Shown in pieces: positions 1-64,000 of a stretch of 64,000 bases of DNA. Within the stretch, counting starts at the first letter, position 1, and every line of letters starts with the position of its first letter. Location: assembly GCA_039096225.1 (NCBI GenBank), contig JBBPEB010000014.1, forward strand, positions 1,426,001 through 1,490,000, written 5' to 3'. Position numbers and translations under genes: made by a program. This stretch comes from Blastocystis sp. Blastoise. Lineage: Eukaryota > Protista > Bigyra: Opalinata. The notes under the pieces are model-generated. The model ran no database searches, was not told the DNA's origin, and worked only from the letters and a program-made list of their open reading frames with translations.

Positions 1-1
1 T

Positions 2-2917
2 ATAGATAAATTAGAAGTAGTATATCCAAGTCAAAATAGTGTGAATTCTAAAGAAATCGATTTATTATCTATATTATTTATTCCTCTAGAAGATATAAAG
101 GATGATAAGATATCTCATTTATTAGAACTTGATAAACATAATGATATACCTTATATAGTTAGTTTGTCCCAAAAAACAGGAGAAACTATTATTCTTCCTG
201 ATGTTTCTCAAAAAGATTTAGAAAATATTCCTAATGGAGGAAATAAATTAATATTGAATCAAATGAGTAGTATTATTAGTAAGGAATTACTATATGATTC
301 TATGAATAATTGTGTTCTTCCTCCAAATAAGGCTACTTGTTGGATTGCTTCTGTTACAGGTACATCAATTCATTTAAGAAATTATATTAATTTCTTAATT
401 ACAGGACATGGAAATGGTAAATATTTTAAGAAGAGATTAGGAGGTAAGATTCGTGCTTATTCTGTTAGTATAATAATAGATTGTAAATGTTCTTCTTTTA
501 ATATATTAAGTATTCGTCATTCAATTCATACTATATTATTATTTATAAGATGTTTAAGTGAATTATCTGTATCAGCTGTAGATATATGGATAGCAAAAGA
601 TAAATGTTATTGTATTGGAACAGGTTTACAATCTTATGAAATCTGGACATATACAATTCTTTCTTCTTTATTGCAACATTTCTCTTCTCCTACTCCTTCT
701 ACATGTATAGATCAAGTAATAAAGCAAGCTACTTCTGTATGTAATAGTCGTCCTTATTCAAGTATGGAATTTGTATTTACTGATGGTATTTCTTGTGAAA
801 TAGCTCGTAAAGAAATTAAGAATGTAATTATAAGTAGTGAAACTTCTTTTATAGGAATAGGTATTGGATATAGTATAGTAGATTATGAGAATATTTTCCC
901 TTCTTTTATATGGTGTAGTGATATACATCAACTTCCTACTGCTTTAGAGAATATGCATACACCTACTACTAATCCTAATACTATATGTAATTATATGTGT
1001 GATACTATATATTATGAAAATTTATTAAATAAAGAATTCAATGATTATTTCCATGAAAAAGATATAAATAAGGTTATGGATATATATGGTGAATATCAAA
1101 AACTTCGACGACGTGAAAAATTTTTAAATATGAATTCTAATAAGAATAATAATGGTGGTGGTAAATTAGAAGATGAAAATGGTGATGATTCACGTGATGA
1201 TTTAGGTAGAGATGGTGCTTTTGATCAATTTAATGTATTATTTGTTGTTTTATATACTGCTAGACCTAATAATATAGATGAAGAAGGAAATCAAGTTGAT
1301 CCTGATGTTACTGTTGATAATTTAAAGAAAGGACCTGTAGCTAAATTAAAAGTTAAAGGATTTAGAGTAGATATAGTATATGATTATTTTGATGCTATGG
1401 ATCGATTAAGATCAGGTAAATATAGAAGTGTAATTATTACATGTAGTCCTGGTGATGGTGTTTTAGGAGATCCAGAACATCAAGGTGATTTTAATTATTT
1501 GAATAGTTTTATAAAATGTTTACATATATTCCATGCTCATCGTGGTGGTATTATGTTTATGTTAGAGAATTCTCCATTAGATTTTGAAGCTTGTAAATTC
1601 TTTAATTATGAAGATGGTCCTTATCATATAAGTGAGTTATGTGATACTGAAGAGAAGATAGAAGGACGTGGTTGGATTTATGAGAAGAAGATAGATAAAG
1701 TAGATGATGATAAAAAACCAAGTAAAAGTCAATTTGTTCCTATTGGTGAAGATTTGTTTAATAAAGAATGTAGATTACCTATTAATTATGGTTTAAATAA
1801 AATATTTGAAGGTGTAACATTAGCAAATATTAATGAAGATGAATTAGTTAATTGTGGTTTTAAAACATTTGCAAGAGAACAAAATGGTCATGCTGCTGTA
1901 ATGATAAAAGATGCATATCAGAATTATGGTAGAATAGTAATAGATACAGGTGCAAGTAAGTTATATAGTGATTGGTCAAGTGATGGTACAGCTCGTTGGA
2001 TAAGTAATGCAGTTATTTGGTCACTTAATTTTGATGATTATTTGAATGAAACTAATGAATCTCATAAGATTGATCTTAGTAATGAACAAATACCTGATTA
2101 TTATACTAAAGTCGATATGTCTTCTTTTACAGATCAAGATATAAAGACAGAAGAATGTGAAAAAAGAAATATAAAAACACCTGCTAATTTAGTTGTATCT
2201 ATTGTTATATGTACATCTGGTAATCAACATCAGTATTATGATAGTACAAAACAATTCTTTGGCAATGTATTAAAGAAATTAGATAAAAGACGTAATGAAA
2301 TTTTAGGAAAGAATAATGCTTCTATTCGTTATCAAGTTGTTCAGTATAGTAATTATGATGATAAAGTACCTATTGATTCAAGTGGAATGAGTAAACCAAA
2401 TGATTTCTCTGATACATTTTTAAGTAGTGAAACAAAAACAGGTGCTGGTTTCTGTAGCCGTTGTGGTCATAGTTGTAAGGATGTGAATGGTGGTTTATTG
2501 GAAGCATTAAAAGAAATTGATGAATTACCTGGTTATACTCATGTATTATTGGTATGTGGTGGAGATCCTATGCATAATTTAGTAAAAGAATGTAAATTAG
2601 TTTATCCCTTTAATGGAGTTGATTTAAGTGAACAATATCATAAAATATGTGATGTTATTGTTAAACGTAATGTTAAAGTACATTTTATGCCTGTATTATC
2701 TAAAGATATATTATTAAGTGCTAATAAATTAAGAGAAGTAATTGATAATAATGTTTTTGATGGTAGAAAAGTTGAAGGTAAAAATTATATATTCGATGAA
2801 GACTTTTTAGTAGACCCTAATAATAATAGAGGTAATTTTGATACCCTAAAGAAAATGGAAGATATGTTTGATGATATTCTTATTAATGAGTATACTCAAG
2901 TATTGAAATCAATGTAA
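2..2917 (+). CDS. 3' part of a large protein with two von Willebrand factor A-like domains (5' end upstream of window)
   Basis: Frame is open from base 2 (IDKLEVVYPSQNSVN...) through the 958-aa ORF to TAA at 2915-2917, with no intron. vWA-like strands VSIIIDCKCSSF / EFVFTDG / FIGIGIG, and a second degenerate vWA near the C-terminus (VVSIVICTSGN / DVNGGL / LLVCGGDPMH). Confidence 0.7.
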   Translation: MDKLEVVYPSQNSVNSKEIDLLSILFIPLEDIKDDKISHLLELDKHNDIPYIVSLSQKTGETIILPDVSQKDLENIPNGGNKLILNQMSSIISKELLYDSMNNCVLPPNKATCWIASVTGTSIHLRNYINFLITGHGNGKYFKKRLGGKIRAYSVSIIIDCKCSSFNILSIRHSIHTILLFIRCLSELSVSAVDIWIAKDKCYCIGTGLQSYEIWTYTILSSLLQHFSSPTPSTCIDQVIKQATSVCNSRPYSSMEFVFTDGISCEIARKEIKNVIISSETSFIGIGIGYSIVDYENIFPSFIWCSDIHQLPTALENMHTPTTNPNTICNYMCDTIYYENLLNKEFNDYFHEKDINKVMDIYGEYQKLRRREKFLNMNSNKNNNGGGKLEDENGDDSRDDLGRDGAFDQFNVLFVVLYTARPNNIDEEGNQVDPDVTVDNLKKGPVAKLKVKGFRVDIVYDYFDAMDRLRSGKYRSVIITCSPGDGVLGDPEHQGDFNYLNSFIKCLHIFHAHRGGIMFMLENSPLDFEACKFFNYEDGPYHISELCDTEEKIEGRGWIYEKKIDKVDDDKKPSKSQFVPIGEDLFNKECRLPINYGLNKIFEGVTLANINEDELVNCGFKTFAREQNGHAAVMIKDAYQNYGRIVIDTGASKLYSDWSSDGTARWISNAVIWSLNFDDYLNETNESHKIDLSNEQIPDYYTKVDMSSFTDQDIKTEECEKRNIKTPANLVVSIVICTSGNQHQYYDSTKQFFGNVLKKLDKRRNEILGKNNASIRYQVVQYSNYDDKVPIDSSGMSKPNDFSDTFLSSETKTGAGFCSRCGHSCKDVNGGLLEALKEIDELPGYTHVLLVCGGDPMHNLVKECKLVYPFNGVDLSEQYHKICDVIVKRNVKVHFMPVLSKDILLSANKLREVIDNNVFDGRKVEGKNYIFDEDFLVDPNNNRGNFDTLKKMEDMFDDILINEYTQVLKSM

Positions 2918-5122
2918 TTTTTAAGTTTATTAAATTTTAATTATTTATTTTTTATGTTAAACTTTTATGTATTTATGTGTTTATATATTTTTAATTATCT
3001 ATTTATGTTTTTTTATATTTATTATATTAGTATATAGTTCTCCATTTTTTTTATTTAATAAGATTATGAGTGAGTTTTGTTTTAAAAAGTTAATCATTGA
3101 TAATATTGAGTGTAAAATATTTTTAGAACATTTTTATGTAAAACTTCTCTTGTTTATTCAAAACTTATTCTAAGGAAACTTAAAATTATCTATAATATAT
3201 ATAATAAATACTATGAGAGACTTTTTAGTGTCAAAAACATTTTTTTCTTATGTATTATTATGATATTTATCAAGGAAAATATTATTAAATAGTATAGGAA
3301 TGTAAATATATATATGCAACTAGTAAAATAAATGAATATATTATTATATTATAAATAGAATAATACTTAATAAATTATTTAGTGATAGTTCAACTAGTTA
3401 AGAGTTTCATTTTTATTATGATAATATGAAGAATATAGTTTTATTTATAAATCATATTGATAATCATAGAATAGTCAATAGATTTGATGGATATATATAT
3501 ATAAGAAATGGAAACAATAAAAATATAGAATAGTATTAAGAATACTTTAATATGAATTGTTATAGAAAATTTTTAACAAAAATAAAATATAAAGAATAAT
3601 AGTTAGTTCATTTTTTCATGTTATTTATATTTAAATATATAATAAGTACACTTAATGATATTTTATTTAATAAAAGTATAAATAAAAGATATTATTTCTC
3701 ATATAGTTCAATTAAAATATAATAATTTATGCTTAATTAATGCTTTAAAATGAGTGTAACTTTGATAGACATATGTAGCAATAATTTTGAACATAATAAG
3801 AAGTTTATTGAAGAAAGTATATTATTTTTATGTGATTTCATTTCAGAATAGAAGAATTCAGATCTAATGTTATCTTTTTCATAAATACAGATGCACAATT
3901 TGATTTTTAAAGACATTCAAACGAATAGATAAAGATAAAAGTAGGATCATCTATCTCAATTTGAATTAAAAAGTGAATAATTTTTAGTTATTTGATATTT
4001 TCTATATCTAACCATATTATTTTGATATCGCCGATAAGAATTTACTCTATTTTGATAATTTAATGAATATAATTAGAACTTTTTTTGATAATATAATGTA
4101 AATATACATTCAATACTTGAATATAAGCATATATTGAATTTTTATTTTCAAAAATAATGAATAATAAGGCAGAAATAATGAATAATGAGTTGTTTCTGAA
4201 AAAGACCAGTGCCTTCCAGATGGCACTTTTTTTTTGCTGAACAGCAATTGTCACAAAATTTTGTGACACAAAAATGAAAAATGATAAATATCTTTTTCAA
4301 TTTATATTTAAAAAATATTTAAAAAATATTATCATAATAACAACATTGAAATACATCGAATAAACCATTTTTAGAAAAAAAGGGCTTTGTGTAAAAGTGA
4401 TTACATTTCGTTTTTTTATTGTTAAAAAATGTTTAACAATTGACATAATAATTGTTTTAACTATCATAAAAGCTTTCAATTTAGCCTTAATCAATAAAAA
4501 TATATATAAATCATATACATGTTAAGTCAGAAATTAACACATTTGTCCTATTTTCGTAAATTTTCAGATTTATATATGTATATATAAATAAGATGCTATA
4601 AAAAATCACATTATTAACTAGACCTAATATAATATCAGCATCAACATTTTCTGAATCATGTATTTTTCAGACATAAAATATTAAAATTTGAAGTGGAAAG
4701 CAAGTTTTCTTTAATCAGAGACAATACAATAAACAAAAAAAAAAGTTAATGTATTATGATGTAGAATTGTCACAAGTTATACTATAGAAACTACTTGGTA
4801 TGTATTATCAGATTGTTTCATGTTGGATAATAAAATTGTTTTAAAAAAATTCTCTATGATAGCACTTAAACAATAATTTTAAAATAATAAATAAAAAATA
4901 CATACAAAAAAAAAATTAAAATTTTGTTTTTCTTTTTTTTTAGCTCTAATTTCAATATTGTTATGCTTTTAATTAAAAAAAAACACTGATTGTATTCTCT
5001 TATATATTCTTAATAATAATTACATTCTAAAATTATATATAATAAAATTATTTCACAGTAAAAACAAAGAAAGAAATATTGATAATTAATTATAATCTAA
5101 AATAAATTTACAATTTTAGTAA

Positions 5123-5198
5123 GGCGCTTTGGCTATATGGTCAAACGTGTTAAACAATGGTTAATTATCGACGGTTCGATTCTTGTAATGGGCTTTTT
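5123..5198 (+). pseudogene. Degenerate tRNA-like / Pol III element
   Basis: A-box-like TGGCTATATGG and B-box GGTTCGATTC at tRNA spacing, followed by a T-tract. Stems are imperfect. Confidence 0.4.
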
Positions 5199-5641
5199 AT
5201 TTTAATTTTCATTTGATTTTTATTTGATTTTTAATAGATTATGCAAGTCATTTATTATTTTACTATTAATTTAATACTATATAAATCATCCAGTGATATA
5301 TTTTTAGTTTATTAGAGATTTATAAAGAAATTATTATAAGATTTAGCAACGTCATTCATTTTATATTGATGAAATGGAATTTATTTTATAATTTTTATTA
5401 CGAAAAATAACTAGTTGTGATGAAATAATAAATTTAATACTGACTATTTAACAAACTATAAGAGAATGTAACCAAAATATGTGAGTTTAAATCTATGACT
5501 GATTTTTCATGTCTTCGGACTCAATTAGTGTTTTAATATGTTTTCATATTATATCTTGAATAAGTATGAACATAAATAGTGCTGCATAGTTTTTATCATC
5601 TTTATTTAAATAAAATAAAAATGATGTTTAGTTAAATAATT

Positions 5642-5711
5642 TTAGCCTAGTTGGGTGGATAAATGTTACCAAGTCGTTGGTCTAAGGTTCAATTCACTCT
5701 TTCTGCTTTTT
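5642..5711 (+). pseudogene. Degenerate tRNA-like / Pol III element
   Basis: A-box-like TAGCCTAGTTGG, then TGGTC and B-box-like GGTTCAATTC, followed by a T-tract. Confidence 0.35.
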
Positions 5712-7081
5712 ATTTATTTATTTATTTTTTGCCATTCATTTTTATTAGTTATTATTTACTTTTGAATAGTGAAAACTTGGCAAATTGTTTCAGCACATCA
5801 TCTTAATAAAAATGTAAAATATTGAGTCATTTTATGATTTTCGACCTCCGATTAGGTGGATCACTCATTCAGAGGTCTATATAAAAAAAAAGTGTACCAA
5901 TCGATAGAGCGCTTCAAAAAACCCCTAGCCAGGGTTTGGAGACCTATTTAAGAGGAATTAAAGCAAATCTACGTTGCAATGATAAAAAAAATTAATTATT
6001 ATTTTTTTCAAAAATATTAAGGTTAGTTTTTAGTATAATATCGTATTAGTATTTATATTATAACTATTATGGATGCTAAAGAAGTTATTACTGATTTAAT
6101 TAATTAATAATCACGGATATATCATTTAATAACCTGTAAATTTCTTTTTTTTAAAATAAAAATTGCAGTTTTCCTTTTTATGTTTTTAGTTTATAACAAG
6201 AATATATTATCAAATGATAACTGCTTCGTTCTATATTTTTTCCCTTCCATTATATGTTAGGGAATACATTGGTCAATCATATGATAATTATTTTCAAGAT
6301 ACTAATTGTAAATACTCTATTAACAATCTTATACCAACAACACGTGTATGTTTATCTTTCTATTATAAATTTTTATAATATTTATTAGAATGGAAGAATA
6401 CAAAAGATAAAAGAATACAAGCGTTTTGTAGATATGGTTAGAGATTCTGGTTACAACGTTATATATGTCATTGAAGGTATATTCACTGTTTATTCTTTAC
6501 AAAATATATAGAAATTGAGAAACAACAGAAAGTATTCTATAATGGAAAAATTAAAGCGTTGAAAGAAATATCATCATGTATATATATATATTATTATTCC
6601 CTGTAAAACAATTTAGCTAATTCTACATTGTTGAAAAGAGTGACAGAAGAACAGGAAAAAGTAGTTATAGTATCAAAAGAAAGAACTTTGATTAATTGTA
6701 AAAAGGATGGATATATATGTGGTATTTTTAAATATATTATATCATATTATATGATTATTTTATATAGTAACTTCCAAAAAGGAAACTCAGTATATTGAAG
6801 ACTTTGTTTCAAAAAGTATTACTACAAACCCTGTTAGTACTATTGATTTTAAAAGTAAATATATATATATTATTTTTTTATAATAATATCTAGATAATAA
6901 ACAAGATGATACCATTGCTGTATTACCAGAAAGAGAAGAAATTAGGATAACTGATTATTTTTGTATGTAATTATTTGAAAATAATTAAAGATATATATCA
7001 ATATATATAGCACATAAAGATAATACGTGTTCTACTGAATCTACAAAAACAAAACTAATTGAATTAACAACTAAAAAATTA

Positions 7082-9190
7082 ATGGCTCTATCAAGATATA
7101 TATCTGATTCATTTGGTAATCTTCTATTATCTTCATCAACAACAGTAGATATTATTGATAACATGTATTTATTTCTTCCTATTTCATACAAGAATATAAC
7201 TGTTCCATCTTTTTCAATAAAACAACCAAAACCTGCTGGTATCACTCTTTGTATTGAATCAAATCAAAGTAATGAAACGTCTGATATAACTGATAATTCT
7301 TCATATTATAATCCTATGTCACTTATCAAATCAACTATTAACTGCAATAATAAATTCTTCTGTTTATTAAAAGAATCTATAAATGAATTAGTTTCAAATA
7401 ATGATACAAATGATATTGTTAGAATGAAAGAGAAATGGAAAGATTATGTAACTAATAATACTAGTACTATTATACAGTTGATTTCGTACCTTACTGATGA
7501 TCTTCTTTTCTATGATATTGAATTATATAAATGTTCTTCATTGAAGAGTGTTCTAAGACATAATGGCACTTATAACAAGTTTATATCATATAATATGACG
7601 GATAAGAAATGGTATTGCATAGCTTGTCTCCTATATTCTAATGATCCAGTGATTCTTGGTAATAAATATACATATACTACTGTTACATCTCACATGACTC
7701 TAAATAGTCATAAATCATCATTAAAGTTATTCAAAAAGCTTCTTTCGAATTTAGAGAATAATCAGACGCTGATTACTAACTCAACAAATCACTGTTGTAC
7801 TACTGATAACTTGCTTCTATGGAAATACTTTTTTACAAAATTCTATAATTGTATGTGTGTCTGCTTATCTGATATTCATTCCATTTATGGTCAAACAACT
7901 ATATTATCATCTTCTAGTTGTGGTATGTTTCTTGTTCTATTAAAACTAACTGGAAAGAATGATCCTATCTTCAGACAGTTCTTAGAGGAAAATAAAAGAT
8001 TTTATCAGTCAGTACGATCCATCCAGAGATGGATTACTATTATATCTACAAGTATAATGAATAGTTTAAAGAATGAAGTTGGAAATAAGTTATTTAGTAT
8101 CACAACAGATGGGACAACATCTCAACATCTGGAACAACTAGCTATTACTATCCGTTATGTTGATAGTAGTTATATAATTCATCAACACTTTTTGTATATA
8201 CTAGAGGAAACTTCTCCTTCTGGTATTGTAATTGGAAAATCACTTATGAAGTGTCTAGATCAACTTAATTACAATAAGAATAACTTATGTGGTATATCAT
8301 ATGACAACTGCATATGTAATACGAGCTTAACATCAGGTATCATTGCTGGTTTATCTGTGAATCCTACATCTATTATTGGTTATGGGTGTCGTGTACACCT
8401 TCTTAATCTTGCACTTCTAGACTTACAAAACAATGTTATAGATTCTTCATTATATATAGAAGCAATAAATAATGTGGCATCAAGTTGGTCACGCTGTTCT
8501 AGAATAAGGGTTCTCATTAAAAATAATGGTTATAGTCTTTATACTCTTCCTCAAATTTCCCAAACACGATTTACAGCCAGATATTATTCTTTATATCCTT
8601 ATGTTGTACATCCAAAAAATACTTTATGTAAAGTGTTTCTTCTATACTTCTATTCATTTAACAAAAATAATATTTGCTTCAAAAATTGTGAGAATATGTT
8701 AAAGATGTTAGGAGAAGTTTCATTTCATCTATATATAGAATCCTGGTTCTATATATTACAATTAATGAACGAAGCATCGTCTCAATTACAGTCTGAAACG
8801 TTGACTATTTCTGAAACTATTCAGATCATTAATAGAATATTTGATAAACTCTCCTACCTGTCCTCTGCAAATATGATTAAGAAAATGTACAACAATGCTC
8901 TTGAAAGAAGAGATTATATATATAAGAATATATCTTTGTTGATTCATCGCTTAAACGTATATAAAAATAATACGGAAGATCCATCATGTATTACTTCTAT
9001 TATCCAAGAGATGAATAGTATACCTGAGTATAATAGTAAATTTAATGTTAATCTAGATAATGATGTAGAAACTTTTATGAAAGATAATGATGATTCAGAC
9101 AATAATTCTTCTAATAATATAAATACTACAGACTTAAAGTCCCTGGAAAAAACCGGTCCTCTGGAAAAAACCGGTCCATTTTTTTTTTAA
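7082..9190 (+). CDS. hAT transposase main exon (first two catalytic Asp, CxxH); last residues and stop come from the MITE
   Basis: 702-aa ORF. The terminal KSLEKTGPLEKTGPFFF is read from the MITE left TIR starting at 9137. Confidence 0.8.
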   Translation: MALSRYISDSFGNLLLSSSTTVDIIDNMYLFLPISYKNITVPSFSIKQPKPAGITLCIESNQSNETSDITDNSSYYNPMSLIKSTINCNNKFFCLLKESINELVSNNDTNDIVRMKEKWKDYVTNNTSTIIQLISYLTDDLLFYDIELYKCSSLKSVLRHNGTYNKFISYNMTDKKWYCIACLLYSNDPVILGNKYTYTTVTSHMTLNSHKSSLKLFKKLLSNLENNQTLITNSTNHCCTTDNLLLWKYFFTKFYNCMCVCLSDIHSIYGQTTILSSSSCGMFLVLLKLTGKNDPIFRQFLEENKRFYQSVRSIQRWITIISTSIMNSLKNEVGNKLFSITTDGTTSQHLEQLAITIRYVDSSYIIHQHFLYILEETSPSGIVIGKSLMKCLDQLNYNKNNLCGISYDNCICNTSLTSGIIAGLSVNPTSIIGYGCRVHLLNLALLDLQNNVIDSSLYIEAINNVASSWSRCSRIRVLIKNNGYSLYTLPQISQTRFTARYYSLYPYVVHPKNTLCKVFLLYFYSFNKNNICFKNCENMLKMLGEVSFHLYIESWFYILQLMNEASSQLQSETLTISETIQIINRIFDKLSYLSSANMIKKMYNNALERRDYIYKNISLLIHRLNVYKNNTEDPSCITSIIQEMNSIPEYNSKFNVNLDNDVETFMKDNDDSDNNSSNNINTTDLKSLEKTGPLEKTGPFFF

Positions 9191-9656
9191 TGTTATTTTC
9201 ATGTAAATACGGTTTTTTTTAACCACAAAAACAAAATAACCACGATTTTTCATTCTTTTTTGTTTTATAAACATTTTTGTTTATATAATCATTACTATAT
9301 ATGTCATCCACTTCCCATATCACTTGACAGAATTGTTATGTGGTAATTATCACCAAAATCTGCGATATAATATTATATTTTGACAGTGTAATCTTATTTA
9401 TTCTCGATAAGTCAATTTAAGTCAGGTTGAAGTGACAATCAACTATTATCATGGTATGTGCTGCAAAAGTGATGGAAGGAAATATAGATGACTCGCATAT
9501 TAATGATGTTGCTGATAAAACTGTGTATAAAACAAAAAAAATTAAAAATCGTGGTTATATATTTTTTTGCCGTTAAAAAATTATTATTTACATGAAAATA
9601 ACATTAAAAAAAAATGGACCGGTTTTTTCCAGAGGACCGGTTTTTTCCAGGGACTT
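9137..9656. mobile_element. 520-bp MITE with long TIRs and TA target duplication (Tc1/mariner-type signature)
   Basis: ~70-bp near-perfect TIR AAGTCCCTGGAAAAAACCGGTCCTCTGGAAAAAACCGGTCCATTTT..., extending imperfectly to ~190 bp. TA at 9135-9136 and 9657-9658. Removing the element restores GAC TTA TAT GAT in frame. Confidence 0.92.
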
Positions 9657-9817
9657 TATATGATTCTACTCATCCTAATTCCTTATCTATTAATCAATTT
9701 TCGTTTTCTATATCTGAATCAATTCTTTCTATTCTTAATTATCGAGATGAAATGGAAAAGAAAAATCTTCAAAAGATTTATGAATCCAAAGGTCTTCAAC
9801 AACATCATATAAAAAAG

Positions 9818-9850
<33 letters not shown>

Positions 9851-10486
9851 TTATATATTTATATAGAGTTAAACAAAATATTTTAATTAATCATGATAAT
9901 GATGTTTATATGGCTCCTGTTTCGGATAATACTGGTAATATAGAATTAGAAATGAATAAATGTGTTTCAAACATTAACTGTACTAGTTCACAAGAATATA
10001 TTCAATCGATTATTAAACAAGAAGTTGAACATAAGACAGCCATTTCTTCTTCTCCTATATTATCTCCTTCAAATAATCCAAATATATATTCAGTATCACA
10101 AGATGATATTGAAGTTTTTTTTTCAGTATTAAGCAAATCAACTTCAACCTTAGAAATGAATAATGACTCTTCAATGAATATAAAACAAAAAAGTGATACA
10201 AAAAAAAATAATATTAATTATTCTTCAATACTATCATCTATTAATCACCCTAAAAGAAAAAGAGGTAGACCGAGAAAAGCAATGATAAATACTAATGACA
10301 TAGATTCTTATACTCAAGATACTCGTTCTACGTCTCTAAGCCAAAAACGAATTATTCATAACGAAAATAATAAGCAGAATAATGATTCTTCTATTTCATT
10401 TCAAAACCATGAATCCATGTTTTCTTTAGAAGAGAAAAAAAATATTGTTGAATCAAAACTAGATTCATTAGTCTATACGTATATAT

Positions 10487-11149
10487 ATGTATATTTTATG
10501 TATTATTTTTTGTTTATATAGTATTATATTTGATAATTACAAAAATAATATTTATGGTTTTTCGGCAAGTATAAACCTTATGATTTTGAAAATGAGGCAA
10601 AATATTAATACTAGATTATACAAAGATATTATTCAGGATCTCTCACTTTCTTTCTTCATTACACCTTCCATGATAATTGATTCAAATATAGATACTCAGT
10701 TGCTATATAGTCAGACACTCTATTCTCTTTTCTCATATCGTCTTCCAATCGATTTCATTCCTAAAATTTGTCAAATGACAAAGCATCTACAAAAGACAAT
10801 ATCTGTTCAATCATCTATTAATGATATTATTAAATGTATTCACAATGAATTTCCTATTCACTATTCTATCTATGAAATGGTTATACAAATATGTTTAACA
10901 CTAAGCCCAACTAGTATCAAAAGTGAAACTTGCTTTAGTACATTAAGGAGAATTAAGGGCTGCTTTCAGACTTCTATGAAACCTGAACTTCTTCAAACAT
11001 ATATGGCATGTACGTGTAATCGAGAACTACTTTCTTCTGTAAATAGCTCAGAGGTAGTTGATAAATATGTTGATGGTCTTAGATTACCAATATTAAGTAA
11101 TAATATCTCATCAAAGGTTTTAAGAAGTGAATTATTAAATTGTAAATAA
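10487..11149 (+). CDS. hAT transposase last exon (catalytic Glu and hATC dimerisation domain)
   Basis: SPTSIKSETCFSTLRRIKGCFQTSMKPELL matches the hATC consensus PxTSxxxERxFSxLxxIKxxLRSxM. The real exon starts near 10522 after an AG. Confidence 0.8.
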   Translation: MYILCIIFCLYSIIFDNYKNNIYGFSASINLMILKMRQNINTRLYKDIIQDLSLSFFITPSMIIDSNIDTQLLYSQTLYSLFSYRLPIDFIPKICQMTKHLQKTISVQSSINDIIKCIHNEFPIHYSIYEMVIQICLTLSPTSIKSETCFSTLRRIKGCFQTSMKPELLQTYMACTCNRELLSSVNSSEVVDKYVDGLRLPILSNNISSKVLRSELLNCK

Positions 11150-11979
11150 CTATATATATATATCTATATCCTTGTCTATACTATTCTATAAAAAGTGTTT
11201 TTATATTTGAAATATATTATTTCATAATCATTAAATTGATATTTTCATTTGTATTACTTTTGTTTACTATTATTATAATGTTATTTCTATTTTTTAGTTT
11301 TATTATTAATATAATTTTTATTGGTGTTTTTTATAATAGATTTGTTATTTTTTTTACTATTAAATGATAAATGGAGATATAAAATATATACAATGCTTTT
11401 AGTTTATTCATTAGTAATTATATCATATTCAAAATATAAATAGTATATATACGAATTTATTCAATATATCTACAGTATATCTATTGAAATACTAGATTTC
11501 TAAATAAATATATATGTTATTATGTATTATTAAATATAGGCTATCGAATTCATTTAAAAAAATATATTAATTATGTATACATTGATATTCTTAAACACTT
11601 CTTTAATTTCTATTTCTTCATATGTTTAATCAAGACTAAAAAGTGTAGTTTTCAGAATACTATCAATGTTTCATGTATTGTTTATGTTACTAATATTCAT
11701 ATTAATGTTTATATATTATCCAGAAATTGTTTACAATAACTCTTTTATTCAATAATTGCATATCATATTATTGTAGATACTGTTTTTAAAGTACTTATAT
11801 AAATTCCGATATTTGATGTTTCATATTGGCCAATGATGTAGAATACAGAAAAAAATATATATTTAGATATATATTTAACATAATAATTAGAATAGTTAAT
11901 AATAAGTAAATGAATAATATAAAATAATAAAATTGAATATTTTTTTTATGTATATAGTATATTTGAATATAAAATCCTT

Positions 11980-12045
11980 TATATCAGGAGTTGAACATGC
12001 TAGCAATAAATGTTAGATTGCTACTCACCAAACTGAGTATAACGA
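11980..12045 (-). pseudogene. tRNA-like cloverleaf relic
   Basis: Minus strand: TACTCA-GTTTGG-TGAGTA (D-arm-like), TAGCAAT-9nt-ATTGCTA (7-bp stem), CATG-TTCAACT-CCTG (T-arm/B-box-like). Confidence 0.4.
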
Positions 12046-13712
12046 AAAACATATAATAAGAAAGTATTAATCTAATGATGTATAAAATGTTAATAAATAC
12101 TAAATATAACAAAAATTAAAAGAGGATGTTGACCAGGAATGATAACAAAAAGAGAAACATTGATAATAATACAGAGAACGAAGAATAAGAGACAAAGTCA
12201 ACGTGAGAATCATATAATGTGAAGTATATTAGAATTAGAATGCTTATTAGTATAATTTAATATTGATGCTTGATAAAGAAGAATATTATAATACACTGTT
12301 TAGGATGAATAAATATAAAATAAATTGATTAATGAGAATTCATTTTATTTTGGAATTAAAAACAAAATCGGTATTTAATATATTCTTAAACTTAGATAAT
12401 TTATATCGAAAAGGTATAATAGAAGAAACACATAAACGAAATTAAATGTTTATTTGAAAAAATCCCAAAAGCCACGAAATACATGAGATTGGGATTACTA
12501 ATTTTCAGTTAATAACTAAGGGTAAAGGAATTATATATAATAATAATTACATCGAAATTAATACATTATATATTCTACAGAATATATCAATAAGTGACCG
12601 AACGTACACATTAGCTGGTTCAAAAAGATAAAAAACGATATGATAATAATAAATAGGATGAAGAAGAATTATAAGAAACATCATATAGAAAAGAAAGCGA
12701 ACATGTAATTTCCACAAAAAAAAAATAATTGGAAGAATTATAAAGTCATGACATGTTGTTATAAAGAAAAAAAATAATTATTAGAGGAATAAGCCCAATA
12801 TTACTAAATAAACAAATGAAAATAAAAACTAAAATAAAAAGTAAAGGAGCTGAAACAGATAATATACATTAATATTTAGTAAAAAAGAATAATAGAAAAA
12901 CTAAAACAACTTAAAAGACAATCGATGGTGATGATAAAAAGTAACAAGATAGCTGAATATAAAAATAAAATAGTAAAAAATTCATAAAGTAGTTGATAGT
13001 AACATAAGAATAGCTACTGGTAGATAAGAAATGGAGAATCAATATAATAGAATGATAATATAATAGTAAACATATTATATATATGGAAACACTGAATAAT
13101 AGAGAAAGAGAAAGAGAAAGAGAAAGAGAGAGTACACAATCTATTATTTATATATAATAGAAATGAGGAGAGGAAGTCTAAAAAAAGTAGCAATGAAGAT
13201 TTTTAATAGGATCATATATAAAGGAGTATAAGGAATAAATATTAAATAGAAAAGATTTATTGGATAATAATATGGAAAAACTTCAATGGGAGAAAAAGAA
13301 GATGACGTTCACTGAATGATATAAACAAAATTATTATGGAAGAATGAAAACAAAGAGTGAACAAAAAAATATTGTTCATGTAAAAGAACTACATTACGAG
13401 TAATAGTAATAATATAGTTAAAACTTTGCTAATAAAAAAAAAAATAAAATTAAAAAACTAAAAATAGAATAAGAAAGAAAGTCTAGCAAAAAGAAATTCA
13501 TAGAATAATAAATGGAGGTAAAAATTACAAATACTTCATGAAAAGTTGGAGAAACGGTAATACAGAGCAATATAAGCATAATATTAGAGAAATGAAAGTA
13601 AGAAACAGTCAAAACTGATTAATGAGAATGTAATTGATGAAAAAATAATAGTATGAATGTATTTCGAAAATAATGATAAATAATATATATTAGACAGGAA
13701 AAAGACTGAAAA

Positions 13713-16700
13713 TTAATATCCTTAATTTAGTTCATGTAGCGTACGGTGTCTCACACACTTTCACATTTATTGACTTTGTTATTAACTTTTATAAAATAAA
13801 AATAACATCATAAAATCCGGAACACAATTCTAAAAATGACTGTTAAAGAAATTTTTCGAAAACTCTAAATTTCTGGCTAAAAAATGCAAAAAACCATTTT
13901 CGCACAAAATTTTAACCAAAATTATTGGATTATTTCTATTTTATCCAATATTTTTCATTTTTATAAAAACACTTATTTTTCGTTTTTTATTTTTTATTGT
14001 TTTCTTATTTTTTCTATATCTACTCACATTCTTTATATTTATTTTTATAAAATTGACTTTTATTGACGGGTTAGTCTAATGAATAGTTTTGACGGGTAAA
14101 TTTGTTTATATTAAGAACTTGACAACATATCAATACACACATCACTAACTATAAACTCTAAAAACATTTCATATGCAATGATACTGACCTCAACTACTCT
14201 AAAACGACAATAATTCCTTTAAATAACGACAAAAGACAAACTGATATCCGACACATTCCTTCTTTATAAACTTATTTGAGTTTATTCAAGTTATTTAGAA
14301 TCAATACATGTCATAAGTATATCTTTTAGTTGTTTAAAAAGTTTTAATAAGAAAATATTTGATAATAGAAATTTTGATGTTTTGATAGTATAGTTTGTTA
14401 TTCGTCTTTCTCCTTGAGTTTTGGGTATTTTTTAAAAATAAAAGTATAATTATAATTAAGATAAGCTATTGCAGATACATATTTTTTATTTTATCTAAAT
14501 ATTGAATATTGACTGAGAAACATTCATTTATATGAAAAACATAAAAATGAAAATTTTCAAAAAAGGGTATAGTTTGTTATTGTGATTTCTCAATCAATTC
14601 TTAATAAAATAAAAAAGTTAAAACATATTTAGAAACTAGACATGTCATAGCAGATACATATTTTTCAATTTTTTTAATTAATTGAAAACTCAGGTGACAA
14701 GAGTCAATAGTTGAACTCAATAAAAAATGACTTTCAAAAAATTTTCTTAAAAAGTTTTCATTTGTTTTTTGTTTATATTTTCATCATTAACAATTTTATT
14801 TGACATTTGACTTTATATTTAAAAACTACATACCAAAATAAACATATTTTACAATTTTATTTTGTTTTTAAAAGACTTTAACAACAGATCACCAGACAAT
14901 GTTAACTCAATAAACTCTTAAAACGTTTTAATATGTGTTTAGAACCACTCATAGACACTGTACGTGACTTATTTGAAAAAGTTAAGACAACATGTTGAAC
15001 TGATACAGACAATGTTTGCTTTAAAAAGTTAGTTATGAGTCTTTATGAGTTGTATATGTCATAAATAAGCTTTAAATAAATAAATATGCTTTTATTAGTC
15101 TTTAATTAGTGAAATAAATCGTTTAAAAAAAGAAAACATTTTTGATACTATAGTTTATTTTGACAATTTCTCCATCAATATTAATTTTTAAAAAATAAAT
15201 AAAACTTATATATAAACTAGACAACCTATAGCTTATAAATTTATAAAAATATTATCAAAATATAAAATAACTTTTGAGAAAAAAAATTATATATGCAAAA
15301 CATAAAAATTATTTTTTTTGAAAAAAGGGTATAGTTTATCGTTTTAATTTCTCAGTCAATATTTTATTATTTATTATAATTTTAACAAATAAATATAGAG
15401 AATAAAATATATTAACGATATAAATTTTAACATTTAAAATTAATTAAGAAATGAGTTCAGTAGAGTCAATAGTATAACATGTTAAAAAACTGAAAATTGA
15501 AAAATCGTTTTTCTAAAAATTTTCCGAAAGTTGACAAATCAAATTCATATTTGACAAATAATTTTTATATATTTGTAAACTAGACCTTATATGTATTGCA
15601 TTTCTCAAAAAATTAGTCAAAATTGGGTTAGACGAGTGAATATATATATAAACATGTTGACTCATAATTTTGAAAAAAGTAGTTAAATATGTCCTAAACC
15701 ACATATCAAAGCAATTCTATAAATATTATCACTTTATAATGAGTTTAAAGGGTAAAATAATTTTGAATTGTCTGTTTGACTGTCTTAAGTGAAGAGATTC
15801 AATACACTTTTTATAAAAATGAGTATTAGAGTGTTTAATGTTTATAATAATAAAAGAATTGTTTGAAATAAAGGTGGTTGTGTGTTTGACCAAAATGTTA
15901 AAATGAGTCTATTTTTCTAAAATGGTTACAATAAGTATATATTGAGTGTTTTATGAGTGTTTCATATTAAAATCTACAATAAATAAACATTTTGAGTTGT
16001 TCAAAAATTTGATTCTTTAGAATTACAATAGTTATGTCAAGAGATTCAAGTCACTTTTTATAATAATAATAAATAGACTTATTATAGAATATAAAATATT
16101 AAAAATTAGTTTAATTAAACATGGTTGACTGTTTGATAGGAGTGTTAAAATGGGTAAAAAGATTTTAATTGTTTCTAAAACAGTACAATACGTTTTTATG
16201 TCACTAAATACAAAATTATTATTGTTTAAAGAATGTTTTTTGTCTTTCAAAAGAACTCATTTTTTTGTAATTGTGACTTAAAACAAAAGAGATTCAAGTT
16301 ATTTTTTACAAATTAAAATAATAAATCAAATATATATGTATATGAATATAAAATTAGTTAAAATAAAAGTGAGTATATGTATTTAAAAACGTTACAGTCT
16401 TTTAGAGTTTTTTTATGATAACTTATTTGTTTTAGAAGCTATATTGTATGTATAATAGGTAAAGTTTCCAAAGTATTTAAATCTATTTAGTTATGAAATG
16501 AAATGTAATTTTTGTTTTATATTTTAGTTTTTATTTTTTATTTCTAGAATGATTTTGATAACACTATAAAAATTGAATTAAACTTGAATTAATTAATTTT
16601 AAATAATGAAAAGATAATTTCTCTATAAATATTCTCTTTTACTTAAAACGAATAGATTCTATTAATGATAAATATTAAAATAAGACTCTAATTTTTTTGT

Positions 16701-17836
16701 TTATTATATAAAGTAATAAATATCTTTTAATTATTAAGAGTACTTTTGTATTAATAATTCAAACTAAAATAAGTATAATAAAAGAAAAATTATAATATTT
16801 ATCAAATAATATCAAGATATGATTACTATTTATATAATTAAACATTTATTAATTGAGAAAAGCTGTATAATAAAATTTCTAAAATATTTATATAATAGTA
16901 TATATAAAAGGAAAGGATAAAATATAAAAAAACAAATAGATATCAAAATTATAATATTTTAAAAATAAAACAAAACAATATATGAAAAGAATATATAATG
17001 TTTTTTTTAGACAAGAGAATAAGCTATTTCTCACAATAATAATTATATAGACTAATTCAAATAAAACATAAATATTTAAAGGTAGGGTATAAGTGATAAT
17101 AATATGTTTTAAAAGAAAAAGTATTTTATAATCATATTGATATTATTTAAAATACTAAATATTTATAAAACTAAATGAATTGATAAAATACATAGAAAGT
17201 TATAAATGAAATAACAAAGAAAAGTGAATTAATATTGAAAACTAAAAACTAAATAGAAATAGAAATAGAAATAGAAATAGAAATAGAAATAGAAATAGAA
17301 ATAGAAATAGAAATAGAAATAGAAATAGAAATAGAAATAGAAATAGAAATAGAAATAGAAATAGAAATAGAAATAGAAATAGAAATAGAAATAGAAATAG
17401 AAATAGAAATAGAAATAGAAATAGAAATAAGATCAAAAATAAAACACAAGAGTTAATTAATTATCATTGATAAACAATAAATATATATAATCAATAATAA
17501 AAATGGCTAAAAAGAATATTAAAAAAAAAAAAGGAAATAATACTCAAAAACATATAGAATGTTAAGTAAGAATTATCAATATGTATGAATTAAATTATTT
17601 AAAATACTAAATTGAAAATTAAGATTAGAAGATAACAATTAAAAGCAATTGAAATAATATTTTATAAAATATGAAATAGTTTTAATCCTAAAAAAAAAAA
17701 ATAAAAACAGAAATGAATAACAAAAACATAAGAATAAATATTCATTTTTTAAAATTCAATGTAAGATATAACAATTGAGAGATAATAATTATCTAAACTC
17801 AAGCGTAGGCTGGCGTAGCCAGTCGTGAAACGCTTG
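13713..17836 (+). mobile_element. Non-autonomous Helitron-like element, copy 1 (4124 bp)
   Basis: 5' TTAATATCCTTAATTTAGTTCATGTAGCGTACGG. 3' hairpin GGCTGGC-GTA-GCCAGTC 12 nt before terminal CTTG. Flanks GAAAA^TATAT, no TSD, no TIR. Homologous to three other copies in the window. Confidence 0.85.
17252..17428. repeat. (TAGAAA)n hexamer array, ~29 units, within copy 1
   Basis: Direct reading. Confidence 0.95.
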
Positions 17837-20725
17837 TATATTATAAAAGAATAAATGAAAAAACATTATACAATAAATATCAAAAATGATAACTAAATGG
17901 CAACATATAATAAGTACTGGAAGAATATGATATATTCAATGTGTAATAAACACAAATGAACAAATAACTAAAAGTAGCAGGCAGGTATATATCATTATAA
18001 TGATATAATTATTAGATGAGAATTGTAAAGGTTTATATGAAATAGAATCTAATCATTTAAAATCATATATAAAAGTAAATAATAGCTGAAGAATAAAAAC
18101 ATTTAATATAAAGAAAGATGAATATTTTTGACTAAAAAGAGGAAGAAGAAATTACATAATGATAAATATTAGTTTTTGATAATATAAAAAGAAATAAGGA
18201 AGTCAAAAATTAAAAGAAATAAAGAATATCAATAATAATAATTGCCTAATAAAAATTTGTGATGAGTAATTAATGTATTTATGCATTAATAAGAATCATC
18301 AATTGAAGAAAGAAACGAATGTTATTGAGAAAAACATATTGTAGCCAAAGATATGTGATAATTAATAATAAAAATTCTAACAATTAATTGTATGAATAAT
18401 CTATATCAAAGAGGAGTATTATAATCTTAAATATTCACAAATGAAGATCAAAAGGAAAGAGAGGAATTGTCAAATAAATAACAGAATTGTATTTAAAAGA
18501 ACTATAAGAGAGAACCAATATTTATGATAAAGATTTAATTATACAATGAAAATAATTAAAATCAAAGAGTAAAGAATTAGTCAATAATTGGAATACATAT
18601 GATAAATAACTAGAAGAATTGAAGGAAGAAAGGAGATACATGAGATTGATACAAAAAAATTGAAAGATGATAGTAACCTTCTCATATATATAGGGAATAA
18701 ATAGTTTATTAAACATAATATAAGAAGAAATAGTGCATAAAAAGAGAAACGAAGTAGTAAAGAAAACTTGAATATCAAATCATTTCTTCTTCATATAAAA
18801 ATTTATGAGAAATAGAGAAAACCATATACAATAATAGTTTAACAATTTTGAAATCAGAAAAAGATCAAAATAATAAACCTATAAATAATAAAGCATTGTT
18901 TATATAAATATCAAGTATATATTATATAAATATTAAGAAAACATATATACGAATAAAAATGGGGCTTAAAAGACAATTCTCTTTAGTAAAAGACATAAAA
19001 ATAAGAAATACTGACTATAAAAAATTTATAGATTAAAACAATAGAATAATAAAGAATTCTAAAAAATAATAATAAGGAATTCTAAAAGAAAAATAGACAT
19101 AAGGACAAAATATGGAGATGTGTAAAAATAATATATTATAATATGATGATTAAGATATGTAAATTGTATAGAAAAGTATAAAAATATATAGAAAATAAGA
19201 TAATGAATGACTTGAAAGAGAAATGATCACTAATATATACTCAAACAGAAATCAAAATTGTGAGTTATTCCATTAAATATGACAAAGGGTCTACACTTAT
19301 TGGCTAGATGATTAACTATAAAGAAATGAGTAGAAGAAAATGAAATGAATTCATTAATACTTTATTACTTATAAAATATAAAATAATCATTGTATATGAT
19401 GTATATCAGACTGCATTCACTAAAAACAAGCAAACATTCAAATGAATCGCATAGTAAAAGATGTTTTACACTTTTAAAAAATGAACATAATAGTGATTTT
19501 TGTTCTATTTTCAGTAAGAAAAAAGGAATTTTTATGAAGAATATATAATGAGATAGATCTTGTGGTTTTAACTTGTTCTTGTAAATAGAATACAATAAAA
19601 TATCATGGGTATCATGAAGATACACTAAGTGTAATAAGATTTCTAATACTTTTATGTATTATAGATTCATTTTTCTAAAACAATTTTTAAATGCATTAAA
19701 TATGTTCGATAGAAGTTGTATAATGAAAATAAGCTGAATTACTCAATATCATTAATAAAAAGAAAGAAACATTTTTAACATTCCCAAGTGAACTCTTAAG
19801 ATATTGTTAAATTTGTTTATACTCTATCTTGCATGTCTAAGTATAGTATTGCTTGCTTTTGATATGACAAAAATTGATAAAAAGTATAAAAGAATTACAT
19901 GACAAGACTTTTTATATATGGTTTTTAAGCTATCAGTGATTTTTATCTTTATATAATTTATGTGTTATTAATTAATGAATATCGAAACTCAGTTAATAAT
20001 AAATTAGACTTTAAAACTTTGTTGAAAAGAGTTTCTATATATTTACTGAACAATAAATCTAATGTTTAATATATAACAGAGAATTATTATTATATTTAAT
20101 TTCTTTTAATTGATCACTATTACATTTTTATGTTATTCTTAGTTATTTATTATTATAGAAAAGATAAATAAATATAATAATTTTTGAAGTTCTTAAAATC
20201 ATTACTAACTAGAGTTTTTTTACCAATTGTTAGAAGAATGATTATAATAAGATGGTTGTTAGTATTCCGAAAATTATTTTTTACCACAATATCAGATACT
20301 CAAGTCATTTAATTGAATACAAGCGTTTCACGACTGGCTACGCCAGCCTACGCTTGAGTTTAGATAATTATTATCTCTCAATTGTTATATCTTACATTGA
20401 ATTTTAAAAAATGAATATTTATTCTTATGTTTTTGTTATTCATTTCTGTTTTTATTTTTTTTTTTAGGATTAAAACTATTTCATATTTTATAAAATATTA
20501 TTTCAATTGCTTTTAATTGTTATCTTCTAATCTTAATTTTCAATTTAGTATTTTAAATAATTTAATTCATACATATTGATAATTCTTACTTAACATTCTA
20601 TATGTTTTTGAGTATTATTTCCTTTTTTTTTTTAATATTCTTTTTAGCCATTTTTATTATTGATTATATATATTTATTGTTTATCAATGATAATTAATTA
20701 ACTCTTGTGTTTTATTTTTGATCTT

Positions 20726-20903
20726 ATTTCTATTTCTATTTCTATTTCTATTTCTATTTCTATTTCTATTTCTATTTCTATTTCTATTTCTATTTCTATT
20801 TCTATTTCTATTTCTATTTCTATTTCTATTTCTATTTCTATTTCTATTTCTATTTCTATTTCTATTTCTATTTCTATTTCTATTTCTATTTCTATTTCTA
20901 TTT
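20726..20903. repeat. (TTTCTA)n hexamer array, ~29 units, within copy 2
   Basis: Direct reading. Reverse complement of the copy 1 array. Confidence 0.95.
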
Positions 20904-23900
20904 AGTTTTTAGTTTTCAATATTAATTCACTTTTCTTTGTTATTTCATTTATAACTTTCTATGTATTTTATCAATTCATTTAGTTTTATAAATATTTAGT
21001 ATTTTAAATAATATCAATATGATTATAAAATACTTTTTCTTTTAAAACATATTATTATCACTTATACCCTACCTTTAAATATTTATGTTTTATTTGAATT
21101 AGTCTATATAATTATTATTGTGAGAAATAGCTTATTCTCTTGTCTAAAAAAAACATTATATATTCTTTTCATATATTGTTTTGTTTTATTTTTAAAATAT
21201 TATAATTTTGATATCTATTTGTTTTTTTATATTTTATCCTTTCCTTTTATATATACTATTATATAAATATTTTAGAAATTTTATTATACAGCTTTTCTCA
21301 ATTAATAAATGTTTAATTATATAAATAGTAATCATATCTTGATATTATTTGATAAATATTATAATTTTTCTTTTATTATACTTATTTTAGTTTGAATTAT
21401 TAATACAAAAGTACTCTTAATAATTAAAAGATATTTATTACTTTATATAATAAACAAAAAAATTAGAGTCTTATTTTAATATTTATCATTAATAGAATCT
21501 ATTCGTTTTAAGTAAAAGAGAATATTTATAGAGAAATTATCTTTTCATTATTTAAAATTAATTAATTCAAGTTTAATTCAATTTTTATAGTGTTATCAAA
21601 ATCATTCTAGAAATAAAAAATAAAAACTAAAATATAAAACAAAAATTACATTTCATTTCATAACTAAATAGATTTAAATACTTTGGAAACTTTACCTATT
21701 ATACATACAATATAGCTTCTAAAACAAATAAGTTATCATAAAAAAACTCTAAAAGACTGTAACGTTTTTAAATACATATACTCACTTTTATTTTAACTAA
21801 TTTTATATTCATATACATATATATTTGATTTATTATTTTAATTTGTAAAAAATAACTTGAATCTCTTTTGTTTTAAGTCACAATTACAAAAAATGAGTTC
21901 TTTTGAAAGACAAAAAACATTCTTTAAACAATAATAATTTTGTATTTAGTGACATAAAAACGTATTGTACTGTTTTAGAAACAATTAAAATCTTTTTACC
22001 CATTTTAACACTCCTATCAAACAGTCAACCATGTTTAATTAAACTAATTTTTAATATTTTATATTCTATAATAAGTCTATTTATTATTATTATAAAAAGT
22101 GACTTGAATCTCTTGACATAACTATTGTAATTCTAAAGAATCAAATTTTTGAACAACTCAAAATGTTTATTTATTGTAGATTTTAATATGAAACACTCAT
22201 AAAACACTCAATATATACTTATTGTAACCATTTTAGAAAAATAGACTCATTTTAACATTTTGGTCAAACACACAACCACCTTTATTTCAAACAATTCTTT
22301 TATTATTATAAACATTAAACACTCTAATACTCATTTTTATAAAAAGTGTATTGAATCTCTTCACTTAAGACAGTCAAACAGACAATTCAAAATTATTTTA
22401 CCCTTTAAACTCATTATAAAGTGATAATATTTATAGAATTGCTTTGATATGTGGTTTAGGACATATTTAACTACTTTTTTCAAAATTATGAGTCAACATG
22501 TGCATATACTCATTCACTCGTCTAACCCAATTTTGACTAATTTTTTGAGAAATGCAATACATATAAGGTCTAGTTTACAAATATATAAAAATTATTTGTC
22601 AAATATGAATTTGATTTGTCAACTTTCGGAAAATTTTTAGAAAAACGATTTTTCAATTTTCAGTTTTTTAACATGTTATACTATTGACTCTACTGAACTC
22701 ATTTCTTAATTAATTTTAAATGTTAAAATTTATATCGTTAATATATTTTATTCTCTATATTTATTTGTTAAAATTATAATAAATAATAAAATATTGACTG
22801 AGAAATTAAAACGATAAACTATACCCTTTTTTCAAAAAAAATAATTTTTATGTTTTGCATATATAATTTTTTTTCTCAAAAGTTATTTTATATTTTGATA
22901 ATATTTTTATAAATTTATAAGCTATAGGTTGTCTAGTTTATATATAAGTTTTATTTATTTTTTAAAAATTAATATTGATGGAGAAATTGTCAAAATAAAC
23001 TATAGTATCAAAAATGTTTTCTTTTTTTAAACGATTTATTTCACTAATTAAAGACTAATAAAAGCATATTTATTTATTTAAAGCTTATTTATGACATATA
23101 CAACTCATAAAGACTCATAACTAACTTTTTAAAGCAAACATTGTCTGTATCAGTTCAACATGTTGTCTTAACTTTTTCAAATAAGTCACGTACAGTGTCT
23201 ATGAGTGGTTCTAAACACATATTAAAACGTTTTAAGAGTTTATTGAGTTAACATTGTCTGGTGATCTGTTGTTAAAGTCTTTTAAAAACAAAATAAAATT
23301 GTAAAATATGTTTATTTTGGTATGTAGTTTTTAAATATAAAGTCAAATGTCAAATAAAATTGTTAATGATGAAAATATAAACAAAAAACAAATGAAAACT
23401 TTTTAAGAAAATTTTTTGAAAGTCATTTTTTATTGAGTTCAACTATTGACTCTTGTCACCTGAGTTTTCAATTAATTAAAAAAATTGAAAAATATGTATC
23501 TGCTATGACATGTCTAGTTTCTAAATATGTTTTAACTTTTTTATTTTATTAAGAATTGATTGAGAAATCACAATAACAAACTATACCCTTTTTTGAAAAT
23601 TTTCATTTTTATGTTTTTCATATAAATGAATGTTTCTCAGTCAATATTCAATATTTAGATAAAATAAAAAATATGTATCTGCAATAGCTTATCTTAATTA
23701 TAATTATACTTTTATTTTTAAAAAATACCCAAAACTCAAGGAGAAAGACGAATAACAAACTATACTATCAAAACATCAAAATTTCTATTATCAAATATTT
23801 TCTTATTAAAACTTTTTAAACAACTAAAAGATATACTTATGACATGTATTGATTCTAAATAACTTGAATAAACTCAAATAAGTTTATAAAGAAGGAATGT

Positions 23901-24111
23901 GTCGGATATCAGTTTGTCTTTTGTCGTTATTTAAAGGAATTATTGTCGTTTTAGAGTAGTTGAGGTCAGTATCATTGCATATGAAATGTTTTTAGAGTTT
24001 ATAGTTAGTGATGTGTATATTGATATGTTGTCAAGTTCTTAATATAAACAAATTTACCCGTCAAAACTATTCATTAGACTAACCCGTCAATAAAAGTCAA
24101 TTTTATAAAAA

Positions 24112-27100
24112 TTAATATCCTTAATTTAGTTCATGTAGCGTACGGTGTCTCACACACTTTCACTATTATTGACTTTGTTATTAACTTTTATAAAATAAAA
24201 ATTACATCATAAAATCCAGAACACAATTCTGAAAATGACTGTTAAAGAAATTTTTCAAAAACTCTAAATTTCTGGCTAAAAAACGGAAAAAACCATTTTC
24301 GCACAAAATTTTAACCAAAATTATTGGATTATTTTTATTTTATCCAATATTTTTCATTTTAATAAAAACACTTATTTTTCGTTTTTCATTTTTTATTGTT
24401 TTCTTATTTTTCCTATATCACTTCACATACTCTATATTTATTTTTATAAAATTGACTTTTATTGACGGGTTAGTCTTATAAATAGTTTTGACGGGTGAAT
24501 TAGTTTATATTTACAACTTGACAACATATCAATACACACATTACTAACTTTAAACTCTAAAATGGTTTCAGTTGTTATGATACTGACCTCAACTACTCTG
24601 AAACAACAATAATTCCTTTAAATAACAACAAAAGTCAAACTGATATCCGACACATTCCTTCTTTATAAACTTATTTGAGCTTTAATATATTTATTTAACT
24701 CTGTATCCGTCATAAATATGTTTTATATTTTAATAATATGTTTTAATAAGAAAATATTTGATAATAGAAATTTTGATGTTTTGATAGTATAGTTTGTTAT
24801 TCGTCTTTCTCCTTGAGTTTTGGGTATTTTTTAAAAATAAAAGTATAATTATAATTAAGATAAGCTATTGCAGATACATATTTTTTATTTTATCTAAATA
24901 TTTAATATTGACTGAGAAACATTCATTTATATGAAAAACATAAAAATGAAAATTTTCAAAAAAGGGTATAGTTTGTTATTGTGATTTCTCAATCAATTCT
25001 TAATAAAATAAAAAAGTTAGAACATATTTAGAAACTAGACATGTCATAGCAGATACATGTTTTTCATTTTTTTAATTAATTGAAAACTCAGGTGACAAGA
25101 GTCAATAGTTGAACTCAATAAAAAATGACTTTCAAAAAATTTTCTTAAAAAGTTTTCATTTGTTTTTTGTTTATATTTTCATCATTAACAATTTTATTTG
25201 ACATTTGACTTTATATTTAAAAACTACATATCAAAATAAACATATTTTACAATTTTATTTTGTTTTTAAAAGACTTTGACAACAGATCACCAGACAATGT
25301 TAACTCAATAAACTCTTAAAACGTTTTAATACGTGTTTAGAACCACTCATAGACACTGTACGTGACTTATTTGAAAAAGTTAAGACAACATGTTGAACTG
25401 ATACAGACAATGTTTGTCTTAAAAAGTTAGTTATGAGTCTTTATGAGTTGTATATGTCATAAATAAGCTTAAAATAAATAAATTTGTTTTTAATTGTCTT
25501 TAATTAGTGAAATAAGTCGTTTAAAAAGAAGAAAGCATTTTGGATACTATAGTTTATTTTGACAATTTCTCCATCAATATTAATTTAAATAAAATAAATA
25601 AATCTTATTTATAAACTAGACAACCTATAGTTTATATATTTATAAAAATATTATCAAAATATAAAATAACTTTTGAGAAAAAAAATTATATATGCAAAAC
25701 ATAAAAAAATTAATTTTTGAAAAAAGGGTATACTTTATAACATTAATTTCTCAGTCAATATTTAATTATTTTATATAATTTTAACAAATAAATATAGAGA
25801 ATAACACATATTAATAATAAAAATTTTAATATTTGAAATTAATAAAAAAATGAGTTCAGTAGAGTCAATAGTATAACATGTTAAAAAACTGAAAATTGAA
25901 AAATCATTTTTCTAAAAATTTTCTGAAAGTTGACAAATCAAATTCATATTTGACAATTAATTTTTACATATTTGTAAACTAGACCTTATATGTATTGCAT
26001 TTCTCAAAAAATTAGTCAAAAATAAGTTAGACGAGTGTATGATATATATAAACATGTTGACTCATAATTTTGAAAAAAGTAGTTAAATATGTCCTAAACC
26101 ACATATCAAAGCAATTCTATAAATATTATCACTTTATAATGAGTTTAAAGGGTAAAATAATTTTGAATTGTCTGTTTGACTGTCTTAAGTGAAGAGATTC
26201 AATACACTTTTTATAAAAATGAGTATTAGAGTGTTTAATGTTTATAATAATAAAAGAATTGTTTGAAATAAAGGTGGTTATGTGTTTGACCAAAATGTTA
26301 AAATGAGTCTATTTTTCTAAAATGGTTACAATAAGTATATATTGAGTGTTTTTGGAGTGTTTCATATTAAAATCTACAATAAATAAACATTTTAAGTTGT
26401 TCAAAAAATTATTTTTTTAGAATTACAATAGTTAAGTCAAGAGATTCAAGTCACTTTTTATAATAATAATAAATAGACTTATTATAGAATATAAAATATT
26501 AAAAATTAGTTTAATTAAACATGGTTGACTGTTTGATAGGAGTGTTAAAATGGGTAAAAAGATTTTAATTGTTTCTAAAACTGTATAATACGTTTTTATG
26601 TCACTAAATACAAAATTATTATTGTTTAAAGAATGTTTTTTGTCTTTCAAAAGAACTCATTTTTTGTAATTGTGACTTTAAACAAAAGAGATTCAAGTTA
26701 TTTTTTACAAATTAAAATAATAAATTAAATATATATGTATATTAATATAAAATTCGTTTTAATAAAAGTGGATATGTGTATTTAAAAACGTTAAAATCTT
26801 TTAGATTTTTTTAAAAATAACTTATTTGTTTTATAAACTATATTTTATGTATAATAGGTAAAGTTTCCAAAGTATTTAAATCTATTTAGTTATGAAATGA
26901 AATGTAATTTTTGTTTTATATTTTAGATTTTATTTCTTATTTCTAGAATGATTTTGATAACACTATAAAAATTGAATTAAATTTGAATTAATTAATTTTA
27001 AATAATGAAAAGATAATTTCTCTATAAATATTCTCTTTTACTTAAAACGAATAGATTCTATTAATGATAAATATTAAAATAAGACTCTAATTTTTTTGTT

Positions 27101-28439
27101 TATTATATAAAGTAATAAATATCTTTTAATTATTAAGAGTACTTTTGTATTAATAATTCAAACTAAAATAAGTATAATAAAAGAAAAATTATAATATTTA
27201 TCAAATAATATCAAGATATGATTACTATTTATATAATTAAACATTTATTAATTGAGAAAAGCTGTATAATAAAATTTCTAAAATATTTATATAATAGTAT
27301 ATATAAAAGGAAAGGATAAAATATAAAAAAACAAATAGATATCAAAATTATAATATTTTAAAAAATAAAACAAAACAATATATGAAAAGAATAAAAAAGA
27401 ATATATAATATTTTTTTAGACAAGAGAATAAGCTATTTCTCACAATAATAATTATATAGACTAATTCAAATAAAACATAAATATTTAAAGGTAGGGTATA
27501 AGTGATAATAATATGTTTTAAAAGAAAAAGTATTTTATAATCATATTGATATTATTTAAAATACTAAATATTTATAAAACTAAATGAATTGATAAAATAC
27601 ATAGAAAGTTATAAATGAAATAACAAAGAAAAGTGAATTAATATTGAAAACTAAAAACTAAATAGAAATAGAAATAGAAATAGAAATAGAAATAGAAATA
27701 GAAATAGAAATAGAAATAGAAATAGAAATAGAAATAGAAATAGAAATAGAAATAGAAATAGAAATAGAAATAGAAATAGAAATAGAAATAGAAATAGAAA
27801 TAGAAATAGAAATAGAAATAGAAATAGAAATAGAAATAGAAATAGAAATAGAAATAGAAATAGAAATAGAAATAGAAATAGAAATAGAAATAGAAATAGA
27901 AATAGAAATAGAAATAGAAATAGAAATAGAAATAGAAATAGAAATAGAAATAAAAATAGAAATAGAAATAGAAATAGAAATAGAAATAGAAATAGAAATA
28001 GAAATAGAAATAGAAATAGAAATAGAAATAGAAATAAGATCAAAAATAAAACACAAGAGTTAATTAATTATCATTGATAAACAATAAATATATATAATCA
28101 ATAATAAAAATGGCTAAAAAGAATATTAAAAAAAAAAAGGAAATAATACTCAAAAACATATAGAATGTTAAGTAAGAATTATCAATATGTATGAATTAAA
28201 TTATTTAAAATACTAAATTGAAAATTAAGATTAGAAGATAACAATTAAAAGCAATTGAAATAATATTTTATAAAATATGAAATAGTTTTAATCCTAAAAA
28301 AAAATAAAAACAGAAATGAATAACAAAAACATAAGAATAAATATTCATTTTTTAAAATTCAATGTAAGATATAACAATTGAGAGATAATAATTATCTAAA
28401 CTCAAGCGTAGGCTGGCGTAGCCAGTCGTGAAACGCTTG
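24112..28439 (+). mobile_element. Helitron-like copy 3 (4328 bp), nested in copy 2 in opposite orientation
   Basis: Same TTAATATCC and hairpin-CTTG termini. Target AAAAA^TAAAT with no duplication. Longer (TAGAAA)n array. Confidence 0.88.
27661..28035. repeat. (TAGAAA)n hexamer array, ~62 units, within copy 3
   Basis: Direct reading. One variant unit (TAAAAA) near 27951. Confidence 0.95.
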
Positions 28440-28768
28440 TAAATATAAAGAATGTGAGTAGATATAGAAAAAATAAGAAAACAATAAAAAATAAAAAACG
28501 AAAAATAAGTGTTTTTATAAAAATGAAAAATATTGGATAAAATAGAAATAATCCAATAATTTTGGTTAAAATTTTGTGCGAAAATGGTTTTTTGCATTTT
28601 TTAGCCAGAAATTTAGAGTTTTCGAAAAATTTCTTTAACAGTCATTTTTAGAATTGTGTTCCGGATTTTATGATGTTATTTTTATTTTATAAAAGTTAAT
28701 AACAAAGTCAATAAATGTGAAAGTGTGTGAGACACCGTACGCTACATGAACTAAATTAAGGATATTAA

Positions 28769-31700
28769 CAAGCGTTTCACGACTGGCTACGCCAGCCTAC
28801 GCTTGAATCTAAATAAACATAAAAAAATAATTTGTAAAAAGACTATCTTTTCATTATATAAAAATTATTTATTTCAAATTTTGTTTTGTTTTATTAATAT
28901 TATCAATAATGGTTTCATATTTTATTAATATTATCAATAATTGTTTCATAAAAAGAAAATTAAAAAATAAAAATTAACTATATATAAAATAAAGATTACA
29001 TTCTATTTCATTAGTAAATATATTTAAATACTTAAAAAACTATAGTATTGTTTATAAAATAGAGTTTACACAACAAATAAGTTATCATAAAAAAACTCTA
29101 AAAAACTATAACATTTTGAAATACATATACTTACTTTTATTAAAACGAATTTTATATTAATATACATATATATTTGATTTATTATTTTAATTTATAAAAA
29201 GTAACTTGAATTTCATTTGTTTAAAGTCACAATTACAAAAAAATGAGTTCTTTTGAAAGATAAAAAACATTCTTTAAACAATAATATTTTTGTATTTAGT
29301 GACAAAAAAACGTATTATACTGTTTTAGAAACAATTAAAATCTTTTTACCCATTTTAACATTCCTATCAAACAGTCAACCACATTTAATTAAATTAATTT
29401 TTAATATTTTATATTCTATAATAGGTCTATTTATTATTTTTATAAAAAGTGACTTGAATCTCTTGACTTAACTATTGTAATTCTAAAAAAATATTTTTTT
29501 GAACAACTTAAATTATTTATTTATTGTAAATTTTAATATAAAACACTCATAAAACACTCTATACATACTTGTTACAACCATTTTAAAAAATTGACTCATT
29601 TTAACATTTTGGTCAAACACACAACCACCTTTATTTCAAACAATTCTTTTATTATTATAAACATTAAACACTCTAATACTCATTTTTATAAAAAGTGTAT
29701 TGAATCTCTTGACTTAAGACAGTCAAACAGACAATTCAAAATTATTTTACCCTTTAAATTCATTATAGAGTGATAATATTTTCAGAATTGTCCTAATATG
29801 TGATTTAGGACACATTTAACTACTTTTTACAAAATTATGAGCCAACATGTGCATATACTCATTCACTCGTCTAACCCAATTTTGACCATTTTTTTGAGAA
29901 ATGCAATACATATAAGGTTTAGTTTTCAAAAATGTAAAAATTAATTGTCAAATATGAATTTGATTTGTCAACTTTCGGAAAATTTTTAGAAAAATGATTT
30001 TTCAATTTTCAGTTTTTTAACATGTTATACTATTGACTCTATTGAACTCATTTTTTAATTAATCTCAAATATTAAATATTATATTATTAATACGTTTTAT
30101 TCTCTATATTTATTTGTTATAATTATATAAAATAATTAAATATTGACTGAGAAATTAATGTTATAAAGTATACCCTTTTTCCAAAAATTAATTTTTTTAT
30201 GTTTTGCATATATAATTTTTTTCTCAAAAGTTATTTTATATTTAGATATTAATTTTATAAATATATAAACTATATGTTATCTAGTTTATAGATAAGTTTT
30301 ATTTATTTTTTAAAAATAAATATTGATGGAGAAATTGTCAAAACAAACTATAGTATCAAAAATGTTTTCTTTTTTTAAACGATTTATTTCACTAATTAAA
30401 GACAATTAAAAACAAATTTATTTATTTAAAGCTTATTTATAACATTTTATACTCATAGTGACTCATAACTAACTTTTTAAAGCAAACATTGTCAGTATCA
30501 GTTCAACATGTTGTCTTAACTTTTGTAAATGAGTGATATATAGTGTCCACGAATGATTCTAAACACGAATTGAAACGTTTTAATAGTTTATTGAGTTAAC
30601 ATTGTCTGGTGATCTGTTGTCAAAGTCCTTTAAAAACAAAATAAAATTCTAAAATATGTTTATTTTGATATGTAGTTTTTGAATATAAAGTCTAATATCA
30701 AATATATTTATTATTGATGAAATTATGAACAAAAAACAAATAAAAAATTTTTGAGAAAAATTTCGAACGTCATTTTTTTATTGAGTTCAACTATAGTCTC
30801 CTGTGACTTCATTTTTTAATATTTTGAAAAAATGACAAAAATGGATGACATTTAGGTCGTCCTATATCTAAATAAGCTTTAACTTTATTATTTTATAAAA
30901 TATTGACTGAGATCTAGTGATCACAAAATATACCATTTTTTGAAAATTTTCATTTTTATGTTTTTAATTAAAATTAATATATCTCGGTCAATATTAGATA
31001 TTTAATAAAAATATAAAAAACGGATGACATTTAGGTTGTCTAATATCTAAATATGTTTTTACTTGTATTATATGTTGAATATTGACTGAGATCTGATGAT
31101 AACAAAATTGGGTATCAAAGAAGAAAAATTTTTAAAAGCAAATATTTCTCTTTTAAAAAGTATATGACAAATATAAAACATATTCATGACGGATATAGAG
31201 TTAAATAAATACAAAACAGTTCAATTAAGTTTATAAAGAAGGAATGTGTCGGATATCAGTTTGTCTTTTGTCGTTATTTAAAGAAATTATTGCTATTTCA
31301 GAGTAGTCAAAGTCATTTAAATTACGAATGTAATCATTTTAGAGTTTAAAGTTAGTAATGTGTGTATTGATATGTTGTCAAGTCATAAATATAAACAAAT
31401 TTACCCGTCAAAACTATTTATAAGACCAACCCGTCAATAAAAGTCAATTTTATAAAAATAAATATAAAGTATGTGAAGAGATATAGAAAAAATAAGAAAA
31501 CAATAAAAAATGAAAAACAAAAAATAAATGTTTTTATAAAAATGAAGAATATTGGATAAAATAAAAATAATCCAATAATTTTGGTTAAAATTTTGTGCGA
31601 AAATGGTTTTTTGCGTTTTTTAGCCAGAAATTTAGAGTTTTTGAAAAATTTCTTTAACAGTCATTTTTAGAATTGTATTCCGGTTTTTATGATGTTATTT

Positions 31701-31787
31701 TTATTTGATAAAAGTTAATAACAAAGTCAATAATAGTGAAAGTGTGTGAGACACCGTACGCTACATGAACTAAATTAAGGATATTAA
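28769..31787 (-). mobile_element. Helitron-like copy 4, shorter diverged subfamily (3019 bp)
   Basis: Same termini, lacks the (TAGAAA)n-containing segment. Its CTTG end abuts the TT start of copy 2. Outer flank on the minus strand is TATAA^TT. Confidence 0.85.
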
Positions 31788-32162
31788 TTATACAACATAG
31801 AGAAGGTATATTGTTTTTATAAATTCAGATGAATTAAGATTGGCTGAAAAAAGTGTCACAAAATCTCCGCAGAAAGTGTCCTAAAAACTCGGGAAGGCAC
31901 TGAAAAAGACAAAAGAAAAATACCTGAAAATGACTGAAAAAGAATCTTGGATATTAATATGAAAATAGTTCAATTTTCGTTTATTTTCAGGAAAAATATT
32001 CAAAAAAAAAGTTGCAAGCTTTATTCTTTGCTTATCTCAATGAATCATTCATATATGTTATTGATTACCATATTTTTAAGTATTTATTAATTATTCATAT
32101 AAAAGGTATCTTTTAAGCATAAGAGTATATTATTATTTTATCATTTTAGTTAAAATTGAGTC

Positions 32163-35957
<3,795 letters not shown>

Positions 35958-35992
35958 ATATATTATTTTCTGTATATTTTTTTTCTACTAAT

Positions 35993-36468
35993 CACTAGTG
36001 GATATTTTATTTTTTTTTTTGTAAAATATTGGTCATATAACTAGTTCTTTTCCAGTATAAAGAAAAAACAAATTTTTGAGTTTTGGGCTAAATTTTGGTT
36101 TTGAACCATAGAAGTCAGCTGATTGACTTTTAATTACATTTATGACTCTTAGAGATCTTTCGTTTTGAACTGAACTAAAAATATTTAAAAATATTGACCC
36201 CCATTTTCAACAAAAATACGACTTTAAAATTTAAAAAAACGTTTTTGATATTATATTACTCTCTGTAAATAAAAAATAATGTCAATTCTGTATTAAAATA
36301 AGTCTAACAGGGTCTTTGAGTCTAAATCAAAAGCTGCTTTAAATTTTTGTGACAATTTTCATTTGTTTACCTCTGTCTCTTTTTTATTGAATTTTCATTG
36401 GCTGAATCAATTTTAAACGAAAACCAGCCAATAAAATTGCTTTAAAAAATAAAAAATATCTGACAGTG
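35993..36468. mobile_element. Candidate 476-bp MITE with CACT...AGTG termini (CMC: CACTA/Chapaev-like)
   Basis: Degenerate ~40-bp TIR (CACTAGTGGATATTTTATTTTT...ATATTGG vs reverse complement CACTGTCAGATATTTTTTATTTTT...TTATTGG). TAAT on both flanks (35989-35992, 36469-36472). Confidence 0.45.
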
Positions 36469-36793
36469 TAATATTTATATATATACTAATAATACTATTT
36501 ATTAAGTAGTAAATGATTCATAAAAAAATTCATCTTTTCTATTAAGGTTATAAGAATTATAAATGAGATTTTGGTTTTTGTAAAAGTAGCAGTTCAAAAT
36601 AATTTGTTTGTGAAAAATTTCATTCATAAAATAGTAGAGAACAAAATAAATAAGTAATGAAATAAAAATAATTTCATTTAACATGAAAAAAGAGAAGTAT
36701 AAATACACACCAATAAAAATAATAAAACAAATATTTATGTATATACGTTCATTAATAAGAAAACAAATCAGTACTTGATTTAGTAATTACTAT

Positions 36794-37525
36794 TTACATA
36801 AGTGCTTCTCTGGCATATCCAGTAATCTTGTCCTTAACAGTATCCATCTATTTATATGTTAAATAGGATTGAAATAAAACCAAATTATATATATATATCC
36901 ATAACATGTCCTTTATCAAACCATTGTAAAAATCCTGGTTGAATTTTTGTGATTTTATCCATCCATTTATTTGCAAATTCTTCTAATTGTATACTCTTTT
37001 CCTTAACATATGGAATATTAAGTTCTTTAGCAGATACACCTCTCTTAAGATTTCTACGAATATATGTTTCATAATTACTCACAATTCTATTAATAAGCTC
37101 AGTTGTAGAAACTCCCTATATATATATTAAATGTATTTTGATAATTATTTAATGAAATTAACTATAAAAAAATAACATTAATAAATATATAATAATAATA
37201 TACTTCAGTTCTTTGTGTAGCTAAGAATCTTCCTGCTTCTTTAATACTTTTATATACATCATCAACGCCATCACCAGCATAAGGAAGTGCATCATGACAA
37301 ATAAAATCAATATTATGTTTATTTAAGAAAGCAACATCTGGGTACCATGGTGCATCTTCAATAATTTCATCCACCCATTTACAATGACGAAGAGATTCAT
37401 ATCTATATATATATATTGTTATATTCATAGAAAAAAAAAATATCATTAATTATAATTCAATCACAGTATAAAATTAAATAATATAATAAATAAAAGAAAG
37501 AATAAAAGCAAAAAAGAAACAAACA

Positions 37526-37574
<49 letters not shown>

Positions 37575-38028
37575 TACCTTTCTTTATCTGTCATAACAGT
37601 CATACCTTTCAATTTATGAGTAATTTCATCATTACAACAACCAACAAGTAAATAAACGTTAGGGAACATCTTTTTAGCTTGTTCAAGGGCTCTAGCGTGT
37701 CCATAATGGAAAAGATCAAAAATACCATCTGCATAAAGACGGACAGGACGATGCCATTTTGCAGGATTGACCTTAGCACGTAATTCATCATCAGTCATGT
37801 TATCAACATCCCATTCCTGATTATCATCTTGTTTATCTTCTGAGAGTTTTGGAGTAAAAACAAATTCGTCTTCTTTTTCTACCTTTAATTTTTTGTTATT
37901 CTCCATTTCTTGTTGATTTTGTTGACCATCTGATTCAACTTTATCAACTAATTTATGATCCTAAATAAAAATTTATCGTATATCACTAATATAAAGTATA
38001 CCTCAGTATTACGCTTAACTGCAGGCAT
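36794..38028 (-). CDS. PCYT1: Choline-phosphate cytidylyltransferase (CCT), multi-exon
   Basis: [15 protein letters not shown] (HxGH), [21 protein letters not shown](V)STT. ATG at 38028, stop at 36794. Confidence 0.93.
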
Positions 38029-38730
38029 TTTGTATGAACGAAACAACAATAATATAACAAATAACTTTTTAAGTGGGCATTAATCCACGTTTTTTGTGAA
38101 TTATGGGATTCTTTACTATAAAAGAATGATTAACCACGGTTCTTTTTCTTTTTTGAATCTTAATGAAAAAGTGATGATGTCATCGTGTTTTTATTCGTGA
38201 ACGAAATTCTACAATTTCGATTTGGTGCGACAAAATAATTATGTTAATTACTTTTATGGAATAATATAGTTTCGATTCGATGTTTAATACAATGACAAGT
38301 TAAAAAACATATATTTCTCTTGAGACGAAGTATCAAAGTAAATTTTGCTGATAAGAATAAGAGTTGAAGTTATAAATAAAGTAAATTAACAAACACATGA
38401 TAAGAACAAGAATGAAAAGGATAAAACAAAGGACATAGAATACATCATTTTATCGTGATAGATAGTTGGGGAGAATATATATATATATATAACATATTTA
38501 CAAAGTTAGCAACAGATACGTGTTGAATTAGACAAAAAATATATAAATAAGAAAATATTACGACGAAATAGAGAAAAAAGCAAACTCAAGAAGTTTGTAT
38601 AAAAAAAAATAGCCATTAAAAAAAGATAGAAACAAATTAAAATAATGTAAAAATAGTTCAAGGATTAATTTAAGAAAAAAAATAATAGATTAACTGTGCC
38701 AAATATATATATACATATATATATATGAGT

Positions 38731-41393
38731 TTACTTTCTTCCTCCTTTCATACCAAGACCTTTCATAAGTAAACGTACATTAACAGATGATTTTTGAGGA
38801 CGTGAGCGAGGAGCATGAGTAGGAGATTGAATAGTATTAATAGGAGATAAATCACCAGATCCAATAGAAATCTCATCAGAATCAGGACTCTTCACTATAA
38901 TATAAATATATATATTTAATAAATGTTTATTTAAAATATAATAAAAATATATAGTATAAATAATATATATAATAAAAAATAATGATAAATACTATAATAA
39001 CAAAATAATAAATACTATAATAAAAAAATGATAATTAATATAATAAAACTATATTAAGTAAAAAATAATAATAATAAAACTATATATATAAAATAATAAT
39101 AATAATAATAAAAGCAATAATAAATTAATAATAATATACAAAGATTAGAAGAAGAATTCGAAGAAGTAGAAATAGAAGGAGTTTGAAATCCTCTTGAAGG
39201 TATTGCAGGAGGAGCAGAAATAGGAGAAGAACAAGAAGGAAGATTTGATGAATTTAATGCTTGAGGAGTAGTTGATGAGTTAGATTGATTAGTACTTGTA
39301 GTATTGGTAGTAATAGAAGCGCTAGGAAGAGGAAGAGAAGTATCTAAATGTATTTTATGAATAGGAGATGAAGGTTCTTGTGGAGATGTTAATTCTGGTA
39401 CTTTATCAAGTTCTTTAAGTATATCGGAATGACGTAATTGTTGATTGAGTGAATTACGTAGATTAACAGAATTAGGACGACTGCCTTCAGGGACTTGAGG
39501 AACATAAGATTTTCTCATAATATAAGCAGTATTTAATTGGTCACGAATCCAATCAGGCCATTTCATATAATTAAGATTTCCTTTACAAGCATAACTATAA
39601 AGAATAGGATAACTGGCTACAGCTGATGTTTCAGAATCAAATTCAAGACCTCCTTCATTTAATTCATGAATAATAGTATTATAAACCATTTGGAAATGGA
39701 ATAACATCTTATCATCATCAGGATTTAAATCTATTTTTAATGATGAACGTAATTGACCAGAAAGACGACTTGATAAACGTTTTGCTTTACCATCATTAGG
39801 AGTAGAAGTAGTAGAAGTAGAAGAAGAAGTACCAAAATTATTTAAGAAATCATCTAAACTACTTAATAAACTATTTGTATTATCCTTAAATTGACTAGAT
39901 ACTTTTTTTGTTTCTACATGAGCAACATTAGCAACTTGTTTACGACCAAAAGTACCTCCATAACTTTGACTATAATTAAAATCTTCTACTTTAAACGCAG
40001 ATGTAGCCACAGTACCTCCATCTATATAGATAGGAAGATTATTATGACTATTATTATGAGTATTATAATTATTATTATGATTATTATGATAATGATTCAT
40101 AATAATAGTATATCATAAGAATATATAAAGAAAACTATATACTATCTTCAATTTGTTTAGTTAATTCTTCAATTCTTTGTTTAGCTCCATCGATCGTATT
40201 CTTTAAATCATCAACATATTCAGGGGTTATATCACCTAAAGCCTCAAATTTCTCTTTCTATAAAGATATTCTTATTAATTGTATTTATATAAGAAAAAAA
40301 ATATTATAGATCACTATTTTAAATTTACAAAATATATATGATAATTTAATAAATAGAATAAACAGAATAATAAATAGATAAATAAAACAATATATATACA
40401 TAAACAAGGAATTGATCTTTGATAGAATTCAGTTGATCTTTCAATTCTACACTTTCATCTTCTAACATTTGATTCTTTACAGTTAAATCATTCTTAATCT
40501 TTTCAGAGGAATCCTTTAATGTTGAATACTTTTCATTCAATTGATCAAAATCACTCATACTCGATTTCACTTGATTCTATATATATATATATATAATTAG
40601 CATTAGTATTAATATTATTAATATATATTTATATACTTGTAAAGAAACGATTTCATCAGATATCTTCTTTATTTGTTTATCCTTTTGTTCTAGTTGACGC
40701 TGATAAAATAAAGTCTCTGACTGAGTCTTCTCTAATTCATTCTATATATATTATATGTTAAATACATGATATATATTAAATAAATTATAAAAGAAATTAT
40801 AAAAGAAATATTAAAGAAATAATAAAATAAAATATAAAAACAATTATAAAAAGAAATATAAAATAATATATATACAGCTTTCGTAGCTGTGGCTTCAGCC
40901 GTTTGAACATTTTTCAACTTTTGAACTTGTCGTTCTAACTCATCATTTCTATATATATATATATTCTAGTTAAAGCATATAACATTATATATATACTTGG
41001 ATTGTAATTCTTTATTTTCTGTTTGAAGTTGTTGAATTTCTTCAAAAAACTCATTATTACTCTTTCTATATTTATTCACTTCATTTTCTAAAGAAGAAAC
41101 TTGTTTCTTCATATCATCATTCTGATTACCAATTTCCTCATTCTCAGAACGGAACTTATCATTCTGTTCTTCTAAAGCAATCAACTCACTCTTCAAATTC
41201 TGAATTTCTTCAACCAATTCATTGTTATTATGGTTATTAGACTCTACAGTCTTCTCCAACTCAGATATTACCTCATAAGCTATAGATAAAATGAATACAA
41301 TTAAATATATTATTTTTCTCACACGTAAATATTTACGAAAATGTTAACATAGATCTATATACCATTGTCCAATTCTTCTTTTAAAGCGTCCAT
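38731..41393 (-). CDS. Coiled-coil protein with Ser/Pro-rich C-terminus, multi-exon
   Basis: Heptad-rich exons (ELVEEIQNLKSELIALEEQNDK...), a globular segment HFQMVYNTIIHEL...WPDWIRDQL, canonical introns. ATG at 41393, TAA at 38731. Confidence 0.8.
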
Positions 41394-42129
41394 TTGTATA
41401 GATCACCAAAAACAATTAACTATTTTTGCCTTTTCAGTACTACGTTATTCTTTTTCTCAAAAATATCTCATTTTATGGTTTTAGAGAGAAATTATGGGGA
41501 TCTTTTATTATTCCCGTGATGTACGCCTTTATGACATAGTCTTTATTTATAGGGTTCTATTATCAAGTGCTCATTCTTTTATGATATTTTATAGTTTCAT
41601 GACGTTCTATTGATCCGCAATGTGACGTATTCTTTAATGATAATCTGTTAGATTTTTGATAGCCCCAATGAATGTGATGCTATTGTTGAGAATCCAAAGT
41701 TTATTACGTTTATCACTTATCATTGTGCATAGCTGGCATATTAATGGCTATAATAATATGATCTTAAAGTTCTTTCCGCTATTATTAGTTTTAACTGAAC
41801 TAGATTTATTTGATTTTTTATATAAATACTTGGTGAAAAGTGTATATAGGATTTGGAGGCTAGAGTGATTGACTTTATATGAATAGAGAGTGGTGAGAAA
41901 AATAAAAAAATCAACAAATTAGATAAATAAAGCAAAATAATTATAGTAAATAACAGATTTTTTATTTTATGTACATAAAATTAAACTAGATAAAAATAAG
42001 TAATATATATATATTCATGTAAAAGCAATAGAATATAAATATATGAAAAAAAACAATGCATAAACAAATAGTAAAATGTAGTTTAAAAAAAAACTATCAA
42101 AAAATGATATATATATTCAGAATTATAAT

Positions 42130-42161
42130 TCATTCGATTGATGAAGTCCAAGTAATGATTG

Positions 42162-42192
<31 letters not shown>

Positions 42193-43647
42193 ACAATAAG
42201 TAAATATACATAGATTATTAATACATTTATATATTGTATGTTTAAGAAGATATATATATATATACATATATGAATGTGTTATAACAGAATGTCCAATCTT
42301 TTTTACAATTATCAATGGAAAGAGCATCATTCTATAAAATAAAAATATAGCATTAAAAATAATATATAACATTAAAATATATATATTAATTAAAAAATTA
42401 TATATAACATTAAAATATATATATTAATTAAAAATTATATATAACATTAAAATATATATATTAATTAAAAAATATATATAACATTAAAATATATATATAT
42501 AAACTAAAAAATATATATAGCATTAAAATATTATATATATAACATTAAAAACAAATTACAATATATATATATACATAAATGAATGCAAATAAGACAATAA
42601 ATCCTAAGAAAGCGACTAAGAATAAAACGAGAAAAACAAGAAATGAATAGCAAGAAGTTAAATCCATTAATTTTGATTTCTTCTCGAATGTTCTATTATA
42701 TACATGCATATCTGCAATAACTTTATTTGCGTACTCTTTACTTTCTTCAACGAATCCTTCTCCATCATATAAACCATCTTCACCATCATCATAAGGAATA
42801 TAATCACTATCTATGTCACTATCACTAGTATCTTCTTTATCTATATCATATATAGTCTTGTCAACATCCATATCAGAATCAGAATCTGCTTCTAGATCTA
42901 AATCGTTAGTTGGATTTTCAGTATCACCAGGTTCACTATCATTATCAGAAAGAGCTGCTTCATTTATTATAGAATCTATTTTTTGAAGAAGAACTTCATC
43001 TTCTTTTTTATTTTCATCTTCTACTTTTCTTATTTCTCTCTCTATTACTATAGATAAACAATTTTAAAATAGTTTCTATTTATTATAAACATTAATAATA
43101 TATCACATATAGATATATATTTGTTAATAACAAATAAGACTCAAAATATACTTGAAAAACATATATATAGAACAATGATATAGAATGTCTACTCATCAAT
43201 ATATTCTGAATAAATATATAAATAAATAAATATATATATATATATACATTTGTCTTCATTAGAAATAGAGTTATTGACAGGAGATGCTATAGGTTTAGGA
43301 TTACTAAACACAGGAACAGGAATAAGAGTTGAAGAGTGTTTATTTTCTTCAATTTGATTTGTAGATAGATTTTTCTCAACTATTACTTCCTTTTTAATAG
43401 CATCAACATTCTTGGTATCATTTTCAGATTCAGGTTGGCTATATTTAGTGGTTTCTTTTGGTACTTCACTGGGAACTACGTTTCTAGCTTCTGCTTTTTT
43501 GCTTTGATGATGATGCTTTTTGGTTTTTGACTTAACATCTTTTTTATCTTGATTCGATGACTCCGGTTTAATTTGATTGACCTTGCGTTGAGCATTTTCT
43601 TGCATTTTCTTTCTCATTTCTAATTTAGCTCTTGTTATTGGATCCAT
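42130..43647 (-). CDS. Hypothetical single-pass membrane protein (basic N-terminus, acidic middle, C-terminal TM)
   Basis: MDPITRAKLEMRKK..., acidic exon, hydrophobic FLVFLVLFLVAFLGFIVLFAFIY. The 3' end is uncertain. Confidence 0.65.
42350..42545. repeat. ~38-bp AT-rich tandem repeat within an intron
   Basis: About five degenerate copies of AACATTAAAATATATATATTAATTAAAAAATTATATAT. Confidence 0.75.
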
Positions 43648-44561
43648 GGTGACAAAAATTAATAAAACAATAGAATTTAATGATATTTTAAATATCAACT
43701 TTAAAAAAGAGTTTCGTTTTGTTCTTGGGAATAATCACGGTTTCTCTTGATTCTTTAAGTTATTTTTAAAAATAATATTGATGCTCTAAAATATCTTTTG
43801 TAGATACTGATATACTAGTTAATGTGAATATTTATCTCTAGACATCACTTGGTTGAAGACCTCATAGCGATCTTTTTTCATATACAAACAAATGATCAAT
43901 GATACTTTTGTTGCCCATGTTTTATTGAAAGAATTCTGTATTTATATATGCTAGAAACTATTATAGTATTTGATTCCTATTCAAATATTTGGACAAAAGC
44001 TAAAAAAAGTGTAGATAATAGAGTATCTATATTTACAAATTTATATTATTGATATGTCGCTTCTGAATGTGGACGCTATCACACAGCCTTCAGAACTTGG
44101 CTAGAATAAGAATAAGAATAAACTGATTTTTGATCCAAGTTTGAGTTAATTCTATAATTTAGTTGACTTAAATAATATAATTTGACTGCTCATATACTTA
44201 TAGATTCAATAAATTATTTTATATATATTTTAATGAAATGTAAAGTTAAATGAAAACAATATCAAAAAAAAGATAAAAAATCATAAAAATAATTGTTTTT
44301 TAAATGATAATTTATAATAAATTATTATTTAAAGCAACACTCTAGATAGAAAATTCATAATTATCAATGTGTGTCTATAGCGCATATAATATATTCATTT
44401 CAATATAACACATTTAAAAGAAAATATATATATACACCCTAAAATGTATAGAAAAAAAAATCAGCAACAATATATATAGCAACAACATAATTTATAAACG
44501 ATTTTAATATATTCAATATGCATATACATATATAAGAAATATAATTATTGAAATCGTTTAT

Positions 44562-44768
44562 TTATATAATTTTGGCAAATCGAAGAATCTGTGTTTCTTT
44601 TCTTTTCGATTGTAGTTTTATTAGGAATTGAGTTTGAGTCTACTTTTTCTATTATTTCATCTACTATAAAATACATAAAGTAGTATAAGATAAATAATCA
44701 ATAAATAAATATTCATAAAAATAAATAAAAACATAAAATTAAAAAAAAAAAAACAGTGTACTAAATCC

Positions 44769-44825
<57 letters not shown>

Positions 44826-45578
44826 AATAACAATATACGAATCATTTCTGTTTCTGATATCAAGGTGTCTAAAGAAGCTCTTGTTGTCAGTTTATCGTCT
44901 ATTATTTGAGAATATAATTTATCATTTTCCTACAAAAATATATTATATAAATAAATATATACATATATATTTCTAGACTACTATGAAAACAATACAGAAT
45001 ATATATACTTTATAAAATTGATATCGTTGTCGATTTTCATGAAGTGTTTCTAATGATTTTTGAAGTGATTCTCTAACTCTCATATATTCTTTTGCATCAT
45101 CACCTAAATAATGACAAATAAAGAATGATAACAAATGAAGAAAACAATTTACTATTTTCAGGAATGATTGGAAAGAACTCTAAAAGGTTTTCCTAATATT
45201 AAGAGATACATAGAGATAGAGTTGTGATAATAAAATAATGAAATTAAAGAAATACTGAAGTAATTGTGTTTGGTAAAGCAATTTCTGGATTCAGAGAAGA
45301 GTATTTTTGTTGTAATTGTCTTATATAATCTTGTAATTGTAGAGGAGATATGTTTTCCTGCATTTTTTTCTTTAATAATTGCGAAAAACTGAGTTGAGAT
45401 GTTCTTAAAACACTTCCAGGTATTGTTCCACTATGTAAAAGATGACTTGAACCTTTTTAATATAAAAATACCTTTCAAATTCTTCAGACACGATTGGTTG
45501 TAATTGAATGATTTCAGTGATTTCTTTTAAATTCTTTTCAATATCTGATAATAAATCCTGATCTTGGAATAAAGACAT
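44562..45578 (-). CDS. Hypothetical helical protein, multi-exon
   Basis: MSLFQDQDLLSDIEKNLKEITEIIQLQPIVSEEFE..., short GT-AG introns, last exon ...ETQILRFAKII*. Confidence 0.65.
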
Positions 45579-45844
45579 TGTATTCCACCGTAAACTAAAA
45601 TAAATACTTTTTTTAATTAAAAAGAAGAATTTAAAAATAAACAAAATTTTGTTTTTTTTATTTATTATTCATTTGTTTTTATATTATCATGTTTCTTTAT
45701 ATATATATAGATAAATTAAATGAAACAAAACCATCTTTCAAACTAAATTAGATATTCAAAGAAATAAAATAACATCAAATAAAAGAAACTGAAAAGGTAA
45801 CAATATATATATATATTTCTATGAAGAAATATCGTGTCTATAAA

Positions 45845-47393
45845 TTATTTAAAAAATAAGTTTGAGAGTCACAATAATAGCAACTATAATCACAAAAATA
45901 AGAACTATAAGAAGAATTAAATTTCTACATTTCTTATTTGTTTTATTTTGATATTGACTAGCAGTCTATATATAATAATTTATAAGTTTTATAATAGATA
46001 TAGATATATAATAATACTATCGAAAACAATAAACAAAACAAAAAACGTATATATAATATAATATATATATACAAGAAGAGTACGGACACCTTGTTGAGTA
46101 TTTTGAGAAGCTTTTTCAGTGTTATTTTCTAAGGTATCTATAGATCAAATAAAAATATAGAATATATTTATGTTTAAAGAGATGAATAGAGTTTAGAATC
46201 ATTAAAATTATAAATATATATATAGATAGAACATATATATAGATATATAGAACATATACTAACCATTTCGCCTTGATCGTTAACAATTTGTGCCAAGTCT
46301 CTGAAAGCAATATTCACTTCTTGTAATTCACTAGTAATCTTTGATATATCCTCATGTCTCTCACGAATCAATAATTCATTATATTGTAAATTCGCTTCAT
46401 TATTGTTATTCACTTTATTAAAACTTTCTTCAACAGCCTGTGGATCCAAATATATAGCACTATAGAAGATAATCATAATTAATATAATAACAATAATAAA
46501 TATATTAATAATAAATATATAATAAAATAATAAAATAATAAAATAATAAAATAATAAAATAATAATAAAATAATAAAATAATAAAATAATAAAATAATAA
46601 AATAATAAAATAATAAAATAATAAAATAATAAAATAATAAAATAATAAAATAATAAAATAATAAAATAATAAAATAATAAAATAATAAAATAATAAAATA
46701 AATATAATAATAAAATAATAAAATAATAAAATAAATATAATAATAAAATAAAATAATAAATAAAATAAAATTAACAAAAATAAATAATCTAATAAATACG
46801 GTAATTGAGGTGCATTATCGTGCATATATTCATTAATACGATCTTTATGATCTTTAAACATAGATATATATCGTTCACGAGAACGACGTAAGTTAGAAAT
46901 AGTCTTTAAATTCTCTCTCTATATATATATACATGTGATTATAATAATAATTATCTTTTTATTGAATACGAAATAATCATTAACACTATATTAACTAAAA
47001 TAGATACAACTTCAGATTTATTAGGATTCGCACGAGTTGACTTTTCAAGCTCATTCAATTGATTATCCATCTTATTAAACATATTATCTAAATCACGAAT
47101 TGATTTTTCTCTATTTATATATGAATAAGACAAATGACAAAATAAAATAATTCTTTATCATATTCTAAAATATAGAATCAAACATACAACTCATTTCTCA
47201 ATACTCTATTATCCGTTTTACTTCCTAAACCTTGAGACATTTGAGATAATTCCTTAATTTTTGTATCAGCATCCTTTAAATCAAGTTCAATATCATCGAA
47301 AGAAGAGGAAACCTGATTCTCTGGTTGAGTCTTATTGAAACCAAAACGTTGAGGTCTGTTAACAGAAGGAGCAGTAGCAAATTGCTTATCCAT
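45845..47393 (-). CDS. Qa-SNARE syntaxin (endosomal syntaxin 7/12 / Pep12-like)
   Basis: LGSKTDNRVLRNEL Habc region, SNARE motif IRERHEDISKITSELQEVNIAFRDLAQIVNDQGEM, C-terminal TM helix. Confidence 0.88.
46505..46770. repeat. Intronic (AATAATAA)n array
   Basis: Direct reading. Confidence 0.85.
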
Positions 47394-47635
47394 ATCAATA
47401 AAAAAATTAATATAACAATAAAAGATCGTTAATTAACATTAAAAAAATGTTTCATGACTGCATCTCAATACAATACTCGACAAAAACCCGATTGCGAAAT
47501 GTGTTTACTGACTGAATATATCTGAATACAATTGAAATGAAGTATTTGTTTTCATCTTGATTTGTTCCATAGATTGTTCAAGAAAGTATTTCAAATATCT
47601 AGAAATCAACATTAATTGTCTAGATATACTGATTA

Positions 47636-49169
47636 ATGAATCAATCATATCCTTTGAAAGAGTTATGTAAATTTGATACGCTTTTTCATGTCGATAAAAA
47701 CACTTCCGACTTGATACCAAGGTTCTATCAATTGGATGAAACAACTCAACAACAAGTATTGAGTAGTATTATTTGTTTTGAGAATCTATATTCCATATCT
47801 GATATCATTGAATTCTATAATGTATGTTCCTCATTCTCAGAGAAACATGATTATCAATATATCTTTAAAACAATATATCAAAAATACTTGAATGACAATG
47901 ACAAGTCCTCCTTTTATCGTCAAAATAATGTATTTATATATTATTTAATTTGACTGTGGCTAAATTTTTTGTTACCTTTTATTTTTTTTCTACTTTTAGA
48001 ACTATTTTATATTCAATTTTATTTCTATAATATTCATTATACTATTGATTCTATATAGTCGGTATATAATGAACAAGATGAGATTTATGTTGATAGTTAT
48101 ACACATTATTATATCCCTTATGAATATATAAATATTAATGATAAAGAAGAGAATGAAACCATAAATCAAAACTCTTCAATTAATATATCATTAGAAATAT
48201 CAAATACACAAGGTATATAAATATGTATAATTCATGTATAAAAGATTTTGTATTTTATTCATTATTTATTTATTTATTATTATTATTTTATTTATTATTA
48301 TTATTTTATTTATTATTTTATTTATTATTATATTTATTATTATATTTATTATTATATTTATTATTATTATTATTATTATTATATATTTAGAAGATTCTCA
48401 AAAGAGTGAAATGACTACAAATGTATGTCTATATATAACAAGCAAATATATATATATATATATATAATAGATTAAAGATATGGTTGATAAATATATACAT
48501 TATTGTGAAGACAATTCAGATACTAAAGAGGATTTTAATCAGTTATATCAAATCATAGTTCAGCAGGTATATATTGATGAATTATTATTATTATTATTAT
48601 TATTATTTATTATTATTTTATATTTATTTTATTTTACTTATTGTACTCACTATTATATATATTAATGTTTATACTATATATATAATTACATTCTATAAAT
48701 GGTTAGTCAGATCTTTATTCTCAGTATTTTCCACTTCTTCAAATTCAAAACTGGTCCGAAGATAAGATATATGAATATAAGGAGTATATACTGTAATTTA
48801 ATTCTTTTCTATATATATATATATTTATATAATCTCATATAGACTTTTTTCCTTTTAATATCTAGTTAACTGTTATCTTATTGTTATTTTATATATTTAT
48901 ATAGACTGCTATTTATTCCTTCTCTCTCTGAACAACAGTTACAATTACTTATGGATAAGATATTAATGGAAAAAGTAATTCTTTTTTATTTATCTGTTTT
49001 CTTTTTAATAATAACTCACATTCACTATTTATTTGCTTATTATAAGACTATTATCGTTATTCTATTGAATTTATTTTTAGTTATTTAATTTATTATTTAT
49101 ATGTATTCATTTATATACTAATTTATTAATGTATTTATTAATTAATTAATATATGTTAGTTAGTTTATT

Positions 49170-49200
<31 letters not shown>

Positions 49201-49955
49201 GATTCAAATGTGTACTACTCTCGTATCTCGTTCATTATTCCTTATTCTCAATTATTCATATACATATAATCCATCAGTATATAATGTGATTCTCATTATT
49301 CATATTTTACATATAGAAATATTATATAATTATTATATCTACATTAGTATTTTATTTCTTCATTTTTTATTCCTCTTGTCATGTCACCTCAACCTTCATC
49401 TATTATTCAAGAAGTATTTATATATATAATTATATATATATAATTATATATTATAATCATTTCATAGCTTATTTTAAGAACAATAAAAGAATGCATTCAA
49501 CAAAATATGATTGAATATTTTATACAACAAGTATATATACTTATCTCTTCTGCATCTATATATATTTCATTTATATATCGAGTCAACTTTATTTTTTTTA
49601 GTATATATCATTATCAATTCCTCAAACATTATTCTCTTTACAAATATTATCTGCTCTATTTAATAAAGCTACTATTTCAACACCTACAATAATTCATGAA
49701 CTATGTATATATCTTCAAAAAGGTTCCTATCTATCTATATTCCAAAATGATTTTCAGTTTTATAAACTACTTCTTCTTTTTCTTAAGAAATATTCAAAAA
49801 ATGTATATATTTTTTTTTAATTATATTTTGTACATTATAATTCTTTATATATATATCTATAGTTATCAAATGAAAAAGAAATATTTTTAGATATTATGAA
49901 GAGATGTACGAAATTTATTGAAAAACCACTTTTAAAATTTATTCAATCTCTTTAA
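47636..49955 (+). CDS. Hypothetical alpha-helical protein, multi-exon
   Basis: ATG at 47636, a series of GT-AG-bounded exons, last exon ...EKPLLKFIQSL*. Confidence 0.6.
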
Positions 49956-50222
49956 ACTATATGATATTAACTTTAGTGTTTTGAATAGAATTGATATCAT
50001 ATATCCTAATATATGTTTTCTTAACAATAATAATAAACAAAACTAATGATATCATCATTGTAAAACATTCTTTAATGAATAACAGAAATAAACAATAAAA
50101 AAAAACGACAAGAAAATAAAAAGTCTGGAAACAATAAAAAAAAAATAATTAAAGAGCAATACATAATATATGAATAAATAAATATATATATATATATAAT
50201 ATAAATAAAAAACAATATGTAT

Positions 50223-51550
50223 TTAGTTACGATTAAATGGATTACCAAATGAAAAGTTATTATTATTATTATTATTATTATTTGAAGACATATTTGAATT
50301 TGTATTAATATTATTAGGATTTAATCCAAATGTAAATGACGTAGTCGAAGCATTTGTTCCTATTGAAGAATTATTATTCATATTATTATTCATATTATTA
50401 TTATTCATATTATTATTGTTTTGACCAAAAGTAAATGGGTTTTGTAATGAATTTGTTGATGAATTCCAACTACCATTTATAGAATGACTATTATTATTAT
50501 TCATATTATTATTCATATTATTATTCATATTATTATTTGAATTACCAAAAGTGAATGTAGAAGGTGTAGAAGTAGTATTATTTGATTCATTGAGAGACAT
50601 AGACTTTACAGATCCAAATTTAAATACACCTTGTTTATTATTATTATTCATATTATTATTATTTAATATAGGTGGTGTAGTTAAAGAATTATTTAAAGTA
50701 TTAAGAGAAAAAGATGACGCAGCACCTCCAAATACAAAGCTTGAAGAAGATGAGGTTGAACCAAAAGTATTAGTATTATTAGTAGTAGTAGTATTTCTAT
50801 TACCAAAACTATTTGTAGAATTGAATTTATTATTTTTCTTTGTATTTATTCCAAAGTTATTATCTGTAGTTGCAAATAATGAAGTAGATTTAGTAGTAGT
50901 AGTCGTTGCAAATGGGTTCTTAAGATTAGAAAAAATAGTAGTAGTATTATTATTATTAGAAATAGTATTAGTATTGGCAGATGTAGCTGGTGTGTCCATA
51001 TCGATATCCATAGCATCTTCTTTATCAACAGTCATTGACATATCATTATTATTATTACTATTCATATCATTACTATGAAGAGGATATATATCACTCTTAA
51101 AATAACTATTATTAGTTCCAAAAGGATTAGGTATAGAATTTAATAAAGGTGTACCTGTTTTTGTAGTAGTAGCAGAAGTGGTATTCTTATCAAAACTAAA
51201 GATAGCATTAGGAGTTTGTTTTCCATTAATACCAATAGATTGTTGAATAGATGAAGGCATAGAAGGGAAATTAAATATACTTGGTTTTTGTATATTATTA
51301 TTATCTTTATTATTATTATTGTCTTTATTATTATTATTATCGTTATTATCTTTATTATTATCTTTATTATTAAAAGGTACTTGATTAGAACTAAATAATG
51401 TATTTGATGGCTTAGGATCATCTTTCACTTGAATATTTGAATAAGATTCATTTTCATGTTTAGAAAAAGGAGAAATATTTAAGGATGGCTTGATAGTAGA
51501 AGTTGAGGACTCTATAGTACTTTTCTCATTATCCTTATTTTCTTTATTAA

Positions 51551-51585
<35 letters not shown>

Positions 51586-54356
51586 ACAGTAGTATCATCT
51601 TTATTAGTCATATTACTTTTAAGATTAGAAAAAGAAGCCATTTGTTCTGATTGAAGAGACAAAGAAGGTTTAACATTAAATTGGAATATATTATTCTTTG
51701 AATGTTCTTTTTGTTGTTCTCTATATATAGCATTAATTTCAGGATTACTAGCAGCTTTATTAATAGCATCTATATCAAAAACTTTAGGTTTTTTATTATT
51801 TAAATCTATTTTGGGAGTAGAATTTAAAATAAGTTTATCATCTGATTCTATAAACTTCTTTTTAGGAGTAAAAAGAGAATTAGGTTTAGAAGAAATCTCT
51901 TTAGGCTGGTCTTGTTGAGCTAATGATTGTGTCTCAATATCCGCGGGAATATCAGCAGCATAACGTTTAACTGTAGGTTGAGGACCTAATATTTTATTTA
52001 AATACTCATTATATTTCTATAAGGAACAGATATATTAGATATATCATGATTAGGATTATATATATAATATTTATAGACAATTATTATATTTATATCAAAC
52101 TATATACATTAATAACGTTAGTACAAATAGAATAAGGATTTCTTTCACATTGTTCATTTAAATACTTTACAAAATCACGATTTAATATTCTTATTTTACT
52201 ATATATATATATATATGATGAAGAAAAAAATCAGAAGATAAAAATAATAATAAAAAAATAATATAGATATAGATATAGACATAGAAAGATTTATAAAAAA
52301 ATAAAAAAAAACAATAATAATATGAAGACTTCTTATGATAATGAATTCATACAGTAATTGTTCCTTTTTAACTTCAATGTCATTTACAGAATTTTGTACT
52401 ATATATAATAGTTATAAAATAAATAAAAAGAATATAATAGATGTATATACCTTTAGAAATAGTATTCTTTGTATGAGTAGAAGAATTCTTTTCTGTAGTT
52501 GTCATCTGTTGAGTAGAAGAGATAGGATTATCTGCAGGTAATATACTTATAGTATTTGTACCTTGAGAAACACATGAATCTTTTGTTAATGTTGATATTA
52601 CAGTTTTATCAAGTAAAGAAGTTGAAGTAACAGAAGTATTATCAGTAGAATTGGGTTTTGTAGCATTATTTTCTTTAGTATCTTTAGGTTCATTACTTAT
52701 ATTCTTATCTTTAGTATCCTTACTCTTATCATCTTCATTTTTAGTAGTACTAAAAATAGATGTATTCCCATTAAATCCTTTTAATACAGATTCATTAGTC
52801 TCTTTAGTAGTATCATTATTCTTTACAGTATTCAGAGAGAAACCACCAACAAGATTATTATTATCTTTATTTTCTTCTTTCTTAGAAACACCAAATGAGA
52901 AAGGAGAAGTAGTTTTCTTTTCTTCAGTAATATCATCTTTTTTAGTAATACCAAATGAGAAAGGAGAAGGTTTCTTATTCTCTTTATCATCATCTTTCTT
53001 AGTGGTACCAAATGAGAAAGGAGAAGAAGAAGCTATTTTATTATCATCATCTTTTTTAGTAGTACCAAACGAGAAAGGAGAAGGTTTCTTATTCTCTTTA
53101 TCATCATCTTTTTTAGTAGTACCAAATGAAAAAGGAGAAGAAGAAGCTATTTTATTATCATCATCTTTCTTAGTGGTACCAAATGAAAAAGGAGAAGAAG
53201 AAGTTGTTTTATTCTCATTTTTTTTGTCATCATTGTTAGTAGTACCAAATGAAAAAGGAGAAGTTACTTTATTATCGTTACTATCATCTTTCTTAGTGGT
53301 ACCAAATGTGAAAGGAGTTACTTTATTATCGTTATTATTATCTTTCTTAGTAGTACCAAATGAGAAAGGAGAAGAAGAAGTAGTTTTATTATCGTTATCA
53401 TTTTTATCATCATCTTTTTTAGTAGTACCAAATGTAAAAGGAGAAGCTACTTTATTATCTTTATTTTCATTTTTATTTTCATCTTTATTTGTGGTCCCAA
53501 ATGAGAAAGCAGAACTAGTTTTATTATCATCTTTATTTGAAGTACCGAAAGAAAAAGGAGAAGAAGATTTATTCGTATCATTATTATTATCGTCTTTCTT
53601 AGCAACACCAAATGAAAAAGGAGAAGCTATTTTATTATCTTTATTATCATCTTTCTTAGTGGCACCAAATGAAAAAGGAGAAGCTACTTTATTCTCTTTA
53701 TTATCATCTTTCTTAGTGGTACCAAATGAAAAAGGAGAAGCTACTTTATTCTCTTTATTATCATCTTTATTTGTGGTACCAAATGAAAAAGGAGAAGCTA
53801 CTTTATTATCGTTATTATTATCTTTGTTAGTGGTACCAAATGAAAAAGGAGAAGCTGTTGCTACATAGAATGAAAATCAAATAAAAAATATTATAAAGTG
53901 AACGTAACTAACGAGAAAATATGTTTATTTATATTCTTCAAATAAATATATATATGTACTTGTTGTTGAATCACTCGTAAACATTCTCTTCGTTTTATTA
54001 TTAATAGAAACGTTGGTAGAATCCATCGATGAATCTGTTGTTTCTTTTGTTTGATGCTTAGATCTATTAAAAGCATCCATTCCATCAAATTTTGGCTTTG
54101 GGAAATCAGGTACGTCATCAAATTGACTTAAATTGGATGCTTTGGGTTTTCTTGTTTCTAAACAATGATATGGAAACAAATAAAATATATATAATCAAAC
54201 AAACATACTATTTCTTCTCTCTCCCCAAGCAGAGAAATTCAACTTTTTGAAATCATTTGATTTAGCACCATTTGATGATTGAGTAGAATCATTTTTGCCC
54301 ATAGAATCGTCATTAGGACCTACAAATCGGTCGGTATCGTCGTATCTCTTAGACAT
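50223..54356 (-). CDS. FxFG-repeat nucleoporin, nuclear-basket type (Nup2/Nup50-like helix)
   Basis: ~17 SPFSFGTTKKDD-type repeats (52880-53850), KIRILNRDFVKYLNEQCERNPYSICTNVINKYNEYLNKI segment, Asn-rich FG tail ending FSFGNPFNRN*. Confidence 0.85.
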
Positions 54357-54778
54357 ATTTAGGTTTAAACACTTAGCAAACCTCTAATTAATAATATGAT
54401 TATCAAAAAAATTATTTATGATTTGTTTGAATTTTATGGTCATTTTTCTACTATTTCTCTAAATATTTTCAGTCGTGAATGAATACTGTATATCAACATA
54501 TTCATGCTAATTAGTATCATATATGGAGTATACGCATACGTCTATTCTGACTCTACCATTTTTTAGAATGAAAAAAATACATAATTTGATTAATGACAAT
54601 TTTGATTTGTTCATAAATGCGGTTTTGATAGTAAAAGAGAATGTAAAAGTGTTGCTGAAATTTAAAAAAAAAACGTTTTAAATACAAATTGTAACAAAAT
54701 AAATGACACATACGAACGAAAAACCCATTAATACATAGAAAATAGAGAAATAGATTAGAAAAGAGAATATCTGAATGA

Positions 54779-57556
54779 TTAAATGAGTAAAGAATTGACA
54801 ACTTCTTTAACATTAATTTTCTTGAGATTTGTATATTTTTGGCCAGTACCAACAAAGATAATAGGACAGTTTGTTGTATAAACCATCGAGAGAGCAGCAC
54901 CTACCTTATCATCAATTGTATCAAATTTTGTTAATATAATACCATCAATTAATCTAGGATTATCAATATCACTGAGATTTTGTAAAGCTTTATTGAATTC
55001 TACAAGTTGGTCAACTCCGTCATTTCCCACGAGAGCTTCACCTACAAACACGACAAAATCAGGACTATTTTGATTGACTAATTTCACGAGAGAACGCATT
55101 AATCGTTCATTATTTTGCATTCTTCCAGCTGTATCTATAAGAACAACATCAATACCATTTGATTGAGCATATCTATAAACATATAATAGAATTCATAAAT
55201 AATTTTAACTTTATAGAAAAAAAAACGTTTATAATGAAAAGTAATTTATGTATATATATATATATACTTGAGTGCCATATTACAAACATCAGCAGGATCT
55301 TTTGCATATCCTATAATAATAATAATATATATAACTAACTTAAATATGTAAAGTAGAATAGAGTACAAAGTTCAATTATATATATTCATTATAATAGTAT
55401 AGAAAAAAATAGAACATAAATATATATAAATATATATATACCTCTTTCAAATAATTCGATATCAAGTCTATTTACATGAGTACGAAGTTGTTCCACGGCA
55501 CCTGAACGGAAAGTATCACAAGCAGCTATCATCAACTATATATAATATAGTATAGAGTATATAAAATACAAAAAATAAAATATAATAAAATAAAATAAAA
55601 TAAAATAAAATTTAATAAAATATAATATAATAGAATAAAATAACATAATATAATAATAAAAATAATATATATATTACCTTGAGTCCTTTACTTTTAAGGT
55701 AATAAGCTACTTTAGATAGAGATGTACTTTTACCAACTCCGTTTACACCACAAAATACAATACTATATACTTTACCTTGTTCCTTCTTCTTATAGATTTC
55801 ACGAAGTAAATCGAAATTACTTTTAGGAGTTAAAATACGATGTACAGAATCTTCTAAGGCATCACTAACAATAGTACTAATTCTATATATATAATAGTAA
55901 TCTATCATTTATAAATTATACTATATGATAAACATTATGACTATAGTGATTATTCTAATAATTATAATTATCATAATTATGCTTATATACCTAGTAAATC
56001 CTTCTACTTTTTGTCCTAATAACTTCTGTTTTACACTTTCTGTGATTTGACTAGCAATATCTATAGCAACATTCTTATCAATTAACTATATATATATAGA
56101 ATAAGATTCATTCATATTATATATAACAAGTAAAAATGAATAAAATATAAATAAATAATAAAAAACGTATATATAATCTATATATACTTTCTTCTTTAAA
56201 GTATCTAAAACAGGATCTATATCTGATTCTTGTAACGCATAATCCCCAGTAAAACGTTTGAAAAAGCCGCCAAAAAGTGAAGATCCCCATGAAGATGCAA
56301 CAGGCTCTATATTTACTTCCTTATCAACTTCACTATCATTCTAAATAAATAAAATAAATATATAATAAATATAATAAATATAATAAATATAATAAATATA
56401 TTAAATATATTAAATATAATAATAATTATAATTATAATTATAATTATAATAAATATAATAAATCTAATAAATAACAAAATAATCATAAATAATCATAAAT
56501 ATAATAAATAAAATAAATCTAATAAATATACAAAGTTATGAATGATATCTTCTTGTTTTTCTTCTCTAGGTTTCGATCTATCTAATGAATTGACATCTAC
56601 TTTCTCTTCTCCTTTTAAGGTAAACTTTGAAGATTTCACAGTTTCTTTCTTCTTAGTATCCTTATTGGAATTCATTTTCTTTGAAGATCCCTTCTTAATA
56701 GTCACTTTACCTATAAGTGGATTCATAAATAAAGAATCTTCTTCTTCTTCTTCTTCCTTTCCTTCTTCTTCTACTTTTTCAACATTTCTTTCAGATGAAG
56801 AATCTGAATCAGACTTTATATACATATATATAATATATATAATTCATAATATAAAAACTAAAAGAAATACAAATAATACAACATATATATATAAATTTAT
56901 TTAAAAATAAACGCATGTCGATAATTTAATAACAAATATATAAATAATAATATATATATTTACATTGACAATAGGCATTGGTTTTGATGCATTTATTGTC
57001 TATAGTTCGAATAAATAATAGAAAGAAATAGTATGAGAGAATAATAATAAACACTGAAAACATACAGGTTTCGACTTCTTATTTGCGTTTTCGAGTGTAT
57101 CTAAAATCGAACAAAAAGTAGAATCAAAATCAAATTCTTTACTATAAACATAAAATAATTATTTAAAAGCTATAGTATTATTATTATATATATACGGCTC
57201 AACAACAGGAAGTTCATCACGATAAAGATTAATAAATGTCTATATATATTATAAAAAAGTATTAAAAACATAATAATATTTATAGATATCCTTACTTGCT
57301 TAACTTTCTCAAGTAATTCATCAATGTAAGTCAATTGAAGAATCTTTTGATAGACAGCCACAAAAACAAGACCTAAATCATTAGCTAAATTCCACTTAAG
57401 AGCATAGGAATCATAAATGAATTCCTTAGAATCATTATGCTCTCCAAGTAGAACGTCGTGAATCAACTTATTGACAGGATTTCCTACAATTTCAAAGAAG
57501 GTTTTGGAATAAATGACAACACCAGTTGTCGTGAATATAAGAAATTGATCAAGCAT
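54779..57556 (-). CDS. SRPRA: Signal recognition particle receptor alpha subunit
   Basis: N-terminal SRX/longin [16 protein letters not shown], then [54 protein letters not shown]. Confidence 0.96.
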
Positions 57557-57827
57557 TCTCCTAGTGTCTTATTTCTAATTAATAATAACTTAAACAATAT
57601 TAGAACCTCTAATATTATTACAAAAAACAATTACAAAAATGTATGTCCTTTTTTAAGGGAATTTCCAACTTCATTCTTAACTTCTGTTATTCAATGTTTT
57701 TGTCATTTCTCATTCTTTTCACACTATTTCAGTATTAATCTGAAAGATATTTCAGATATCGAAACATTTTTTCTCTTTTTTTATTCTTATTCCACGACTA
57801 GTTTTCTTTTACTTTATTAAGTTTAAA

Positions 57828-58742
57828 ATGTCTTTAAGATTAGTTACTAAGCCTCTTGCACTTGTTCGCAATGTATTTATTCCTATTTCAATTTGTTATA
57901 AACATGTTTTTTTTTAGGTTGCTCGATGTAATACTGTTTTGATTCGTAGTTTTAGTGAAGATACCTATAAGCAAAAAGGTTTAACTCCTGAAATGATTGA
58001 GAAGATTAAGAGAAGAGATCACGATATTCGTGAAGAATATTATTCTTTAAATGGTCACTTTGATAATGTAGATGATCCTTCTCAAGGAAAAGTTACATAT
58101 GTATGATTTCTTTTATAATATACAAAAGTTATTGTTATATTTTTAATTATATATATATGTTTATTGTCATATATTTATATGTCTCCTCTAGACTGAAGCC
58201 TTTAGAAAGAGACTTGTTTTCCGTAGTAAACAAAGAGGTATGCTTGAAGTTGATTTACTTCTTGGTAAGTGGGCTACTGAATTTATATCTTTTAATAATT
58301 TTAAATATTTATAAATCTGTATAACTATTGTTATTCATCTTTATGATTTCTTTATCAACATATATATATGTATATTATTTTAAAGGTTCATGCTATCCTT
58401 AATATATTGACGTTCCTACTTTGAATCAAAAGGAATTAGATCAATATCAATTAATTCTTAATAGTGAAACTAATGATATATTTGCATGGATTACTTCTCG
58501 TTCTCCTGTTCCTCCGGTATATATAATAATAATAATAATATATATATATATTTATTTATATATAATAATAATAATGAAATTTCTTTTATAAAAAAATAAT
58601 AATATTTATTTTTAATACTTGTTATCCTTAGGAAATTGATTCTCCTGTCATGAAACGTATTCAGAAATGGGTTAAGTCTGCTCCTTTCGGTTATGCTGAT
58701 CCTAAGAAATATGCTGAAGAAAAGAAATTCTTCACTAATTAA
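57828..58742 (+). CDS. SDHAF2: Succinate dehydrogenase assembly factor 2 (Sdh5), with N-terminal targeting-like peptide
   Basis: RKRLVFRSKQRGMLEVDLLLGKWA (RGxxE motif), ELDQYQLILNSETNDIFAWIT. Includes an AT-AC intron at 58285-58411. Confidence 0.92.
58285..58411 (+). other. U12-type AT-AC minor-spliceosome intron
   Basis: Donor ATATCTTT, branch point TCCTTAAT (58396-58403), acceptor AC. Splicing gives WATEF|VPTLNQKEL. The nearby AG acceptor yields a stop in the required frame. Confidence 0.88.
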
Positions 58743-58821
58743 AGCATCAAGTTCTTTAGCTCATAATATCTTTTCGAATTTTTATTTTAGGAACGTTGTC
58801 CATCTGTTTATATAATTAATG

Positions 58822-58829
58822 TGTTTGTT
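58822..58829 (+). promoter_or_regulatory. TGTTTGTT downstream polyadenylation-type motif for SDHAF2
   Basis: Exact TGTTTGTT ~80 nt after the stop. This motif is known just downstream of poly(A) sites in Blastocystis; function here is inferred. Confidence 0.4.
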
Positions 58830-58969
58830 TTGCAAAAAAAAAAAAAAATAAACCAAACAAAAAACTTTTTTAGGGTCTTGTGTTAATCATTAATATATTT
58901 CTAATATATTAATAACGAAACATTTGTATTCATACTTGATTCATTACAGTAACAATAGTGTTAAAAAGC

Positions 58970-59365
58970 TTATTCGCTCTTTTCAACCTTAGCAGCAGCA
59001 CGAGCAGTACGAATAGCAAAGCTGTTAGGACTAGGACGCTTGCCATTGGGAGCAGCTACAACATTAACGAAACGTCTGTTGTAACAAAGTCTCTTCTATA
59101 TATATATATAATTATATATCAGCTTTCATTATGATAAATGCTTTATATAGTTAATTATATATGCAATTCGCAAGAGAAAAATAGCAAATTGATATTTATA
59201 AATGGAAAAAGATATATTGTTCTCAATTTCATCATTCTATTATCATATCAATATATATACGTGAGCGCGACCCTTAGCTTGCTTTTGTTTTTCTTGTTTA
59301 TCAACCTTAGGAGTTTGATTTCTGACCTTACCAGCACGAGAAAGAGAACCGTGAACTTTACCCAT
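58970..59365 (-). CDS. RPS30: 40S ribosomal protein S30 (eS30), two exons, not ubiquitin-like-fused
   Basis: [35 protein letters not shown]|[13 protein letters not shown]...SPNS. Confidence 0.96.
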
Positions 59366-59982
59366 TATGAATAGATCACTTAGTAAATACGCTTATCAAA
59401 TTATCAACTTACGAATCTTCTAAATACAATAGACTTAAAATTTATTCAATTACTCTCCTTTTTAAGTGAATGGTTTTCTTACATTCTTTTCTGTTTCCTT
59501 CTTGATAAGTAAACTTTTCATTATAAGAATCGTGATTATTTGATAACCGTAGTTATCCCTTTTGTTTATATTTGGAATCACAAATTTCCCGTGAAAAATA
59601 TTGACATTTATTACCAGTTATCAAAGGTAATCCTACTCAACAAAGAATATTTCATTGGTTTTTTCTCTTCATTTCATTGGATGATTTCTTCTGGCTTTTA
59701 TTGACCGATTTCATTCAGCTATTTTATATAAAAGAAATTCCCGTTAGACTTTTTGTGATTTGACTACAACAATCAATTATATTTACAAATACCTTTATTT
59801 ATAGTTATTTTAATTAATACCTGTTTAGAAATAAAAATAAACCTGAATATATGAATTACCCTAATGAGATGGGTTTTTTGATTCAAGGGATTTCAGTCCA
59901 ATTAATCATTAACTTGAAAAAGTAAGATCAATCTTAAAAAAGAATCTTTTTCTTATTATTTTTAAATTCTTTTATAGACGTT

Positions 59983-60941
59983 ATGGAATATCAAGTATAT
60001 GCTCTGAAATTCGTTAAAATTGATCTGTGATAGGTTACATTTACAGGTGATAGTTTAGGTTTACATTTAAAGCCTGTTGATAAGACTAGTGTTTGGTTTG
60101 GAATTGCAGGAAACAGTATTTTATTTCTTATTAGAATTTGTATTATTCCTTATAACTATGTTGTTTATAGATTGTGCTGCTGTTGTGAATAAATTTTTGG
60201 CATTACCTAATGGAGAAACAAGTGAAGCTGAAGCCTCTGGTCAAATTATTGTTGGTGATCTTTTAGTTGCAGTCAAAAGTAATTTTGTTTATATTTTTTG
60301 ATTTTTTGTGTTTGTCAACTCTATAATTACTTTATTTAGCTGAGAATATATTGAAGGTGAATTACAAAGAAGTCATTCAACTATTACAAAACATATCTCG
60401 TCCTTTAACATTAACTTTCAGAACTAACAGACAAATCCCTTCAGTAATATATCGTGAACAATTAAATCATAATACTGTTGCTGTATGTAAAAGTTTTTTT
60501 TTTGTTAATTTATTTTTATTATATATTTATTATTAGTATTTTTTGTTAATTTATTTTTATTTATTTTAATTTTATTATTATATTATTTATATGTTTATGT
60601 TATTCATATATTATAATTATATATATATATATATAGGAGATCTACCATACAAAAGAGGGATTGAAAAAGATTCAAGAAGATGTTCATGAGACTTTAAATG
60701 ATTATTTTAATATTAAAAAGTTACGTGAAGAAGAAGGTTCTAAAGATGTATCTTTATATATATATATATAATTATTAAAAACACATTATTAAAATTATCT
60801 TATAGTTAGAATCTGCTCAACATAAATTAGAAGAAGAAAAAATTGAAGGAGAAAAGAGAATTGAAGAAGAATTAAACCATAAAAAAGAAAAAGAATCAGA
60901 ATTAAATCATTATAATAATATTCGCTCCGAAGAATATAATA

Positions 60942-60977
<36 letters not shown>

Positions 60978-61335
60978 GTTTATTATTATGTTTATTATTA
61001 TGTTTATTATGTTTATTATGTTTATTATTATATAAATATTTATTATTATTATTATGTTTATTATGTTTATTATGTTTATTATTATATAAATATTTATTAT
61101 TATTATATTTCTATACTATGTTATTCATCATAAAATATAATCTATATAAAGATGCTTAAGGAGCGTAAGATTGCTCGTGTAAAAGATGAAGAAGGAGATC
61201 TTATGTATTTTGCTTGTATGGGATGTAAGAGTGCTGTAGAAGATATTAAACGAACTATCTCACCAAGAGTAGAAGGAAAAATTGATATTGATGTATTTGT
61301 TTATTATATATATATATTTTTTTTTTATTTTATCA

Positions 61336-61395
<60 letters not shown>

Positions 61396-61862
61396 ACTAT
61401 ATATGAATGACCATGTCTATATTCTTAACTATATAATAATATTATAGCCTTCTCCTTTGTTAGATTTAATTAAACTTATTAAACAATATGAAGAAATCAA
61501 ACAATTATATTTATTCTCTATGGTATCTATTTATTATATTTATTTCCCTTTTTATTATTATTTATTCTTAGAACTGTACAGAAGAAGAGAAAACTACTAT
61601 TGATTGGAAAGATTGGTAGATATATAATATATATAATTATTTTTTTCTATTTCACTATATATTCTATCCTATATCTATTATTTTTCCATTAAATAAATAT
61701 CTTATATATATATATTGGACTGAACGTATTGCTAAAGTATCTATTGGAATACAAACAGCTATAAAGGATTCACCTGATATTTGTATTTGTATCTATAATA
61801 TATTAAAAGAAAATGTTACTCTTCTCGAAGTAGCAGGACGAGCTGCTAGAGATAAACAATAA
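59983..61862 (+). CDS. PDZ-domain protein with coiled-coil and Cys-containing C-terminal region
   Basis: VTFTGDSLGLHLKP...AEASGQIIVGDLLVAV...NYKEVIQLLQNISRPLTLTFR is a PDZ fold. Multi-exon, stop at 61860-61862. Confidence 0.8.
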
Positions 61863-62581
61863 CTTTTTTATTTCTCAATATTTTTTATGAATACATGTTT
61901 TATTTTGTCTATTTATTAATATTCTCAACTATATTTTTTTTTTCTCTTTTCTCTATGATTTTTCTTATCATTTATTAGCAATAGTTTGTTTAAAAACTAT
62001 TTTAACTCTTAGCTTTCACAAAAAGAATAGATTCATTTCTTATATATTTAAATAATCAATTATTTCTTGTGCATTAAGCATTACAGATCAACTGTAATCG
62101 TCAGTCATATATGAAATAGCGTCTATCAACACAAAGCAACTCATTAAATTGTCAACAATGCTAAATAAAATTATATTTAATTAGGAATAGCAATCCCTAA
62201 TGAGTAAACAGTTCATTTGTTGTTGTTTATGATACTAGATTATGAAAGTAAAATTGATTCTGTCAGGAATGCAACTTAAAAAACTTTGAAACATCCTTTT
62301 CTTTCCCGAAATTGTTGTTTCCAATACTTTTGAATATATTACATTTAATTATATGCATCTATTTTACACAAATGAACACTGCATCAACTTGATGAAAGCT
62401 TATATTATTACATTTCATCTTTACAAATAATCTAAACATATAAAAGTTCACAACACTTTATTTATTTTCATTTTCAAAATGACATACTCTGTCTCTAGTT
62501 CAATTAAAAATATCGTTTATATTTTTTCTTTTTATTACTTTTTTATTTATTTTAAATAAAAGTCGACAGACTCCCTGAGAA

Positions 62582-64000
62582 ATGAATGATATTAACTTCC
62601 AACTATATGTATTAAAGTTTTACAAAGATTATGCTCCAGATAAATTGTCTACTGCTCCGAGGATTATACAAAAATCTAAAGGAAAAGAAGACATACTTCT
62701 TAATTCGTTAGAGAAGAAATATGATAAACGTATTGATCGAAACTTACCTATTTCAGACGTTTATGATTTCCATTCATCAAATTTTGATCCAGAATTAGCG
62801 CTTCTTGCACCTTTAAAGCCTCCAATAGAGGGTTGCCTACCTTTAGATAATTTATCAAAATGTTGTTGCCTTGTATGTGATCCCTATCCAATATAATTGT
62901 CTCTTCTAGTTGCCCAAAACACATCCAGAATATGTAGATCCACCAAAACCTATTCTAAAAGAAGTAAAACCAAAATGTAAACGAATCAATTATAAACATT
63001 CATTGTTGATTCTATAGTGCAAGGTCGAAACGTTATTCGTGAAATGGCAGGTATTTCTTTCTTTCTTTATATACATATATTTAAACTTTTTAAAAATAAA
63101 ATACATTTGATATATATTATTTTTTCTCTTTTATTTTTAGATAAATTACAGAATGGTCCTTTTTCATTACTTTATAATTCATATATATATCATACAAAAA
63201 TAAGAATAGTAACTCGTCGAATCAATGGAATTCGTGGATTTCTAACAGGATATGTCAAAGGATTTGATAAACATATGAATATTGTATATAAATATATATG
63301 TTGGTATATTCTTTAATTGTTTTCTATTATTGTTTTCATTCATTTTATTTATTAATTATTATTTTTTCTTTTTATTATTCATATTATTCATTATTCATAT
63401 TCTTTATTAATTCATTATTCACATTATTCATTAATTATCCACATTATTCATTAATTATTCACATTATTCATTAATTATTCACATTATTCATTAATTATTC
63501 ACATTATTCATTAATTAATTATTCACATTATTCATTAATTAATTATTATTTAATCAATTAATTATTATTTAATCAATTAATTATTCATTTTATTTTCTAT
63601 CTACTACATATTTTAGCTATTAAAAGATGCATATGAAGAATGGACACAATTCATACCTAAATCTATAGATGAAGAAAAGAAATGTATATATACATATATA
63701 TTCTTTTTTTACTATATATATTTTGAATCTATTCAGTATTCTATAAAATATATACGCTCTATCTACACAATTAACATTTATTAATATCTTCTATGTTTCA
63801 TTCTATATAGTAACAACGTCACATCCTTCTGTATTAAAAGAAGAAGAAAAAGACAATGATGATTTTTATATCGATATTTCACTCTCTTCAAATAAGCTTC
63901 ATCCCGTGTCACATCTGCCACTTGATCTTGAAAATGAATTTCATATAAATAATAATAATAATAAAACCTATCAAAATAATAAAGAAATACAAAATAAAAA
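62582..64000 (+). CDS. LSM11: LSM11-like (U7 snRNP-type Sm-like) protein, runs off window end
   Basis: DFHSSNFDPELALL...PLDNLSKC N-terminal motif, and Sm1 GPFSLLY...IRIVTRRINGIRGFLTGYVKGFDKHMNI|LLKDAYEEW followed by a long low-complexity insert. Confidence 0.82.
63400..63585. repeat. Intronic ~20-bp tandem repeat (ATTATTCACATTATTCATTA)
   Basis: Direct reading. Confidence 0.8.

Follow-up and report, generated by a model that had tools for sequence, protein, structure and literature searches.

An 18-kb interval (positions 13713-31787) of the 64,000-nt window analysed here, which is a single stretch of a Blastocystis sp. Blastoise contig, contains four large repeats with common ends, and this raises the question of what kind of element they are and which protein moves them. 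The sequence-only reading had proposed four full-length, non-coding copies of a Helitron-like rolling-circle family. The 44-nt 5′ terminus has four exact matches in the window (13713+, 24112+, 28768- and 31787-; chance expectation 0), and the longest ORF in copy A is no longer than 72 aa, which confirms the four copies, their identical 5′ ends and their non-coding nature. Copy A (13713-17836, + strand, 4124 bp, flanked by GAAAA and TATAT) belongs to a size class of about 4 kb. Copy B (- strand, 4121 bp) is split into a 3′ portion at 20320-24111 (3792 bp) and a 5′ portion at 28440-28768 (329 bp, 100% complementary to 13713-14041) by copy C (24112-28439, + strand, 4328 bp). Copy D (28769-31787, - strand, 3019 bp) abuts copy B head-to-tail and falls into a shorter size class of about 3.0 kb. 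The inverted copies A and B are separated by a unique core of 2483 bp that lies outside the element (17837-20319). Compared to copy A, copy B is 99.8% identical, copy C is 95.7% identical and copy D is only 87.6% identical across the first 2.8 kb. The internal microsatellite noted earlier is real; it is an (AAATAG)n tract at about 17250-17430 (+ strand) in copy A, its length varies from copy to copy, and it is absent from the ~3-kb class. No tRNA-like cloverleaf was found in a search of positions 12000-33000.

The arrangement of the copies shows how they integrate. Copy C is nested in copy B at a point that is exactly A^T with zero duplication, and the uninterrupted counterpart of this point, ATAAAAA^TAAATAT, is intact in copy A and serves as the empty site. 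A repeat finder gave a 7-nt overlap at the nested site, which was rejected as a chance extension with a mismatch, since the junction is exact and has no target-site duplication (TSD). A second, independent empty site (L086, 122|123, compared to C20:31414-34434) also shows zero TSD. The three target sequences reconstructed earlier were correct to the letter: GAAAA^TATAT is seen at copy A, and AAAAA^TAAAT is proven by the empty site in copy A, while TATAA^TATTC has to be reassigned to copies D and B, which form a tandem that occupies this site as one unit. At the head-to-tail junction of this tandem (28768/28769), the CTTG that ends copy D is followed directly by the initial T of copy B, and the sequence reads CTTG|TTAATATCC. 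The genome has a second tandem junction of this kind at C20:74851/74852.

The same target preference was found across the whole 33-Mb genome, in which the 5′ end of this family, hereafter the CTTG family, occurs about 82 times and the 3′ end 96 times. The 5′ 29-mer has 46 genome matches (45 exact) and the 3′ 29-mer has 83 (78 exact). Base -1 is A in all 27 distinct flanks read and base +1 is T in 33/33 flanks, in agreement with the A^T target claimed from the window. Among 72 5′ ends genome-wide, 69 have A at -1, and the exceptions are two tandem junctions and a single T, which precedes one autonomous copy (C15:1274260). Flanks and both empty sites thus give insertion between A and T without a TSD, as in Helitron1 (HLE1) elements. 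Terminal inverted repeats (TIRs) were sought by comparing the first 30 nt with the last 200 nt, and the best match (9/12) was equalled in 200/200 shuffles; together with the zero duplication at the empty sites, this bears out the earlier statement that the family has neither TSD nor TIR.

The absence of TSDs and TIRs is also seen in Crypton/DIRS-like tyrosine-recombinase elements and in IS200/IS605-like elements, and the clustering of the four window copies could be taken for plain segmental duplication. Against such a non-rolling-circle origin, more than 80 copies are dispersed with unrelated flanks and limits exact to a single base. Since no ORF in the copies exceeds 72 aa, they contain no recombinase or reverse-transcriptase ORF, and in 13 cases the termini of the CTTG family bracket a RepHel ORF with fixed spacing (see below). 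We consider this origin effectively refuted.

Canonical HLE1 elements begin with 5′-TC, end with a 3′ hairpin followed by CTRR, and insert between A and T (PMC11417382). All of the roughly 82 5′ ends of the CTTG family start with TTAATATCC and hence with TT, not TC, and shifting the boundary by one base yields TA, which is still not TC. The 3′ end is CTTG in 95 of 96 cases and CCTG in the remaining one, and so differs from CTRR. The first 18 nt (TTAATATCCTTAATTTAG; 13713-13730, + strand, in copy A) are common to all non-autonomous copies and to the 13.3-kb autonomous elements described below. When the 5′ 60 nt were folded, no structure was found (z 0.05), and there is no 5′ hairpin. At the 3′ end, all four window copies have the hairpin GGCTGGC-gta-GCCAGTC, next to it GTGAAACG, and last CTTG. 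This hairpin had been placed 12 nt before CTTG; it lies 8 nt before CTTG, and 12 nt is its distance from the last base of the element. In copy A (17800-17836, + strand), it is enclosed by an outer stem, CAAGCGT/ACGCTTG, which takes in the terminal CTTG, so that the last 7 nt of the element pair with sequence upstream of the hairpin. The fold-back has a dG of -10.7 kcal/mol (z -3.7), and none of 200 shuffles was equally good.

The reading from the window had placed the RepHel partner elsewhere, and a partner with the same ends is present in the genome. The Helitron_like_N (Rep, PF14214) profile has 51 genome matches, most of them in open frames of more than 1,400 aa, and PIF1 has 55; the Rep matches sort into at least three families, A, B and C. 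Family C comprises 13 Rep matches (up to 194.6 bits without stops) in open frames of 1176-1677 aa, of which eight are open at full length (1629-1677 aa), and PIF1 matches lie downstream. Its Rep was assigned by profile score. Family-C sequence was read for 1.07 kb at the 3′ end and for a piece of 2.5 kb upstream, and the 5′ end was placed by pattern search. The autonomous-type 3′ 30-mer occurs 13 times in the genome, once per family-C copy. In 12 of these copies, the CTTG end lies 3714-3725 bp past the start of the Rep domain, and in the 13th about 20 kb of inserted DNA interrupts this stretch. In six copies, TTAATATCCTTAATTTAG was found 13.3-13.65 kb upstream. One whole family-C element occupies C16:794569-807854.

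The sequence common to autonomous and non-autonomous elements is limited to 18 nt on the 5′ side and about 43 nt (88% identical) on the 3′ side. The pre-hairpin CTCAAGCGTA and the post-hairpin GTGAAACGCTTG|T are identical between them, and the inner stem has two changed pairs, both fully compensated, and one wobble; the 3′ fold-back is thus structurally conserved. Past nt 18 the autonomous 5′ end diverges, and the 29-mer and an internal 24-mer match non-autonomous copies only. BLAST of the non-autonomous copies against the autonomous pieces read showed homology at the termini only, and an origin as deletion derivatives was rejected. Recent activity, as suggested earlier, is supported by the near identity of the copies, both in the window (copies A and B) and within family C, whose copies are 100% identical across 1069 and 1689 bp.

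The repeats could instead have been cross-mobilised by family A or B, which encode RepHel proteins of 1622-1644 and 1559-1571 aa, respectively. Both families are numerous, mostly open at full length, and often adjoin CTTG-family copies (e.g. L081, L082 and L083). However, at their 3′ ends the hairpins are different and the CTAG after them is unpaired, and they were rejected as partners on this ground; BLAST finds no similarity of their ends to those of the CTTG family, whose two termini are common to family C only. Cross-mobilisation by family A or B is therefore very unlikely. Rather, the four repeats are very probably non-autonomous members of a Helitron1-type family, and we infer that they are moved in trans by the family-C RepHel.

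The assignment to HLE1 is supported by the family-C C-terminus, which matches Helraiser (PDB 7LCC, E 1e-56) and points to a Helitron1-type family with non-consensus TT/CTTG ends. Family A, a co-resident canonical family with CTAG ends, matches the same protein (E 1.9e-268), and the helicase C-termini of families C and A are 57% identical. By these protein comparisons, family C appears to sit with HLE1 and not on a new branch, so that the distinct lineage proposed at the outset holds at the family level only. Other features are also those of HLE1 elements such as Helibat and Helraiser. The RepHel combines Helitron_like_N, PIF1 and Pif1_2B, one GC-rich subterminal hairpin lies about 8-12 nt from the 3′ terminus, non-autonomous copies are numerous and resemble the autonomous element at the termini only, and copies occur both in head-to-tail arrays and nested in one another. 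The CTTG family departs from HLE1 in having TT and CTTG ends, and in pairing its terminal 7 nt upstream of the hairpin, whereas CTAG is unpaired in families A and B. With TT/CTTG, the family has its own variant of the TC/CTRR consensus.

HLE2 elements (Helitron2/Helentron) insert between T and T, carry asymmetric TIRs of 12-16 nt and often a 5′ hairpin, and encode DUF6570. The CTTG family might be of this type and its non-autonomous copies HINE-like, as HLE2 also has a rolling-circle RepHel and its non-autonomous derivatives (HINE/DINE-1) may hold internal tandem repeats. The microsatellite is the sole basis of the HINE comparison made earlier, and this likeness is superficial. The 5′ TT also recalls the proto-Helentron, for which TT has been reported (PMC11417382). 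In contrast, the target is A^T and not T^T, with A at -1 in every non-tandem case except one, and both the short asymmetric TIRs and the 5′ hairpin are absent. In addition, Pfam searches found neither DUF6570 nor an AP-endonuclease in the family A and B proteins or in the family-C pieces read, which cover the element except for about 9.7 kb (5.8 kb at the 5′ side and a core of 3.9 kb from Rep to helicase). With Helraiser, itself an HLE1 protein, as a strong match, an HLE2 origin is extremely unlikely.

CTTG ends have a precedent within Helitrons. The description of HELPO2 from Pleurotus ostreatus (Castanera et al. 2014) gives AT insertion, a subterminal hairpin, a one-ORF RepHel and a CTTG 3′ end (PMC4289320). 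A known family with the same ends had been named at the outset as evidence that would count against a new lineage, and HELPO2 goes part of the way, with A^T targeting and CTTG in place of CTRR, a comparison made from its published description. HELPO2 differs in its basidiomycete host, whose genome has about 50% GC, in its length of 3.9-10 kb, in its 5′ end, T[C/G], and in that its description reports no intact non-autonomous copies (PMC4289320). As HELPO2 has already been published with CTTG and A^T, the novelty of the CTTG family here is modest.

The CTTG family is a rather ordinary, if well-documented, member of a transposon class already known, its ends being slightly unusual, and it leaves the general picture of Helitrons unchanged. 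IS91 elements have the target tetranucleotide CTTG/GTTC beside one end, which resembles the nick site CTTG|T proposed here, and they too use an HUH-Rep for rolling-circle transposition without a TSD. IS91 is prokaryotic, however, has no helicase fusion and has another end architecture, and the resemblance of the tetranucleotides may be coincidence.

By analogy with Helraiser, movement of the non-autonomous copies would start with a RepHel transposase (about 1630 aa), the product of the 13.3-13.65-kb family-C elements elsewhere in the genome. Its HUH-Rep would nick the top strand at the 5′ terminus (A|TT), and the Pif1-type helicase would peel the strand 5′ to 3′ until the 3′ hairpin and fold-back act as the termination signal, with cleavage after CTTG. 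The ends would then join to form a circle with a CTTG|TTAATATCC junction, which would integrate at an AT dinucleotide. A tandem such as that of copies D and B would arise when a new copy enters at an A|T whose A belongs to the host flank and whose T begins the resident copy, which is consistent with the A^T target rule.

Family C and its sister family A may represent a natural switch in Rep cleavage and termination specificity that co-evolved with the transposase, a proposal that we make tentatively and rate at slightly below even chances. If so, family A would use an unpaired CTAG|T and family C a CTTG|T within a 7-bp terminal stem. To our knowledge, few known Helitron families combine intact autonomous copies with very young non-autonomous ones. 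Since this small genome hosts families A, B and C together, each of them apparently active at present, swaps of ends and Reps could map which parts of the protein govern end recognition. At least three families with differing 3′ ends, one of them with the rare CTTG and an unusual fold-back in which the predicted cleavage site is paired, offer a convenient natural system for studying the choice of the Rep termination site. Finders that require TC...CTRR termini would miss about 95 elements in this genome.

The 44-nt 5′ terminus of the Helitron-like element is present at exactly four places in the window (13713, +; 24112, +; 28768, −; 31787, −), as the sequence-only reading had claimed, and none would be expected by chance. 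The limits of the copies were fixed by repeat analysis and direct reading of the sequence. Copy A spans 13713-17836 (+, 4124 bp). Copy B (−, 4121 bp) lies in two pieces, 20320-24111 and 28440-28768, with copy C (24112-28439, +, 4328 bp) inserted in it, and the final base of copy D (28769-31787, −, 3019 bp) abuts the first base of copy B. Copies A and B are 99.8% identical and copies A and C 95.7%, the latter differing chiefly in microsatellite length, while copy D, of a shorter size class, is 87.6% identical to copy A over the first 2831 bp of D. No ORF longer than 72 aa was found in any of the four copies. Copies A and B are inverted and enclose a 2483-bp core (17837-20319) with no match elsewhere among the fetched loci; since their outer flanks differ, they are separate insertions and not a single duplicated block. 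The surroundings are transposon-rich, and ORFs of 702, 203 and 220 aa lie at 7082-11149 (+); a weak DUF4371 match of the 702-aa ORF (E 3e-4) suggests a hAT-like transposase.

Integration is exact at A^T. In copy A the empty site reads ATAAAAA-TAAATAT, and at the same place copy B reads ATAAAAA, then copy C, then TAAATAT, which shows that integration occurred between A and T with no base duplicated or lost. A second, independent empty site was found at another locus, L086, which reads GAAAA-TTCAG between positions 122 and 123, where a 3021-bp copy (C20:31414-34434) occupies the matching point. A stands at −1 in all 27 distinct fetched flanks, and T at +1 in all 33. Among all listed 5′ ends genome-wide, −1 is A in 69 of 72; the others are two head-to-tail junctions and one T, the sole non-tandem exception, at a complete autonomous copy (G000:C15:1274257-1274279). 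Terminal inverted repeats are absent (every shuffle equalled the best match of 9/12), and folding gave no structure at the 5′ end (z 0.05). The shuffle test, the two empty sites and the flank counts thus bear out the earlier claims of no inverted repeats, no target site duplication and A^T targeting, and both the original observation and its interpretation hold. The description of the ends was right overall except for the hairpin spacing: the 17-nt 3′ hairpin of the window copies ends 8 nt, not 12 nt, before CTTG; its distance to the last base of the element is 12 nt. The boundary could shift by one T, as had been noted, which alters none of the boundary, target or inverted-repeat results.

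Genome-wide, the 5′ 29-mer has 46 matches (45 exact), the first 18 nt about 82, and the 3′ 29-mer 83 (78 exact). When 5′ and 3′ ends on the same strand were paired, about 22 copies fell at 2.96-3.02 kb and about 30 at 3.99-4.54 kb, and longer intervals were nested or composite. A 592-bp mini-element with both family termini (G000:C20:74852-75443) stands head-to-tail with another copy and forms the second exact CTTG-TTAATATCC junction of the genome; nested and tandem insertions both occur. A 5′ end is lacking within 16 kb of about 23 of the 3′ ends, suggesting that these copies are 5′-truncated.

In the genome (33.3 Mb, 34 contigs, ~21% G+C) the Helitron Rep domain is matched 51 times and PIF1 55 times, mostly within open frames of 1476-1677 aa. 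A single in-frame TGA is present in 4 of the 51 Rep matches, and all others are without a stop; very young copies coexist with partner frames mostly open at full length. These matches, and only these, were sorted by domain score, frame length and DNA similarity into families A, B and C, the last with a RepHel frame of 1629-1677 aa. Two family-C copies show 100% identity as far as ...CTCAAGCGTA-GGCCTGC-gtag-GCAGGCC-GTGAAACGCTTG and diverge beyond it, and both following flanks start with T. The window copies have the same 10 nt before the hairpin and the same last 12 nt. In the inner stem two pairs carry two-sided changes (C-G to T-A and T-A to G-C), and a third has become G-T; the two-sided changes indicate that the 3′ hairpin is conserved in structure and not in sequence. 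The autonomous-type 3′ 30-mer occurs 13 times genome-wide, as many times as there are family-C copies: in 12 cases it is placed 3714-3725 bp past the point where the Rep domain of such a copy begins, and the remaining copy is interrupted by a ~20-kb insertion. In six family-C copies, a mismatch-tolerant search with the first 20 nt brought out a second type of 5′ end, TTAATATCCTTAATTTAG and then CA, at 5.8-6.0 kb upstream of the L086-homologous stretch. Complete elements measure 13,286-13,650 bp (e.g. C16:794569-807854), with A at −1 in five of six. Taken together, the family-C 3′ end and the second 5′ type show that the RepHel partner predicted to lie elsewhere exists, with the same TT...CTTG ends. 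Coding and non-coding elements have these ends in common but share no more than the first 18 nt and roughly the last 43 nt; sharing of termini only is usual for Helitrons.

Upstream of the main RepHel frame, the autonomous element (L086:1-2123; G000:C16:800400-802522) holds further open frames of 141 aa (open at the left edge of the fetched piece) and 339 aa, neither with a Pfam match, and, at ~484-690, a repeat of short period. An upstream frame, of 388 aa, is present in family A too, and RepHel may include additional 5′ exons. A 13.4-kb interval (G000:C28:19821-33208) combines an autonomous-type 5′ end with a non-autonomous-type closing hairpin and contains no Rep match; this may represent a composite or else a large non-coding derivative.

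Helitron_like_N, PIF1 and Pif1_2B domains are present in families A and B, and DUF6570, an HLE2 marker according to the HELIANO paper (PMC11417382), was not found in their proteins. Family A matches the Helraiser transposase (7LCC) with E 1.9e-268, and the C-terminal 277 aa of family C match it with E 1e-56 and share 57% identity with family A and 46% with family B. The Helraiser match, the A^T target, the single 3′ hairpin and the lack of inverted repeats argue for Helitron1/HLE1 and against Helitron2/Helentron, so that the CTTG family, judged by this C-terminal segment and by its end and target features, would belong with Helitron1/HLE1. In sum, the family is young and probably of Helitron1 type, has non-consensus ends and comes with an identified autonomous partner.

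Its ends are TT and CTTG, whereas the Helitron consensus has TC and CTRR. HELPO2 of Pleurotus ostreatus is a close precedent, being described as specific for AT insertion sites, with a subterminal hairpin and with CTTG as its 3′ end (PMC4289320); a 5′ TT is reported for proto-Helentron (PMC11417382). Given these precedents, the end variation is uncommon but not new. Folding showed that the last 7 nt (ACGCTTG) pair with CAAGCGT immediately upstream of the hairpin (dG −10.7 kcal/mol, z −3.7 for non-autonomous and dG −14.7 kcal/mol, z −5.1 for autonomous 3′ ends). In contrast, the terminal CTAG of families A and B is unpaired, and of the three families only family C has paired terminal 7 nt. All copies have the same outer stem, so covariation lends no support to its importance.

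By analogy with Helraiser, the Rep domain would nick between A and TT, the helicase would unwind 5′ to 3′, and the 3′ fold-back would signal termination after CTTG; a circle with a CTTG-TTAATATCC junction would arise and insert at AT. The exact D-B junction agrees with the target rule: where a resident copy follows a host A, that A and the copy's first T amount to an AT site, at which a new copy can insert precisely against the resident 5′ end.

Of the co-resident families, family A (RepHel 1622-1644 aa, element ~7.2 kb) ends in GCATCGGC-gaa-GCCGATGC, then CACCCG, then CTAG, followed by T. Family B (RepHel 1559-1571 aa) ends in a long GC hairpin and then TTACCCTAG, followed by T, the end being placed where ten copies cease to align. 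A diverged relative of the non-autonomous family, L081:1247-4094 (−), lies ~640 bp downstream from an autonomous family-B element (84% identity to copy A over 2.9 kb, the first ~1.2 kb apparently missing). A perfect 33-nt match to the family-A 3′ hairpin at L084:1502-1534, ~435 bp downstream of a family-C element end, is probably a truncated family-A element beside it.
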